DNA from: an uncultured virus (IMG/VR IMGVR_UViG_3300010158_003181)
Taxonomy: Duplodnaviria > Heunggongvirae > Uroviricota > Caudoviricetes
Strand: one strand, 5' to 3'
IMG/VR virus record: IMGVR_UViG_3300010158_003181
DNA: 64,000 bases
Translations under genes and position numbers: made by a program
Shown here: in pieces, positions 1 through 64,000 of the stretch
How positions within the stretch are numbered: the first letter of the stretch is position 1
Layout: each line of letters opens with the position of its first letter
Notes under the pieces: generated by a model
The model's database searches: none
Told to the model about the DNA's origin: nothing
The model's input: only the letters and a program-made list of their open reading frames with translations

Positions 1-101
1 CGATCATAACTTGACAGACTATTAATCGCTAACCAGCTGGCGGACATGCATCCAACCTGTTTGGCTATCGTATTAAAATGTTGTCTTTGTTGCGATTGCA
101 T
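1..101 (-). CDS. short ORF or leader peptide, truncated by the window edge (MQSQQRQHFNTIAKQVGCMSASWLAINSLSSYD...)
   Basis: ATG at 101 with purine-rich upstream sequence, downstream of two consensus sigma70 promoters; open to position 1. Confidence 0.4.
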   Translation of the reverse strand, partial: MQSQQRQHFNTIAKQVGCMSASWLAINSLSSYD

Positions 102-160
102 TTTGTTTTCTCTTTAAACCTTTTGTTTACATCAACAGCACCATTGCTGCCTATGTGTTA

Positions 161-189
161 ATTATACATTTATTTAGTCTCGTTGTCAA
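161..189 (-). promoter_or_regulatory. sigma70-type promoter TTGACA-17-TATAAT
   Basis: perfect consensus read on the minus strand; spacer contains TAAATA. Confidence 0.8.
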
Positions 190-264
190 CCACTATTTGT
201 AATTTTGACAAAATATTTTAATTTATTTTATCTAGTTGCCTACGGTACTTGCTAACTTAACTCT

Positions 265-293
265 ATTGTACATTTATTTGTCTATCTTGTCAA
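265..293 (-). promoter_or_regulatory. sigma70-type promoter TTGACA-17-TACAAT
   Basis: near-consensus; spacer shares AAATAAATG with the 161-189 promoter. Confidence 0.7.
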
Positions 294-376
294 ATACTTT
301 TGGTAATTTATTTTGTTGTATTTTTACAACATTTTGTTGCCTGTTGTTCTTACTAACAAATCTCCATTGTATATTG

Positions 377-1168
377 TCATAACCTCAATGCTTTACGAAT
401 CTTAGTAGCACTAATATCAGTTACTTTTTTATCAAATGTTTCCTCACCTACGGTGTAGCCAACTCCTCGACCCCAACCAATATGTACGATGTTAGGAACA
501 ACTTGTATTTCGTATTGTCCTTGATACAACGGATCTAGATCACGACGAATAAAACTTTTAACTTTTGCCACTTCAAATGGATTGTTTCCTTGCCATCCTT
601 GTACATCACGTACTTGAATAATAACTTGTCCAGTCTTGGCCAATAGCCTTTCAAACAATGCACGATGTCCTTCATGCCATGGTTGCCAACGCCCTAGCAT
701 TTGTACTGTGGGTTTTTTCCAATCAAATACAGGACGCAGTCTATTGTCCAATATGTGTGCTGCAACAAACTCTCCCCACTTAACAGCATTTTGTTCTGTT
801 ATTCTGAAGTCGTATACCTCAGGTTCTACAAACATGGCATTAGTATCAGCATAACGGCTTTCACGGATAGTGTCTACCCATACTGTCCAATCTGCTTTGA
901 AGTTGTTACGCATTTCGACTAATGGTGCAACAAAGTCGCAGATCACATAGTCCATATCAATCATGGCATCTGCTAGATCACGCATACGTTTACTTTGACG
1001 AATACGGCCAGTTTCACTAAAATCCCAATCGTCATATTTTTTACGGACATCATCGGCATTTAGCCAACCTACACGTTTCCTATCTGCTTGTAGATGATCC
1101 ACGATGTGTTGTGCTAGATAAGTCTTGCCTGCTCCAGGCAGGCCCATTATTAATATTTTTTTTGTCAT
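377..1168 (-). CDS. adenylylsulfate kinase-like P-loop domain fused to an HxGH nucleotidyltransferase domain
   Basis: GLPGAGKT Walker A, NADDVRK and DFSETGRIRQ (CysC-like); C-terminal GRWQPWHEGH...ISATKIR. Confidence 0.75.
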   Translation of the reverse strand: MTKKILIMGLPGAGKTYLAQHIVDHLQADRKRVGWLNADDVRKKYDDWDFSETGRIRQSKRMRDLADAMIDMDYVICDFVAPLVEMRNNFKADWTVWVDTIRESRYADTNAMFVEPEVYDFRITEQNAVKWGEFVAAHILDNRLRPVFDWKKPTVQMLGRWQPWHEGHRALFERLLAKTGQVIIQVRDVQGWQGNNPFEVAKVKSFIRRDLDPLYQGQYEIQVVPNIVHIGWGRGVGYTVGEETFDKKVTDISATKIRKALRL

Positions 1169-1788
1169 GGGTAGAAATGTTTAAGTAATTTGTAAGTGAG
1201 AGAATAGTTATCTGGGCATGGAGTTTTAATTGAATTAATTTTTTCACTAAACACTAAATCTTCATAATGTAAATCTAAATCAAATGTAGCAGGATACTCA
1301 TCTAATATTTTATTGAAATATTGTATTGTTCTGTTTATTTTATGAATTTGCATTATATTGATATTTGGAACATTTTTTTCATAGGGGGTATCTTGATTAT
1401 AACCATAGGTTTTTCTTTGATGTGCAATATACAGACTTGTGGCTTGTGCAATAACATCTCTTCTTCGAATTCTTATTAAACAACAATTATGTTCACTAAT
1501 AACATCTTTAACAATATCCGAGTATACCATACGTCTTTTTACAGTATTAGATTTTATCAGATCGCCTGCGTGAAGTTTTAATACATATGGATCTTTATTA
1601 TTAATAGAAGTAATTAATGATGCAAGACTATCTGGTTGACCCGGTTCTATAAAAAGTTTCAAGCTAGGATATGAGGTTAATAATTGCTGAAAAATATCAT
1701 ATGTAAGAGCAGTTGAACCTGTACGTAGACTAGATAAAATAATAACCGGTACTTTATTTATATTGTATAACAATTTATTTAACTCCAA
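1165..1788 (-). CDS. sulfotransferase-like protein (Stf0-like)
   Basis: SSLRTGSTAL PAPS-loop-like motif, RRRDVIAQATSLYIA, and YEDL. Confidence 0.55.
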   Translation of the reverse strand: MELNKLLYNINKVPVIILSSLRTGSTALTYDIFQQLLTSYPSLKLFIEPGQPDSLASLITSINNKDPYVLKLHAGDLIKSNTVKRRMVYSDIVKDVISEHNCCLIRIRRRDVIAQATSLYIAHQRKTYGYNQDTPYEKNVPNINIMQIHKINRTIQYFNKILDEYPATFDLDLHYEDLVFSEKINSIKTPCPDNYSLTYKLLKHFYP

Positions 1789-2317
1789 TGATCATGTATC
1801 TGGTAAATTCCCAAGTAGGATATTTAAATTCTTTAAATCCTTTAAAGTAATATGTAGTTAACGGATACTGATTTACAAAACTATCTAATGTTGTACTATG
1901 TATTATATGATCATCATGTGGCATATTATTGCCTTGTAATGCAACATGTGTACCATAGGGTATGTTATTCCACCAATCCATACTTTCAAAATGTTCTGTA
2001 CTTGTATTAATTATAACATCAACATCTATTGGAACAACAGTATTACAATCCATTGTAACTGCTTTGAATTTCCAATCTTGCCATTTCCAATTTTCATTGA
2101 TCATATCCGCCATAGCTTCACAGGTTGGATCAATATCTATGCTACGAATTTCTTTTATTTGAATATTATTACGACTATATAACAAAAATCCAGTTAGGCC
2201 ATACCAACCGCCATAGATCCATATTGTGTCTACTGAGTTAACTATTTTTTCTAACTCTTCACACAACCAAATTTTACTACCGATCTGTCCACTAGAGAAA
2301 GCATCTTTGTTTAACAT
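1775..2317 (-). CDS. SAM-dependent methyltransferase-like protein
   Basis: IYGGWYG motif I, SIDIDP, INTSTEH. Confidence 0.6.
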   Translation of the reverse strand: MLNKDAFSSGQIGSKIWLCEELEKIVNSVDTIWIYGGWYGLTGFLLYSRNNIQIKEIRSIDIDPTCEAMADMINENWKWQDWKFKAVTMDCNTVVPIDVDVIINTSTEHFESMDWWNNIPYGTHVALQGNNMPHDDHIIHSTTLDSFVNQYPLTTYYFKGFKEFKYPTWEFTRYMIIGVK

Positions 2318-2411
2318 TATCTCTCCATCGGTGTGTTAACAACATCTAATTGTAGTGTGGGGTAAAATGAACTCCATGTCAGTGTCCTTTCATTAAATAC
2401 CACTATTTAAT

Positions 2412-2433
2412 AAAAAAGAGCCTTTCGGCTCTT
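2412..2433 (-). terminator. intrinsic terminator
   Basis: AAGAGCC-GAAA-GGCTCTT hairpin followed by a T run on the minus strand. Confidence 0.8.
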
Positions 2434-2435
2434 AG

Positions 2436-2476
2436 TACTGGTTACGCGAATCCAGCGACACGCTATTTTGTGCCCG
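2436..2476 (-). ncRNA. candidate small structured RNA element (two hairpins, possible pseudoknot)
   Basis: GC-rich island; GGCAC/GUGUC and GCUGG/CCAGU stems directly before the terminator. Confidence 0.35.
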
Positions 2477-2515
2477 ATTTAATTATGTTTCCAAAAAAAT
2501 TTCAGAAGCTAGGAA

Positions 2516-3160
2516 TTACTTCCCTAACAGACTGTCGACCTTTGCTTCGGCAAGGGTTAGACGATATTCGATGCTATCTAGTGCTGGGTCAGATGGGGTA
2601 GCAACTGCTTCAGCAACTTGCTCATGTACTTCAGCGGCAACTTCTTCACCTGTTGCATTTGCAATAACTTCAGCAACTGCGGCTGCAACTTCAGCGTGAA
2701 CTTCTGGTGCTGGAGCCGGCATGTCAGCAACTGCGGCCAAAATAGCCTCTGTGATTGCAGCTGGGTCAACTACAACGTCTGGTCCAGCTGTAACAACTGC
2801 CAAGACAGCGGCTGCAATAATATCAGCAACTTCTTGTTGAGTAACTGGCGCTGCTTCAAGTTGTGCTGAAACAACGTCAGCAACAATGTCAGAGGCTTCT
2901 GCGTGGTCAGCACTTGGTGATAGTGCAACTACTTCTTCAACATCTACGGGTGCGTCACCAGCAGGTGCTGCAACAATAGCGTCAATGTGCTCTTGAGTTT
3001 GAACAGCAATCAACTGATCAACTTGAACTTCAACAAGTGTTAATCTTGCGTCTAGTTCTTCGATGCTTGTGGCAAAGTCTGTGTTAACTGTGGTTCCAGT
3101 TAGGTTGGCTAACTTAACTTCTACGGATACTAATCGTCCGGCTAGGTCGTCTAATCTCAT
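2516..3160 (-). CDS. acidic Ala/Val-rich protein with terminal coiled-coil repeats
   Basis: 214-aa ORF, AAGGAG RBS, three LD/E-xRLxxxExKV/L heptad segments. Confidence 0.75.
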   Translation of the reverse strand: MRLDDLAGRLVSVEVKLANLTGTTVNTDFATSIEELDARLTLVEVQVDQLIAVQTQEHIDAIVAAPAGDAPVDVEEVVALSPSADHAEASDIVADVVSAQLEAAPVTQQEVADIIAAAVLAVVTAGPDVVVDPAAITEAILAAVADMPAPAPEVHAEVAAAVAEVIANATGEEVAAEVHEQVAEAVATPSDPALDSIEYRLTLAEAKVDSLLGK

Positions 3161-3244
3161 GTGGTTCTCCTTAAGGTTTTATGAGTGTGTACCATTATAG
3201 TACACTATTATTTATCTATTAACTTATTACACAATTATTACAAT

Positions 3245-4255
3245 TTAATATTTTTCAACCAAATTATCACGGAATATTTCCCAAGCTCGTTGCCAACTCC
3301 AACGATAGCTTACTCTATGCACATCAGCTCTATTAATTTTCAAACACTTGTCAACAGCTACTCGTAGACCTTCTCTACCTTCAGCCATAAATCCAGTTAT
3401 ACCTTGATCAATTACATCTTTGGGGCCTTGACAGTTATAGGCAGCAACCGGAGTGCCACAGGCCATGGATTCAATCATCACAATGCCAAATGTTTCCCAC
3501 TTACTAGGAAACACAAAAACTTCAGCATTGGCATAATAACGTGCTAGATCTACGCCGGTCTTGAATCCAGTGAATGTAACATCTGGATATTGTTTCTTGT
3601 ATGTTTCCAGCATCGGTCCGTCACCCACCATGATCTTTTGGTAACCAGGATAATCTAATTCTAAGAAATCTTCTAGATTCTTTTCTTTACTAACACGGCT
3701 AACACATAACAAATATTTGCTAGGTAGCTGCTCTCTTAACTCTGGTTTAAAGATCGTTCTATCAACGCCGCGTGTCCAAGGAATAACTTCGCCCTTAAAT
3801 CCGTGTGCTTGTAATTCTGTTACCATGCTGTCCGTAGTGGTCAACACCTTGCCACTGTGTTTGTGGAACCAGCGAACAAAGTGCCAAGTTAAGAATTCTG
3901 GGATTCCAAATAGTTTTTTTAACCCTTCAGGAAATTTAGTATGATAAGCGGAATTATGCCTAATATTAGCCAATGACAAATACTTTCTAGCCCAACAACC
4001 AAGAGGACCTTCTGTCGCGATGTGTATATAATCCGGAGCAATCTCCTTGATCTTCTTGCCCATGTTACGGGGGTAGGCAAGTTTGACTTCGTTATATTTA
4101 GGGCAATCAATGTAGCTGAACCACCCGGGATGCAACACCACAAACTTATAACCATCCAAAATCGCACATGCCTCAATATTCGTATAGGTCGTGACCACGC
4201 CATTAATTTGCTCCGGTAAATTATCCGTTATGATTAGGATTGTTTTTTGTTTCAT
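3245..4255 (-). CDS. GT4 glycosyltransferase (Agt-like glycolipid synthase)
   Basis: TDNLPEQINGVV, HIATEGPLG, YHTKFPE, ETFGIVMIESMACGTPV. Confidence 0.85.
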   Translation of the reverse strand: MKQKTILIITDNLPEQINGVVTTYTNIEACAILDGYKFVVLHPGWFSYIDCPKYNEVKLAYPRNMGKKIKEIAPDYIHIATEGPLGCWARKYLSLANIRHNSAYHTKFPEGLKKLFGIPEFLTWHFVRWFHKHSGKVLTTTDSMVTELQAHGFKGEVIPWTRGVDRTIFKPELREQLPSKYLLCVSRVSKEKNLEDFLELDYPGYQKIMVGDGPMLETYKKQYPDVTFTGFKTGVDLARYYANAEVFVFPSKWETFGIVMIESMACGTPVAAYNCQGPKDVIDQGITGFMAEGREGLRVAVDKCLKINRADVHRVSYRWSWQRAWEIFRDNLVEKY

Positions 4256-4324
4256 ATTGTATTTACTAATAATAAATTAAGCCATTGTCTAATAGGTTTC
4301 TCCGTCATTTAGATAAATAAAAGT

Positions 4325-5290
4325 ATGAAACAACAAATATTAGAATACCTACAAGCATCTACTCTACAGAAGAAACTGATCTTTAGTCTGCGTAAGGCTT
4401 CTTGGTTTGGAGAGTTAGAAAAACAATTTGTTCAATTGAACTTGCCAGCAGAGTGGAATCTACAGAGAAAACTGTGGCATTATTGGAACGAAACTAATAT
4501 TGTTCCTTTATGCCCAATCTCGGGTAGGGAAAGAAAATGGAGAGACGGAGCGGCTGTTGAACGTATAGATATGCCCGGAATGAGCGAGGGATACAGTATG
4601 TTTGCTGATTACAAAGTAGCAGGCAAAGGTATTAAAAAATTAGCCAAACAAACTCTGCTAGAAAAATACGGAGTAGATAACCCTATGAATCTACCCGGGA
4701 TGTCAGAACAAAGAAAGAAACACTTTATTGAAAAATACGGTGTAGAAAATCCCAGTAGCAACGAACAAGTAAAACAAAAAAGAATCAATACTATGATGGA
4801 AAGACACGGGATTCCACATAATTTAGTAAATTGGCAGGAAAAGTTTTTTAATAAGTTTGGAGTCCGTAACCCTGCCCATGTTCCGGAAATTGCCGAAAAA
4901 TTATGCTACAACAGATTTAAGAAAAGAAAAGAATATACGCTATCAACAGGCGAAATCATACATCTACAAGGATACGAACCGTTTGGGTTTGACTACTTGA
5001 AGACAAAATACCAAGAAAATCAAATACAATATCGTAAAAAAGATATGCCAGAACTATGGTATAACTGGCAGGAAAAAACTCGTAGATATTATTGTGATTT
5101 CTTTGTAGCAGACGATAACCTGGTAGTAGAGATTAAAAGTCCATTTACTTTGAGTCGCGATCTTGATATCGTAAAACAGAAAATCCGTTCTGCTCAAACC
5201 AAGGGACACAAAGTTCTCCTGTTAGTATTTGATCGCTATGGACAGGTCGCACTGTTACCGGCTGAAATTGATTTCCTACTAACTGAATAA
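4325..5290 (+). mobile_element. free-standing putative homing endonuclease (KYGVxNP repeats plus PD-(D/E)XK domain)
   Basis: four KYGV(D/E)NP-like repeats; YYCDFF...VVEIKS motif; antisense to both neighbours. Confidence 0.7.
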
Positions 5291-6023
5291 TAATCCAATC
5301 ACCGTTGTGTGTTTCACACAAGGCAGTACAACTTTCTACCCAGTCCCCGGTATTACTGTACCAAACTCCATCTATTAGTTTTATTTCGGCCAAGTGTATA
5401 TGGCCACATATAATACCATCATATCCGCGTTTCTTACAATACGCTGCCAGATTCCGTTCAAAGTGGAATATAAAATCCACAGCTTTTTTTACTCGTCCTT
5501 TAAGATACTGGCTAAGACTAAAGTACCCAAAACCAAAGCGATGGCGTATCCAATTGAACCTACTATTAAGCGATAAAATGATATCATATGCTCGATCTCC
5601 TAAAAATGCTATCCAGGGTGCTAGTCTGGTGATGCCATCAAACAAGTCACCGTGAATGACTAGATAATGCTTACCATCGGCACCTATATGCTCTATTTGA
5701 TTGTGTATTTCTACTAGACCAAAACTGAAACCATACGGAATCATTGGTCTTAAAAATTCGTCGTGATTACCTGCAATGTATACTACTCTGGTGCCACGTT
5801 TGGCATGACCTAAGACCCTACGAACAACATTGGTGTGACTTTGTTTCCATCGCCATTTGTTCTGCTGTATGCGCCAGGCATCGATGATGTCGCCGACCAG
5901 GTACAAAGTCTCACAAGAGTTATGCTTCAAAAAATTATCAAGTTGCTCCGCCTTGCAATCTCTTGTTCCTAAATGTACATCACTCACACATATTGTTCTA
6001 TAAGTTTTGAGTTTATTTGACAT
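5145..6023 (-). CDS. plcP: LpxH/PlcP-family metallophosphoesterase (phospholipase C-like)
   Basis: SDVHLG, GDIID, GNHDE, HGD, GHIH and GDWVESCTAL motifs; adjacent to a GT4 gene. Confidence 0.75.
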   Translation of the reverse strand: MSNKLKTYRTICVSDVHLGTRDCKAEQLDNFLKHNSCETLYLVGDIIDAWRIQQNKWRWKQSHTNVVRRVLGHAKRGTRVVYIAGNHDEFLRPMIPYGFSFGLVEIHNQIEHIGADGKHYLVIHGDLFDGITRLAPWIAFLGDRAYDIILSLNSRFNWIRHRFGFGYFSLSQYLKGRVKKAVDFIFHFERNLAAYCKKRGYDGIICGHIHLAEIKLIDGVWYSNTGDWVESCTALCETHNGDWIIIQLVGNQFQPVTVRPVHSDQILTGELCVPWFEQNGFSVLRYQDRDSK

Positions 6024-6176
6024 ACAGATATTTATTGTAAAATGTTTACCAGAATATTACAACTGTGTTACAAATATAAATTGCAAATACAAAGATCATA
6101 AATATCTACACTTAACACTACTGCTGATAAATATCTTTGAGACTTGCAGGATTTCATTAATTCAAGGAAACTTAAC

Positions 6177-6812
6177 ATGAAAAAAATTGTATCGCTATTT
6201 TTATTGACAGCATTAACAGCCTGTGGCGGTGGAGGTACTTCAACAGACGTATCAACACCACAAGCAGTGAAATCATCAGTGGAAACAACCACTGATCTAC
6301 CAACATTTATTCAACTAACTCCCGGCATGGCCACTATTAGTGGATTTGTTGCTGGACCGGTCAGAGAACCAATCCCAGTGATAAAATTATCGGTGGAGAC
6401 ACTTGCTCAAATGCCTCCACCGTTTGTAACTGGTCCAAATCCTGATGGATCACCGTCTGGCCCGTTTGTTGCTGGGCCTGTACCGTTTGTTACAGGACCA
6501 CAACCGCAAACACCCTGTGCGCCTCAGTTTGTAGCTGGACCTGTTGTTGGGCCTACACCCTGTACTGTGCCAGTTCCCAGTGTGCCAGTAGTTGGACCGG
6601 GTCCTGTAGCCCAGTTGCCTTTTGTGATTGGTCCTATCGCAGGTCCTGTTGTTACATTAACTCCGCCCGTAGTAATTGGACCCAGCATTGTAACACAACC
6701 TGTGATCAATTACTGTACCAATGGATTTGTAGTTGGACCGTGTACACCACTGCCCACTACATGTAAACCGGATACCCCCGGTGGATTTGTAACAGGCCCT
6801 TGCTCGCCGTGA
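6177..6812 (+). CDS. Pro-rich lipoprotein with FVxGP repeats
   Basis: MKK...LTAC lipobox followed by GGGG; AAGGA RBS; upstream ATAAATA; downstream terminator. Confidence 0.75.
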   Translation: MKKIVSLFLLTALTACGGGGTSTDVSTPQAVKSSVETTTDLPTFIQLTPGMATISGFVAGPVREPIPVIKLSVETLAQMPPPFVTGPNPDGSPSGPFVAGPVPFVTGPQPQTPCAPQFVAGPVVGPTPCTVPVPSVPVVGPGPVAQLPFVIGPIAGPVVTLTPPVVIGPSIVTQPVINYCTNGFVVGPCTPLPTTCKPDTPGGFVTGPCSP

Positions 6813-6833
6813 AAAAGCCCCTTGCGGGGCTTT
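6812..6833. terminator. bidirectional intrinsic terminator
   Basis: AAAGCCCC-TTGC-GGGGCTTT between convergent genes. Confidence 0.75.
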
Positions 6834-6843
6834 CATCTCTGTG

Positions 6844-7002
6844 TTAAATCTGAACTATGGTCCACTTGTGTGTGAATGGTTTGCCTTCGGCCTTGTGTTT
6901 CAAGATTTTGGCGAATTCTTTCTTACGAAGTTCAAGCTGTTTCTCGGCATCGTGGTCGAAGCATGCCTTATACAACTCAGAAATTAATTTTCGTTGTTTC
7001 AT
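6844..7002 (-). CDS. small hypothetical protein (52 aa)
   Basis: AAGGAGG RBS and upstream ATAAATA; below the ORF-track length cutoff. Confidence 0.65.
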
Positions 7003-7084
7003 AGGTTGCCCCTCCTTGAAAACTATTTATACCGTTTTGAGTTAAAACAAGATTTTCTAGCCAAATTATGTACGATTAACAATA

Positions 7085-7732
7085 TCAACGTGACATTAAA
7101 TTATTAACAAAGTCCAGCAGTAGGGTATGATGTTGGCCGTGATGCCAATGCCGCTTTAAGTACGGCGTTGCATACCAAGATTCTAAACTGTCGGGACATG
7201 CTCCCATAAGTCCAATTCTATTCTGTATTATGGCCATTGGGTCACCGTTTGCATATGAAGCAATGGTGGTGAATTTTTTAGCATCACCTACAAAAGCACA
7301 TCCATCGCGGAAGAACATTTTCTGAGGCGTATTATTCCATATGACCGATGCAACTGTATTATAACTACGTCTGATATCAGCAGTGGGGCGTTTAATGTAT
7401 TGCACAGCATCTACACCGTCTAATATGTCAAAGAAGTGTTTTCCGGCCCAGTATGCACCAATGCATATTCCCAGATAACGGCCGCCATTACTAACATAGT
7501 CTGCCATTGCGTTTGCGGATTTTCTTAGAAAATATCCATCATAGTCGTCGGCTTCTCCCACACCACCAGGCAATGCAACCATGTCTACATTCTTAAATGT
7601 ACTAGAATTGCATTGTGCGTGACTAAACATTTTAATATTGTAGTATGGTGAAAGCACTTTAACCACACCATCGCAGCATTCTTCTGCTTCTTTGGAAGAA
7701 TAATCTTTAAGCAGGGCAATAGTAGGCTTCAT
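7085..7732 (-). CDS. BPL_N-like / class I glutamine amidotransferase-fold protein
   Basis: LPGG, GGRYLGICIGAYWA nucleophile elbow. Confidence 0.75.
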   Translation of the reverse strand: MKPTIALLKDYSSKEAEECCDGVVKVLSPYYNIKMFSHAQCNSSTFKNVDMVALPGGVGEADDYDGYFLRKSANAMADYVSNGGRYLGICIGAYWAGKHFFDILDGVDAVQYIKRPTADIRRSYNTVASVIWNNTPQKMFFRDGCAFVGDAKKFTTIASYANGDPMAIIQNRIGLMGACPDSLESWYATPYLKRHWHHGQHHTLLLDFVNNLMSR

Positions 7733-7837
7733 TTGAATATTGTATGTTCTGAATTAATCCACATGATCAATATTATTAGCCATAATATTCTTAATATATG
7801 GTCGACGATTATTTCATACCAATCAAACCATGTTTTT

Positions 7838-7984
7838 TTATTTTGATCTTGTTGTGTCATGTTGTATTGCCGGTTGTTCTATATTAATTTCGGGTTCAAT
7901 ATATTTGTCCCAAACTTTTTGACCAGCATTCCAGCCAAATACTGTACAAAATCCTATAATAACATATGTAAGAATAAATTCCAT
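7838..7984 (-). CDS. small membrane protein (48 aa)
   Basis: GGAGA RBS, hydrophobic N-terminus, upstream ATAAATA. Confidence 0.6.
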   Translation of the reverse strand: MEFILTYVIIGFCTVFGWNAGQKVWDKYIEPEINIEQPAIQHDTTRSK

Positions 7985-8055
7985 TGTTGTTCTCCTAACT
8001 GTATTTATTGGGGAAGTTTCTAGGGATTAATTTTCTTTAATAGCAAGCGGGATAT

Positions 8056-8106
8056 CTGTATGCTACATATTGGTCAGTGCATGAACAAGGCAATAGTAGG
8101 TTTCAT
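8056..8106 (-). pseudogene. truncated 5' fragment of a second BPL_N-like gene
   Basis: reads MKPTIALFMH*PICSIQ; first seven residues identical to the 7732 gene (MKPTIAL). Confidence 0.55.
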
Positions 8107-8115
8107 AATGTTTTG

Positions 8116-9246
8116 TTAAATTTTAATAATAGATTCAGGGCCCATTAATTCTTTAGATCCCTGCATGGTTCGATCTTGATTACGAATTCCCGGTGTACTT
8201 GTATCTTGTACTGGTGCTGCTCCGGGTACTGATTGTGTTGTTGTTGTTGTTGCTGTAGTAACGGGTGGTGCGGGTGGTGCTTCGGGTGGAGATAGTGTAA
8301 GGTCATCTAGCCATTTGACTTTTCTAGTTTCGTTCTTTGTATTAGTTTCTGCTCTAGCATTCTTAAGACCTAGATCCGGTCTACCTGTCATGTACCTAAC
8401 TGTAAGATAGGGTTCGTATATACCAGTAGGAGTAACACCATTATCATACACAGTGTCACCATTTAATTTAAACACACCCGAACCTGCTGGAGCTATAGAA
8501 ACTTTACCTACTAGAACGCAATTAACATTAGAAACTCCAACATCTTGTCCAAAATCTTTTCCAAAAACAATTTTATTTTTAATTTCATTGTTGTTGAGGT
8601 GAAGTCCAAATGATTCTCGTGGACCTAATTCTCCTCCTGTAATTTCTTTTATCTTATCGACCCATGCTTTTATAGTTGGATATGATCCGACTAAATGTGT
8701 AAAACCACCCCACTTTTTAAAATTATCTGCTTTTAGACTGACATATGCAACCGGCTCATTATTTTCATTAACGACCGTCATATCGCTTTTTACCCTTCCA
8801 GGCGTTTTTTCAAATCTTGCTGCATTAACTATTGATCCCTTGCCGACTATTAATTTAATAAAAGGTTGACCTGCTTTTAATTTTTCTAATTCTTCAGATA
8901 ACCCGGCAATTTGAGCTTGTTCTTTTCTTTCTCGAGAGAATGAACCTTCTCCGCCAAACTCTTTTGTTTTTTTAATTTTACCAAATGAAATAAACCTTGG
9001 TGGCTCTTCTATTGTTTTTAATTGGAAATTGGTGTTGTTTTGTTCCAAATTTTGAGCAATTTCGTCGTATTGGGTGGGATCAAATATAACTTTTTCTTCG
9101 CCCGCTGCTGTTTTAATTGTAAAAGGTGTCTGCATTATTATTTTATCTAAGAAAATAGGAACTCTATCTCTGTTAGGATGGTCCTTGTACTTGAACATTT
9201 CCTTATTGGTCAAATATGTTTCTGGTAAAAATTCTCTTGCTCTCAT
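8116..9246 (-). CDS. hypothetical late protein with a restriction-endonuclease-like core
   Basis: KSD...YVSLK...WGG pattern; N-terminal MRAREFLPE; TATAAATA just upstream. Confidence 0.5.
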   Translation of the reverse strand: MRAREFLPETYLTNKEMFKYKDHPNRDRVPIFLDKIIMQTPFTIKTAAGEEKVIFDPTQYDEIAQNLEQNNTNFQLKTIEEPPRFISFGKIKKTKEFGGEGSFSRERKEQAQIAGLSEELEKLKAGQPFIKLIVGKGSIVNAARFEKTPGRVKSDMTVVNENNEPVAYVSLKADNFKKWGGFTHLVGSYPTIKAWVDKIKEITGGELGPRESFGLHLNNNEIKNKIVFGKDFGQDVGVSNVNCVLVGKVSIAPAGSGVFKLNGDTVYDNGVTPTGIYEPYLTVRYMTGRPDLGLKNARAETNTKNETRKVKWLDDLTLSPPEAPPAPPVTTATTTTTQSVPGAAPVQDTSTPGIRNQDRTMQGSKELMGPESIIKI

Positions 9247-9255
9247 AACAAGTAT

Positions 9256-9921
9256 TTATACCACTTCTGGAAACAGAATTTCGCTAACAAATTTTTTCAT
9301 TTTAGATTCTTCTACACCCATAGCAACCATACTTTTAATTACGTGAGGATTCTGCTTTTGATAATGACAATACCGATTCTGTGCCATGTGATAATCTGCT
9401 AGATCTTGCTGTGTGTTTCCCACATGTTTTAGGTAATAATCTAATGTTCTAGTGGCTAATTCGCATAAGTTATCTAATTCTTCACCTATTCTTACATTAC
9501 CTGCGGCAACCATGGCAGGACTGAATATACTACTTGCCCACTCAGGAAGGTTTCTAGGTCGTTGCCAGTTGTAATATAGTGTTTCATTAGCGAACCAATG
9601 CATCATAGGATGACTAGGATCGCCTGCTGAACTATAATCACAGAATGCACCTGTAATTTTGTTTGGACCGCATACAGCATCAAACCCAAAAATAGGACTA
9701 GAGTCGTTGAAATGTGGAAACACCGTACAATGTAGAATGTATATATTGTGACTTTCTCTATTGTCTACAATTTCTATATGTGCTCTACGATATCGAGGAC
9801 TTGCCCAAAGTTGATTATGCCACTCGTAATCTAAATTACCAGTTATCGGTTCACCGGTAGCATTGAATCGATCTTCAAACTTCTTGGCTAATTCTTCAAT
9901 TTTGTCCCAAACTGCTGTCAT
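9256..9921 (-). CDS. pcyX: ferredoxin-dependent bilin reductase (PcyA/PcyX family)
   Basis: YRRAHIE, LHCTVFP, PIFGFD, QNRYCHYQKQNPH; directly downstream of a heme oxygenase. Confidence 0.8.
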   Translation of the reverse strand: MTAVWDKIEELAKKFEDRFNATGEPITGNLDYEWHNQLWASPRYRRAHIEIVDNRESHNIYILHCTVFPHFNDSSPIFGFDAVCGPNKITGAFCDYSSAGDPSHPMMHWFANETLYYNWQRPRNLPEWASSIFSPAMVAAGNVRIGEELDNLCELATRTLDYYLKHVGNTQQDLADYHMAQNRYCHYQKQNPHVIKSMVAMGVEESKMKKFVSEILFPEVV

Positions 9922-10438
9922 ATGATTCCATTATTTTAATTGCCCATTCAAAGGCTATGTTGGCTTCAACAGCCATATCGTCTGAAAGCATAGTACGTAC
10001 AGTTTTAATTAACTCAGCACGATCTTCAAACTCTAAATGTGAGTGAGGTGCTTGCACAATTTTTTTAATCATTTGGCCGCCATGTAGATCTCCCATGTGC
10101 CATGTATAAAGATGTGCCATAATACGTTTAGGATCATCTAACGACCTTATATAACTAGCATAATCTTTAGTTATTGATTTATATGTATTAAAACTTCCTA
10201 TAGGTTTATCCATAGCTTTGTAGTCGTCCATGATTAATCCTGCACGTTCAAACCCCGGTAATGCATCTAACAATCCTGCTTGACGAGCAGCATGTTCGAT
10301 CTCGTTATACCATAGTTGTTTTTGGTAAGTGAAATCTACCCATAAATCAAAAGGCAGGGTTTTTGCAAACACTGCCTTCATAAAAGGGGTATCTTCCGCT
10401 TGTTGATGTTTTTCAGCGGTTAATTCTTTTAAGCTCAT
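9896..10438 (-). CDS. hemO: heme oxygenase
   Basis: LKELTAEKHQQAE proximal His; AHLYTWHMGDLHGGQMIKK; EANIAFE. Confidence 0.9.
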   Translation of the reverse strand: MSLKELTAEKHQQAEDTPFMKAVFAKTLPFDLWVDFTYQKQLWYNEIEHAARQAGLLDALPGFERAGLIMDDYKAMDKPIGSFNTYKSITKDYASYIRSLDDPKRIMAHLYTWHMGDLHGGQMIKKIVQAPHSHLEFEDRAELIKTVRTMLSDDMAVEANIAFEWAIKIMESYDSSLGQN

Positions 10439-10447
10439 AATATTTTC

Positions 10448-10750
10448 TCATTCTGCGGTTATCTTAATTATCAAAGGCCAACCGTGCAGCCTTGCTAAAT
10501 TGGTTCCATCTAATTGTTTTTGCTCTGCAACCTCATGAGTATATGTGCCAACAATTGCACTTTCTTCATTATGAATTTTTAAAGTTAATTCCATTGCTGT
10601 GCTTTCATTATGCCTAAATATTAAAATTAACATTGCAATAACAAATTCCATGGGGGTGGAATTATCATTACAAACAATAACATTAAATTTTCCAGGTTCT
10701 TTTACATTTGTAGTTTTAGACTTTTTTTCAATGATTGTATCAGTGGTCAT
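10448..10750 (-). CDS. clpS: Clp protease adaptor ClpS
   Basis: VIVCNDNSTPMEFV...LKIHNEESAIVGTYTHEVAEQK...PL. Confidence 0.9.
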   Translation of the reverse strand: MTTDTIIEKKSKTTNVKEPGKFNVIVCNDNSTPMEFVIAMLILIFRHNESTAMELTLKIHNEESAIVGTYTHEVAEQKQLDGTNLARLHGWPLIIKITAE

Positions 10751-10790
10751 AATTTTATTTAATTTAGTGGGGGCAAATGCCCCCGGGGGT

Positions 10791-11225
10791 TTACTCAGCT
10801 TTAATTTTTAATACACGAGGTTTTAATGCATCGGGAACAATACGCTTTAATTCAATTGTAAGCACGCCATTCTTAATCTTACCCTCGCCAACTTCCATGT
10901 GTTCAGCTAATGTCCAGCTACGTGTGAAATCGCGGAATGAAAGTCCACGATGTAAAAACTCAGCAGTTATATCATTGCTCTTGTCTCGAACACCCTTAAC
11001 AATGAGTTGATTCTGATCAATCTCAACTGTGACTTCATCCTTAGCAAAACCTGTAACAGCGATTTCAATCTCGTAAGAGGCATCGTCGTGTTTAACAATA
11101 TTGTAAGGTGGGTAATTGTCTTTGAGTTGATTTGCAAAACGATGTTCAAAATCGTCAAACATTGAATCAAATCCTAAGAGTGCTCTGTTTAGAGCGTTGG
11201 TATCAAAACGTACTAATTGTGTCAT
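10791..11225 (-). CDS. small heat-shock protein (Hsp20/IbpA family)
   Basis: NYPPYNI, FLHRGLSFRDFTRSWTL, NGVLTIEL. Confidence 0.95.
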   Translation of the reverse strand: MTQLVRFDTNALNRALLGFDSMFDDFEHRFANQLKDNYPPYNIVKHDDASYEIEIAVTGFAKDEVTVEIDQNQLIVKGVRDKSNDITAEFLHRGLSFRDFTRSWTLAEHMEVGEGKIKNGVLTIELKRIVPDALKPRVLKIKAE

Positions 11226-11299
11226 AATTTTCTCCTTTAAAAGTAAGTGACAACATTGGGCACTATGCCCTAAAGTGGGACCCTTAATAGGTATCCCAC
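11226..11299 (-). promoter_or_regulatory. structured 5' leader of hsp20 (RNA-thermometer-like)
   Basis: GTGGGA/TCCCAC and GGGCA/TGCCC hairpins, then TCACTTAC able to pair with the AAGGAG SD. Confidence 0.55.
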
Positions 11300-11310
11300 G
11301 ATATTATTTA

Positions 11311-13242
11311 TTAAGCAGCCTTTTTAGCTTGCTCAGTTGTTTCTTTAAAATCTACATCAACTATATTATCATCTGCGGGTTTCTCAGACTCGCCAGATGC
11401 GGTTTTTTCTTCCTCTTCTGCTTTAAGTTTTGCAGCAGTAATAGAACCCATGCATTCGTAAAGAGTTGAAATACTTTTTTGTATTGCTTCAACATCGTCC
11501 CCCTTGACAGCATCGTTGATACCTTTGATTGCATCTTCAACCTTGGTCTTTTCTTCAGGTGGAACTTTATCGCCGTATTTTTCAATATCATCTTTAAATC
11601 CGTGAACAGTAGATTCGGCAGTATTTCGAGCATCAACTAACGCACGTTGCGTTTTATCTGCTTCTGCATTGAGTTCAGCATCTTTGATCATATCTTGGAT
11701 TTCCGATTCACTCAAACCACTGTTAGATTTAATGGTGATTTTGTTTTCTTTACCAGTATTTTTATCTTTGGCACTTACGTGCATGATACCATTTGCGTCA
11801 ATATCAAATGTAATTTCAATTTGAGGAATTCCCCGACGTGCAGGTGGAATTCCTTCTAGATTAAATTCACCTAACAATTTGTTATGTTGTACAAACTCGC
11901 GCTCGCCTTGGAATGCTTTGATAGTAACAGCTGGCTGATTGTCGTCAGCAGTTGAAAACGTTTGTGAGGCCTTAGTAGGGATAGTTGTATTCTTTTGAAT
12001 CAACTTGGCCATTACGCCACCCTGTGTTTCAATACCAAGACTCAACGGAGTAACGTCTAGCAATAAAACGTCATTACGTCCACCACCTAGAACATCACCT
12101 TGGATAGCTGCACCTGCGGCCACTGCTTCGTCTGGGTTAACATCTTTACGTGGTGCTTTGCCAAACAATTTTTCAACTGTTTCAACAACTTTGGGCATAC
12201 GTGTCATACCACCAACGAGGATAACTTCATCGATATCACTGGCAGTAACGCCTGCATCTGCCATAGCAGTTTTACAAGGTGCAACACTACGCTGAATTAG
12301 TTCTTCAACAAGTTGTTCTAATTTAGCACGGGTGATCTTAACATTCATATGTTTCGGACCGCTTGCATCTGCTGTGATATAAGGCAAGTTAACATCTGTT
12401 TGTGCAGAACTTGAAAGTTCAATCTTGGCTTTTTCAGCAGCTTCTTTCAAACGCTGAAGCGCCAGCATGTCCTTCTTAAGATCAACGCCCGAGTCTTTCT
12501 TAAATTCATTAACCAAGAAATCCATAATACGTTGGTCAAAGTCTTCACCACCCAAGAACGTATCGCCGTTAGTACTCAGTACTTCAATTTGTTTATCGCC
12601 GTCGATGTGTGCAATTTCAATAATACTAACATCAAATGTACCACCACCCAAGTCGTAAACTGCAATCTTACGATCTCTTTTATCAGTTTTATCAACGCCA
12701 TACGCAAGAGCTGCCGCAGTTGGTTCGTTGATAATACGTAGAACTTCAAGTCCTGCAATTAAACCAGCGTCTTTAGTTGCCTGTCTTTGACTGTCATTAA
12801 AGTATGCAGGAACTGTGATAACTGCTTGTGTAACTTCGTGTCCTAGATAATCCTCTGCTGTCTTTTTCATTTTACGTAGCACTTCTGCACTAATTTGTGG
12901 AGGTGCCAGTTTTTCATTATTCACATCTATCCAAGCATCGCCGTTTTCTGCTTCTACAATTTTGTAGGGCATTAGGTCAATGTCTTTTTGCACAGCTTCT
13001 TCTTTAAATTTACGTCCAATTAGACGTTTAGCTGCATAGATTGTATTTTTTGGATTTGTAACTGCTTGGCGTTTTGCGCTAGCACCTACAAGGATCTCAT
13101 CATTGGCATATGCAACAATACTTGGGGTAGTGCGATTGCCTTCTGAATTTTCTATAATTTTTGTGACGCCATTTTCAATAACTGCCACACAGGAATTTGT
13201 AGTTCCAAGGTCGATACCTATAACATGATTTCTTTTGCTCAT
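11311..13242 (-). CDS. dnaK: molecular chaperone DnaK (Hsp70)
   Basis: [38 protein letters not shown]; full length. Confidence 0.98.
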
Positions 13243-13303
13243 TAATTTCTCCTTAGTAAGTGAGCGGGCATTGTGCCCATGTAAAAGCCATAAGGTCTTT
13301 TAC
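13243..13303 (-). promoter_or_regulatory. structured 5' leader of dnaK (RNA-thermometer-like)
   Basis: TGTAAAAG/CTTTTACA and GGGCA/TGCCC hairpins, then CTCACTT able to pair with AAGGAG. Confidence 0.55.
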
Positions 13304-13308
13304 AGCTT

Positions 13309-13342
13309 TATTTATTATACCACTATAATAAATAATTGTCAA
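13309..13342 (-). promoter_or_regulatory. composite promoter TTGACA-17-TATAAT overlapping ATAAATA (dnaK)
   Basis: perfect sigma70 consensus; -10 reads TATAATAAATA. Confidence 0.8.
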
Positions 13343-13620
13343 TTGATTGTATCATCAATATGATCTGATGCTCTTGGCACCTGATCAATAAACTTGTCTT
13401 TGTATTCTTTTTTACCTCCTTCTACATCATAGGTAGATTCGGTGTTGGCTATGGCTTTGTATATAGGGTGCAATAGTTTATCCATAATCCTACGTGCCAT
13501 TTCTTCCAATACTCGATCTACATCTTTGCCCTGTGCAATCTGCATCATAGCGTGGCCGTGTTCAAACATGCGGACACGGTTGCTCCACGATTCCATAGAT
13601 TCGTTGGGATTAGGTTTCAC
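13339..13620 (-). CDS. stand-alone glutamyl-tRNA reductase (HemA) dimerisation-domain-like protein
   Basis: QIAQGKDVDRVLEEMARRIMDKLLHP resembles the HemA C-terminal G.D...VL..LA..L.NKLLH.P. Confidence 0.55.
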   Translation of the reverse strand: MKPNPNESMESWSNRVRMFEHGHAMMQIAQGKDVDRVLEEMARRIMDKLLHPIYKAIANTESTYDVEGGKKEYKDKFIDQVPRASDHIDDTIN

Positions 13621-13624
13621 ACGG

Positions 13625-13726
13625 TCACGACCACTTTAAAATAAACATTGTAGCATCTCTAGGGTCTTTGAACAACCACTGTCCTTTCGACAACTTATAT
13701 TCATCTTTGAAATACAATTTCTTATC
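13625..13726 (-). pseudogene. startless remnant of an F-I-L-K-W family small gene
   Basis: DKKLYFKDEYKLSKGQWLFKDPRDATMFILKWS* preceded by stop codons, no ATG. Confidence 0.5.
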
Positions 13727-13729
13727 TTA

Positions 13730-13984
13730 CTATACCCATTTTAAAATAAAATTAACAGCATCTTTTTTAGATTTAAAAATAAAATCTCTACCATTGCGCT
13801 CATAATTTTTAACATTTTCTTCTAGCCAATAAGTTATGTCTATTGCATGTTTATTATCTTGAAATCTTGATATACTAACACAAGTCCAGCCTTGGGCTTT
13901 AAGCATATTCCACATAACGTCTTGATCAATTGCTTCTTGCATTTCTTTAGCAATCTTAGTTAGTATTTGATCTTGTAAATTCAT
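13730..13984 (-). CDS. small hypothetical protein (FILKW family)
   Basis: ends FIFKSKKDAVNFILKWV. Confidence 0.7.
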   Translation of the reverse strand: MNLQDQILTKIAKEMQEAIDQDVMWNMLKAQGWTCVSISRFQDNKHAIDITYWLEENVKNYERNGRDFIFKSKKDAVNFILKWV

Positions 13985-14286
13985 GACCATTTCAAAATAA
14001 ACATAGTACGATCACGTTCATCACGGAACCAATACTTTTGATCACTACCAACCCAACGAGCGTTTTCTGTAAACCAATTACAATTGCCCATTGTTTCTAT
14101 TAACCAATTGGTCATCTCTTGAAATTCTGTCGTAGAGTAGTAGTAAGGTCGAACCCAATAGGGCCATTTAAGTTGAGTATCGGCATATCCAGTTTCGAGG
14201 TATTTCGCATTTGTATAATAATAGACATCGTACGAAGAATCTATTAACATGTCTCTTGAGGCGGACAAGGCACGTTTCTTAAGCAT
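13981..14286 (-). CDS. small hypothetical protein (FILKW family)
   Basis: ends YWFRDERDRTMFILKWS; start chosen at the overlap with the upstream stop. Confidence 0.65.
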   Translation of the reverse strand: MLKKRALSASRDMLIDSSYDVYYYTNAKYLETGYADTQLKWPYWVRPYYYSTTEFQEMTNWLIETMGNCNWFTENARWVGSDQKYWFRDERDRTMFILKWS

Positions 14287-14536
14287 TGAACATCTTACCA
14301 ACATGTTCCACTGCGAGTCTGTCGTCTGGAACAATTTGAGCATTCCACATGATTGCCATGACCAATGCATCCTTGTTGCTTTCAAAGATGAAATCCATAT
14401 ATATCTCGTTGGCATGGGCAAAAAACTTTCCGCCAGGCAAACCAAATCGTTCGATTGCCCAAGCACAGACGTTGCCCCACCAGACGCCCTTATCTGTTTC
14501 AATGGTCCAAGGTATTCTTACAGTGCTAGACATCAT
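14279..14536 (-). CDS. small hypothetical protein (FILKW-related)
   Basis: MDFIFESNKDALVMAIMW; chained overlaps with neighbours. Confidence 0.65.
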   Translation of the reverse strand: MMSSTVRIPWTIETDKGVWWGNVCAWAIERFGLPGGKFFAHANEIYMDFIFESNKDALVMAIMWNAQIVPDDRLAVEHVGKMFNA

Positions 14537-14646
14537 GCCTCCACAATTCTATACTGAGAGTTTGGATAATTTTCCTGCAACCATTCCAACATACCTTCCT
14601 CACAGGGCAGTCGAATAGAATCAAATTTGTTAGTAATGTATCTCAT
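14533..14646 (-). CDS. small hypothetical protein (37 aa)
   Basis: AAGGA RBS; ATGA overlap with the next gene. Confidence 0.55.
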   Translation of the reverse strand: MRYITNKFDSIRLPCEEGMLEWLQENYPNSQYRIVEA

Positions 14647-14653
14647 TTTATCC

Positions 14654-15049
14654 TTAATATAAATGTGGTTCTACTGTGTGTTCATCTTTTAGAATCAACA
14701 TGACTTCTTCTTTGCTGGTATAGATCAACCGGTGTTCTTCCAAAATACTTCTACGTTGCTCTTCATCACAGCTGGACCAAAACAAAATCTGTTTATGACT
14801 GCCACGTGCTACTTCTGGTACTGTGCTGTCAATCCAACCCACTAAGGCCTTGAACGCAGGAACAGTATTGCCAGGATGGCTACGTCGGATTGCTTTGGCA
14901 AAGTCGTTGCACAGGATTGCCTCAAAACAGCCGCCTGGTCTAAAACCCCAGACTAGATAGTTGTAAAACGGTTCAGCAAACTCCTCGGGCACATCCCAAC
15001 GTTTAAAGGTTTGCAAGAGTTTGTTTCTACTGTGGACTGTTAGTTTCAT
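14654..15049 (-). CDS. hypothetical protein
   Basis: 131-aa ORF in an overlapped operon. Confidence 0.7.
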   Translation of the reverse strand: MKLTVHSRNKLLQTFKRWDVPEEFAEPFYNYLVWGFRPGGCFEAILCNDFAKAIRRSHPGNTVPAFKALVGWIDSTVPEVARGSHKQILFWSSCDEEQRRSILEEHRLIYTSKEEVMLILKDEHTVEPHLY

Positions 15050-15300
15050 TCTTCAACTCCAAAATGTTTGCTAATACCATGCCCTGCTTCCAACGAAGCC
15101 ATATCCCACGTGTGTCCAAGCCGCTGTCTTACTTCATCTTCTTCGTACGGACAAGGGGTTGCTCGTGCAATGCGGGCGCATTCTTTCACAATCAACTCGG
15201 CGAACTTTTCTTTGTCAAAGATCCATCCTTCGCCACTGTTGGATGTTGGTTCAATACGAGTAGTAGCCTGTTCAGCAAGTTGTCTAATTCGTTCGTTCAT
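15046..15300 (-). CDS. small hypothetical protein (MNERI...KHFGVE family)
   Basis: paralog of the next gene. Confidence 0.75.
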   Translation of the reverse strand: MNERIRQLAEQATTRIEPTSNSGEGWIFDKEKFAELIVKECARIARATPCPYEEDEVRQRLGHTWDMASLEAGHGISKHFGVEE

Positions 15301-15506
15301 AGCTCAACTCCAAAATGTTTCATAAGAGCCTGATATCCGTTTGGACTAGCAGTTGCTTTACCAACAACATCAATACATTCTTTAATAATCAACTCGGCAG
15401 TACGATTTTGAATTTCTTTGATTTTATCGTAGCCCAACGCCACCCAAGTCTCGGGCACTATCTCATCTAGCACCTGTCCTGTGATTTGTTTAATTCGTTC
15501 GTTCAT
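15297..15506 (-). CDS. small hypothetical protein (MNERI...KHFGVE family)
   Basis: MNERIKQ...ELIIKEC...KHFGVEL. Confidence 0.75.
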   Translation of the reverse strand: MNERIKQITGQVLDEIVPETWVALGYDKIKEIQNRTAELIIKECIDVVGKATASPNGYQALMKHFGVEL

Positions 15507-15507
15507 A

Positions 15508-16335
15508 TCATACCTCAATTGTAAAGTTTGGATCAAAACCATTACCGGATTCCCATGGAATATATCCTCTGGGATTACTTATTACTCTTGTCGTTCCTAT
15601 ATTGTAACTTACTGGGTCATGCATGTGACCGTGAAGAAAGTATTTTATATTAGGAAAATCTAAAATAAACTCACTCATGTCACTAGCATAGGCACCATTA
15701 CTAGTAGTCTCATGTTTATACTTTTCATGTATACTCATGTAGCTAGGAGCCATATGTGTAATAATCACAAAAGGTTTATCTCTGTTCATTTCCAACACAG
15801 ACTTAAAATACTGTTTGGTCTTACGATGAATAGCCACAGTATGTTCCGGTGTCAATTTATGATAGAGACTTTTAGCAGGATAGAAGTTTTGAATAACCTT
15901 GTAGTCATTTATAAAACTTCTCATGGAATGAAGGGTAATAGGATCACCCTTGTTCATGTCGGTCCATAATGTAGCACCCATGAACATGACACCTTCATAC
16001 TCTACTACTTCATCTTCCAGAATGGTCACGTTGGGGGGCATCAAGGATTTTAAATCATTATAAGTTTTATCCAATCTATGATTATAGAATTCGTGATTTC
16101 CTAGCACATAGAACACTTTCTTATATTTGGCACATTCGTGATAAAAGAAATCATAGGCATTCAATCCACCGGGAGTATAAGGAACTACGCGGGTGCTGTG
16201 AAAGTCCTTTTTGAGAGTTCGGTATTCACAGATATCTCCGGCTAATATCAATAAATCTCCTCCGGGAAGTGATTGGTATCCAAATTCAAGGTGAATATCG
16301 GAAACAAGGGATGCGTTAATTTTAGTGTTTATCAT
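15508..16335 (-). CDS. calcineurin-like metallophosphoesterase
   Basis: SDIHLE, AGDI, GNHEFY, THMAP, HGHMH, NPRGY. Confidence 0.9.
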   Translation of the reverse strand: MINTKINASLVSDIHLEFGYQSLPGGDLLILAGDICEYRTLKKDFHSTRVVPYTPGGLNAYDFFYHECAKYKKVFYVLGNHEFYNHRLDKTYNDLKSLMPPNVTILEDEVVEYEGVMFMGATLWTDMNKGDPITLHSMRSFINDYKVIQNFYPAKSLYHKLTPEHTVAIHRKTKQYFKSVLEMNRDKPFVIITHMAPSYMSIHEKYKHETTSNGAYASDMSEFILDFPNIKYFLHGHMHDPVSYNIGTTRVISNPRGYIPWESGNGFDPNFTIEV

Positions 16336-16685
16336 GTTATCTTTACCTTATATGTTTCTGCTCTATCACTATATAATTGATGACCCCGCTGTCTAATTAA
16401 GTCTGCTGTTTCTTGCGGGCATTCATTCCATTGTTTCCACCAAAATGTTTCATCCATCTCTTTGGTGCAATCAATGGCATAGATTTCATAATGCCTGTGT
16501 GTATTAAATCTAGCCCGCAATAACAAACTTCGAACAATATTGTCAAGAGGGTTTGGTATAGTTGTTTCGTCTTTTAGTAAACGCATTGTATTATCTCTGT
16601 CAACATGTTCATACTGAGAGATGGGTATAATTGCTTCGATACCTAACCGATCCCAACTAAATATAAATGCATTTTGCGTTGACAT
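16332..16685 (-). CDS. hypothetical protein
   Basis: ATG 6 nt downstream of a perfect -10 box. Confidence 0.7.
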   Translation of the reverse strand: MSTQNAFIFSWDRLGIEAIIPISQYEHVDRDNTMRLLKDETTIPNPLDNIVRSLLLRARFNTHRHYEIYAIDCTKEMDETFWWKQWNECPQETADLIRQRGHQLYSDRAETYKVKIT

Positions 16686-16691
16686 GTTAAT

Positions 16692-16720
16692 ATTATACAC
16701 TCAACTAATAATTTTGTCAA
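16692..16720 (-). promoter_or_regulatory. sigma70-type promoter TTGACA-17-TATAAT
   Basis: perfect consensus. Confidence 0.8.
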
Positions 16721-16759
16721 GTGATTCTGTCTCACTAACTACTAAAAAGGAACTGTTAC

Positions 16760-17182
16760 ATGATAGCAAAAATTAAAAAAACACTTTGGTTTGCCGCAGG
16801 GATATTATTCTTAGGTATAGCCTATATTGGTGTAATTGTTCCGGGCATCCCATGGTCTACCCCCAGTTTAATTGCCACCTATTGCTTTGCTCGTAGTAGT
16901 AAACGGTTTCATGACTACATGATAAATCATAAATTATTTGGACCTTTTATCCGAGATTGGCAAGAAGGTAGCGTATTTCCAACCAAAGGTAAATGGTTTA
17001 TGTTTATTAGTATGGATGTTAGCCTTGTATTATTTTATCTAGCAACTCAAAATTGGAAAGCCACCATGGGTATGGGTATATTCTTTGCACTGATCATACT
17101 CTGGGCAAGTCGTTTGCCGGGTAGTAGGGAAGAAGCCGAACGCAGAAAAGAATCCGGCCAAAAATTGGGTTGGTTCAAATAA
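16760..17182 (+). CDS. YbaN/DUF454 family inner-membrane protein
   Basis: IGVIVPGIPWSTP...CFARSSKRFHDYM.NHKLFGPFIRDW. Confidence 0.85.
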   Translation: MIAKIKKTLWFAAGILFLGIAYIGVIVPGIPWSTPSLIATYCFARSSKRFHDYMINHKLFGPFIRDWQEGSVFPTKGKWFMFISMDVSLVLFYLATQNWKATMGMGIFFALIILWASRLPGSREEAERRKESGQKLGWFK

Positions 17183-17213
17183 TGCTGATTACAATATAAT
17201 TAAAAAATGTAGA

Positions 17214-17609
17214 TTACTTTGTCAAACTTGCTAGACGCTTATATTCTCTAGCAGTAGGATGCACATGATCCTTACTTAACTCTGCAATAGATATAGACTT
17301 ATCTTCAAACTTATCTGCAACAATACTCACGGCTTCGGCGGCTGTTTTATTGTTAGCGGGTAATATCCAAACTACGTGTTTAGAACCAATTACTTGTCGT
17401 AGTGCAAACAATTCTTTAAGAGTTTTGATGTTCTTAGAATCATTTGCACCCAAACTGACTACAACCGTATTAGCATTTAGATCACCTGCAATATGCTGAT
17501 CAACAAACTTGCGACTTGTAATACCTACAGTAGCATAGGCAATGCACTCCGGACGGTGTTGTGCTATACCAACTGCGATACTATCTCCTAAGATTAGGCA
17601 CCCTAACAT
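17214..17609 (-). CDS. SGNH/GDSL hydrolase-like protein
   Basis: GDSIA, SLGAND, DHVHP blocks. Confidence 0.8.
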   Translation of the reverse strand: MLGCLILGDSIAVGIAQHRPECIAYATVGITSRKFVDQHIAGDLNANTVVVSLGANDSKNIKTLKELFALRQVIGSKHVVWILPANNKTAAEAVSIVADKFEDKSISIAELSKDHVHPTAREYKRLASLTK

Positions 17610-17854
17610 TACATTTCCTTTAATTTCTTTATATCTTTATGTTTGACTATAATGATGTTGTTTATAACATCGTTAAACTTGATTGGCAAATCTAAATGTA
17701 TAGTAATACGAGGTCCTTCGATCTCATTGATCACAGTATCATTACCCACTGTACCAATGAATGGGATTTTATTCCATTTGCCAAATACTCGATCACCTAA
17801 GAAATAAGATGGCCAGTATTTGGTCTTGTTAAAATAATCAGTCTGATTTGCCAT
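17609..17854 (-). CDS. hypothetical protein
   Basis: ORF in an overlapped operon; start at MANQTDY. Confidence 0.65.
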   Translation of the reverse strand: MANQTDYFNKTKYWPSYFLGDRVFGKWNKIPFIGTVGNDTVINEIEGPRITIHLDLPIKFNDVINNIIIVKHKDIKKLKEM

Positions 17855-18125
17855 ACGTTTCCCAACAATTGTTCTTGTAATCCCAATGACGGCTGTCATA
17901 GATACTGATATCCAATTGATAACCAAATAGTCCTAATTCAAAACGAACACCTGCATGGTCATGTTGTACAGTCCAATTAAACTCAATTCGAAATAGTTCC
18001 GGAGTTTTCATAAACTGAACTTCCCAGAATTTATGCTGGAAAGGAGTTTTTCCAGACTTGCACCAACGGCTCTCAAATCGATCCCACCATTTGGGATTTT
18101 GGATATTGAGATTAAGGTATATCAT
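17838..18125 (-). CDS. hypothetical protein
   Basis: ORF in an overlapped operon. Confidence 0.65.
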   Translation of the reverse strand: MIYLNLNIQNPKWWDRFESRWCKSGKTPFQHKFWEVQFMKTPELFRIEFNWTVQHDHAGVRFELGLFGYQLDISIYDSRHWDYKNNCWETYGKSD

Positions 18126-18346
18126 ACAATGTGACCAAGCACTTGGTAAATCAACCGATCCAATTCTATTTGGTAATCGTGATTACCTAGACGGCGTTTG
18201 AGCCAGATCTTTTCTACTAAATCTTTAATGTTTGATGGATTACTCACTTGCATTAAACCGCGTGATTCTAGTTCGTCAATCAATTCAGAGTCGTCAAACT
18301 CTTCCAAGTCAACTTCAACTTCTGTATAAACTGTTTTATAGGTCAT
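18122..18346 (-). CDS. small acidic hypothetical protein
   Basis: ORF in an overlapped operon. Confidence 0.7.
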   Translation of the reverse strand: MTYKTVYTEVEVDLEEFDDSELIDELESRGLMQVSNPSNIKDLVEKIWLKRRLGNHDYQIELDRLIYQVLGHIV

Positions 18347-18347
18347 A

Positions 18348-18878
18348 TTATCTTTCTCTTATTTTAAGTTTAGCGTAGATGTTTTGCACACCTACACTTT
18401 GCCGAATAGCATCCTGCAGAGCATCGTGTTTGGCACCCTGTGGCATCTCTGGATCATAGCCTAGATCGAACAGTGTGCGAGTGTCACGTAGTTGCCAATA
18501 GTTCCAAGGCAGTGGTTTGCCAAGCTGACTATAGATATCTTGGATAATCATTAAGTCAAAGGTAGCACCGTGACTCCAAAATGTGTCACATCCCCAAGCA
18601 AACTTGTGGAATTGGTCGATAGCATCGACTAAAGGAATTCTGCCTTCTTCGCTGAATGCTTCTTCCATAATTACTGGATCTTGCCGCCCCCACCATTCCA
18701 AAGTTTTTGGATCCACTTCTCTACCCAATGCATCTTGATCGTCAATATTAATTTTAAAATAGAGCTTGTCCCCGTATCCGTTTCCATATGGATTAAAGTG
18801 TACCGCACCTAGGGATAATACAGTAGCTTTTGGAGAGACTGCCATAGTCTCTAAATCTAGCATCATATGACGAGACAT
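18348..18878 (-). CDS. DEDDh 3'-5' exonuclease/exoribonuclease
   Basis: MLDLET, WSHGATFD, RDTRT, HDALQDA. Confidence 0.85.
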   Translation of the reverse strand: MSRHMMLDLETMAVSPKATVLSLGAVHFNPYGNGYGDKLYFKINIDDQDALGREVDPKTLEWWGRQDPVIMEEAFSEEGRIPLVDAIDQFHKFAWGCDTFWSHGATFDLMIIQDIYSQLGKPLPWNYWQLRDTRTLFDLGYDPEMPQGAKHDALQDAIRQSVGVQNIYAKLKIRER

Positions 18879-18937
18879 AAATTACTTTCTATATGTAAAA
18901 GTATAGTTTAACAGGATATATTATATTTGTCAACCGC

Positions 18938-19363
18938 TTAACAATCTAAATGTGCGTTCATCCAATCTCTAAATTGGATCCATTCTTCTTTGAGTATATC
19001 TCGTTTCCAAATGTTATAGATCAAAGGAACAATAACCAAATTATCAATTGTCAATGCTCCGCCTTTGACTCTGGGTATTTTATGATCCGGACTAGGCATA
19101 TGCATAAAATCATCTGTAACTTTATTAGCACCCATTCCATAACAGACTTTTCTATCTCCAAAGTAGTCCGGACTAATTGCATACAGCTCCTCGGGTGTTG
19201 CATCGTAATCGGGTTGCCTACTCCAATAAATACAACGTAGCATTTTCAAATCCATACGCCCTTCCATAACTGCCAGATGGTAGTCACCGTTAATATAGGT
19301 GGCTGCATCTGGCATCTTGTTAGGACGAGCCTCGATAGCTAGGATCAGCTCGTTAGTTGTCAT
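18938..19363 (-). CDS. HNH nuclease
   Basis: PSPDHKIPRVKGG...DNL...YNIWK; TAATG coupling to the upstream gene. Confidence 0.75.
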   Translation of the reverse strand: MTTNELILAIEARPNKMPDAATYINGDYHLAVMEGRMDLKMLRCIYWSRQPDYDATPEELYAISPDYFGDRKVCYGMGANKVTDDFMHMPSPDHKIPRVKGGALTIDNLVIVPLIYNIWKRDILKEEWIQFRDWMNAHLDC

Positions 19364-20589
19364 TATGACGTCAACCAACTATGTACACGGATTGTCTCAC
19401 CGTACTTGTTCACCGGAGCAGTCATTGAGTATTTGTTACCTTTTGACACATAGACATGATACAATGCATGTCCAACTTTAATCTCAGGACCAATGCCGTT
19501 ACCTTTGCCGTACTCGTCATTAACCGCTTTCTTACAGCTAGCATGAAGACTTTCACTACCTGTACCAAACTCGTCTAAAACAATCGTTGACAGGTGTTCC
19601 AGTTTGGGATTAGTCAAACTGCCTTTATCAAAAGATGTCTTTAAATCTGGAATAGTCCAAGTTACATCTTGTTGACTGATCAAATTAGTTAATCCCAGCA
19701 AGTTTGCAGACTTGATAGTTTGATCATCGTAGCATCGAATATGCACTGCGGCGGCAATGTCCATGTTTGCAATGCCCATACGAGCCGACTTCAACAAATC
19801 GCCCATGTGACTAATACCTCGATTGCTACTAGCTGCCGGATCATTAGCACGGCAAATACGAATCTTCCAACGAGTCGCCCAATGTTTAATATCCAACATT
19901 TCTTGATCTTCGCGGAATGGCTTCTTACCGCCATTGATATAAATTTCTGCACGGCTTGAGCGATTACGATAGTTGTCATACGGCTCGCTGGGCAAGTTAT
20001 CTACATTACATGCACAGAACTGATCAATATCAACTGTGATGTCGTCACTGATACGATATTGCACAGCCATATATCGCATACCAAAGAACAAACAAGCAAC
20101 AGTGCGATGTTGGCCGTCGTTAACATAAACATAGTTGGATGAGTCTTTACGACCGATAGCGTTAAACACACTCCATGGGTCAAACTTAAAAACAATGCCA
20201 ATACAATGGCGAAGATACAAGATACGCTGACTGCCATAATTAATCATCAAAATTTCTACAGGATGCCGTTCTGTTCCTTCCATGGGCATGATATTAAATT
20301 GTGGGAAATCAACACCCCACAGAGCTTTGCTGTCGGCAAGATTCCGCAAGGCCAATTTCCAGCTATCAAGGATTGACAGCATTCCTCCTCGGGTTTGGTC
20401 CACCCACAATTTTTCTGGAATCTTTTCAAGACGTTCTGCTATGTCTTTTTGACTGAGTTGTCGATAATCAACTCGTTGATTTTTTGGACCAAAAATCAAT
20501 TCTAGATTTTCTCCAAATTCTTCTTTAATTGTATCAGCGTATCCATAGTTTGGAAATGGATTGGCCATAATTTGAGATGCTTGTGTCAT
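19363..20589 (-). CDS. ParB/Srx-like (DGQHR) domain protein
   Basis: VYVNDGQHRT motif and a downstream F...N motif. Confidence 0.7.
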   Translation of the reverse strand: MTQASQIMANPFPNYGYADTIKEEFGENLELIFGPKNQRVDYRQLSQKDIAERLEKIPEKLWVDQTRGGMLSILDSWKLALRNLADSKALWGVDFPQFNIMPMEGTERHPVEILMINYGSQRILYLRHCIGIVFKFDPWSVFNAIGRKDSSNYVYVNDGQHRTVACLFFGMRYMAVQYRISDDITVDIDQFCACNVDNLPSEPYDNYRNRSSRAEIYINGGKKPFREDQEMLDIKHWATRWKIRICRANDPAASSNRGISHMGDLLKSARMGIANMDIAAAVHIRCYDDQTIKSANLLGLTNLISQQDVTWTIPDLKTSFDKGSLTNPKLEHLSTIVLDEFGTGSESLHASCKKAVNDEYGKGNGIGPEIKVGHALYHVYVSKGNKYSMTAPVNKYGETIRVHSWLTS

Positions 20590-20643
20590 AATGTTTTCTT
20601 ATCCAAAAGAGTTAAACTTGTTAGCACCACGCTAACAGTATAT

Positions 20644-20672
20644 ATTATACACTAAACTTAGAAGGCTGTCAA
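20644..20672 (-). promoter_or_regulatory. sigma70-type promoter TTGACA-17-TATAAT
   Basis: perfect consensus; -35 overlaps the rpsU stop codon. Confidence 0.8.
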
Positions 20673-20902
20673 TACATTTTTTTAGGTAATTGCTGATCGC
20701 GTAGCTTTTTATTCCAGCGAGCCTTGGCAGCTCCCTTTTTACGCTTACGCTCAGTAGTGGGTTTTTCATAAAACATTTTGGCTCGTACAGTTTCCAGTAC
20801 TCCTGAATCTTCTACTTTTTGTTTGAACTTTCTAAGTGCAACTGCTAGGGGTAAATCTCCTACAAGTATTTTATTACCTAGTAATTTATTTTGTTTGCTC
20901 AT
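20669..20902 (-). CDS. rpsU: ribosomal protein bS21
   Basis: ALRKFKQKV...[19 protein letters not shown]. Confidence 0.9.
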
Positions 20903-22118
20903 TTTTATTTTTATCAAAAATCATCGTGGCTGATTTGCCATCAATCGTATCTTTAGTTATCCGAATTGTATTCAAACCGCGTTCTACTAAATCAACAGCA
21001 TCAAATTGATAGGGCAATAGGACTTTTTCAATTATGTTTTTTAATCCGCGAGCATTTGTTTCTAGTTCTTTAGCTTTGGCTGCAATACTGAGCATTGAGT
21101 CATGGTCAAATTCTAATGTAATATTATCCAAATTAAACATATATTCATATTGTTTAATTGGGCTATTCTTTGTTTTGGTAAGAATTTCTACTAACTGTTC
21201 TTCGGTAAGTTCATCGACGTTGGTAATGAGTCCAAACCTTCCAACGAATTCTGGGATAAGACCAAATTTAATAAGATCTTTAGTAATTACTTCTTGAAAT
21301 ACATTTTTATCATCTTCTGCATTACTAAAGTTTGCATGAAATCCCACTGAACGTTTACCCATTCGTTGCTTAATAATTTTATCTAAACCAACAAACGCAC
21401 CTCCGCAAATAAACAATATACTTCGAGTATCAATTTCTTGCATATCGCTACCAGGATGCTTTCTTTTACTATTTGAAGGTATTCGCATTACACAACCTTC
21501 GATCATTTTTAACAATGCTTGTTGTACACCCTCACCACTTACGTCTCTGGTAATACTGGCACTTTCGCCTTTACGTGCAATTTTGTCGATTTCATCAATG
21601 TAAACAATACCTCTACTAGCTTTTTCAATATCGCCATCGGCTTCGCTGATTAAACGAGTAAGAATACTTTCTACATCATCACCCACATATCCTGCTTCTG
21701 TAATTCCTGTTGCATCACATATAGCAAATGGGAGGTCTAGATATTGTGCAATTTTCCTAGCCATCATTGTTTTACCACAACCAGTTGGACCAAGTAATAA
21801 CACATTGGTTTTTTCTAATTCGATAGAAGTACTAGGGTTGTTTATTCTTTTAAAATGTTGACTAACTGCTACACTTAAAGAAATTTTAGCCTGGTCTTGT
21901 CCTATAATGTATTCGTCTAAATAGTCTTTGATCAACACTGGATTTAGTAATTTACTTGTATCGGCGGGAACTTTTACTTTTTCGTCTACAAGTATATCAA
22001 CACAGAGATCAACACAATCATTACAAATTGCTGCAAGGCCACCGACAATTAACTTCTCTACATCTTCTTTACTTTTTCCGCAAAAATCACAACTGTGAGT
22101 TTTTTCCGATTTTGCCAT
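20886..22118 (-). CDS. clpX: ClpX AAA+ unfoldase
   Basis: C4 zinc finger, [34 protein letters not shown] loop. Confidence 0.97.
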
Positions 22119-22500
22119 TAAATGTTCTTTCTAAAAAGGTTTGTATAGTAGTTATTCGATTTTGATTTATGTAATGATAAACTGCGGATTCATTTTCATC
22201 GTCGGTTTTATAATATGTATTTTTCTTACCTACTATATACCCGCTCAATGCAGAGGTAGCATAGTTAAGTCCGTCTAGGTCTATATACTTATATTCGCAT
22301 CTTGCCAAGGCGTGCAAGAACCATGGTACATCTATTTCATGATCATAAAAATATATATTCACATGCTCGGTTAAATCAGCCTTGGCTAGCCATTCGCTAA
22401 CTGTAGCTTGATCATCATCACTAAGGTGAATGAACAATATACTAAATGATTCATTCTCAAAAAAATCAGGAGGAGTTATTAATGTTATTTTGTTATTCAT
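22087..22500 (-). CDS. hypothetical protein
   Basis: 137-aa ORF in operon. Confidence 0.7.
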   Translation of the reverse strand: MNNKITLITPPDFFENESFSILFIHLSDDDQATVSEWLAKADLTEHVNIYFYDHEIDVPWFLHALARCEYKYIDLDGLNYATSALSGYIVGKKNTYYKTDDENESAVYHYINQNRITTIQTFLERTFNGKIGKNSQL

Positions 22501-23801
22501 TATATACGTTTTTTAACTGCTTCCATCATATCAGGATGTAATTCTGACAGACGAATTTTTTTGGCTTTTATAAGATCAATATATTTTTGAACTTCTGGTG
22601 AGGGACGATCGTTATATGGGTCTTCGTTATTTGTAGCTGTTTCACTGGTCTTTATATATTCTTCTTTGCTTATTAAATTAGACGACCAAAGATTGCTTTC
22701 GTTTTGTTCTTCATTTTGAATATATACTGATTCTTTAATTTGTTCAATTTGAATATTAGTTATTGGAACATTATCCAGCTCGTACACAGGTTCTTCAATT
22801 ACACCACATTTTTTGTTAGGGCAGAATAATCCTATACCTGGTACATTAATTAGTTCAGTTTCACACTTGTTACAATCAATAGGTTCAAATTGTGTAATAG
22901 TAGTGCCAACACTAACTACGTTAGTAGGTTCTTGACGGTCATCCTCCGCTAATTTTTTTAATTGTTCAGTTTGTTGATCTGTTAATGGTCCGTTATCAGG
23001 TTCATAATCGAGCATTAAATTTTTACGGTCTCTAAACTCTTGAAAACTTGTTTGACTAGCTAATAATAGTATAACTGCTAATGGATCAAACACCACAATT
23101 AATGTAATGATAACCCACGTAACTGATTTTTCTAAAACACTAGGATCAGTGTTACCATAGAAGAATGCGGCTATATATTTTATTGGTCCTACTTCAGCTT
23201 CTACCTTGCGGACCTCGGCCGCAATTGGCGCACGTTCTTCGCTAAGTGCGGCAATAGTTTTCTGTTCGGCTTGGATCTCAGACTGAAGGCGGGCACGTTC
23301 TTTAAGTTGTGAGCGGCGTAGCCCAACTGCTTTGTCCGCACCTGTTTCCGAACTGCTTCTTGCCATGACCTGGTCCACAGCTTCATCCATCTGTTTAAGA
23401 GCCTGACGGTTTGCATCGATATTGTCCTTACTGGTTTTAATTTTTTCATCATATATTGCAATCTTACTGATAACATCCCCACTAACTAAATTTTGATCAC
23501 TATGTGCCTTACTTAAGAATCCAAAGATTCCTATGCTGGTAATGATCATCAATACCACAATAGCAGTAAAAAGATATGTTTTAATTAAAAGTGGAGCAGT
23601 CTTCCAATTTTGTTTGAGCCAAACTGTGGCTACTAACTTACTGATTTCTAATGTAGTTCCCATAATGATAATAGGAATAATAGCCGCGGCAAAAATAGCA
23701 GTAAGACCTACTACGCTATAATAAACTGCTACTGCTGAAATTGATAATCCACTTAGTAGTGCTAGGTATGCTATAAATTTTTCAATGAGTGTAGGTTTCA
23801 T
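22500..23801 (-). CDS. membrane protein with coiled coil and a CxxC...CPNKKC motif
   Basis: several hydrophobic helices flank a heptad region; ATAAATA 4 nt before the ATG. Confidence 0.75.
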   Translation of the reverse strand: MKPTLIEKFIAYLALLSGLSISAVAVYYSVVGLTAIFAAAIIPIIIMGTTLEISKLVATVWLKQNWKTAPLLIKTYLFTAIVVLMIITSIGIFGFLSKAHSDQNLVSGDVISKIAIYDEKIKTSKDNIDANRQALKQMDEAVDQVMARSSSETGADKAVGLRRSQLKERARLQSEIQAEQKTIAALSEERAPIAAEVRKVEAEVGPIKYIAAFFYGNTDPSVLEKSVTWVIITLIVVFDPLAVILLLASQTSFQEFRDRKNLMLDYEPDNGPLTDQQTEQLKKLAEDDRQEPTNVVSVGTTITQFEPIDCNKCETELINVPGIGLFCPNKKCGVIEEPVYELDNVPITNIQIEQIKESVYIQNEEQNESNLWSSNLISKEEYIKTSETATNNEDPYNDRPSPEVQKYIDLIKAKKIRLSELHPDMMEAVKKRI

Positions 23802-23863
23802 AAGGTATTTATCGGCGTAATTTTGCCTGGTTTGATTATACATATCATCTTATTACCAGTGTA

Positions 23864-24253
23864 TTAACGTCTCATTCGGGCAATATCTACAATGTGATCA
23901 CTATTGAATACAGGCACGGCGTTTGATTTGGCCATTTGGGATATTCCTAACATTTCAGTTCCAGTATACATCTGTGTAGGTTTAAGAATAGCCACACCCC
24001 CACTATCCCTACTAGGGATATGTTTTGTATTTGTACGTCCAATTGGAGTTTCAAGTTTGTAGACTAAGGGTTCAGCAACCATTGCTCTTTTTCTTTTTTT
24101 CTCTTCTTGCTCAATACCTTGACGTTTGAGCAAATCTTTCCAATCTGATTCTAACTCTCGATGTTTACGAGCTGCTTCAGCATTACGGAATTTAAATTTA
24201 CCTCGTGATTTTCCATTAGTGGTCAGTGCGGGTCCTGCAAGATGAAATGACAT
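23864..24253 (-). CDS. basic hypothetical protein
   Basis: ORF with upstream TTGCTT-17-TATAAT (24282-24310). Confidence 0.7.
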   Translation of the reverse strand: MSFHLAGPALTTNGKSRGKFKFRNAEAARKHRELESDWKDLLKRQGIEQEEKKRKRAMVAEPLVYKLETPIGRTNTKHIPSRDSGGVAILKPTQMYTGTEMLGISQMAKSNAVPVFNSDHIVDIARMRR

Positions 24254-24326
24254 ACAAAAACTCAATTGTTGATATGTTACTATTATATAACAGAATTAAT
24301 AAAAAAGCAAGAGTAATTTTTCCAAC

Positions 24327-24355
24327 AAAAAAGGGTTCCTCAAGGAACCCTTTTT
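24327..24355. terminator. intrinsic terminator (bidirectional form)
   Basis: AAAAAGGGTTCCT-CA-AGGAACCCTTTTT. Confidence 0.8.
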
Positions 24356-24397
24356 ATACTAAAACGCAAGAGAATTTGGTAATTTATTCTATTAAAT

Positions 24398-24883
24398 TTA
24401 AAAAACTTTTCTAGCTAAACTTAAAAACGATGGATTTTTATTAGTTATAAAGTCGTCAAATTGATCCGTTAACTCTTCTAACGATTGTGGTTTATATATC
24501 TTGATATTTGGCAAACATGCTAGGATCTCATCTGCATCATGTGCCCAATGTGATAGTCCATCATGAGAGTAATCTTTATTTCTTCCACTTCCAATTAGTT
24601 TGACTGGAATATTTTCTGCATCAAGATAATTACGCAAGAATTCGAATGGACGATATAGAACAAAACTACTCATACTATAGCAAACAGGAATTTTACCTTG
24701 CTCAGCAAGGCCGATACCAGCACCAATCAGTAATTGCTCTGCTGCACCAACATTGTAGAATCTGTCTGGATGTGTATCACGCACCACATCGAGCAATCCA
24801 AATCCTAAATCTGCGGTAAGCAAAATCACATCTTTGTTTTCTGTCATCTTTTGTGACAGGAGATTCATGCATGTTTTTCTCAT
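24398..24883 (-). CDS. transketolase-like pyrimidine-binding subunit
   Basis: TADLGFG, NVGAAEQ, RPFEFLR, GLSHWA. Confidence 0.85.
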   Translation of the reverse strand: MRKTCMNLLSQKMTENKDVILLTADLGFGLLDVVRDTHPDRFYNVGAAEQLLIGAGIGLAEQGKIPVCYSMSSFVLYRPFEFLRNYLDAENIPVKLIGSGRNKDYSHDGLSHWAHDADEILACLPNIKIYKPQSLEELTDQFDDFITNKNPSFLSLARKVF

Positions 24884-25494
24884 AATGTATTATACTCTTC
24901 AGGTTTAATTACATGATAATGAGATTCAAGACCCTTTGTGAAACCCAAATCAGTTGGCAAACTTATTCTTAAATTAATTGTAGGCAGGAACGCTTTAAGC
25001 CTATTTGATAGATTCTCAACATCGATATATTCATATGCACCCATGCCATTAATATTTACGTAAACATGAATATTATTAAGTTTTTGTTTATTAATAAATG
25101 CAAGTGATTCCCAAATACTACCTTCAGCACATTCGCCATCACTAATCATACAGTAGACAGATTTATCTTTATTAGCTAATGCATGACCCACTGCAATTGG
25201 AAGTCCAGAACCTAAACTGCCGGTAGAGCAATATAGTTTGTTCTCCAAATCTTTTCCTGGATGAATTCCATGCTTATGAAGGAGCATTACTGGATCAATT
25301 CCATATCTAAATTCAAGTTCACAATATAGTGCCAGCCCAGCATGTCCATTACTGAGGATGAATACATCATCCTCTTTCTTGATATTATAAATTTCATGAA
25401 TGATGGGCCATGCACTAAGACAACTGCTTAGATGGCATAATTTTTCTTGATATGTAATATCCACAATTCTCTTTTCAATTTGATGCATGATCAT
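24880..25494 (-). CDS. transketolase-like TPP-binding subunit
   Basis: LSNGHA, STGSLGSG, SDGECAEGSIWE. Confidence 0.85.
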   Translation of the reverse strand: MIMHQIEKRIVDITYQEKLCHLSSCLSAWPIIHEIYNIKKEDDVFILSNGHAGLALYCELEFRYGIDPVMLLHKHGIHPGKDLENKLYCSTGSLGSGLPIAVGHALANKDKSVYCMISDGECAEGSIWESLAFINKQKLNNIHVYVNINGMGAYEYIDVENLSNRLKAFLPTINLRISLPTDLGFTKGLESHYHVIKPEEYNTL

Positions 25495-26275
25495 CTTTCA
25501 TTATTGTTTTATTAAACCAATTCACAATTTCTGGCGAAAAAAGTTCATCTAGTCTCGGCTTTCTTGCTCTGCCGCCTGGCGCAGAAATTGGATTCCCATG
25601 TGCCACATGATAACTTCTCATAGGTTTTCCATCTAGAATTACTTGTCCATTAACTAGGCTACATGTATTTTCTCTACCTAAACTTGCACAATTATAATAT
25701 CGCAAAAATTTAGTGCTTCTGTAATCATAGTCACCATCTAGTAATTTAGTCTTATATTTTCCACTGTGCCATAAAATATTTAGAGTATCATTTTCATACA
25801 ATCGCAATTTTAATCCTAAGTCTCTCGTAACGTTGTAATATTCATCCCAAAATTCTTTGCTTGTGCTTGCAACTAGGCCAGCTTGAACGTATTCAATTTC
25901 ACTAACATACGGAATATCATATCCGTCTATTGTTTTCTTTTCTATCCCAACATTCATTTTTGCATTGTAGTTGCTACATGCTGCAATATCATAGTCTGCT
26001 TCTAAAATTTCATGGCATCTATCGAAAAAGTAAAAGTCTGCATCTACATTTACGACAAGGTCATACTGCTCATAAAGTTTTTTTGCAAAGGCAGCTTTAC
26101 ATGTACTGTGCATTATCCAAGGTTCTGATCCAAAGACTTTTGCAATATCATCATCTGTGTAGATTTTTAAATCGATATCAGGATGAAAATGTTTGAAACT
26201 TTTATAGAATCCTTTAAAGTCTACTACCGTATCTTTAAAGTCTTCTGTTATCCAGGCAAAAAAGACAGTCTTCAT
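25475..26275 (-). CDS. GT-A fold glycosyltransferase
   Basis: VNVDAD DxD motif, QAG, ENDTLN. Confidence 0.65.
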   Translation of the reverse strand: MKTVFFAWITEDFKDTVVDFKGFYKSFKHFHPDIDLKIYTDDDIAKVFGSEPWIMHSTCKAAFAKKLYEQYDLVVNVDADFYFFDRCHEILEADYDIAACSNYNAKMNVGIEKKTIDGYDIPYVSEIEYVQAGLVASTSKEFWDEYYNVTRDLGLKLRLYENDTLNILWHSGKYKTKLLDGDYDYRSTKFLRYYNCASLGRENTCSLVNGQVILDGKPMRSYHVAHGNPISAPGGRARKPRLDELFSPEIVNWFNKTIMKDDHASN

Positions 26276-26279
26276 TTGA

Positions 26280-26972
26280 TTACGACTTGAAAACGCGGAG
26301 ACCATCCGCTTCATAATATTCTGTTTGATATCCAGCTTTTTCAAACACTTCTTTTAGTCTATTTCTATTGTCATGAGTATAGCCAGTTGATGTATTGTGA
26401 GATTCAATGAACCATGCACCAACTCTATCCTTTGTTTCTCCAATTGTCTGATCATTGATTGCAATCATTTCACTGCCTTCAATATCACACTTGATAAAAT
26501 CAACATAATCTAATCCTAGCATGTCTAAAACAGATGATAGCTTTTTACCAGAAACAACAACTTCAGCGCCGTATCTATTTGCAATGCTATTCATTGTAGA
26601 GTTTTCTGTAGAGAGATATAATGTAATGTCGCCATCTTCTCCACTCAACGCAAGATTTTGCGGATGAATATTTGAATGTGCTTCTGTCAGTTCACTTAGA
26701 ATTTCAAAGTGAGCAGGAGTTGGTTCTATTGCATAGATTGCTTTAGCACAATCTGATACATGCAAAGAAAATAGTCCAATGTTTGCACCAATATCTAAAA
26801 TAGTTAGATCATTTCCTTTCGGAACAATGTCTGCGTACATATTTTTGATGTTCATCTGTCCAATAATAAAGTCTGCGTAATTAGTACCATTAGCAAAATG
26901 AGCATTGGTAGCGACATTTTCAGATTGAATTTCTATTGTATTTCCTCGAATTGTATTAATTTGTCTTTTCAT
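26280..26972 (-). CDS. FkbM-family methyltransferase
   Basis: LDIGANIG, AIEP, IKCDIEGSE. Confidence 0.9.
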   Translation of the reverse strand: MKRQINTIRGNTIEIQSENVATNAHFANGTNYADFIIGQMNIKNMYADIVPKGNDLTILDIGANIGLFSLHVSDCAKAIYAIEPTPAHFEILSELTEAHSNIHPQNLALSGEDGDITLYLSTENSTMNSIANRYGAEVVVSGKKLSSVLDMLGLDYVDFIKCDIEGSEMIAINDQTIGETKDRVGAWFIESHNTSTGYTHDNRNRLKEVFEKAGYQTEYYEADGLRVFKS

Positions 26973-26981
26973 ATTTTCCTA

Positions 26982-27806
26982 TTAGTTTGTGTATTCTAAA
27001 AATTCTTTGATACCGTCTCTTAATATGTATTTTGCTTCAAACGCATATGCACTTTTGGCATATTCAGTGTCACATTTCCATACTTCCGATTCAAAGTTCT
27101 TACTTAGCGTATGCATTATATTAACATTGCCTTTGCGATTTGTCAACTCTTTAAAGATGTCGTAGACACCATTTTTGCCAAAATTAGGCGATTGTATTCC
27201 AGAACCTAGATTAATGATATCACCTGGATTCTTTTCAGAGTTAGCAATAATATTTAGACCACGAATAAAGTCATCAATGTAAATAAAGTCGTGATATCCT
27301 TGCCATAGTGTCATCTCTTGATCTTTAAAGAATGACCTCCACATAGTAGGAAATAGTCGATGACTTCTTTCAAATCTTCCGTATACACTATATGGTCTTG
27401 CAATCTTTATGTCTAAATCATAATGTCTAGCATAACCTTGACATAGTAATGTAGCAGCGCCCTTAGTTGCTTGATACATATCTACAGGATTTATCCTATC
27501 AGTTTCTGCACTTGCTCTAGGGACTTTTCCATATTCACTGCTTGACCCTATATATATCAGTTTAGTTTTTGGATTTAATTTAACGTACTCAAGAATATCT
27601 TTAGTCATAAGAACGTTAGTTGATATCATAAGATTATCTTTATAAATCTCACCTGCACAATGAAAAATTAAATCTGGACAACAATTATTTAATGCAGTCG
27701 ATATACATTCACCACGTTTGTACTCGATAATAGTGTTTGTGGTATTGTAGTATCTAATTAAGTTTAGACCTATAAATCCAGTCGATCCTGTGATAAAGAT
27801 TTTCAT
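26982..27806 (-). CDS. NAD-dependent sugar epimerase/reductase
   Basis: TGSTGFIG, SSSEYG, YQATK. Confidence 0.9.
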   Translation of the reverse strand: MKIFITGSTGFIGLNLIRYYNTTNTIIEYKRGECISTALNNCCPDLIFHCAGEIYKDNLMISTNVLMTKDILEYVKLNPKTKLIYIGSSSEYGKVPRASAETDRINPVDMYQATKGAATLLCQGYARHYDLDIKIARPYSVYGRFERSHRLFPTMWRSFFKDQEMTLWQGYHDFIYIDDFIRGLNIIANSEKNPGDIINLGSGIQSPNFGKNGVYDIFKELTNRKGNVNIMHTLSKNFESEVWKCDTEYAKSAYAFEAKYILRDGIKEFLEYTN

Positions 27807-28465
27807 AATATAACGTGTTGAGAATATTCTTCAGCCAATTGCAATCGTCTACTTAATGACATTCCGGGCCAATGAATTAACAAATCCCCAGGTTTCCACA
27901 TTCCTTCCCATGGAGGAGGCTGATAAATAACTCTTTCTTTATACATAATTTCATAATCATATGAATTAAAAGTTTTTTGATGAACTATTTTTATAATATT
28001 GTTAAATTCTTTTAGATTATCAATCACACATTGTTGTTCAGCTAAACAATGAGCTTTATATTTTTCATAGTTTGATGCAATAAGGTCTATAAAAGATCTA
28101 CCCTCTTGAGAATTTTTAACTAGAAAACTATCCATATTAATTCCATTCACATCTTTTGCAATAATGAAATGAAAATTTTCATCGATAATTGATTCCAATT
28201 TTATATTAAAGTTTGTGATTATAGAATCACATCCTGTTACCCACACCCAATCAGGATTGTCCTCATTAAAGATTTTCTGTAGATGATATATCTTTTTAAA
28301 TCCATGAAATGATAATGAATGTGGGGTATTAGCTTCATTTTGATAGATGTTTAATCTAGTGTCGTATCCATGCTTAGCCGCATATGCAATTTTATTTTTA
28401 TGCCAAGTTAAATTTCCTAAAGAAATATAATTGTCTGCATAACAATTTTGCAATATAATTTTCAT
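27803..28465 (-). CDS. GT34-like glycosyltransferase
   Basis: YAAKHGY, WVWVTGCD, EQ, GDLLIHWPG. Confidence 0.7.
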   Translation of the reverse strand: MKIILQNCYADNYISLGNLTWHKNKIAYAAKHGYDTRLNIYQNEANTPHSLSFHGFKKIYHLQKIFNEDNPDWVWVTGCDSIITNFNIKLESIIDENFHFIIAKDVNGINMDSFLVKNSQEGRSFIDLIASNYEKYKAHCLAEQQCVIDNLKEFNNIIKIVHQKTFNSYDYEIMYKERVIYQPPPWEGMWKPGDLLIHWPGMSLSRRLQLAEEYSQHVIL

Positions 28466-29427
28466 GTTGTATGTACCTGATTGTTAATCCAGTTATACGT
28501 AGCAGTTAGTCCTTTTTTCAAATCTTGTGGTGGCTTCCACTTTAGTTTTTCTTTAATTAAATCGTTATTACTATTTCTACCACGCACGCCTTGGGGGCCA
28601 TCGATGTGTTTAATTTTTATATCTTTTTTTGCAATACTAGCAATTAATGTTACTAGGTCGTTGATTGAAATTAAATGATCTGAACCTAAGTTTACTGGAC
28701 CATTGAATGTTTTATGTTTCATTAAACGCATAACGCCTTCAACACAATCGTCTATATAAAGAAAACTTCGAGTTTGTTCCCCATCGCCCCATACTTCAAT
28801 TTCGTCCCCATCTTTTGCATATGCAATTTTTCTACATATTGCCGCTGGCGCTTTTTCTCTACCACCTTGCCATGTTCCATTTGGCCCAAATATGTTATGG
28901 AATCTTGCAACTTTATTCTCCATACCATGTTGACGATTATATGACATAATTAATCTTTCGGTGAATAGTTTTTCCCATCCATAATCACTGTCAGGGTGTG
29001 CAGGATATGCAGACGCTTCTCTGCAATCAGGATTTTGAGTATCTAGCTGTAGTTCTTCATTATAGACACAGGCGCTACTACTGAAAAATACTTGTGGTAC
29101 ATTTCTTCGATGTGCCGCATCTAATACATTTAAATTTATAATGGCACTGTTATGCATAACATCTGCATCGTATAAATTTGTATTAATATAGCCTGCGCCA
29201 CCCATGTCAGCAGCTAATTGATATACTTCGTCAAATCCTCTATCAACAGCACTCCGGACTACGTATTGCTCTCTCAAGTCTCCGAGTAAAAAATCATCTG
29301 CTTGAGTTGATTCAAACTCACATTTTTTAATATCAACTCCACGAACCCAATAGCCATTCTTTTTTAAACGATTAACAATGTGCCCACCAATGAATCCACC
29401 GGCGCCTAATACTAATGCTGTTTTCAT
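28462..29427 (-). CDS. GDP-mannose 3,5-epimerase-like SDR
   Basis: GAGGFIG, LAADMGGAG, SSSACVY, YGWEK, GGREKAPAA. Confidence 0.9.
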   Translation of the reverse strand: MKTALVLGAGGFIGGHIVNRLKKNGYWVRGVDIKKCEFESTQADDFLLGDLREQYVVRSAVDRGFDEVYQLAADMGGAGYINTNLYDADVMHNSAIINLNVLDAAHRRNVPQVFFSSSACVYNEELQLDTQNPDCREASAYPAHPDSDYGWEKLFTERLIMSYNRQHGMENKVARFHNIFGPNGTWQGGREKAPAAICRKIAYAKDGDEIEVWGDGEQTRSFLYIDDCVEGVMRLMKHKTFNGPVNLGSDHLISINDLVTLIASIAKKDIKIKHIDGPQGVRGRNSNNDLIKEKLKWKPPQDLKKGLTATYNWINNQVHTT

Positions 29428-29444
29428 TTTTTATCCTAATAATT

Positions 29445-30401
29445 TTATATTATACTTTTTAATACTTCTTTGCAAGCCTCAGGCGACCAATCTTTTTGCA
29501 TTTGTTCAATATTTTGAGCACCATTGAGAATTGCGTCTTTCAATGATTGTGCTGGGTAAGGTTGTACATATTTATGGATGTGTCTAAATGTAGTGTTAGA
29601 AGAAACTAATAACGGTGCGCCTGACATTACTACTTGATCAGTAGTCGCCGCCAATCCCGGCAGGTCTCTGGTATAGAAAAAACAATTTAACGTATTTTCT
29701 GCACACCAATCAATTAATTGGTCATCAGAAAAATAGTCACGTGTAAATTGTAGTTCGATACCGACTTTTAAATTTGCTCTACATTGATCTTCAATCATTG
29801 TTTTGTAATCAGCACCAAAGTGTCTATTGACTGCAACATCTGCAAATGTTGACGGAGGAAGATTTATTCTAAGTATTGCTTTATCGAATTCATGAGAAAC
29901 TGCTGCTGCAATTAAATGAAACCCTTTGTCAAAAGTTGCATATCCAAAACTTCCAATTACAGGAACTTCTGGTATACTATCATAGTGTTTAATACTTCTA
30001 AAATTAGAAAGTGGACGAGAGAAAGCATGTATATTATTTTGTTTAGATTCAAATGTTGGATCTAAAACAAGAAACTCATCAAAGCCTTCAGGACGCATAA
30101 AGATAAAAGGATCATCTGCTGTCATCTCTAAAATTATACAAATCTTTTTGCCTGGTAGATTTACAAAATATCTGGAATCTACTCCTTCATGTAACCGCAT
30201 AGTATTGTGATGGTAATTAAAAATATAGAAGTCATAAGGTTTATAATTACCGCTATGTAATGAATTAACATCTATATGACTAATTTCTTTATATGTTAGT
30301 TCATAGTCGACGCTGTCTTTTAATGCATTGTATATCATCAATCCACTACTATAAATGCTACAATTTGCTTTTCTAGTATTAACAAACAATCCCTTTTTCA
30401 T
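29445..30401 (-). CDS. putative GT-B glycosyltransferase
   Basis: IGSFG...KGF and TTFRHI; located in the sugar cluster. Confidence 0.5.
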   Translation of the reverse strand: MKKGLFVNTRKANCSIYSSGLMIYNALKDSVDYELTYKEISHIDVNSLHSGNYKPYDFYIFNYHHNTMRLHEGVDSRYFVNLPGKKICIILEMTADDPFIFMRPEGFDEFLVLDPTFESKQNNIHAFSRPLSNFRSIKHYDSIPEVPVIGSFGYATFDKGFHLIAAAVSHEFDKAILRINLPPSTFADVAVNRHFGADYKTMIEDQCRANLKVGIELQFTRDYFSDDQLIDWCAENTLNCFFYTRDLPGLAATTDQVVMSGAPLLVSSNTTFRHIHKYVQPYPAQSLKDAILNGAQNIEQMQKDWSPEACKEVLKSII

Positions 30402-30416
30402 TATTAAATTCCTTAA

Positions 30417-31640
30417 TTATTTTGAAATAATTTCAAAAACAGGACATGGTACGATAAAGGAACCACCTGCCTCTAGGAATGCTCGTTCTCTAGTTTGGAA
30501 TTCACTGATAAAATGCCATGGAAGAACTAGTGCATAATCTGGATTTGCATCACGCATTTCTTCTTCGCTGATGATTGGAATATTTGTTCCAATCGTTTTG
30601 TATCCAAATTTGTACGGACTACGCTCTGCAATTGCAGCAATATGGCTACTATCTAACCCAAAGTACTGTAACAACGTGTTACCTTTAGTACTAGCACCAT
30701 ACCCATATACCTTTTTACCTTCAGCTTTGGCTGTATTAATAAACGAGTTAACATTATTTTTTAATGTATCAAGTCTAAGTTTGAAATCATCCCATGCTGC
30801 CGCACTCGAAATATCAACTACATTAGTTTCATAATTAAGAATAGTTTCTACACGATAATCACAAACATCACGCAAAGGAGAAGTTCCAAAACTAGTAACT
30901 AGTGCAGTTTCTTTTTGGAAGTAAATTCTAAAACTACCACCATTTGTATCATTAACGCTACAATCAACAACACGGAAACCATGTTGTGAAAATAGTTTAT
31001 TGATGCTCTTTAGGTCATAATAATACACATGCTCATGACAGATATTATCAAATGCCAATTGATTCATCATCAATGGAGTATAACTCATTTGAAGAACAGC
31101 AACACCATCATCGTCAAGAATATCATACAAGTCTTGTACAAATGGATGTGGATTATCTAAATCATAAAACATCGCAATACAAGTAATAACTTTAGCTTTC
31201 TTATCTGCAAATGGTGTTTTGTTCCATGCATCCTTACTAAAGAAGTCTTGGACAACAGTGGCTACTTTACTGCTTTCAGCATAGAAAGATTCGTCACATG
31301 GATCAATACCCACTTTGGTTAAGTTGTTTGGTACAGCTTTTAACAATGTTCCGTCATTACACGCAATGTCAAGCCAAATATCATCATCTTTTAATTTAAC
31401 TCTAGAAGTAATTTCTTTAACAATCCCCTGAAGTTCAATAGTCATGCTGGTATTAATAGCACTACGGTACCAATATTTGCCCCACATGGTATGTGCTGGC
31501 GCAATGTTCATTAATCGAGGAGCTCCTAGGTCTTCATCTAGGTATAGATCTAAACTATACTTTGTACGTCCCTCCATTTCGCTGTCTTCTTTAATAAAAT
31601 CACTTACATAGTGATTGCCGAGTTCAAGTAATTTTTTCAT
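30417..31640 (-). CDS. NDP-sugar C-methyltransferase
   Basis: DIACNDG, FDNICHEH, GYGASTKGNT, LPWHF. Confidence 0.85.
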   Translation of the reverse strand: MKKLLELGNHYVSDFIKEDSEMEGRTKYSLDLYLDEDLGAPRLMNIAPAHTMWGKYWYRSAINTSMTIELQGIVKEITSRVKLKDDDIWLDIACNDGTLLKAVPNNLTKVGIDPCDESFYAESSKVATVVQDFFSKDAWNKTPFADKKAKVITCIAMFYDLDNPHPFVQDLYDILDDDGVAVLQMSYTPLMMNQLAFDNICHEHVYYYDLKSINKLFSQHGFRVVDCSVNDTNGGSFRIYFQKETALVTSFGTSPLRDVCDYRVETILNYETNVVDISSAAAWDDFKLRLDTLKNNVNSFINTAKAEGKKVYGYGASTKGNTLLQYFGLDSSHIAAIAERSPYKFGYKTIGTNIPIISEEEMRDANPDYALVLPWHFISEFQTRERAFLEAGGSFIVPCPVFEIISK

Positions 31641-31642
31641 AA

Positions 31643-32020
31643 TTAGTCCTTATAAGATTTTTCTTCAATTAGTTCAGAATTGCAAAGGATGTTTATTTCC
31701 TTTTTAATTTTGCTTCGTTTGTCATTCATTTTGAATATCATTCTCGATGTTTCAAGATATTCTTCGCCGATGTTATTATCGTTTTCAAGTCGTCTAATAT
31801 CTTCGCCACCGAACCATATTTTATAATTTACAGTAAGAAGATCTTTTAGATGCTTGGCAAACTTTTCTTGAACATTTATAAATTCAGGTAAAGCAGTTAA
31901 TACATCATATTCTTTTGTAATGTTTTTTAATTTATCAGCATCGGTTATTTCCATAGATTTAATCTTAAGAACTGTGATCTTATCTACAAGTTCGCCGATG
32001 CTAGCGGGTACGTTAATCAT
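31643..32020 (-). CDS. conserved hypothetical protein (DUF6165-like)
   Basis: SIGELVDKITVL...NDKR..IK.EIN....SELIEEKSY. Confidence 0.75.
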   Translation of the reverse strand: MINVPASIGELVDKITVLKIKSMEITDADKLKNITKEYDVLTALPEFINVQEKFAKHLKDLLTVNYKIWFGGEDIRRLENDNNIGEEYLETSRMIFKMNDKRSKIKKEINILCNSELIEEKSYKD

Positions 32021-32877
32021 TTGCGTTCGATATCCTCTTCAATACACTTATCACCATATTGAATTTCTATAACTCGTAATGGTAAATCAGTTTCATTGCA
32101 TAGCTTGTGCCATTGCTCATTACTGATATGTAAATTTTGAAACTTATTAAAGTTACCAACTAATTCCATATCTGTACTAGCACTATCTAATGTGTATACT
32201 GTTGCAGTACCTTCAGCGACAAACCAATGCTCTGCTCTGTCTTTATGTTTTTGCATACTTAAACAAGTCTTTGGCATTACAGTTAATTCTTTAACTTTAA
32301 TTTCTTTACCTTGCTCATGTAATACACGATAGTATCCCCATTCACGAGAAGTTTTAGGAGCCTTCCATTCTTCAAGTATCCACGATGATGAATTCATTTT
32401 ATTATCGCCACCGACACTAAATTCAAATGATACGCCTTCTACAGACATCTCTGAAATATTCTCACTAGTCCTATCTCCACCATTAGCAAATACTATTTTT
32501 GATACTGGAAATTGTTTTTTAATTAGTTCAATAGCATTAATGGAATTATTAGTGTCATCATTAAATTCAATGACATGGTCTACCATACTTAGATTGCTAA
32601 TAATAGCAAAGCGTTCTTGCCAAGTATAAAATGCTCGGCCTTTTTTTCTTTTCAACCAAGCATCTGAATTAATGCCTACAACTAGTACATCGCCTAATGC
32701 TTTGGCAGCATTAAAATATGCAATATGTCCAGAATGTAACGGATCAAATCCGCCAGTTACTATAATAACTCGTTCGTCTTTGGAAAGAAGCGTCCGCTCA
32801 AGTTTTCCAAAGTCTCTAACATAAACAGTTTTTCCTTTATCAGGACTTTCGTATATTTTAGCTGTTGGCGATTGCAT
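32017..32877 (-). CDS. cytidylyltransferase-like domain fused to a mannose-6-phosphate isomerase-type cupin
   Basis: TGGFDPLHSGH, FANGGDR, REWGYY, LSMQKH..RAEHW. Confidence 0.85.
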   Translation of the reverse strand: MQSPTAKIYESPDKGKTVYVRDFGKLERTLLSKDERVIIVTGGFDPLHSGHIAYFNAAKALGDVLVVGINSDAWLKRKKGRAFYTWQERFAIISNLSMVDHVIEFNDDTNNSINAIELIKKQFPVSKIVFANGGDRTSENISEMSVEGVSFEFSVGGDNKMNSSSWILEEWKAPKTSREWGYYRVLHEQGKEIKVKELTVMPKTCLSMQKHKDRAEHWFVAEGTATVYTLDSASTDMELVGNFNKFQNLHISNEQWHKLCNETDLPLRVIEIQYGDKCIEEDIERK

Positions 32878-33895
32878 GTTGTTGGGCTTTCATTTCAGTT
32901 TCACACATTTCAAAAACTAAATCTTTAAATGTGTAAGCAGGTTTCCAGTTTAACTTTGTGTGCGCTTTAGAGCAATCACCGAAGATATTCGGCACTTCAG
33001 CCCTGCGATAGAAATCTGAGTTTACTCTAACCACTGTCTTACCTGTAGTTTTGTTAATGCCGATTTCATCTAATCCAGTACCTTGCCATTCAATTTCAAA
33101 TCCAAGATATGTAGCAACATCATTACAGAAATCTCTAACTGAATGCTCTTCACCACTAGAGATAACAAAATCTTCAGGTGTGTCTTGTTGTAGGATCGCC
33201 CACATTGCAACAACATAGTCCTTGGCATGTCCCCAATCTCTACGTGCATCTAAGTTGCCTAATTCTAGAATGTCCTGGAGGCCAAGGTGTGTACGGATCA
33301 TTCCCAGTACAATCTTACGTGTTACAAACTCTGATCCCCTACGTGGGCTTTCGTGATTAAACAAAATACCATTACATGCATATAAATTAAAACTCTCACG
33401 ATAATTTACTGTGATCCAATAGCCAAACAATTTTGCAACTGCATATGGGCTTCTTGGATAGAATGGAGTATTTTCTGTTTGTGGAATTTCTTTAACCTTG
33501 CCATACAACTCACTAGTTGACGCTTGATAGAATCTAACTTCCTTATGATCAGAAAGTTTCTTAACTGCTTCTAATAATTTTAAAACACCGATTGCATTTA
33601 CATCGCCTGTATAAGTTGGGCAATCATAACTAACACTTACATGACTTTGAGCGCCTAAGTTATATACTTCATCTGGTTTAACTTTTAAAAGAATATCATT
33701 TAAATTAGCGCAATCTGTTAAATCACTATAGTGAAAATGTATTTTATCTTTAATCGATTCAATGTTTGCAGTGTTTAATCCTGTGCTAGATCTACGAACC
33801 AAGCCATGAACTTCGTAATCTTTCTCTAGCAAAAGTTCTGCTAAGTAGCTTCCGTCTTGTCCAGTGATGCCTGTGATCAGCGCAATTTTTTTCAT
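32858..33895 (-). CDS. gmd: GDP-mannose 4,6-dehydratase
   Basis: ITGITGQDGSYLAE, QASTSELYG, PRSPYAVAK, LFNHESP. Confidence 0.97.
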   Translation of the reverse strand: MKKIALITGITGQDGSYLAELLLEKDYEVHGLVRRSSTGLNTANIESIKDKIHFHYSDLTDCANLNDILLKVKPDEVYNLGAQSHVSVSYDCPTYTGDVNAIGVLKLLEAVKKLSDHKEVRFYQASTSELYGKVKEIPQTENTPFYPRSPYAVAKLFGYWITVNYRESFNLYACNGILFNHESPRRGSEFVTRKIVLGMIRTHLGLQDILELGNLDARRDWGHAKDYVVAMWAILQQDTPEDFVISSGEEHSVRDFCNDVATYLGFEIEWQGTGLDEIGINKTTGKTVVRVNSDFYRRAEVPNIFGDCSKAHTKLNWKPAYTFKDLVFEMCETEMKAQQHAIANS

Positions 33896-33938
33896 TTGTA
33901 ATTCCTTTAATTATTTGCCTTTTGCGTCAGCGTGTTAT

Positions 33939-33968
33939 ATTATATATGCTTTTTAAAGCCGCTGTCAA
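33939..33968 (-). promoter_or_regulatory. sigma70-type promoter TTGACA-18-TATAAT (gmd operon)
   Basis: consensus hexamers. Confidence 0.7.
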
Positions 33969-34013
33969 TAAGATATTGGCTTTTAATAAAGAAAACCTGC
34001 CAAAGCAGATTAA

Positions 34014-34709
34014 TTATTTTACATAGAGAGCAGGAGGGTATCTAGTTTGATAGTGATTAGTATTGTTATCGTGTGACTCATGGAAACTATATGCATTTGG
34101 CTTTCCTAAGCCGATCCAAAATTCTGCATCCATTCTATGCATATAGCCATGCGGTCCAAAATTAAATTGACCAAAATAATTATTGTCTTCTGGCATCCGG
34201 AATGGCGGCAATTTTTTAATATAGCTACTAGTTGCCCACCAAAAATTTCCACTATAATGTAAATGGTGATAATCACCTCGCCATATTACTCCAGCAGTAT
34301 CATATCCTTGATCTAATTTATCAACACAATCTTTCCATTGTGTAACATTAAAATACATCATTAAATCGCGCCAATCATCTACTGATGGATTACCCATATG
34401 TGTTATACCTTTCTGATGTATATATAACACATATGTTTCTTCAGAAACATTATCGCAATATTCTTTAAGACGTTTAAGTGTAGGGATTTCCCAATCTTCT
34501 GGTTTTATACGTTGATCAATATAAGATATATTTTTATAATCTTTTAATCGATCCTTTAACCAATCATAGTTAGCAATGTCATAATTGCAATAAAAAAACA
34601 ATTCACTATGATCTATAATACCTGAATTAACAATTGTATTAATTTGAGATTCAATAATAGGACGACCGACAGGAAAGTCGGTCATGTGATAAAATACCGC
34701 TAATTTCAT
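34014..34709 (-). CDS. putative glycan-modifying protein
   Basis: YIHQKG, HYSGNFWW, EFWI motifs; located in the sugar cluster. Confidence 0.55.
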   Translation of the reverse strand: MKLAVFYHMTDFPVGRPIIESQINTIVNSGIIDHSELFFYCNYDIANYDWLKDRLKDYKNISYIDQRIKPEDWEIPTLKRLKEYCDNVSEETYVLYIHQKGITHMGNPSVDDWRDLMMYFNVTQWKDCVDKLDQGYDTAGVIWRGDYHHLHYSGNFWWATSSYIKKLPPFRMPEDNNYFGQFNFGPHGYMHRMDAEFWIGLGKPNAYSFHESHDNNTNHYQTRYPPALYVK

Positions 34710-34798
34710 TTTTACTTATTTCTTTTTCCTAATAACTTGTGTAGCAAGTCTTTCCATTAGGGTTAGATTTTTACATGACATAATTTTTTTATTGAAAT

Positions 34799-34885
34799 GA
34801 CGGACTCCTTAGGGATTGAATATAGCCTCCGCCTAGCCGATGTAGTTTTTCACTACCCCAAGCCGCTATGCAACTTTAGCCCTAC
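34799..34885 (-). ncRNA. candidate structured RNA with pseudoknot
   Basis: nested stems UAGGG/CCCUA, AUAGC/GCUAU, GUAGU/ACUAC; GGCGGA can pair with 3' UCCGUC; TAAATA upstream. Confidence 0.5.
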
Positions 34886-34897
34886 AAGATATAATAT

Positions 34898-35044
34898 TTA
34901 ATCAATCCGGCTGTAGTTAAGTACAGTACCTGAACCATATTGTGATTCGGCAATCATTTTGGCTTGCCAATCATTATCTGCATTAACCACAACATTGGCG
35001 GTTTGATATTGATTAAGTCTAATCCAAACTGTATATTTGTACAT
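34898..35044 (-). CDS. small hypothetical protein (48 aa)
   Basis: AAGGA RBS; MYKYTVWIRL... Confidence 0.65.
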   Translation of the reverse strand: MYKYTVWIRLNQYQTANVVVNADNDWQAKMIAESQYGSGTVLNYSRID

Positions 35045-35053
35045 GATAAATCC

Positions 35054-35260
35054 TTACTTTACTAGTTGAATGTTTTGAGCCTGTTTTCCATTTTTACCAT
35101 CGATGATTTCAAATTCTACAAGATCGTCTGGTTTCAAACTTTTGTATCCCTCTATTTGAATTTGACTATAATGTGCAAACACATCATCGCTACCCGATTC
35201 TGGAACAATAAATCCAAAACCTTTGGAATTATTAAACCATTTTACCTTACCTTTTACCAT
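35054..35260 (-). CDS. cold-shock protein
   Basis: GKVKWFN..KGFGFI and DVFAHYS (RNP1/RNP2). Confidence 0.95.
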
Positions 35261-35280
35261 ATTACTTTGCCTTCTTTATG

Positions 35281-35314
35281 TATTTATTATACTGTGTTTT
35301 AGTCAACTTGTCAA
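35281..35314 (-). promoter_or_regulatory. composite promoter TTGACA-17-TATAAT overlapping ATAAATA (csp)
   Basis: perfect sigma70 consensus; -10 reads TATAATAAATA. Confidence 0.8.
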
Positions 35315-35317
35315 CCA

Positions 35318-36181
35318 TTATGTTTTAGTTGGGCGCCAGCAACTTACCCAATTTGCATTATCTGCGGTCATTCCGTTTGGATATGACTTAGTTAGATCGC
35401 CATCATCTGGATTATTTTTACCACCGCTAGGAGTTTGATTGCCGCCTACAAATGTATACTTTCCATTTACCGCAGTATAAACAAAGTTAACATGCCTATA
35501 ACTCCAAAATGCAATATCGCCGGGCTGAGCTTGATTCTTTGGAACCGATGTGGCACCCCATTTTTCTGGATTAGTTGTAATTGCGGCTGCACTGGCAGTT
35601 TGAAAATATCTATAGCCTGAACTTTTAAGGGCATAATTTACAAATCCCATACACCAAGCAGTTTGATCTGTAGTCCACGGGTTGTTTTTTGGATATCCTA
35701 AATTTTGCCAAATTCCTGTAATAGTAGGATTACTTGGTTTACCGCCTTGGCCGGTTTCTCTCCATTTACCTTGTGCTGCCTCATCAAGACACTGTGTTAA
35801 GAATGGAACAATGCTTGTAAAAGTACTATCAGTTGAAATACTTGATGTTGCAGTTGTTGATGTTGTACTGTCATCAACTGTTCCGGCGCCTGCATTGCCC
35901 TTAACTCCATCAGCTGTGGCCGCTGCACTATATGACGGGCCCGGTTGTCCTGGATTTGTAACTTGTTGTGCTATTAGTGAATCTATCTGACTAGCTGCTG
36001 CGGCTTGAACTGTGGAATCTAAAGCCACTGCAACACTAACACTGACACTACCAAATGTTCCGCTTTCTCCAGGGGGTTTCCACAATGCTACTAATGTATT
36101 GTTTATATAAACATTCCCGGTATGATAAACGTCAGCTACGTGAACTACCCCGTGTGCTACTGATCCTGGCTGGTATGGCAT
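35318..36181 (-). CDS. virion-associated CHAP/NlpC-like peptidoglycan hydrolase (TIGR02594-like)
   Basis: TAWCMGFV, PGDI, HVNFV, GGNQ. Confidence 0.75.
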   Translation of the reverse strand: MPYQPGSVAHGVVHVADVYHTGNVYINNTLVALWKPPGESGTFGSVSVSVAVALDSTVQAAAASQIDSLIAQQVTNPGQPGPSYSAAATADGVKGNAGAGTVDDSTTSTTATSSISTDSTFTSIVPFLTQCLDEAAQGKWRETGQGGKPSNPTITGIWQNLGYPKNNPWTTDQTAWCMGFVNYALKSSGYRYFQTASAAAITTNPEKWGATSVPKNQAQPGDIAFWSYRHVNFVYTAVNGKYTFVGGNQTPSGGKNNPDDGDLTKSYPNGMTADNANWVSCWRPTKT

Positions 36182-36204
36182 AAAGTTAATTTCCTATCAC
36201 TTAT

Positions 36205-36498
36205 TTAACTCAATGCAATACCAGTAGTACCTTCTAGATATTGTTTAGCTGCTTCGCCCTTACTTTCTACAACAAAAAATGTGTTGCTTCTGCTAAGTGT
36301 AACAGCAGAGTCTTTACCTAAGAACACCCAAGGAATCATTCCAAGTCCTTGACCGTTCATGGTCAATGCTAGAGGGCGACTAACTGTAACAGTATCTGCG
36401 TCCTCTTTTTCAAACCTAGCAATAATTTCATCACCGTTGATTAGTTTGATACTTACTACATCTCCACTGGAGAAATTCTTACTGACATTGATTAGCAT
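36205..36498 (-). CDS. conserved phage protein, possible Sm-like fold
   Basis: VVSIKLINGDEIIAR beta-rich pattern. Confidence 0.6.
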   Translation of the reverse strand: MLINVSKNFSSGDVVSIKLINGDEIIARFEKEDADTVTVSRPLALTMNGQGLGMIPWVFLGKDSAVTLSRSNTFFVVESKGEAAKQYLEGTTGIALS

Positions 36499-36499
36499 T

Positions 36500-36976
36500 T
36501 TATTCCTTTGTTTCTTTTGGTAAATCGCACAAGGCTTCTAGAGTCTTGTAATTGTTGTAGGCTTTCTTTAGTGCCTCAAAGTGTTCTAACTTGGCAGGGT
36601 CTGGCACTAGTATGGCCAACCGACTCTGTATATCATCTAATATTTTGGCAATACTAACGCCTTTGATTTTAACATCACCCTCAAAGTTAGCATCGCCGCT
36701 GACACTTAATGATGGGGGGGTAGATGACGATGTTACTATACTTGGAGCACTGCTCCAAGTAGTTCCATTCATTCCGTTATATAGATACTGACCAGCGGAA
36801 CCTGTAGAATTTATAGTATAATTTGATGTATTCCATAATGATGTATCGAGGGTAATAGTATTAGATGCTGCTTCCTCAATTTCTTGAGTTGCAATCTCTG
36901 TCTCGTCTGCCCATTTAAACTCGTTTGGTTTAATGTTTGCTAGAGCTTCTTTGATTTTATCAAACCCATTAACCAT
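36500..36976 (-). CDS. hypothetical protein
   Basis: 158-aa ORF in operon. Confidence 0.7.
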   Translation of the reverse strand: MVNGFDKIKEALANIKPNEFKWADETEIATQEIEEAASNTITLDTSLWNTSNYTINSTGSAGQYLYNGMNGTTWSSAPSIVTSSSTPPSLSVSGDANFEGDVKIKGVSIAKILDDIQSRLAILVPDPAKLEHFEALKKAYNNYKTLEALCDLPKETKE

Positions 36977-37193
36977 TTAAATGTGCCTTTAATTCAGTAA
37001 AGCCGCCAATTACCACATCGTCGATAATAATTTGTGGAACTGACCGGGCAGTTGGGATTGCTTCTAGCAATTCTTCTCTACTATATCCATCACCAATTTT
37101 ACGTTCTTCAAATGCGATATCACGTTGACCTAACAATGCTTTGGCCTGATCACAATATGGGCAGTGATACTTACTCCATACAACAACTTTCAT
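36969..37193 (-). CDS. glutaredoxin
   Basis: CPYC, SVPQI, IGGF. Confidence 0.95.
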   Translation of the reverse strand: MKVVVWSKYHCPYCDQAKALLGQRDIAFEERKIGDGYSREELLEAIPTARSVPQIIIDDVVIGGFTELKAHLNG

Positions 37194-37206
37194 TTTTATT
37201 TTCCTT

Positions 37207-37590
37207 TTAAATTATATTATGTTTCTTTTTATAGTCTTCAACGGCTGCAGAAATTGCTGATTCTGCCAAAATACTACAATGTATCTTAACTGGGGGCAGG
37301 GCTAGTTCTTCTGCAATTTGATTGTTTTTGAGTTTAATAGCATCATCAATATGCATACCTTTAACCCACTCTGTAACCAACGAGCTACTGGCAATTGCTG
37401 AACCACATCCATATGTCTTGAAACGAGCATCTCTAATAATACCATTTTCATCTACCTTTATCTGTAATTTCATCACATCCCCGCAAGCAGGGGCCCCGAC
37501 CATACCTGTACCAACTGTATCGTCGATTTCAAACTTACCCACATTACGAGGGTTTTCATAGTGGTCAATTACGGCAGCTGAATAAGACAT
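37207..37590 (-). CDS. iscU: Fe-S cluster scaffold IscU
   Basis: HYENPRNVG, APACGD, YGCGSAIASS, LPPVKIHC. Confidence 0.95.
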   Translation of the reverse strand: MSYSAAVIDHYENPRNVGKFEIDDTVGTGMVGAPACGDVMKLQIKVDENGIIRDARFKTYGCGSAIASSSLVTEWVKGMHIDDAIKLKNNQIAEELALPPVKIHCSILAESAISAAVEDYKKKHNII

Positions 37591-37594
37591 AATT

Positions 37595-38686
37595 TTACAA
37601 GTCCGGTAATTCTTCGTATGTTACAGAGTCCGACATTACCCCAATAACATAATTCGTACTTTCAGTTTCCTGAAGTGCCGACTGCTTCTTGCCGATGTTG
37701 ACATGCTTATTAAACCATGGGATAGGACTAGATTTAGGATGTTCACCTAGATACTTAATGCCAATATCCTTGAGACGATTAAATGCGGTATAATCAACAA
37801 AATCGCTTAGGATAGCGGCATTAAGACCAATAACTGGTCCTAGTTTAAACAAATAGGTTGCCCAGGCCTTTTCTTCTTTTATAACTTCCATATACATAGC
37901 ATAAACTTCATCTCGACATTCTTCAACTAGATTAGCAAAATCAGCATCATCTTTTACTACATTATTAATAATCCAGGCAGTCCAATCTGCGTGTAGGATT
38001 TCGTCTTGTAGGATCAAGCTGATAATGTTGCCATTACCGATGTAGATTTTATTCTCTACCATGGCTAGACTTGTGGCAAATGAAACCATAAAGCGGAACG
38101 CTTCTAATGCATAGCTAGCATGTAATGCAAGCCAAATGGCTTTCTTATGTTCGTGTAGATCAATATCCTCACCACATGCTTTTCGACAATTGAGAATGTG
38201 TAAGGCTTCGTAGTAGCGACCAATACTAGCAGCCATTTCTACAATTTCTGTAGTGTCGTGAATCTTATTAAATTCTTCTTTAGGTACTCCATATACGTTA
38301 CGAATAATGTGACTGTAGCTTTTGCTATGAATATTTGTCTCGAACATCGACCAAATAGATACTAACGACTCAAGTTCAGGTAAACTAACAACGGGACTAA
38401 AAATTTGAACCGGTGCTCGACCCTGAATGCTGTCTAATGCTGTCTGTCTTAACAAGTTACTGGTAAAAATATGTTTAACTGCCTCACTTGCATCTTTGTG
38501 GTCCATTTTGTCTTTAGTGAGACTAATTTCCTCCGGCACCCAAAAAAATCCTCTTTGTAGTTCTTCAAACTTTGCAATTTTAGGCTGTCGATATTCTTCA
38601 AATCGTTGCACAGTTACTACACCATCTAAAAACATTTTTCGTTTTAAATAGTTAGTAGGTTTAGATAGGTCATATGTATTTGTCAT
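37595..38686 (-). CDS. nrdB: ribonucleotide reductase class Ia beta subunit
   Basis: FFWVPEE, ETNIHSKSY, LEAFRF, DEILH, QETE...Y. Confidence 0.95.
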   Translation of the reverse strand: MTNTYDLSKPTNYLKRKMFLDGVVTVQRFEEYRQPKIAKFEELQRGFFWVPEEISLTKDKMDHKDASEAVKHIFTSNLLRQTALDSIQGRAPVQIFSPVVSLPELESLVSIWSMFETNIHSKSYSHIIRNVYGVPKEEFNKIHDTTEIVEMAASIGRYYEALHILNCRKACGEDIDLHEHKKAIWLALHASYALEAFRFMVSFATSLAMVENKIYIGNGNIISLILQDEILHADWTAWIINNVVKDDADFANLVEECRDEVYAMYMEVIKEEKAWATYLFKLGPVIGLNAAILSDFVDYTAFNRLKDIGIKYLGEHPKSSPIPWFNKHVNIGKKQSALQETESTNYVIGVMSDSVTYEELPDL

Positions 38687-38877
38687 TATTTTTCCTTACA
38701 GTTATCAAAATGCCAACGACCCATTGATATTGCGCCACCCTCTTTATTACAATGAGGACAGATTTTATTAGGCCTTGGTTTGTTCTTTAGTGTTTCTCTT
38801 ATTTTATTCTTTGTGTCTTCAGAATGGAAAACAGGACCATTCCCGCCATTCTTTTTTTGTGTTTTGCTAATGTTCTG
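38686..38877 (-). pseudogene. C-terminal remnant of a homing endonuclease (NUMOD3-like plus zinc knuckle)
   Basis: HSEDTKNKI...CPHCNKEGG...RWHFDNCK*; lacks a start codon for the fragment; stop overlaps the nrdB ATG. Confidence 0.7.
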
Positions 38878-39370
38878 TCACTTTGAATATTTGTTCTAAC
38901 CATAATTTACAGTCATTCCATTTTTTATATATGTGTGACTGTCCGCCCGCATTTTCCCATTCTTGACAATTGCTGATTCTATCATCTATCAATATGTCTC
39001 CTGATTTGCAATGCTTCCATTTGTCGGTACTGTAAGGACCAAGGAAAACAGGAATACCGGGAAAATGTTCTTGCGCCCAAAAAACTTTATCTTGTATGGC
39101 CCATTGCATGTCGTTGTTGCGCGGTAATGCTGATAGAAAAAATAAATTCTCTACTTTGCCAGATTCAACAAGATCACGACAATATTGCACTAGGTCATGT
39201 GCATTATCTTTCAAAGGCAAATGGCGATAAAATCTAGAGTTCATTTTGATTTTATCCCAATCCTCCTGGGGAATACGGCCGCCTTCTCTTTCCCATTTCA
39301 TTTTAAGAAATTCTTCTGCACTAGTATGCCAATCGGCTACTACGTCATCCATGTCTAAATATATGTTCAT
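38867..39370 (-). CDS. 5'(3')-deoxyribonucleotidase (HAD family)
   Basis: YLDMDDVVAD, ILIDDR, W...GG. Confidence 0.85.
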   Translation of the reverse strand: MNIYLDMDDVVADWHTSAEEFLKMKWEREGGRIPQEDWDKIKMNSRFYRHLPLKDNAHDLVQYCRDLVESGKVENLFFLSALPRNNDMQWAIQDKVFWAQEHFPGIPVFLGPYSTDKWKHCKSGDILIDDRISNCQEWENAGGQSHIYKKWNDCKLWLEQIFKVTEH

Positions 39371-40056
39371 AATTTCATCCATTCATTGTCTTGTATTGGA
39401 ATCCAACCTTTTCTAAAATACTTTATCATATTCATAAAAGGCCCTGCCTCTTTGCCGTCATCTTTCCAGTTATAATTTTTATTCATAGTCAATCCGTATA
39501 ACTTACAATACGATGGTTTATTATTGTTAATCCATATATTGTAAATCTCATCGGCTCTTTTCCATAATGCTCGAGTAACATCGGTCGCCCTAGGATGATT
39601 CCAGGGCTTGACTCCAGCATTTGGATTCTTTTCGCCGCGCTTTGCTTCAGACATGGATTTCAATCCAGATTCTGTAAAACACGATGCATCAAAAGGCATA
39701 CCAAATTTCCAATGTGCAGATCCCCTTGGCTGATTTTTTCCAGGATTATTAGGACCACGCATATATTCGGAATATTGTCGTTTTAGCCAACCATATGCTT
39801 TATTGTTACGTTGTACATTGCTGTTTGATGATACCATAAACATAGCGGCTTTGACAAGGCGTATATTGTTAGGATGTATTTTAACTAACAACAGATGACA
39901 CAAGTAATGTTCTTCTGGTGTAAGTGATACTAAGTTAGTTGCTTCATCTGTTCCTTCCATACATCGTGGAACAATATGATGCTTTTCCTTATATCCTTCT
40001 AATATTCTGTTTTGTCCTCTCCTTATTATATTATTATATATTTTTTGGTAATCCAT
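39367..40056 (-). mobile_element. free-standing HNH homing endonuclease
   Basis: EKHHIVPRCMEG...NLVSLTPEEHYLCHLLL; NUMOD3-like GEKNP. Confidence 0.85.
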
Positions 40057-40112
40057 ACAAGTCTCCTGTAAGTTTATTTATCACAACTTACAGAAAACTT
40101 ATAATTTACAAC

Positions 40113-41093
40113 TCAAAGTTTGCAGGCTAAACAATCCTCTTCTTCTTCATATATTGTAACAGGTTCTGCTGTTACTAATCTATCACTTTGTGTATTTAAA
40201 ATATTCTTACTGCCCACTTTATCTATCAGACTATAGTACATTGTCTTTAAACCCCACTTGTAGGCCAACATTAAATTCTTTGCTATTAATGTGCCCGGCA
40301 CCTTGCCATCTTTAAAATGCCTTGGACTATAGAATGTATTAGTACTCAAACTTTGATCAACATACACTGCAAGTACAGCGGATGTCTTTAAGTATTCAAC
40401 ACAATCCTTTTGATCCCACATCATTTGATAACGATTCTTTAAACGGCGATATTCTGGAACCACTTGTACAAAACTACCTGCCTTGCTTTCTTTAACACTG
40501 ATCAGTTCCATGGGCATTTCAATACCATTGGTAGAATTTAATACAACACTACTAGACTCAACAGGAGCAACTGCCATAAGTGTAGCATTACGAATACCAT
40601 ACTTGATCATACGAGCACGTAGTGGTTCCCAATCCATGCTAGAAGTAAAGTCAGTTAATTCGTTAACACCGTTGGCTCTACGTTCCCAAGGAAATACTCC
40701 CCGACCGTAGTAAGTGTGTTCGCTACGCAGACAGGGGCCGCGCTCTTGGGCCAATTCCACACTGGTTTCGGTTAGGTAGTATGCCTGGTGTTCCATCCAA
40801 CGTTTGACTTCGGCCAGTGCTTCAGGTGTTCCATACTTGAAACTTTTGCGAGCATGCCAGTAGGCCAGATTTGTGATGCCAACTCCCAACGGTTCAAAGT
40901 CTTCGTTAGCCAGTTTACTTTGAATGCTCAAGAAGTCTTGATACTGCAATAGGTTGCTTAAACTACGCACCAGCACACGACAGGCTTTTCTCATTTCCTG
41001 TGGATTACGGAACGCTCCCCAATTGATTGATCCCAACGTGCATAAGGCTATCTTTGGTACAGCTCGTGTACATTCTTTTTTAACTATTTTCAT
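40113..41093 (-). CDS. nrdA: ribonucleotide reductase class Ia alpha subunit, C-terminal fragment
   Basis: IALCTL, PLGVG, APVESSS, TNGIE, KTMYY, terminal CLACKL; 14-aa non-RNR N-terminal extension. Confidence 0.95.
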   Translation of the reverse strand: MKIVKKECTRAVPKIALCTLGSINWGAFRNPQEMRKACRVLVRSLSNLLQYQDFLSIQSKLANEDFEPLGVGITNLAYWHARKSFKYGTPEALAEVKRWMEHQAYYLTETSVELAQERGPCLRSEHTYYGRGVFPWERRANGVNELTDFTSSMDWEPLRARMIKYGIRNATLMAVAPVESSSVVLNSTNGIEMPMELISVKESKAGSFVQVVPEYRRLKNRYQMMWDQKDCVEYLKTSAVLAVYVDQSLSTNTFYSPRHFKDGKVPGTLIAKNLMLAYKWGLKTMYYSLIDKVGSKNILNTQSDRLVTAEPVTIYEEEEDCLACKL

Positions 41094-41307
41094 TTTTTAA
41101 TGTTCTTCCTCTATAATAATTTTTATTTTCTTCTAGAAAATTATCCATAATAGATAACTCAATCCTGCAATTTGCTGTCCCATTAGTCACCCAGATCCAT
41201 TTTGCTGACTGCGATGATAAGTGTTTTTTATGTTCCGAACTTCTATAATATGGATTATACTTAACCCAGTTATCGGGCGCTAGTTCATTATTAATTAATT
41301 GAACCAA
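41080..41307 (-). pseudogene. remnant homing-endonuclease DNA-binding region inside split nrdA
   Basis: RSSEHKKHLS (NUMOD3-like) and WIWVTNG...RGR; no catalytic domain; TTG start. Confidence 0.6.
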
Positions 41308-41336
41308 TTTTGTCTGAAATACTATTACCCACTAAA

Positions 41337-42851
41337 TTATATTAACAAATCTCCGATATCATCTGTTTCATCTAGTTCTCGAACCTTTTTACGATTTCCA
41401 TCTTTAAGCAACACTTTATGTTCGCCGGGCAGAGTTAATTCTTCCCCGGTGTCGAGAGTGATCTTAAATTCACCTTCGTCGTCAATTCTTTGAAATGGAT
41501 AAGTTGGAAGTAAAATTTCCATACACAAATTCGATTGATATATTGGATCCACCGTTGTGTCAAACGGGCCCTGGTTGATGACATTGTCGATATTGACAAG
41601 ATATATGCGCCCAGTATCAGTACGTTCTTTAAGGATTCCAGCTTTGAATATCGCATCCGCCGATACAACTTTCTTTTTAACTTTCTTGTCCTGCTCATAT
41701 TGTAGGTATAACCTTTCGAACTCTTTACTGTCTCTGTAGTAGGCTTCGTATAGATCCGGAACTTCATGAGGATCAAACAACGTCATCATTTCACCACGTT
41801 TATAACGGTTCCAGAACATGGCATTAACTACCACTGAGTAATCCATTTGACGCACACGAGTTTCATCAGTACCTTGATTGTTCTTTAATACAATAAGATC
41901 TTCAAACTGTGCGTGCCAAATGGGGAATGTAACTGTACAGCTGGCGTTACGAATTCCGCCCTGCGAGCATGATCTCAAATCTGCAAACCATTTCTTCAAG
42001 AAAGGTATCATTCCAGTATGCTTGATCTCACCATTGCGAATAGGTGCACCTAAGGGTCTGATTCTGCCTATTTCGAGACCAATTCCGGCTCGTTTTGAGG
42101 CATATTTGGCCATCATTTCGCCGCTAGCAAAGATACTGTCTAAAGTGTCATCTGACGTTATCAATACACACGAGCTAAATTGTTTGGTGGTTGTTCCTAA
42201 TCCTGCTAGTACCGGAGTAGCTAATGTAAAGTGTCCACTACTAGCACATTCATAATATTCTTTTACAAGTTTTAATCTTGTTTCCTTGGGTTCATTATGA
42301 AAAGCTGTTGCGGCTGCAATAGCATAACGTACCTGCGGAGTTTCATAGACCTGTCCAGTGGCACGATTTTGTACAAGATACTTTTCTGTTAACTGTGCTA
42401 TCGCAGCAAATGTGTATGTTTCATCTTTATCATGGTCGATGAAAAGATCAATGATATCCCATTCATCTTCTGTGTACCAATCTAGCAATTTGCTAGTGTA
42501 CATGCCTGCCTCTGTATTTGTTTGTACAATGCTATAAAGTTTAGGAGGGTCGTATTTACCATAGACTTCTTTGCGTAGCATACTAACACGCTGACGTCCT
42601 GCTACGTATTGGTAATTGACATTGTTAATTTCTGGATTTTCTGTTTCATCTATCAAATTAACCATAGCTTTAAGCAATAGTTCATCTATAGTTTCTGTGG
42701 TCATTCCGTCATGGAGTTCAATTTGAGCTTTGATTTCGATCATTGATGGACTAACTCCATCAATTCCTCGGCATGCATGTGCTACTTGTCTTTGTATTTT
42801 TTCAATGTCCAATGGAACACGTTGTCCATTACGTTTGACCACTGTGATCAT
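41337..42851 (-). CDS. nrdA: ribonucleotide reductase class Ia alpha subunit, N-terminal fragment
   Basis: ATP cone VVKRNG, FSSCVL, QGGIR, QSNLCME; ends in a 44-aa intein-like tail. Confidence 0.95.
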   Translation of the reverse strand: MITVVKRNGQRVPLDIEKIQRQVAHACRGIDGVSPSMIEIKAQIELHDGMTTETIDELLLKAMVNLIDETENPEINNVNYQYVAGRQRVSMLRKEVYGKYDPPKLYSIVQTNTEAGMYTSKLLDWYTEDEWDIIDLFIDHDKDETYTFAAIAQLTEKYLVQNRATGQVYETPQVRYAIAAATAFHNEPKETRLKLVKEYYECASSGHFTLATPVLAGLGTTTKQFSSCVLITSDDTLDSIFASGEMMAKYASKRAGIGLEIGRIRPLGAPIRNGEIKHTGMIPFLKKWFADLRSCSQGGIRNASCTVTFPIWHAQFEDLIVLKNNQGTDETRVRQMDYSVVVNAMFWNRYKRGEMMTLFDPHEVPDLYEAYYRDSKEFERLYLQYEQDKKVKKKVVSADAIFKAGILKERTDTGRIYLVNIDNVINQGPFDTTVDPIYQSNLCMEILLPTYPFQRIDDEGEFKITLDTGEELTLPGEHKVLLKDGNRKKVRELDETDDIGDLLI

Positions 42852-42882
42852 TAATTACCTCTTTTATCGATATAGATGATAT

Positions 42883-43317
42883 TTATCTAGGACTACTTAC
42901 TTCAATTAGGTTTTCAATGCTAACTGAATCGGGAATGTTTTTTAAGGTAATTGGACCGTTATCGTTATAGTTTATAACCCACGTGTCATCTATATATATT
43001 ACATTATACTCTCTAGTTTGGTTAAGGTCAACTAATGTTTTAAGTTCTATTTTTGAATCTTTGTATTTTTTTGTCAATTTTAACGTCCAGCCTATCATCA
43101 AAGCCTTGGTAAAATCATCGTATTTGTTATTCACAATAATTTCCCAAGGACTAGGCCAGCTTTGTTGATAGTAGGGATCTACTTTTGGATTGTGGGGAAC
43201 AAAAGGAGCATGTCTCCAAAAATCACAAGTTTCTTGTAATGGATCTGCAACTTCGTCTAATTGTTTTCTATGATTTGACCACTCTGTTAATCTATTGTCT
43301 ATGGGCTGATTAAACAT
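42883..43317 (-). CDS. hypothetical protein
   Basis: 144-aa ORF with AGGA RBS. Confidence 0.7.
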   Translation of the reverse strand: MFNQPIDNRLTEWSNHRKQLDEVADPLQETCDFWRHAPFVPHNPKVDPYYQQSWPSPWEIIVNNKYDDFTKALMIGWTLKLTKKYKDSKIELKTLVDLNQTREYNVIYIDDTWVINYNDNGPITLKNIPDSVSIENLIEVSSPR

Positions 43318-43324
43318 AGGTTCC

Positions 43325-45061
43325 TTATAACATTATTTTTGTTTGAAATTCCATAATAAATGATGTACTTGTACTGGGATTAACAACTAACACTTCTAGC
43401 GATTTTGTAGTACTATTAGCAATTAGGCCAAAGTATATCCCACCGTCAGCTCCTGCTGAATTATAATTATCCTGTAATGTCACATTATTTGGTGTTAGTC
43501 CCGGTCGTACATTTATATCTAGATTACCTGTTTTTGCACCAATAGGTGATGTAGATATACAATTATATTTTACAGTTATTGCTTGAGCGGCACCGGTTAT
43601 GGGCAATCTCATAATTGTAGTTGATGTGCTGGTACTTAATGATGCAGTGGTTATTGCTCTAAAATCTAATTCAGCTTTTCCTTGAATTAATGGATAATAA
43701 ACAGTTGAGGTATTAAAGTTAGTATCGTGATAACGTTTTCTTTCAAAATAATCATTGATACTAACATTTCCATTAGTGGAAAAAATTATAACTGGCTCAA
43801 CTGCTACCCTCTCAGTTCCTCCGTTAGTGTTACCCACATTGATGTACGAATTATTTTCACTAATAAAATTATGTGATTCCACACTGGTATTGGTTCCTAT
43901 AAAAATTGCTTGATGTTCTATACCCTGAAATTTATTATTAACTGCTCTATAATAATTAGGACCAACAGTGGCTAGTAAGTGTGTAGTGGTGTTTAATGCT
44001 ATACCATATGATGAAGCTAAAAAATTATTATTTTGAATCACAACATGATTAGTATCATAATTTGATCTTATACCATAATATAAACCATTAAATTCACAAT
44101 TATCTATTAAAATATTTTCAGAAGTAACAGCACTGTATCCTCGTAAATTTATTCCTGTAGGCAAATTTCCACCAAGACCAGACCAGGATAGTTGTCTTCC
44201 TTGTAATTTAATATTGCGTATTAATCCACCGGACACGCAATCAAGACTAATTAAACTTAAATGTGGCGTAAATCCAGTTGAACTAGAATATCGTAATGTC
44301 ATTCCTTCAATTTGAATATTATTGGGTTGCCCTGACCCTGATATGCTTGTTACTGCATTATATTCAGTTGGATCAAACTTGCCCCAAGTTAATGGATTAA
44401 TCCTTCTTCCATCATAATCCACGGTTTGAAAAATTCCCGAACCTGTAGTGATATTTTCAATAATAGTTTTATCAATGCCTTCACCAATTAATACTGCTTT
44501 TCTAGGAAGGAAAATTGTTTGTCCTACTTTGTATATACCTGATTGAAAATTTAATTTTTTATTATATTTTAAAGTATTTCCAACATCCCAATGTGTAGAA
44601 GTTGTGAGAATATCAGTATCTAAATATAAATGATCTATAACCATTTGAAGAGCCGCACTGCAATCTACAGGTGATGCGTCAGTTGATGGATAAACACCAA
44701 AATCAGCAACATTAACGATATCATCTAACTTATTTTGAACTGTACGTTGTATTACTTGAAACAATGCATTGTTGATTGAAGTAGAGGTGGTAATTGTTGC
44801 TGCGTTATCACTTTCCCAAACATAATTTGTTAAAGTATTTAATAATCCTGTACTTACTATAGTGAATAGAGATTTAACATCATTTTCTGTTAATACTCGT
44901 ATATTTGTGTTTCTAGATCCGCCGTCGTTGCGGTTAAGTCCAATATATAAATGTTCAGTGTCTGCGGCCCATGCAAATTCACCGCCGTCAAGTAGCGGGA
45001 CTCCTGTTGTAGATTCTTTTCCTCTACGTACTTGAATTTTTGCAATTTCAACCACAGCCAT
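43325..45061 (-). CDS. virion tail/fibre protein with a pectate-lyase-like beta-helix
   Basis: KIQVRRG...GEF...DT..LYIG N-terminus; VNVADFG; Asn-rich beta-helix repeats. Confidence 0.7.
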   Translation of the reverse strand: MAVVEIAKIQVRRGKESTTGVPLLDGGEFAWAADTEHLYIGLNRNDGGSRNTNIRVLTENDVKSLFTIVSTGLLNTLTNYVWESDNAATITTSTSINNALFQVIQRTVQNKLDDIVNVADFGVYPSTDASPVDCSAALQMVIDHLYLDTDILTTSTHWDVGNTLKYNKKLNFQSGIYKVGQTIFLPRKAVLIGEGIDKTIIENITTGSGIFQTVDYDGRRINPLTWGKFDPTEYNAVTSISGSGQPNNIQIEGMTLRYSSSTGFTPHLSLISLDCVSGGLIRNIKLQGRQLSWSGLGGNLPTGINLRGYSAVTSENILIDNCEFNGLYYGIRSNYDTNHVVIQNNNFLASSYGIALNTTTHLLATVGPNYYRAVNNKFQGIEHQAIFIGTNTSVESHNFISENNSYINVGNTNGGTERVAVEPVIIFSTNGNVSINDYFERKRYHDTNFNTSTVYYPLIQGKAELDFRAITTASLSTSTSTTIMRLPITGAAQAITVKYNCISTSPIGAKTGNLDINVRPGLTPNNVTLQDNYNSAGADGGIYFGLIANSTTKSLEVLVVNPSTSTSFIMEFQTKIML

Positions 45062-45109
45062 AATAATATCCCCTATATAGGATATTTATACGTTTAGTAA
45101 AAATTGATA

Positions 45110-45802
45110 TTAAGCGGGTAAAGCGTAATATTCTTCAACTTTACCAAGCCAAGCATCTTGCCACTTGTTGAAGTCTTTTGGCTCTAATGTAAATTGTTGG
45201 TATTGTAAATCTCTGCTACACATGAATATAACACCCTTGCGAATGTTAGTTTTGTACACTTCATTGTGTGCCAGTATATATGCCATCAATTGCAAATAGT
45301 AATCATCTACCCAAGCGGCTTTTTTTGGCTTGTTGGTTTGCTTGTGGTCACACACTGCTGGCTCATCTTGATGAATACCAATTAAGTCAGTAGTACCACT
45401 ATACAGTCCAGGGAAGTAAAGACTTTGTTCCATGGCCCAAACTTCACTCATTTTACTGAGTCCGTTCTCAATAATAATGTCTGCCATTTTGTTAGCCTGC
45501 ACATGTACAGGATTACTACCTGGTTGTCTTTGTTCACCGATTAAGAATCGTTCTAAATTGGCATGCATTGCAGTCCCCACGCCTGCTGCTTCTGTAGTAA
45601 TCTGCTGTGCTTTGGCATGCCCGATTCTATCACGCCATTGATTTAAATGTGTCATATCTTTAGTAGCACCAAGGATAGTGGTCACGCTGGGCAACTTTTC
45701 ACCGTCGGGCGTCCTGTAAACTCGCTTACGAGTTACTGGATCATTTATTTGGACACAATTTTTATATTGGAAACGTTCGACGAACGGAGGAGGAGTATAC
45801 AT
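45110..45802 (-). CDS. PD-(D/E)XK exonuclease
   Basis: LPSVTTIL, GTAMH, GTTD, DHKQ, QLMAY. Confidence 0.85.
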   Translation of the reverse strand: MYTPPPFVERFQYKNCVQINDPVTRKRVYRTPDGEKLPSVTTILGATKDMTHLNQWRDRIGHAKAQQITTEAAGVGTAMHANLERFLIGEQRQPGSNPVHVQANKMADIIIENGLSKMSEVWAMEQSLYFPGLYSGTTDLIGIHQDEPAVCDHKQTNKPKKAAWVDDYYLQLMAYILAHNEVYKTNIRKGVIFMCSRDLQYQQFTLEPKDFNKWQDAWLGKVEEYYALPA

Positions 45803-45809
45803 AGTATTA

Positions 45810-45838
45810 ATTATAATACCACGTAATCTTAAAGTCAA
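45810..45838 (-). promoter_or_regulatory. sigma70-type promoter TTGACT-17-TATAAT
   Basis: near-consensus; ATG 7 nt downstream of -10. Confidence 0.7.
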
Positions 45839-46176
45839 ATATCTGGTTTTAAATTCTTAGCGTTTCTAGATGCCATTGCATCTACAGTGGGGCTTGCCCC
45901 AGGTGCTGGAGGAGTTTGATCTGGTCTTTGTGTTTTTGTTTTGAGAGTAACTGTACCATTATCATCAATCTTTTTAATAATATCGCCAGCTGGATCAACT
46001 GCATTTTTTAGTGCAATCAATCCATCAATGTCACTGATTCCAAGATCCATTCTTTTAATTATTTGCATAACAGCGGTAAAAGGCAACGTTGACGGTTGCC
46101 CTAACCTATCCGCTTCGCCTTTGATAACTGCTAGAACATCTCTAGCATCACCGACGTCTATTTCATACAATCTCAT
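45835..46176 (-). CDS. hypothetical (probable virion) protein
   Basis: MRLYEI N-terminus; late operon. Confidence 0.65.
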   Translation of the reverse strand: MRLYEIDVGDARDVLAVIKGEADRLGQPSTLPFTAVMQIIKRMDLGISDIDGLIALKNAVDPAGDIIKKIDDNGTVTLKTKTQRPDQTPPAPGASPTVDAMASRNAKNLKPDI

Positions 46177-46177
46177 A

Positions 46178-47590
46178 TTACTTGGCCAATGCACTTATTA
46201 TATTATGCGACTCTTGAAGTTTTTGAGAAAATGTATTTTCACGAATTTCACGACCTGTTGTGCCTGCACCTGCTGCTGCATCTGCTGCACCAAATTCATC
46301 ACCTGCAGGTTCTGGATTCATTTCGTCAGGTGCGCTCATATCCATGCCCGGTTCCATACCCATACCCATGTCAGCTGTGGCTTCACCTGCAAGTACTGCT
46401 ACTGCATTACTAATTGCTTCACGCTGTTGTGTTAGCATTTCTAATGTTGAGCTCAATGCTGGAACAATTGCTGCCTTAAATGCTTCTGCTTCTTGCGCTC
46501 CAAAGTCTGCTTTGATGGCATCTGCTAATTCGATCAAAGTCTTGGTTTGATACTGGCCAACACGCTGCATCCAACTGGTGAAGTTATTGACCATATCGCC
46601 TGCACTGGTAATAGCTTTTGCTTTACCTTCTTCATCTTCTTGTAATAAGAAATCTAAACTTTCATTAACAAAACGTACATTGTGTTTGAAGTTGCTTTCT
46701 TCTAATGTACCAGCCTTGGCCTTGTTAGCACGGATTTTACCTGCTACACGTTCACCAGCCTCTTTGCTACCATAACGCTTGCCTGCATCCTTAGCAATCT
46801 TTTTAAACATCTTACCTGGTTTGCCTTCGTCTTTACCTTCCATTGTACCCATGCATTCTTTGCAATCACAATCTTTAGGATGTGCATCATCTTCACCTAG
46901 TGGCTTTTTGTCTTTTTTAGCAGGCATTGTAGTTGCTGGACGACGGGCGTCTTCTGGTGGCTTTTTATAATCAGATTGATTGCCATAGGATTTGCCTTTA
47001 ACTGTTTTACTCGGTAAATCAGACATTTTAACTTCTTTGATTTTCTTTTCTGGGTCAGCATCTGCTTTTGTATGCTTCTTAGTGTAGATTGTTCCACCAG
47101 TTTGCGGATTTGGCTTTTTATCAAACTTGCCAGTAGTCTTTTCCTTTTCGGCGCGAGCTTGAGCATCAGCCACCGTAGGAAATTCTTCTTTGACTTTGGT
47201 ATCTTTCGTAGCGCCACTAGCCTTCAAGCGAGCAATTTGCACATCCTTGAAATCATTTTTGCCATCTTTGTTCTGGTCTACTTTTTTACCTTCGCTTAGT
47301 TGTGCCATTTTGTCACGTAGTTTTTGCATTTGTTCGCCTAGCATTTCTTTAATCCTTGTGTTTAACAAGTCCAGCATGGCCTTGTCTTTTTGGTATGTTT
47401 CATTGGTTAGCAAGTCGTTAATACTTACTCGTCCCTCTTGTTGGAATACCTTTGTGCGAAGTTTATTTCGCATATCTTCTAATTGTTCTCTAGAATACTT
47501 TGATATATTGACATTGACACCAAACATTTTATTCATGTTTTCTTTTAGCTGCGAACTTGTTAGTTTTTTTCTAAAATCACTTGTTTTCAT
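46178..47590 (-). CDS. probable head/scaffold-associated protein
   Basis: charged low-complexity centre with repeated (L/V/I/M)xE sites. Confidence 0.55.
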   Translation of the reverse strand: MKTSDFRKKLTSSQLKENMNKMFGVNVNISKYSREQLEDMRNKLRTKVFQQEGRVSINDLLTNETYQKDKAMLDLLNTRIKEMLGEQMQKLRDKMAQLSEGKKVDQNKDGKNDFKDVQIARLKASGATKDTKVKEEFPTVADAQARAEKEKTTGKFDKKPNPQTGGTIYTKKHTKADADPEKKIKEVKMSDLPSKTVKGKSYGNQSDYKKPPEDARRPATTMPAKKDKKPLGEDDAHPKDCDCKECMGTMEGKDEGKPGKMFKKIAKDAGKRYGSKEAGERVAGKIRANKAKAGTLEESNFKHNVRFVNESLDFLLQEDEEGKAKAITSAGDMVNNFTSWMQRVGQYQTKTLIELADAIKADFGAQEAEAFKAAIVPALSSTLEMLTQQREAISNAVAVLAGEATADMGMGMEPGMDMSAPDEMNPEPAGDEFGAADAAAGAGTTGREIRENTFSQKLQESHNIISALAK

Positions 47591-47622
47591 AATATTGGTT
47601 CCAAAAGAATAGTTAACTTTAT

Positions 47623-48093
47623 TTATCTGAATCTTAATAGTTTCTCAAAATCATTAACAATGGTTTTCTTGTGTTGTTCTCGCTTATATTTGGCAATATT
47701 ATATTTGGTAAACATAATTTCAGCTCTGTCAATATTCTTTGATTTAATGTTTTTTTCCGCTAACATTTTATGTAATTCTTCTTCAAATAGTGCATGACCA
47801 TAGTTTCTGTCAGCATTTAATATCTCATCATCTATGTATTTTCCAAGGGCAAGTTTATTGGCCAACAATGCAGCAGATTGTGGGAGATTAATAAAATCAA
47901 CTACTACATCATTACAATAATTTAAAATGCTATAAAATCCAGTTTTAGATTTTTTAATCTTATAATTCCCTAAGATGATAGTTCCATCTTCAGCCTTAGA
48001 TGGGATTGCAATGCCTTGTTTTTGTAATTTTGTTTTTACTTTTTCGGCAAGATCTTTGACTTGTTGATATACATCATCGAGATTTTTTTTCAT
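47623..48093 (-). CDS. hypothetical protein
   Basis: 156-aa ORF in operon. Confidence 0.7.
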   Translation of the reverse strand: MKKNLDDVYQQVKDLAEKVKTKLQKQGIAIPSKAEDGTIILGNYKIKKSKTGFYSILNYCNDVVVDFINLPQSAALLANKLALGKYIDDEILNADRNYGHALFEEELHKMLAEKNIKSKNIDRAEIMFTKYNIAKYKREQHKKTIVNDFEKLLRFR

Positions 48094-48286
48094 CTATTTT
48101 CTTTATCAATGTTTGGTTATTATTACTTATTGAGTAAATTCCTTTTCTCACTAAGTTTTGGGCAAGCCATTGATCGCGATCACTCATAGCATCAATGGAT
48201 ATGTGTGATCTATGATTCTCTACAAATTGCTGTTCTTGATTTGTGAGAATAATATCCATTCCAGATAGTAACTGTGCTATTTTCAT
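48074..48286 (-). CDS. hypothetical protein
   Basis: 70-aa ORF in operon. Confidence 0.65.
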   Translation of the reverse strand: MKIAQLLSGMDIILTNQEQQFVENHRSHISIDAMSDRDQWLAQNLVRKGIYSISNNNQTLIKKIDEKKSR

Positions 48287-48714
48287 ACTCGGGCAGGTGT
48301 ACTAGGTTGTGCTGGCGGGGAGGCGGGATTAAGAATTTGTTTTTGTAGCTGATCATATTTTAATTTCAATGCATTAAATTGATCAGACATAGCCTGCATA
48401 CCTTGTTTTATCTCCGGACTGGGTGTAGCAGGAGTAGCAGTTGCATTAGGTTGTTGATTGCCCAAAGTGGGCTGAGGTGCCTTACCCGGAGGAGGTACAG
48501 CTTGTTGAGAATTTTGCTGTTGAGTCGGTGCTGCAGGTTGCGGTTGTCCTGGCACAGCTGGTGCCTGTTGTTGCGGAGGTGTATTGGGATTAGCAGCAGG
48601 TTGCGGTTGTCCTGGCACAGCTGGTGCCTGTTGTTGCGGAGGTGTATTGGGATTAGCAGCAGGTTGTGTGCTTGATCCTACAGGTATAGCTTCAACTAAT
48701 TCTTGTATCCGCAT
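48283..48714 (-). CDS. Gln/Pro-rich protein
   Basis: MRIQELVE N-terminus; internal duplication. Confidence 0.7.
   Translation of the reverse strand: MRIQELVEAIPVGSSTQPAANPNTPPQQQAPAVPGQPQPAANPNTPPQQQAPAVPGQPQPAAPTQQQNSQQAVPPPGKAPQPTLGNQQPNATATPATPSPEIKQGMQAMSDQFNALKLKYDQLQKQILNPASPPAQPSTPARV
48533..48666. repeat. perfect 63-bp tandem duplication (about 2.1 copies)
   Basis: encodes QPAANPNTPPQQQAPAVPGQP twice. Confidence 0.9.
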
Positions 48715-48715
48715 A

Positions 48716-49036
48716 TTATTTTAATAGAGTTAGCAATGTTTCACTATGCGCGGTAACCCATCCCAACGCTGCTAACGCACCTGCACTAAGATAAACCCAT
48801 TTTGTTTTAAATTGCTCTAGATCTTTGATTTTACCCAACATGTTATCATGTTGTTCAATATTTTCCCCATGCATACCTTTAAGTTGATCCATAATATCAT
48901 CACGTGTCTTATCAAGACAATCATGCATGTCCTTAACATCTATTTTAAGGTTATCAATTTTTTCTTCGATGTTATCTACTTTTGTTTCTAACACGCTAAC
49001 ACGTTCTGGAACGGTTGCTAATGATGTTTTTGCCAT
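48716..49036 (-). CDS. coiled-coil protein with C-terminal TM helix (holin/XhlA-like architecture)
   Basis: heptad repeats, then KWVYLSAGALAALGWV; AAGGAG RBS. Confidence 0.6.
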   Translation of the reverse strand: MAKTSLATVPERVSVLETKVDNIEEKIDNLKIDVKDMHDCLDKTRDDIMDQLKGMHGENIEQHDNMLGKIKDLEQFKTKWVYLSAGALAALGWVTAHSETLLTLLK

Positions 49037-49086
49037 CCGAGCTATCTCCTTTTTTTTTAGAACTACTACTACTGTTAAATAGTGCC

Positions 49087-49500
49087 TTAAGATGCCTTGA
49101 TGATTGTATTTTTAGCGGAAGAACTTTTCAGTTCAAATATCGCCTTATCTATATTTATGGTTTCTGTTAATTTTTTAACGATAGGTACACCATCAATATC
49201 ATTGATTAACAATCCTATTTCACTAGTTTCATCACTGTACACACCTGCTCTATCAGGATAAAATACCCATGTCCATACAGTGTGTTTACCTTTGTATTTA
49301 GAACCAAATCCTAGATCTTTAATGTCAATGTTTTCGGAACTGGGTCCACGATCGTAGCTAATGATCGACCTAAGTTCAGCACATTGCCTTAATGTGGTAA
49401 AATTTCTATATTGGTCATATTCTAGTTGAGAACCTTGACCGGGTCTAAGCATTGTGATGTTAGTGATGTCTAATAAAGTTTTAATTTCTATGATTTGCAT
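49087..49500 (-). CDS. hypothetical protein
   Basis: ORF with upstream ATAAATA. Confidence 0.7.
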   Translation of the reverse strand: MQIIEIKTLLDITNITMLRPGQGSQLEYDQYRNFTTLRQCAELRSIISYDRGPSSENIDIKDLGFGSKYKGKHTVWTWVFYPDRAGVYSDETSEIGLLINDIDGVPIVKKLTETINIDKAIFELKSSSAKNTIIKAS

Positions 49501-49533
49501 AATATACCTATATAATATATTTATGGCCAAAAG

Positions 49534-49557
49534 AAAAGGGAGTTAAAAAACTCCCTT
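49534..49557 (-). terminator. intrinsic terminator
   Basis: AAGGGAGTT/AACTCCCTT hairpin with T run. Confidence 0.7.
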
Positions 49558-49577
49558 GTCTTACTCTTAATAAAATA

Positions 49578-49982
49578 TTAAGCTAGTGTGAATGCACCAG
49601 TGTTGGCCATTGATGTACCAGAAGTAACTGTTAGGTTACCTAGAGTAGCACCAGTTGCTGCCACGATAGCGGCCTTCAATGCACCGAAACCAGTTGTAAC
49701 ACCAGATCCAGCAACGCCGTCGCCTTGGTTGCAACTTGGGAAGTCAACGATAGCGCAAATTGCGGTTGCGTCTGTACGTGCGCCTAGTAGAACAATGCTG
49801 GCTACTGCTTGAATGCCTTTAACTGCCTTAGAATAACCACCTTCTGTGATTACGCCTGTTGTTGCATTAACTGTGTCAGCTGTGAAGCTGTTACCAGAAT
49901 CAGCAATTTTAATTACTAGTGGTGAATAGCCATAGAAAGCACCTGCGCTAACTTGACCGTGAACTCGATTGATTGTTGCCAT
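49578..49982 (-). CDS. small Ala/Gly/Thr-rich probable capsid structural protein
   Basis: AAGGAG RBS, ATAAATA promoter, own terminator, composition. Confidence 0.6.
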   Translation of the reverse strand: MATINRVHGQVSAGAFYGYSPLVIKIADSGNSFTADTVNATTGVITEGGYSKAVKGIQAVASIVLLGARTDATAICAIVDFPSCNQGDGVAGSGVTTGFGALKAAIVAATGATLGNLTVTSGTSMANTGAFTLA

Positions 49983-50073
49983 TTTAAATCTCCTTGATCT
50001 TTTTTGAGCTCCCCTATGGAACTCGTTATGTTTTTATTTATCTAATTTGGAAAAAAATATCCATTATGGTCGA

Positions 50074-50373
50074 TTAGTCGTCGGTTTTTACATCACCTTC
50101 GATGACTTTTAGGTGTTTAGCAGTTTCTTTATTGTCTCTCAACTTACGTATGCTGCGAGTAAATTTGCTTGAATCCCCACCTTTAATACTGTTAAGTAGT
50201 CTACGTTCTAATTCATAGGCCTCGTCTGGACTGAAGTTTTCTTTGATAAATGACAATAGATTGATTGCACTATCAATTACATGAGTTGCCCTAGCTTCTA
50301 TCAATGCTTCATTATCTTTTTTCAAAGTAATAGAATTTAGTTCTTCTAGTAAACTGCGGGTGACTTTTTTCAA
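50074..50373 (-). CDS. hypothetical protein
   Basis: TTG start, AAGGA RBS, upstream TAAATA. Confidence 0.7.
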   Translation of the reverse strand: MKKVTRSLLEELNSITLKKDNEALIEARATHVIDSAINLLSFIKENFSPDEAYELERRLLNSIKGGDSSKFTRSIRKLRDNKETAKHLKVIEGDVKTDD

Positions 50374-50572
50374 GATAGTATCCTTGTTGTATGAATATTT
50401 AGTGTAATTGTAACATCATTAAATGGTAAAATAAAGACTTGCAAATACACTCAAGGATTATTTAATTGTAAAAATATTTATACTTTTTTGGAAGAAATAT
50501 ATAATGGTTTCTACTGAGTTTTGTTGCGTCGCCGCATAAATACCAGTACAATTAACACACAGGAGAAAAAAT

Positions 50573-50761
50573 ATGTTAAACCAATTAGCTGAATACTTCC
50601 ACAAGATGTTTCAGAATTTCGAAGCGCCGTCTACCTATGGCGCTGCATTAGAATCGTACATTGTTTCTAAAAACCCACAAGATGGTGGTGATGTAGATCG
50701 ATTAGTACGAGAGTTTGATCAAAAAATGGCAAACCGTCACGAAGCAGGGTGGCCAATATGA
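50573..50761 (+). CDS. small protein, DUF3563-like
   Basis: LESYIVSKNPQD..DVDRLVR; AGGAG RBS. Confidence 0.55.
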   Translation: MLNQLAEYFHKMFQNFEAPSTYGAALESYIVSKNPQDGGDVDRLVREFDQKMANRHEAGWPI

Positions 50762-50859
50762 TCAAGAAAATCTTAAACTCTATCTGGGATTTCTTGATAG
50801 ATCTCGGAGAATATCGTTACAAAGTAATCAAATCCCATGGTTACCAAACTTGGTATTAG
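50758..50859 (+). CDS. small hypothetical protein (33 aa)
   Basis: ATGA overlap with the upstream gene. Confidence 0.5.
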   Translation: MIKKILNSIWDFLIDLGEYRYKVIKSHGYQTWY

Positions 50860-50860
50860 A

Positions 50861-50935
50861 ATGAGAAAGGAAATTGACTTTGTAGCTGTCAGTACTTTGA
50901 TCCTGTTATCAGGATTGTTAATACTGGTTATCTAA
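50861..50935 (+). CDS. 24-aa hydrophobic peptide
   Basis: fills the gap between neighbours with 1-nt spacing; single TM-like stretch. Confidence 0.4.
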   Translation: MRKEIDFVAVSTLILLSGLLILVI

Positions 50936-50936
50936 A

Positions 50937-51494
50937 ATGTCATATGCAACAGTTAGGCGAGTACTGCCTTACGAATATCCCAAATATAGACTACACCTTA
51001 AGTGCTTGGATTCTGAATCTAGGACACTTAGGTTTGCTAGTCCAATCAATGATCATGTAATAGATAAATTATGTGATGGGTTTGAGGCAGATCCAAGCAA
51101 ACATGTATTATTTGCCATTGAGAATTGTCGATTAGAATTTATTGCCATCGGTCATATTTCTCTAGACGGTGACATGGAACTGGCATTTAGTGTGCTTAAA
51201 AAGCACCAAGGCCGCGGCTTTGGTAATTTGCTGATAAAACGTTGTATACAATATTGCCGTACACATAACATACTCAAAGGTTACATGGTATGTTTAAGTA
51301 CCAACACTGCTATTCGATACTTGTGTAGAAAGCACGGAATTACTGTGGAGAATGATCAAGGCGAAAGCCTTGCCAACATTCAATTGCCACCTGCAGGCAT
51401 TAACACATATATCAACGAAACTATAGACAACAACATATCTGCCTTAGACTATATTACTAAGCGAGCAACTAACAAACTTCTATTTTTATCGTAA
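50937..51494 (+). CDS. GNAT acetyltransferase
   Basis: SRTLRF, ELAFSV...QGRGFG, NTAIRYL. Confidence 0.85.
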   Translation: MSYATVRRVLPYEYPKYRLHLKCLDSESRTLRFASPINDHVIDKLCDGFEADPSKHVLFAIENCRLEFIAIGHISLDGDMELAFSVLKKHQGRGFGNLLIKRCIQYCRTHNILKGYMVCLSTNTAIRYLCRKHGITVENDQGESLANIQLPPAGINTYINETIDNNISALDYITKRATNKLLFLS

Positions 51495-51497
51495 CAA

Positions 51498-51531
51498 TTG
51501 TTTTACACAGAGACACTGTGTATAATAAATA
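51498..51531 (+). promoter_or_regulatory. composite promoter TTGTTT-17-TATAATAAATA with a palindromic spacer
   Basis: TACACAG-N5-CTGTGTA inverted repeat at 51504-51522. Confidence 0.55.
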
Positions 51532-51561
51532 CATTACACATATACACACAAGGAGAATAAT

Positions 51562-51837
51562 ATGTTTACACCGGAATTCTATATTGATTTATTTCAATCA
51601 TCCAAGCGTCAGTTTACTAATCAAGTTTACAAAGACGACACACTCAACAAGGCCTGCAATGCATTTATTGACGCTCAAACAGCGTTTGCTAAAATGATGG
51701 CTAAGAATTACATTGACCTGTCTACATATTCTGCAGACGCAATGAGCAAAGTATTTTTCCCTCAACAGGAAGAAACAGTCAAGGCCAAGACTGTTAAAAA
51801 ATCAGCCAACACAGACATTAACACACAAGGAGAATAA
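51562..51837 (+). CDS. phasin-like protein
   Basis: amphipathic helix IDLFQSSKRQF...FIDAQTAFAK; strong AAGGAG RBS. Confidence 0.5.
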   Translation: MFTPEFYIDLFQSSKRQFTNQVYKDDTLNKACNAFIDAQTAFAKMMAKNYIDLSTYSADAMSKVFFPQQEETVKAKTVKKSANTDINTQGE

Positions 51838-51838
51838 T

Positions 51839-52108
51839 ATGTCAAATTTTGAAACCCCTAAGCTACCAGAAGTTAAATTTAACAAGAACGGATACGAAAT
51901 CCGTACCGACATCTTGGGCATGGCCAAAAGCCTAGTGCAAGAGGATTTCCATGCCAAATTCCAAGGCTGGGAAATGACTGCCAATCGTGACGAGAAGACA
52001 GGACAAATTGTCAGTACAGTTCAAATGCCACAGTTTCCAGGACTTGACAAGGTTCTAGAAACAGCAGAAAAAATGTACTCATTTGTTAACTCTGGTACAA
52101 AGAAATAA
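51839..52108 (+). CDS. conserved hypothetical protein
   Basis: NKNGYEIRTDIL...AEKMYSFV; same RBS block as the upstream gene. Confidence 0.75.
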   Translation: MSNFETPKLPEVKFNKNGYEIRTDILGMAKSLVQEDFHAKFQGWEMTANRDEKTGQIVSTVQMPQFPGLDKVLETAEKMYSFVNSGTKK

Positions 52109-52133
52109 TATAATAAAAGTTAGAGCGTAGCTC

Positions 52134-52158
52134 AATAGGACCTCCGGGTCCTATTTTT
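52134..52158 (+). terminator. intrinsic terminator
   Basis: AATAGGACC-TCCG-GGTCCTATT-TTT. Confidence 0.8.
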
Positions 52159-52167
52159 ACGAATGTA

Positions 52168-52878
52168 TTATCTAAATAAATGCATTTTAGAATTATGTAC
52201 AGCGACATAGTTTGGACCACCAAAATTTTCATCAGTTAACTTGTAATTCTTAAACTCAAGGCCGTTTTTATTAAGTAATCCCAAATGAAAGCCCAATGGT
52301 GATAATTTATTGTATGCATCAAGCAACAACCATCTACTTAATACATTGGCAAAACCATACTCAAATTGTATAATACCTATTTTATTATTTTCTAATGTCT
52401 TGGTAAATCCTTCAATTACCATACCCTCTGCACCTTCAACATCAATTTTTAGAAAATCAATAAAATCTATTTTTCTACTTTCCACATATTCATCACCTGT
52501 TGCCACAAAACAATTCCTAACCTCAACTGGCCCAATATTCAATCCGCTATACAGTGAACTAACAGCATCAAACTTTGTACTGTACTGGATCTCCATCATT
52601 CCATGCATATCCGATAATCCAAATCCGTTGGGAATTATTTTAGGATCACTGGGTACATTGGCTAGAAATTTTCTATAGACATCTGGTACAATTTCAAAAG
52701 TATGTATATCTGCGTATGGTTGGCACGACCTAGCCATTAAACACCATTCTCCTATATTACTTCCAGCATCAAAAATTGTGAATAATTTATTTCTTAAATG
52801 CGATAATATCCAATCCTCGCCGTGTCGAGCAAATTCTGCTCGAGCATGTTCTTTATCATATACAGGGTAATTTGTCAT
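52168..52878 (-). CDS. FkbM-family methyltransferase
   Basis: FDAGSNIG, LKIDVEGAE, IQFEY. Confidence 0.9.
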   Translation of the reverse strand: MTNYPVYDKEHARAEFARHGEDWILSHLRNKLFTIFDAGSNIGEWCLMARSCQPYADIHTFEIVPDVYRKFLANVPSDPKIIPNGFGLSDMHGMMEIQYSTKFDAVSSLYSGLNIGPVEVRNCFVATGDEYVESRKIDFIDFLKIDVEGAEGMVIEGFTKTLENNKIGIIQFEYGFANVLSRWLLLDAYNKLSPLGFHLGLLNKNGLEFKNYKLTDENFGGPNYVAVHNSKMHLFR

Positions 52879-53564
52879 ATTTTATTTTTAAAGTTGTTTA
52901 ACATGGCAACATATAATCTACATTCTCTTTCGAGATATATAAATTCTCGATTTGGTATTGTGTTTGCTGTTACATTATTAGGTGTTGAAAATTTAAGATT
53001 TTTAATATAGTAATTTTGATTAAATTTGGCCAGCATGGTGTCCCATAACCAACTATCACCATGATAGATATCTAACCCTGCAGGAATATTGATCCAATCT
53101 TGCTTGTTAATAAACATTAAACAGCCGATATCAAATATGTTAGTTGATCCGTTGTAGTGAACTATATCAACAGGTTCCGAAGATCCATTAGATAATTGTG
53201 AATGAGATTGTGAAAATACTACAAATTTTCCTGTATCCAATTTATTCTTTAAAAAATCAAATATTGATAGATCAAAATCAATATCATCATTCATGACACA
53301 CACATTTGAATATTCACTCACGCCTGCTCCAAAATTCCAAGCAGGATTTACAAATATATTTAATTTAAAATTATGTAATTTAATTTTTGGATGATGTAAT
53401 ACATCAGCATTGGGTGTGGAATTCATATCATTATTAATAATAATAATTTCTCCCACTAATTCATGCTGTACTAACTTATATAGTAAATTAATAAATGGTG
53501 CATATTTCCACATAGTGGGTACTACTATTGAAAATTTATTTTCGTACAAAGTGATAATCTCCAT
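52875..53564 (-). CDS. GT2-like glycosyltransferase
   Basis: SIVVPTMW, NIFVNPAWN, MNDD; paralog of an internal domain of the upstream gene. Confidence 0.75.
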   Translation of the reverse strand: MEIITLYENKFSIVVPTMWKYAPFINLLYKLVQHELVGEIIIINNDMNSTPNADVLHHPKIKLHNFKLNIFVNPAWNFGAGVSEYSNVCVMNDDIDFDLSIFDFLKNKLDTGKFVVFSQSHSQLSNGSSEPVDIVHYNGSTNIFDIGCLMFINKQDWINIPAGLDIYHGDSWLWDTMLAKFNQNYYIKNLKFSTPNNVTANTIPNREFIYLERECRLYVAMLNNFKNKI

Positions 53565-56500
53565 CTGGTCCTTTATCGCAGAACATGCCTGTACACTCAA
53601 ATCCCAGTCTACTCATGTATGCTATTACTTCATTATGTAAAGGAGCACCTTTATTATATTCTATCATCTGTAATCCTAAAATTACATGGTTAACAGTTTT
53701 TAAAGTTTCTGTGGCACCTTTGAGAATATCCAATTCAGAGCCCTGCACATCCATCTTAATTAAATCAGGTAGTGGTAATTGTCCAGCAAGAACTGCACTA
53801 TCTAATGTGATTGATTTAAGTTTACGCTTGTGAGATTCAGTGTATAAAATTTTAGCTGCTGGATTTATATCAGAATTTTCTACATAATAACTATTGCCAC
53901 CTGGATCAAAATCATTTTGATAAAATTCAATTTCTCTACCATCAGTGTCACTGAGCAAACCTATGTTATATTTCATACCCGCTTCTTGATATAAAATTTC
54001 TGCAGAATCCATGGCATCAAATGCAACAACCTCAGCATTGACCCAAACTTTCTTTGCAGCTTTGGTCCAATGTAATACACATGCACCTATATCATACACA
54101 ACAATAGGGTTATAATTATATTGATCTCTAATTTTTACAAGATAGTCAGTATGTGAAGTGGGCAATGTTCCACTGTTTCCTATAAATCGCAATCTGTCTG
54201 CTACGCTATTAAACGTGGCAGAAGCTGGATCTAATAGTGCAGGTATACTATTATCAATTTGATAAGTGAAACTACCAATATGTCTGCATTGTATAGTAGT
54301 ATCTACCCAGATATGGAATCCATTGTTTCTTGCCTTAGTACAGAAATCATTATCTTCAGAGATAGTGTGTGCATGATTTATGGCAGAGTGGTATTTAAAT
54401 TGTGGATATCCAACTGTTCTAAACACTTCTGCCTTGACTAATACACATCCAAAACCGCAGCCTGCAATTTCAACTAGACCCCGTCCTTTGATCTTTTCAT
54501 AAGGAATGTTTGATACGCCACCTCTATTATTATGCTCATATAATTCTAAAACATGTATGCCAGGTCGACGTTGTATGTACATACCTGATACCACATCCTT
54601 ATCATGTGCCAATAATTTTTTAAGAATATCTCTGTCAAATGCAATGTCACTGTCAATGGATAACAAATAATCATACCCATTAACTACCCAATCAGCAATC
54701 AGGTTACGTACCTGATCAATGTTGTAACCGTAGTAATATTGAAAGTCAACTATATATCCATCGGGTACTTCTAGATCATATATAGATTTAAACGTGTCTG
54801 CTTCAATGTTTCTAGCAGTGGGTATACCGATTAAAATTCGTTTCTTTACTTGTACAGGTAATGGCGCAATGATAGGAACAGGCAATTCGTTGATTATCTC
54901 TTGCATGTCTACTCTAACCTGTTCGTAGACATGAGTTTCTCTTTCTAACACCCCACCGGTGATAGAAATATCCGAAGTAGTTGCTGCAAATTGACTATAG
55001 AACTCCATGTTTGTAATAATATAGTTTGTCTTGCCTCTCCTTAGCTGTAGATCAAATATAAAATTATCACCATAATAAATATCCAAACCATGGGGTATTG
55101 GGATCCAGCTCTTTTTATCGATGAACATTAAACAGCCAAAACCATAAGTATGTTCACCTGTCCATGGAACAATATCGATGATTTTTGTAGTAATAGGTGG
55201 CTGGTTAAAGTCGGGCTCGCCTGGACATAACCCAAACACACCATTATCTTCATTTAACATGTTTTGTAGTTTTTCAAATACATCAGTATCAAACACCACA
55301 TCATCGTTGACAATACATAGTTTGTCATTTCTACTGGTTTCAACACCAATGTTCCATGCTGGATTAACAAATATGTTTGTGCCAAAGTCTAACATTCTAA
55401 TCTTAGGATGATCTAATCCTATACTAGGTGTTTTGGTATTATCATTGTTAATGATGATAATTTCATTTACAGATTTATGTTCACATAGCTTACCCACAAA
55501 TTCTATAAATTGATCTGCTACTCTCCACATTGTGGGAACAATTACAGAATACTTGGTAGTTTTAGTTTTGTTAATAATATCTCGGGCTGTGCGTGTTTGT
55601 TCATCACTGTTAACTTTATAATCGTTCAATGGATTTATATCGTTGTAATTATAAACAATGTCCTGCAAACATTTAATTTTATTGGGATTAGCTGCTTCGA
55701 TCAATGCATAGAACACACTACCGTCGCCTCCTGCTTTGTACCATTCCCCTTGACTGTCTTGAAACATATTGTTATCAATACTATTAATTAGATGTTTCCT
55801 AAAGGTACGAAAATGCGTATAAGGTAAAATCCAGTTAAAGTGATGGTTACGATAATTTCCGGACTGCTTAATCTTTTCAGGATATGGTTGACTAATCAAC
55901 GGAATGTTATCAACCATACTCCAGCAACTACCATAAGTAAATTCAGTGTCAGCATCGTATACAGTATTGTAATAGGATAATACAGTATTGTCGTTAATTA
56001 AACTATCATCACCATCGAGCAACATTACAATCGCACCATCATTTAATGTACGTATGGTGTCAATTTGATTTTTAACAGCACCTTGATTAGTTGTATTTTT
56101 AATTAATATAAATTTATCTTGTATCTCAATGGGTAACTTGCTGATTACATATTCTACAACTTCAATGGAATTATCAGTTGAGCAATCGTCAATCAGTATA
56201 TGACGGTAATTATTGTAATCCTGTGTGGCCACACTGAGGATACATTTTTCAATGTAATGAGCACAATTATAAAATGGGCTAAGAATTACAAATTCTTGTT
56301 CAACATTGGATTTATAAGTTTCAAGTTCAATCTCATTATGGAATCTACGTTTCCATATTTTATTGACTTTGTGATTAATTTTACTAGCTTCTCTATATTC
56401 ATCAGCAGGGAGATAATTGCCTGTCTTTTTAAAGAAATGCTGTTTCCACTGCAATGCCACACTGTCCCATCCTGCTATATCTTTGATGATGTTGCAATAG

Positions 56501-57621
56501 TATTGTTTTTGTTGATGTAGATATTTGTTATGATATGCTGCTAGTGTTGCATTGACAAAATGTTCAACTTGTGCCGATGAATTAATAGTGGGAAATAAAC
56601 CGTTGGGTACTATGGCATAGTCAATGAGATAACAGGCACCGTCTAATGCAATTTCTTCCAAAGCGCCAAATCTGCAAGTGATCACAGGAGTATTGTAGAT
56701 TAAACTTTCTAATGTACTAATTCCGTAAGTTTCAGGAAATGCTGCAGGATATATCATGAAATTAGATTCAGATAATATCTTTGCAATTTCGTACTGTGGT
56801 ATAATGCCAGTAAATTCTATACCCTTGGCCTGATTATTGACATCATCTGCTAGCTGTCGCCATTTTGTTTCTTGTTCATCAGGTGCATCACCGGAGCTAA
56901 ATCTATAATAGCCTCCAATGATTTTTAATTTTGCCTGTGGCAATTGATGTTTAATCCTTGGCCAAATTTGTTCCACCAAGGGGACCATGCCCTTGCTAAC
57001 AGAAGCATTATATACAAATAAATTTGGGTCTTTAGCTTGTATATCAACTTCGAGATTATAATTCCTAGCACCGTTTCTAGTAATGAATAACTTGCGTTTT
57101 AATACTTCAAAGTTTCTTTTCTTACCATGGTCGCAATTGGCCACATAGGTTGAATGAAAGTCACTGAGTGTAAAAATGTCAGTGATACGATTTGCATTGG
57201 CCAAATCTTCAATCAATAAGTCTCCGAGGCAAAATGTATCATGCATCCATAACACACGCATCTTGGCTTTGCTTAGAATACGATCATATAGATTCATATC
57301 CTTAAATGGCCAAGCTCTTGCATCACCTAATTTCTGATAGTCATTTGGATCTGTAAATGGTATTACAGTCCTAGAACTAATAATTATATCAAAAATATGA
57401 TCTTGTGCAAGATCAGTTAATGGACGATATGTTACGTCATCATATATGCCTGCTTTTGCGTGATCAATATTACAGTTATTGAACACGGTAACATTAAAAT
57501 CTAATTCGGCTAATTCTCGAGCCATTAAAGTAACAGCACTTTCGCTGCCACCTAATCCTTGTTTATCCACAGTAGTACCATCGAATGGTATACCAATAAT
57601 GTCTATTATAGCAATTTTCAT
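53536..57621 (-). CDS. multi-domain glycosyltransferase (GT4, three GT-A domains, FkbM methyltransferase)
   Basis: GLGGSE...ETYGISTLE; IDDCSTD/LDGDD; VPTMW/VNDD; IDSD/GFGC; DIGAC/KMDVQGSE. Confidence 0.85.
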   Translation of the reverse strand: MKIAIIDIIGIPFDGTTVDKQGLGGSESAVTLMARELAELDFNVTVFNNCNIDHAKAGIYDDVTYRPLTDLAQDHIFDIIISSRTVIPFTDPNDYQKLGDARAWPFKDMNLYDRILSKAKMRVLWMHDTFCLGDLLIEDLANANRITDIFTLSDFHSTYVANCDHGKKRNFEVLKRKLFITRNGARNYNLEVDIQAKDPNLFVYNASVSKGMVPLVEQIWPRIKHQLPQAKLKIIGGYYRFSSGDAPDEQETKWRQLADDVNNQAKGIEFTGIIPQYEIAKILSESNFMIYPAAFPETYGISTLESLIYNTPVITCRFGALEEIALDGACYLIDYAIVPNGLFPTINSSAQVEHFVNATLAAYHNKYLHQQKQYYCNIIKDIAGWDSVALQWKQHFFKKTGNYLPADEYREASKINHKVNKIWKRRFHNEIELETYKSNVEQEFVILSPFYNCAHYIEKCILSVATQDYNNYRHILIDDCSTDNSIEVVEYVISKLPIEIQDKFILIKNTTNQGAVKNQIDTIRTLNDGAIVMLLDGDDSLINDNTVLSYYNTVYDADTEFTYGSCWSMVDNIPLISQPYPEKIKQSGNYRNHHFNWILPYTHFRTFRKHLINSIDNNMFQDSQGEWYKAGGDGSVFYALIEAANPNKIKCLQDIVYNYNDINPLNDYKVNSDEQTRTARDIINKTKTTKYSVIVPTMWRVADQFIEFVGKLCEHKSVNEIIIINNDNTKTPSIGLDHPKIRMLDFGTNIFVNPAWNIGVETSRNDKLCIVNDDVVFDTDVFEKLQNMLNEDNGVFGLCPGEPDFNQPPITTKIIDIVPWTGEHTYGFGCLMFIDKKSWIPIPHGLDIYYGDNFIFDLQLRRGKTNYIITNMEFYSQFAATTSDISITGGVLERETHVYEQVRVDMQEIINELPVPIIAPLPVQVKKRILIGIPTARNIEADTFKSIYDLEVPDGYIVDFQYYYGYNIDQVRNLIADWVVNGYDYLLSIDSDIAFDRDILKKLLAHDKDVVSGMYIQRRPGIHVLELYEHNNRGGVSNIPYEKIKGRGLVEIAGCGFGCVLVKAEVFRTVGYPQFKYHSAINHAHTISEDNDFCTKARNNGFHIWVDTTIQCRHIGSFTYQIDNSIPALLDPASATFNSVADRLRFIGNSGTLPTSHTDYLVKIRDQYNYNPIVVYDIGACVLHWTKAAKKVWVNAEVVAFDAMDSAEILYQEAGMKYNIGLLSDTDGREIEFYQNDFDPGGNSYYVENSDINPAAKILYTESHKRKLKSITLDSAVLAGQLPLPDLIKMDVQGSELDILKGATETLKTVNHVILGLQMIEYNKGAPLHNEVIAYMSRLGFECTGMFCDKGPDGDYHFVRK

Positions 57622-57628
57622 ACTATTA

Positions 57629-57656
57629 ATTATACACTACAGGTACTGTGTGTCAA
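57629..57656 (-). promoter_or_regulatory. sigma70-type promoter TTGACA-16-TATAAT
   Basis: consensus hexamers; ATG 7 nt downstream. Confidence 0.65.
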
Positions 57657-57672
57657 TAATATTGAGTATGGT

Positions 57673-60600
57673 TTATCTTAACCGTGGATAAGTCAGTGGT
57701 GGCGGAAGTAAAGGGTCTGTATATCGAGCAATTTGTGTAATTCTTAAATCATCAATATATCCCTTAAATGATAATGAATTATAGGATATTCCAATGTACT
57801 TAAATGGTATTGTGTAATTTGTTGTATTTGTTGTAGAACTAGTAATTGCAGAATTTATATACATAGTTAATATAGATCCAGATCTAACAACTGCTACATG
57901 ATTCCATATATTAACAATCACAGTTCCTGTGGTAACAAATGTGGTATTATCTTTCCAACCAATTTGACTGCCCACAGCATCGTTCACTCCTGTATATCCT
58001 AAATATGCAGATCCCGGAACACTGGTACTAGTAGTCCTAGAATCTAATAATGCCGGTGCGGTAGTTGAGGTACTGTACAAACTAAGTGGGTACATCCACA
58101 TTTCTATTGTAAAATCCCCAGAGCCCAGTGCTGTTAAATTTGTTGCAGTGGTTGTTGAAGTCGAACCTATACCCAATCCATCACCGTCACCATCAAAGTA
58201 TATACTAGTGGCATTATATTTAACAATTGAATTTGAAACTGATATATCACCTATGGAATATATATTATTTTGTGTAGTGGCATCAAATATTTTACTTTCA
58301 GTGGCATTAATTAATAAACTAGTGTTAGCAAATTTAAATTCAATAGCTCCGCTGGAATTAAACACATAAACTTTATAGCTGTTTGTGGTATAAACTCCAG
58401 TTGTACCTGTGGTCAACGGTGCAGTAGTAAGCGTATCTGTATGCCATATAATTACTTTACCTGATCCTCCGGTGCCGCCGGTGCCGCCGCCGCCGTAGTA
58501 ATCGCCGCCGCTGCCGGCTCCCCCGTTGCCAGTGTTTGTGCCGGCTGCAGGTGGACTTAAGGAGTTGGATGGTGTGCCACCTGCAGAAAATGTTGCCGAA
58601 TATGTTGAACTACTAGCAACACTAACATACAGTCCGGAACCACCAACACCGTAAGCTCCTGCACTAGATGCACCACCTGCAGAACCAGCGCCACCACCAC
58701 CGCCACCGAAATAGCTGCTGCGGCCCTGGCCGGCAACGCTGTAGCTGTAACCGCCACTATTCCCTCCACTATTTCCATATCCAATTCCAGAACCATTTAG
58801 TCCCAGTGTATTTTGTGTAGATGTACCAGCCTGGGTTGCCGCCGTTTGATAACTATAGGCATTACCACCACTACCAGAACCACCAGCGAGACCTACGGTA
58901 CCGGCTGCATCCGACCCACCACCACCACCACCTTTAGCTAGAATATTTGGAGGAATATTAAGTCCAACCAGTTGACTATCTTGGCCATTGGTCCGGGAAC
59001 CACCGCCTGCACCCACAGTGATAGTTATTACACCCATGATATCAGTGGCAGTAAAGCTACCAACTGTTAGGCCGCCTGCGCCGCCGCCTGCGCCATATTC
59101 TGTGCCATAGGCCGCACTGGGAGTGTATTGGCCAGTCCCACCACCACCGCCACCTGCTACTACTACATAATTAATTGTAAAACTTGATGATTGAGATCTA
59201 GTGTCAGGTGTTAATGGTGTAACTGGTAATGTATATGTTGTAACACCTCCAGCAGTTGTTATCCGTTCTGAAATAGCGCCTCGTAATATACGTAGATTCG
59301 ATAGATACCCCTTGTAATATCCAAGATTTAGATATGTCGATCTACCTATACTAAAATTATTAGTAATCAATTTAAAATTAGGAGATACAGCAGTATACAA
59401 ACTGCTTAGAACAGTTGTAATTGTAATAGATGTAACAGTAGTACCGGCAGATGTGCCATTGATATACAAAGTTACAGTTGTATTATTTCTAACTAATGCT
59501 ATATGATTCCATGCTCTAAATTTAACTTTTAAATTTTCTGCATCGGTACTTGTAAATGTAGTGGCAGTTCCTAGACTAACTGTACATCGCCCCGAAGTCT
59601 GCAATGCCAAAGACATCCCATCGTTGGTAGACGTAGTAGCTGTACCAAATGTCATAGCACCGGATATGTTATATCGACTATCGATAAAATACACAGTGGT
59701 GCTAATTGGTTCTGGATAAGACCAAAATTCTATACTAAAACTGTTATTTTGAAAATTAACAGCATTAGGATTCACTGTTAAAAAGTCTGTGCTACCATCA
59801 AAGTAAACACTACCACCGGTCAACAGTGTGTTATATGGCCCGGGATTTATAAAGGGAGAGAATCTACGTATTGCAGGAGTACCATTTTGACTAACTGTAA
59901 AATTATAATTGCTTTTGTCAATAAGTGATCCACTTGCAGAAACCAACAAGTTAGTATTATTAACTAACGGAAACGGTGATCTAGGTAATGCAATTATACT
60001 TGATCCATTTAAAAAACGAAAATTTGACATGTAACCCTGGAAATAGTTGGTACCGTCATAGCCAATATATATAGATTGAGTATTATTATACACTGTTCCA
60101 GTGCTGGACGCGGTTACTAAATTACCGCCATTTAACATGCTGGTATAGGTTGATCCGGACCTAGATAGAGATATGTGATTCCAAGTGTTCAAATTAATCA
60201 GAGTGTTAGATATTGGTAGATAATCTGTTCCGAACGTAATAGTTCCACTACCGGTGAATATATATATTCTAAATCCGCCTGTCACAGTGTATGTTACTGG
60301 GCCAATTGTTGTTGCTGGTGCATAGGTATCAGAATAACGAAGAATGACTACTCCCGACCCGCCTCTACTACCCGCAGTCCCTGACTCACCGCCACCACCG
60401 CCACCACCTCCTCCAGTATTTGCGGTGGCGTTTGAGGCAGCCCTGTAATTGTAAGCTGCGCCATAGCCACCGCCATAACTAAGGCCGAAGCCGGTGTAAC
60501 TGCTGTTGCCGCCGCCACCACCTCCTCCTCGGCCAACAGATGTCCCTGTAATAGTCGAATATAATCCTATGCCACCTTCTCCTCCTCCTCCGACCCCGCC

Positions 60601-63600
60601 AGCACCACCGCCTCCGTTGTTATAATAGCTAAAACTGCCGCTAAGACTGCCACCGGCAAATCCTTGCCCAGTTGTGCCAGCACCACCAGTACCGCTACCG
60701 GAGTTGCCTTGAGCACCGCCACCACCACCAGACCCTCCAGCAAGGCCATTACCAACATTATCATAATAACTACTACCACCACCACCACCACCGTTTGCAA
60801 CCACGCTTACATTTGGGCCTGTTATAGAAGAATAGTTGCCAGATTGTCCTGTTCCAAAGAACGGCGTTCCTCCACCATCTCCCACCGTTACGGTATAAAG
60901 GGTAAGAGTTTGTACCGTAAGCGTATTCTCGGCAGATGCTCCGCCTCCAGATGTTTCGACAGATGTTCTATATCCACCAGCACCTCCTCCAGCGCCGCCA
61001 AGACCACCACCACCACCTCCTCCACCACCACCACCAATGACTAGAAAATCAACACTCTGTGGCGGGCGAACTTCAGCAATTGAAGTAGTTACTGTATTTT
61101 GAGCACTTATTTTTAAGTTAAAAGGACTGAGTTCACTAGTGATTGATTTTGTAATAATCGTAGAAGTGGATGCACGAGTTGAATAAAACCAACCCTCTAC
61201 TGTAAAATCTGAACTAATATTGAATACACTGCTGTGTTGAATGCTTAGGTAGTCAGTGGTGCCATTAAAATATGTACTCCAATTTGTTGAGTATGGATTA
61301 AATGATCCTTGTGCCAACATATTCCCATACCCTTGAACAGGATATGATAATATACTTGAATCTTTTAAATATCTATTACCCCATTGTGGACCAAATGTAA
61401 TTGTTCCGCTGCCATTAAGAAATGCATATATTATATAATCATTTTGATATGATATATTATATGCACTTTTATTTCCAACTGCTGCTATTGGCAATGATGC
61501 TAAATGCCAGAAGAATGCAAGACCACCACCGCCGGAATATCCAGCACTTCCACTTCCACCTCCACCATTTCCGCCTATTGGGCCGGCACCGTTAATACCA
61601 CCATTACTATCGCCACCACCAGTGGCAAAAGTATTTGAAAAAGTTGAAGAGCTAGCTATATTAACATATTTTCCAGCAACAACAACTGAACCGTCTGGTG
61701 AGTTAGAAAGATAGACTGTATTCCCACTACCTGTAATATTAACTTTTTTAATATTAGTAGGACGGGTACCTAATCGATCATCATTGCCTACTTGAAATAA
61801 TCCGCCATCATCATGTCCCCAGTCTGCAAACCATAGATATCCTGATGAATCAATGGATCCAAATATATCCATGTCGCTTTGCGTTGAGTACCCAGCAGTA
61901 AAACTACTTTTTCCAATAATTGAACTTGGACCGTAACCTGTGTTTTCTTTCCAACCCGATGTTCCACCATAGTAAAAGTTCCCGTTACTATGGAAAGAAG
62001 AATAACCATCAATTGAAAATAATTGTGTTCCCACTGAATCTTCTTCTGTAGTATTTCCATATGTTTGACCAAATGACACACTGATTGGAAAAGCAACAGA
62101 AGTTAATACGCCTGTGGATAAATTTACTGTAAACAATCTTGCGGAGTTGGTATTCCAACGTCCAATCATAAATTGATTAACACCGTCCGACATTGTCCAT
62201 AAACTGTTGCGGGGCGACGCAGTTCCTATTGCAGCCTGTTCACTTGCTGAAAATGTTCCAGTAGTAAAAGAATTTACTTTATATTTTTGTGTAGACAAGT
62301 TAATCCACACAGTACTACTTGTTGCAGGGAACGTAACTATTGTTGCGCTGGCGCTGCCAGCGTTTATAAACGTAGATCCAGGATAATACGTTACACTATC
62401 AAGTGCTGAATTTGTAATAGTAGCGGCGCTCCCTTGAAATTTGTCCCAGTTGCCGCCCCAAGTATCTGTATTATTTCTAGCAATTACACCTTTACCATCT
62501 GCATCCATGAATAAACTATCATGGTCGTCATTACTATAGAATAATATACTAGTAGTAGCAGCAGTGTATGCTGGGGTTACGCCACCAGTAGTAAACATAG
62601 ACTGCGAAATTGTAGTTCCGAGTGTGTTTTTTACATATGCTACACTAATAGTTATATTGCCACTGGCAGTTGCAAGTATATATTTTAAAAATCCTTTATT
62701 TGGTAACGCAATAAATCCAGTAATAGGAAGTAATGCATCAATGGATGTAATTGGGCCAACTGAGGTAGCGTCATAACTGCTACCTGATATCAATGAAAAC
62801 CCAGAACTAAGACCACTAGTAGCTGCACCAGCGCCACCGCCTTGGGCAACATAGAGACCTCCGCCACCCATGAAACCTGCATGACCCCAATAATTAGGAC
62901 CATTATTTAGTGATAATGTTGTAATACCAGCAGTACCTCCGGGGCTACCACCACCACTGCCACCACTTGCTAATGGGCTATTAACATATGCTCCTGCATA
63001 GCTATAACTTTGTCCAGCACCGCCGCCAGTAGCAGTAATTGTTTGTGCAGTATCGCCGCCTAGTGGTTGTTTTCCGTTAACTGTGGATGATGTACCAGTA
63101 CTTGCAAAGCGGGCAGAGTCATTAGCTGCACCAGCGCCACCTGCACCAATTGTAACAATTAATGTATTACTAAGTAAAGGATTAAACGAATTTACATAAA
63201 GACCACCAGCCCCACCGCCGCCACCGGCATATGAAACACTAGAATAAGTTCCGCCACCCCCACCACCACCACCACCGCCGATGAGCAACATATTAATTTC
63301 ACCAGTTGAGTAACTTACTGATGATTGATTACTTAATAATAAATTATTATATGCAAAATAGGGATCAAATGACTGTGGGGTACTTGCTATATATTTTGTG
63401 TATCGTATAATAACAATACCAGAACCGCCGGGGAAACCACTAGTACCGCCGTTTCCACCACCACCAGTATTTGGGGTACCTGCTGATTCAGCACCACCAC
63501 CACCGCTTGAAGCAGTGCCATCTAAACCAGAGCCACCACCTGCGTATGAAATGCCATTAAGCCAAGTTGCACCATTACCGCCTGTGACACCGCTGCCTGC

Positions 63601-64000
63601 AGATCCAGCACCGCCGCCAGCCCCGTCGCCTCCGGCAAAACCTTGACTAGGATTTGTAACCAGCGCAGCTTGGCCGGAGCCGGGGACCAGAACACCATTA
63701 CCGCCACCGCCTGAACCTCCGGAGTAACCAGCATTACCGCCACCATACGCTGTGGAACTAACACCGTTTCCTATAATTGAGGAATTGCCTCCCGTGTTGG
63801 TTCCACTGTCTGCTATGCCACCCTGTCCCACAGTGACGGTAAATGCATTATTTTTTTGAAAGCTAATGGTACTTGATATATATCCACCAGCGCCGCCGCC
63901 GGACAGCCCACTACCACCACCACCGCCACCCACTATTAAACATTCAGCAATTACATTGTATACTGGGACAAATACTGAAGATGTTGTGGTGAATGTATGA
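57673..64000 (-). CDS. giant Gly-rich virion fibre/adhesin with LamG (concanavalin A-like) domains; 5' end outside the window
   Basis: frame open to the window edge; four GGGGGGG...GGSG(I/V)V modules; three F(T/S)(I/V)E.W.Y...WNH...R...G(Y)..(N/D)(L/F)R LamG modules. Confidence 0.85.
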   Translation of the reverse strand, partial: HTFTTTSSVFVPVYNVIAECLIVGGGGGGSGLSGGGAGGYISSTISFQKNNAFTVTVGQGGIADSGTNTGGNSSIIGNGVSSTAYGGGNAGYSGGSGGGGNGVLVPGSGQAALVTNPSQGFAGGDGAGGGAGSAGSGVTGGNGATWLNGISYAGGGSGLDGTASSGGGGAESAGTPNTGGGGNGGTSGFPGGSGIVIIRYTKYIASTPQSFDPYFAYNNLLLSNQSSVSYSTGEINMLLIGGGGGGGGGGTYSSVSYAGGGGGAGGLYVNSFNPLLSNTLIVTIGAGGAGAANDSARFASTGTSSTVNGKQPLGGDTAQTITATGGGAGQSYSYAGAYVNSPLASGGSGGGSPGGTAGITTLSLNNGPNYWGHAGFMGGGGLYVAQGGGAGAATSGLSSGFSLISGSSYDATSVGPITSIDALLPITGFIALPNKGFLKYILATASGNITISVAYVKNTLGTTISQSMFTTGGVTPAYTAATTSILFYSNDDHDSLFMDADGKGVIARNNTDTWGGNWDKFQGSAATITNSALDSVTYYPGSTFINAGSASATIVTFPATSSTVWINLSTQKYKVNSFTTGTFSASEQAAIGTASPRNSLWTMSDGVNQFMIGRWNTNSARLFTVNLSTGVLTSVAFPISVSFGQTYGNTTEEDSVGTQLFSIDGYSSFHSNGNFYYGGTSGWKENTGYGPSSIIGKSSFTAGYSTQSDMDIFGSIDSSGYLWFADWGHDDGGLFQVGNDDRLGTRPTNIKKVNITGSGNTVYLSNSPDGSVVVAGKYVNIASSSTFSNTFATGGGDSNGGINGAGPIGGNGGGGSGSAGYSGGGGLAFFWHLASLPIAAVGNKSAYNISYQNDYIIYAFLNGSGTITFGPQWGNRYLKDSSILSYPVQGYGNMLAQGSFNPYSTNWSTYFNGTTDYLSIQHSSVFNISSDFTVEGWFYSTRASTSTIITKSITSELSPFNLKISAQNTVTTSIAEVRPPQSVDFLVIGGGGGGGGGGGLGGAGGGAGGYRTSVETSGGGASAENTLTVQTLTLYTVTVGDGGGTPFFGTGQSGNYSSITGPNVSVVANGGGGGGSSYYDNVGNGLAGGSGGGGGAQGNSGSGTGGAGTTGQGFAGGSLSGSFSYYNNGGGGAGGVGGGGEGGIGLYSTITGTSVGRGGGGGGGNSSYTGFGLSYGGGYGAAYNYRAASNATANTGGGGGGGGGESGTAGSRGGSGVVILRYSDTYAPATTIGPVTYTVTGGFRIYIFTGSGTITFGTDYLPISNTLINLNTWNHISLSRSGSTYTSMLNGGNLVTASSTGTVYNNTQSIYIGYDGTNYFQGYMSNFRFLNGSSIIALPRSPFPLVNNTNLLVSASGSLIDKSNYNFTVSQNGTPAIRRFSPFINPGPYNTLLTGGSVYFDGSTDFLTVNPNAVNFQNNSFSIEFWSYPEPISTTVYFIDSRYNISGAMTFGTATTSTNDGMSLALQTSGRCTVSLGTATTFTSTDAENLKVKFRAWNHIALVRNNTTVTLYINGTSAGTTVTSITITTVLSSLYTAVSPNFKLITNNFSIGRSTYLNLGYYKGYLSNLRILRGAISERITTAGGVTTYTLPVTPLTPDTRSQSSSFTINYVVVAGGGGGGTGQYTPSAAYGTEYGAGGGAGGLTVGSFTATDIMGVITITVGAGGGSRTNGQDSQLVGLNIPPNILAKGGGGGGSDAAGTVGLAGGSGSGGNAYSYQTAATQAGTSTQNTLGLNGSGIGYGNSGGNSGGYSYSVAGQGRSSYFGGGGGGAGSAGGASSAGAYGVGGSGLYVSVASSSTYSATFSAGGTPSNSLSPPAAGTNTGNGGAGSGGDYYGGGGTGGTGGSGKVIIWHTDTLTTAPLTTGTTGVYTTNSYKVYVFNSSGAIEFKFANTSLLINATESKIFDATTQNNIYSIGDISVSNSIVKYNATSIYFDGDGDGLGIGSTSTTTATNLTALGSGDFTIEMWMYPLSLYSTSTTAPALLDSRTTSTSVPGSAYLGYTGVNDAVGSQIGWKDNTTFVTTGTVIVNIWNHVAVVRSGSILTMYINSAITSSTTNTTNYTIPFKYIGISYNSLSFKGYIDDLRITQIARYTDPLLPPPLTYPRLR

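Follow-up and report, generated by a model that had tools for sequence, protein, structure and literature searches.

Phage Aeh1 provides the closest described counterpart of the split ribonucleotide reductase gene analyzed here. In this phage the large subunit is made as two proteins, NrdA-a and NrdA-b, from genes on either side of the homing endonuclease gene mobE, an arrangement for which Friedrich et al. 2007 is reportedly a further reference. According to the accessible text of Crona et al. 2010 (PMC3045599), the two fragments work unspliced, as an earlier note on the present DNA had stated, and the extra tails that they carry are essential (activity was about 2000-fold lower in their absence); proteins lacking the tails still formed the a/b heterodimer, but dimerisation of the heterodimers and activity were lost. 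The same text proposed both tails as interaction domains and speculated that they derive from degenerate split inteins, and the database searches that it describes returned nothing for them (PMC3045599).

Here we describe a comparable gene in a lake phage, in a window of 64,000 nucleotides (the whole stretch analyzed) from an uncultured virus (IMG/VR IMGVR_UViG_3300010158_003181). As far as the accessible description of Aeh1 goes, nrdA is broken in the same loop in both phages (Cys431/Glu433 versus Cys31 in Aeh1, C443/E445 versus C18 here), the place between the halves is that of a homing endonuclease gene, the halves are unspliced and the broken ends bear extra tails of opposite charge. The polarity is reversed, however, the Aeh1 N piece being basic (pI 10.4) and its C piece acidic (3.8), in a comparison of tails by charge. 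In addition, the Aeh1 endonuclease is of the HNH type, whereas the one found here is a GIY-YIG enzyme that is replaced by other kinds in relatives. The present tail, unlike those of Aeh1, has significant profile matches to inteins; on the other hand, tail function was shown experimentally in Aeh1, whereas for the tails described here it is predicted from sequence.

The locus also resembles the fractured genes in the accessible part of Dassa et al. 2009 (PMC2677866), with two ORFs on the same strand and a GIY-YIG gene between them, an endonuclease 3' end that overlaps the downstream start codon, an intein broken between the N4 and C2 motifs and, in the case of their NrdA-2, a negative N part and a positive C part. 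The NrdA inteins described there are complete and lie directly before the thiyl-radical Cys (PMC2677866), whereas the break here comes about 18 residues further on, and what remains is confined to the parts adjoining the split point. Our literature search, with subscription papers outside its scope, returned no paper on a split intein that became truncated in nature and was retained as a docking module.

Results

The nrdA gene consists of two ORFs on the minus strand, in the same frame. The N-half (41337-42851 including the stop codon, 504 aa) ends in ...QSNLCMEILLPTYPFQRIDDEG followed by the 44-aa tail, and its core, residues 1-460 (41472..42851), comprises the ATP cone, the all-alpha domain and the barrel's first half as far as the finger loop, QSNLC443-M-E445 (Pfam PF03477, PF00317 and PF02867 positions 1-222). 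The C-half (40113-41093, 326 aa) begins with MKIVKKECTRAVPK and then IALCTLGS; its core, from IALC18TLGS to the C-terminal CLACKL (40113..41051), takes up the barrel profile PF02867 at positions 223-433 and aligns with intact phage NrdA by tblastn. Across both ORFs, these domains together with the motifs QSNLCME, FSSCVL, IALC and CLACKL identify the large subunit of a class Ia enzyme. The break between QSNLCME and IALC was found at the coordinates and with the sequences that the earlier note had given, and it separates the thiyl-radical Cys loop, with C443 and E445 (equivalent to C439 and E441) in the N-half, from the IALC cysteine, C18 of the C-half (equivalent to C462), the roles of these residues being those established for E. 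coli NrdA.

The small-subunit partner, nrdB (37595..38686, minus strand, 363 aa), was recognized by gene order and by its likeness to the nrdB ORFs of loci L036 and L088, and the nrdA-nrdB order matches that of the annotated phages X1 and S-RIM2. Between nrdA-C and nrdB, and therefore outside the split, lies a second, intact homing endonuclease gene of the HNH type (39367..40056, minus strand, 229 aa), which matches HNH and NUMOD3 weakly in Pfam and, by tblastn, phage genes annotated as homing endonucleases (lowest E 5e-48). Megablast of the sequence against phage records gave no match.

The N-half core is 80-91% identical to intact nrdA at 80 IMG/VR loci. The two nrdA parts are adjacent and in frame in 77 of these 80 best relatives, and seven of the 77, translated over the junction, read ...RIEDPEGRIALCTLGS without a stop, which argues that the split is not a chance break of the frame. 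Mis-assembly, which had been named as a reason to abandon the claim, was not borne out, because homologs with the same break occur in other assemblies and contigs from independent public runs span the 243-nt gap or carry a longer form with an endonuclease gene. A search for spliced mRNA found no joint skipping the gap in two RNA-library runs. Both halves of nrdA are under purifying selection.

The gap itself (41094..41336, minus strand, 243 nt) is what is left of a GIY-YIG homing endonuclease gene of the free-standing kind. It contains most of a 75-codon open frame (41080..41307, minus strand) that corresponds, by comparison with L036:1320-2096, to the C-terminal, DNA-binding end of the enzyme and that had no Pfam match of its own; the last 14 nt of this frame overlap the start of the C-half. 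An intact gene of 258 aa with the same 14-nt overlap is present in seven of nine close loci (L084, L083, L036 and others have 810-811 nt in the gap), and only the last 75 codons are retained in the window and in L085. The start and the catalytic domain of the endonuclease were lost in a deletion of 567 nt, joined at about 41311/41312, and the flanks of the gap are identical to L084 on both sides. The short form is bridged by a DNA contig of run X7, and a contig of run X6 has about 557 extra letters at 41307-41317. The tail was found in all 33 loci that have upstream DNA, and in these the slot is occupied by a GIY-YIG gene of type A (10 loci), an opposite-strand HNH-like ORF (10), a SegE-like GIY-YIG gene (7), a Zn-finger ORF (5) or the deletion remnant (1). 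The tail has thus persisted under at least four kinds of occupant, and also where the endonuclease was lost, and the data suggest that the tail/head pair is older than its endonuclease.

The 44-aa extension of the N-half is present as claimed earlier, at 41340..41471 on the minus strand (EFKITLDTGEELTLPGEHKVLLKDGNRKKVRELDETDDIGDLLI) with a TAA stop codon at 41337..41339, and it appears to be Hint-derived, spanning block B/N3 through N4 and reaching the split point. Its net charge is -5 in the window, it lacks the catalytic context, and 18 of its columns are invariant among 15 tail variants. A search profile (A2) built from these 15 variants and run on 1.84 billion representatives retrieved 51 proteins at E<=0.001, which were six tail-bearing NrdA pieces, three long repetitive proteins and 42 others; the Pfam scan covered the 42, and 39 of them carry Intein_splicing or Hint at E<=0.001. 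The matches in inteins run from block B up to the split point, 65-70 residues downstream of Cys1/block A; many of these proteins are N pieces of split inteins ending there, and at least ten matched proteins terminate directly after the matched stretch. The retained part, block B to N4, is placed in the Hint superfamily by this similarity to bona fide inteins, in agreement with the block-B reading of the earlier note. The three repetitive proteins were aligned in 11-25 short stretches, so part of the profile also catches generic beta-hairpins.

In the proposed comparison with intein HMMs, our tail profile finds inteins and the tail stays under the Pfam gathering score for Intein_splicing (14.6 bits versus 35.8). 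All 15 variants match positions 51-92 of this family at E<=1 (best 0.0034), all below the cut-off, and Big_4, which matches nine of the 15, outscores it on the window's tail (E 0.0016). Searches of PDB sequences gave no match with the tail alone and none that was significant with the tail profile (ribosomal L23 at E 0.26 and an archaeal CDC21 intein chain at E 1.2 were the best). Over 1.1 million residues of related loci, the sole non-tail matches of the tail HMM were two inteins of L090 (E 0.0028 and 0.47), and the nearest virus record, G001, has a single tail, this one, and no intein above the cut-off. An alignment with block A was also considered, because the tail shows 21/41 identities with the first 27 residues of the L090 N-intein (pairwise E 1e-7). 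This reading was weakened by the fact that L090 had been picked by an exact 8-mer of the tail, by the lack of collection-wide significance under rough scaling and by the consensus of the tail family; the block-B alignment was preferred, as it spans the whole tail and is backed by the search of 1.84 billion representatives. These comparisons support homology of the tail to the part of inteins between block B and the split point.

The C-half opens with MKIVKKECTR (41064..41093, minus strand, net charge +3), which was recognized by its likeness to the first residues of C-intein fragments, followed by the four variable residues AVPK (41052..41063, minus strand; pN/pS 0.71). The added sequence had been taken to extend over 41052-41093; set against intact relatives, about ten residues are indeed additional, but the last four sit at the position of nrdA's own PEGR, where relatives read ESGR or EGGR. 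The head extension is present in 120 of 120 C-halves among the matches listed. Furthermore, a C-intein was found at 43 of the 55 uvsW loci with real tail-like N-inteins, and 19 of 30 distinct C-inteins beside tail-like N-inteins begin M[KR][IVL][KIVT][KTSE][IVLK], mostly MKIK[KST]I, a pattern that bears out the likeness seen earlier between MKIVKK and the start of split-intein C-fragments. With its 10 aa the head is too short for any statistical test, and this shared pattern supports a resemblance to the first residues of C-intein partners.

Judged by the residues that it retains, the tail/head pair cannot splice. Cys or Ser of block A is absent from the junction in 15 of 15 variants (the tail starts E-F-K-I right after ...DDEG), and the 65-70 residues that lead from block A to the matched part in inteins are missing. 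The TxxH of block B reads P/A/R/L-G-E/Q-H, with the His invariant in 15 of 15 and the Thr replaced in all. The head of the C-half contains no block F or G, no ...VYD..., no NHNYFA-type motif and no terminal Asn, all of which real partners have, and the residue after it is not a nucleophile. Splicing is excluded by the lack of block A Cys1, blocks F/G and terminal Asn, an absence of splicing residues that the earlier note had already listed, and the 54 residues of tail plus head do not amount to the complete trans-splicing N- and C-intein halves of the Dassa type.

The closest sequence relatives of the tail are real split inteins of phage uvsW-like helicases (P0151, P0154, P0180 and others; loci L210-L289). 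These share ...ITGNHKVLL..G.WKRVDEL.E.DDI.. up to the stop, then an endonuclease gene and a C-intein starting MKIKKI..., and the endonuclease ORF ends in ...ENN over the C-intein start as it does over the C-half start here. Unlike the nrdA pair, they still have Cys1 (DECLHPDT), the Thr of block B, block F/G (...NHNYFA....VSN|C) and the +1 Cys. A related-locus search with the P0154 sequence alone found none, and alignment A5 as query found the loci. Real split inteins are also plentiful in nrdA of relatives.

Discussion

At the level of sequence, our data support an intein origin of the two ends, the loss of their catalytic parts, selection on them and their spread. The explanation that we favor, and consider probable, is that half-intein ends unable to splice assist in the assembly of the NrdA halves or of the dimer of heterodimers. 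The N-half finishes with some 44 residues from the end of an N-intein, which comprise block B/N3 and N4 and stop at the canonical point of splitting or endonuclease insertion; these are followed by the N-intein's own stop codon and by a slot that takes a free-standing homing endonuclease gene. The C-half has its start codon and, with it, about the first ten residues of a C-intein. Of what the chemistry requires, Cys1 and the rest of block A, the Thr of block B, blocks F/G, the terminal Asn and a +1 nucleophile are all gone, and the acidic tail and basic head may retain the affinity that strands of N- and C-inteins have for each other. Such an affinity could aid the assembly of the barrel halves, or of a dimer of heterodimers, into active enzyme, as in Aeh1. 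Since the Aeh1 a/b heterodimer forms without tails, the image of a plain clasp may be mistaken. Structure prediction speaks neither for nor against binding, as the three-chain complex (N-core 140-460, C-half and tail as partner) scored 0.21 (mark 0.32) in a run without controls; an AlphaFold2 model of the N-half from 28 rows was too poor to use (mean pLDDT 50.4), and drew the tail as four short strands at pLDDT ~39-62.

The same intein origin might have led to another job, in which the tail supports dimerisation of the (a/b) heterodimer or shapes the broken active-site loop, a role put forward for Aeh1. We regard this as rather unlikely, although the accessible results for tail-less Aeh1 proteins, with an intact a/b heterodimer, failed dimerisation and lost activity (PMC3045599), are of the kind that it predicts, and the Aeh1 gene is broken in the same loop. 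What argues for pairing of the two ends is that the pieces retained are precisely the ones flanking the split point of split inteins; in the accessible part of the published models these pieces pair as long antiparallel strands of opposite charge (PMC2677866). In this regard, the charge is -3 to -6 in the tail and +3 in the head in 14 of 14 loci, complementary throughout, and the same polarity is reported there for the NrdA-2 and DnaE split inteins, in the antiparallel strands that interact.

It is improbable, in our estimate, that the ends are functionless leftovers of a decayed split intein or endonuclease cassette and that the native barrel interface alone assembles the halves. The endonuclease gene of the window is itself decaying, and conservation of the head is partly due to overlap with the endonuclease ORF: its pN/pS is 0.12 with a pS of only 0.46, a low value that reflects constraint at the DNA level (the overlap with the end of the endonuclease gene and the translation start), so head conservation is not purely at the protein level. 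Against decay, pN/pS of the tail is 0.225 (bootstrap 0.15-0.31) at saturated synonymous divergence, the level of the enzyme core (0.218 for 108 core codons), in 91 non-independent pairs from 14 distinct loci. This value supports purifying selection on the tail, like that on the core, and the 18 invariant columns and the persistence of the tail through changes of slot occupant and loss of the endonuclease also speak against a mere leftover.

We consider it very improbable that the tail arose as a diverged copy of the nrdA segment that comes next (KITLDT... from RIALCT...) and stayed behind when an endonuclease cassette brought in a fresh one. MAFFT does set the tail over KIALCTLGS... with 8/32 identities, about 10 of 15 nucleotides agree at the tail start, and a short host motif, E-G/S-G-R, flanks the cassette on both sides in some relatives. 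This origin was rejected because BLASTP aligned nothing at a threshold as loose as E<=100, the tail start has a family consensus (KLTLDNG) more distant from nrdA, and the tail profile retrieves inteins and not NrdA cores. Lastly, real split inteins are common in nrdA of relatives, but a cryptic active trans-splicing element, or an artefact of assembly or pseudogene decay, has next to no likelihood given the missing splicing parts of these 54 residues, the repetition of the arrangement in independent assemblies and runs, and purifying selection on both halves.

The arrangement is a variant of the trick known from phage Aeh1, and here its intein ancestry can be read from the sequence. Several endonuclease families alternate in the nrdA slot, and in a split phage DNA polymerase B endonuclease genes are flanked by a homologous tail (~50% identical, without block A) and a MKIKTIKK head. 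A 5-nt insert at ...YTDT/DSVFY in the C piece of the polymerase is a candidate hop. The retained pair could tentatively be viewed, at somewhat less than even chances, as a portable gene-splitting cassette that could land harmlessly in different essential genes and that consists of an N-intein end with its stop, a slot in which endonucleases are exchanged and a start codon leading into the first C-intein strand. Cutting by such a cassette would do no harm because translation signals and a docking module would both come from the half-Hint ends, and chemistry would be dispensable.

The speculation of 2010, that the rescuing tails of an endonuclease-fragmented gene are degenerate split inteins, becomes testable here, as the tail family has many and varied members and nature supplies controls next to one another, namely nrdA without a break, split nrdA that has or lacks an endonuclease gene, and relatives that really splice. 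If the favored explanation is true, a selfish element renders its own insertion harmless without splicing, and the 44 and 10 residues that it leaves would be a small natural pair of non-reactive docking peptides, of interest for split-protein engineering.

Results

As the earlier note had claimed, nrdA is carried by two genes on the minus strand. The first ORF (N-half; 41337-42851, 504 aa) ends with ...QSNLCMEILLPTYPFQRIDDEG followed by 44 extra residues (the tail), and the second (C-half; 40113-41093, 326 aa) starts with MKIVKKECTRAVPK (the head and a linker) and continues as IALCTLGS. The two ORFs, 243 nt apart, share a reading frame and divide the RNR barrel profile of Pfam between them: the first contains the ATP cone, the all-alpha domain and profile positions 1-222, the second positions 223-433. 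The break lies directly after the finger loop with the thiyl-radical cysteine, and nrdB is also found downstream. Megablast against phage records found no near-identical phage; the nearest named relatives are NrdA proteins of Xanthomonas, Ralstonia and Stenotrophomonas phages (51-61% identity). Of the 80 best relatives in IMG/VR (80-91% identity), 77 have the two parts adjacent and in frame, the junction reading ...RIEDPEGRIALCTLGS in the seven of these that were translated. The remaining three are split; locus L036 has the tail of the window, and the extensions of L048 and L080 differ from it. Homologs with the same break were found by a tail-specific scan, which gave nine loci with a gap of 243 nt (the window and L085) or 810-811 nt (seven others). 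Public sequencing runs of other studies yielded contigs that confirm both gap forms, which argues against mis-assembly: one DNA contig of run X7 bridges the short gap, and a contig of run X6 has about 557 additional letters at 41307-41317, corresponding to the longer form. Gap and tail are also covered by contigs from two RNA libraries (X5, X9); no gap-skipping contig was found in these libraries, where DNA carry-over is possible.

The tail was traced by a profile search. Alone, the window tail matched Pfam weakly (Big_4, E 0.0016; Intein_splicing, E 0.029, with 14.6 bits where the cut-off is 35.8), and searches of PDB sequences with the tail and with the tail profile gave nothing significant. 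Intein_splicing was matched at E≤1 by all 15 distinct tails (best 0.0034) and Big_4 by nine of them. At the sequence level, the decisive evidence for the origin of the tail is the search of 1.84 billion representatives with the 15-tail profile, which recovered 51 proteins at E≤0.001. Six tail-bearing NrdA pieces and three long repetitive proteins were set apart, and 39 of the other 42 contained Intein_splicing or Hint at E≤0.001 when scanned with Pfam. In these 39 the matched stretch runs from block B onward, 65-70 residues past Cys1/block A, and in at least 10 the protein ends only a few residues beyond it; the latter represent split-intein N pieces, for the most part of uvsW-like helicases (for example ...ITGNHKVLLQSGVWKRVDELEEGDDIID). 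The block-B alignment proposed earlier is therefore right. A rival alignment to block A of the N-intein in locus L090 was set aside, since the profile matches correspond to block B. Duplication of the next nrdA segment was also set aside as a source of the tail.

The head points to the other side of an intein. With the 60 N-terminal residues of the C-half as query, 1002 proteins were recovered at E≤0.001 among those of 179-571 aa, and M[KR][ILV][IVT]KK... precedes IALCTLGS in all 120 of the matches listed. We examined 80 loci with real tail-like N-inteins, of which 55 contained the N-intein end; 43 of these 55 had a C-intein downstream (30 distinct sequences). As the earlier note had suggested from the start of the C-half, 19 of these 30 C-inteins start in the same manner (M[KR][IVL][KIVT][KTSE][IVLK], typically MKIKKIKKIEHSDNVYNLRIEDNHNYFVNNLCVSN directly followed by C). 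A similar strand lies a few residues past the tail-like part of contiguous mini-inteins matched by the tail profile (...YVKIKKIIEPKKKTDVYDIL in protein P0144, ...HKVAKIEPCGFEDVF in P0172). The likeness rests on position and pattern, the short length of the head leaving no room for statistics.

The loss of splicing residues noted earlier extends to the whole group. The N-junction nucleophile and the block-B Thr are missing in all 15 tails, the block-B His being invariant; block A, blocks F/G and the terminal Asn are absent across the 15 tails and 120 heads, and the +1 nucleophile across the 120 heads. Judged by these residues, the split nrdA of the window is not spliced.

The gap corresponds to an endonuclease gene. 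In loci L036, L083, L084, L088 and others it is filled by a GIY-YIG-domain ORF of 258 aa, whose last 75 residues are represented in the window by a 75-codon frame (41080-41307, minus strand). The window and L084 are identical on either side of a 567-nt deletion that removed the start and the catalytic domain, and by this comparison what remains in the window gap is a dead endonuclease gene. With 14 nt of overlap between the end of the endonuclease ORF and the start of the C-half, the first codons of the latter are read in two frames. The last ~60 nt of nrdA ahead of the break (41480-41560, minus strand), common to the window and L036, are far more diverged from intact relatives (L003, L004, L051 and others) than the sequence further upstream. 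They resemble a tract of co-conversion, or else a variant of the endonuclease target that resists cleavage. Between nrdA-C and nrdB lies a homing endonuclease gene of the HNH type (39367-40056, minus strand), itself intact and at the position that mobE occupies in T4, and the nrdA-nrdB region has therefore been invaded at least twice.

The tail is present in all 33 head-bearing loci with covered upstream DNA, some being the same contigs twice, and the slot between the halves holds a type A GIY-YIG gene (10 loci), a 363-aa HNH-like ORF on the opposite strand (10; Pfam HNH_4 at just E 0.0077), a SegE-like GIY-YIG gene (7), a Zn-finger ORF (5) or a deletion remnant (1). Over 14 distinct loci (91 pairs), the tail had a pN/pS of 0.225 (bootstrap 0.15-0.31), compared with 0.218 in 108 codons of the core and 0.27 in the 18 codons that precede the tail; with saturation at synonymous sites (pS about 0.8), the true ratios are lower. 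The head gave 0.12 with a pS of just 0.46, as expected with a two-frame overlap, and the 4-codon linker 0.71. Throughout the 14 loci an acidic tail (-3 to -6) is matched with a basic head (+3).

Related arrangements were observed elsewhere. A second split at the same nrdA loop (L048:5408-8720; L080:6001-9448) has a basic tail ending the N piece (...PKKKLIRIKKTNVDEFMKTKSTDIFKIRKIK), an acidic head starting the C piece (MNNLYEEIEYLPEELDDEYDYYEIEEE...) and a SegE-like GIY-YIG gene between them, with the same charge polarity as reported for phage Aeh1. In IMG/VR loci L130-L137 (for example L130:4150-5260), T4-like DNA polymerase B is interrupted by one of two kinds of endonuclease gene. The polymerase N piece carries a C-terminal tail of 40 aa that shares about 50% identity with the consensus of the nrdA tails and lacks both block A and the His, and the C piece starts with MKI[KI][TK]IKK.N.G and VDYN.Y.DT. 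There follows a stop codon within a 5-nt insert (TAACT in six loci, TGACA in one), its final three letters spelling a Thr codon once more; the insert lies within the catalytic DTDS motif, since the other frame continues with DSVFYEA. Present in all seven loci reaching that place and absent from intact L141 and L146, it is a candidate for a programmed 5-nt hop or frameshift. The starts of both tails resemble the host sequence due after the break (KITLDT versus RIALCT in nrdA, window 41450-41471; IYDITLE versus IYVDTDS in polymerase B, L130 about 4150), and a short host motif (E-G/S-G-R) flanks the cassette on both sides in some nrdA relatives, which may be a trace of cassette insertion, or chance. 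Further nrdA inteins occur in relatives (P0003, P0006, P0007; L091, L093, L096, L097, L102; P0132; P0062, P0078, P0127): at ...C/SQGGIRN, with 335-344 aa middle pieces starting inside the intein; directly before the thiyl-radical Cys (...FANNILVHN/CEILLPT); and inside the C-half, in 474-481 aa proteins with Intein_splicing. P0132 (96 aa) consists of a C-intein, an 18-residue extein and a tail, and nrdA of that relative is therefore in at least three pieces, one nearly enzyme-free. In L090:3678-9252 a real split intein breaks up the gene for DNA polymerase III alpha, the N part of this intein being fused in frame with a GIY-YIG domain (769-aa ORF) and the next ORF having a 36-aa C-intein at its start and a second, contiguous intein.

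Discussion

In PMC2677866, split inteins of fractured genes break between motifs N4 and C2, their parts are modelled to meet through the two longest antiparallel strands with opposite charge, and in the NrdA-2 intein the N part is negative and the C part positive; compared with these, the window retains just the neighbours of the break. Our literature search gave no report of a split intein truncated in nature and retained as a docking module, and Dwivedi et al. 2013 (PMC3653736), in the text accessible to us, list split phage RNR genes without the point about dead-intein tails. That tails can be interaction domains supplied by a mobile element was established by Crona et al. 2010 (PMC3045599), where the tails of Aeh1, unrelated to those described here, are essential for activity and serve dimerisation, not a/b heterodimer formation, so the partner of the tail studied here could be the head or a dimer contact. 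We infer that tail and head would still dock with each other, which would help the barrel halves, or the (a/b)2 dimer, to assemble.
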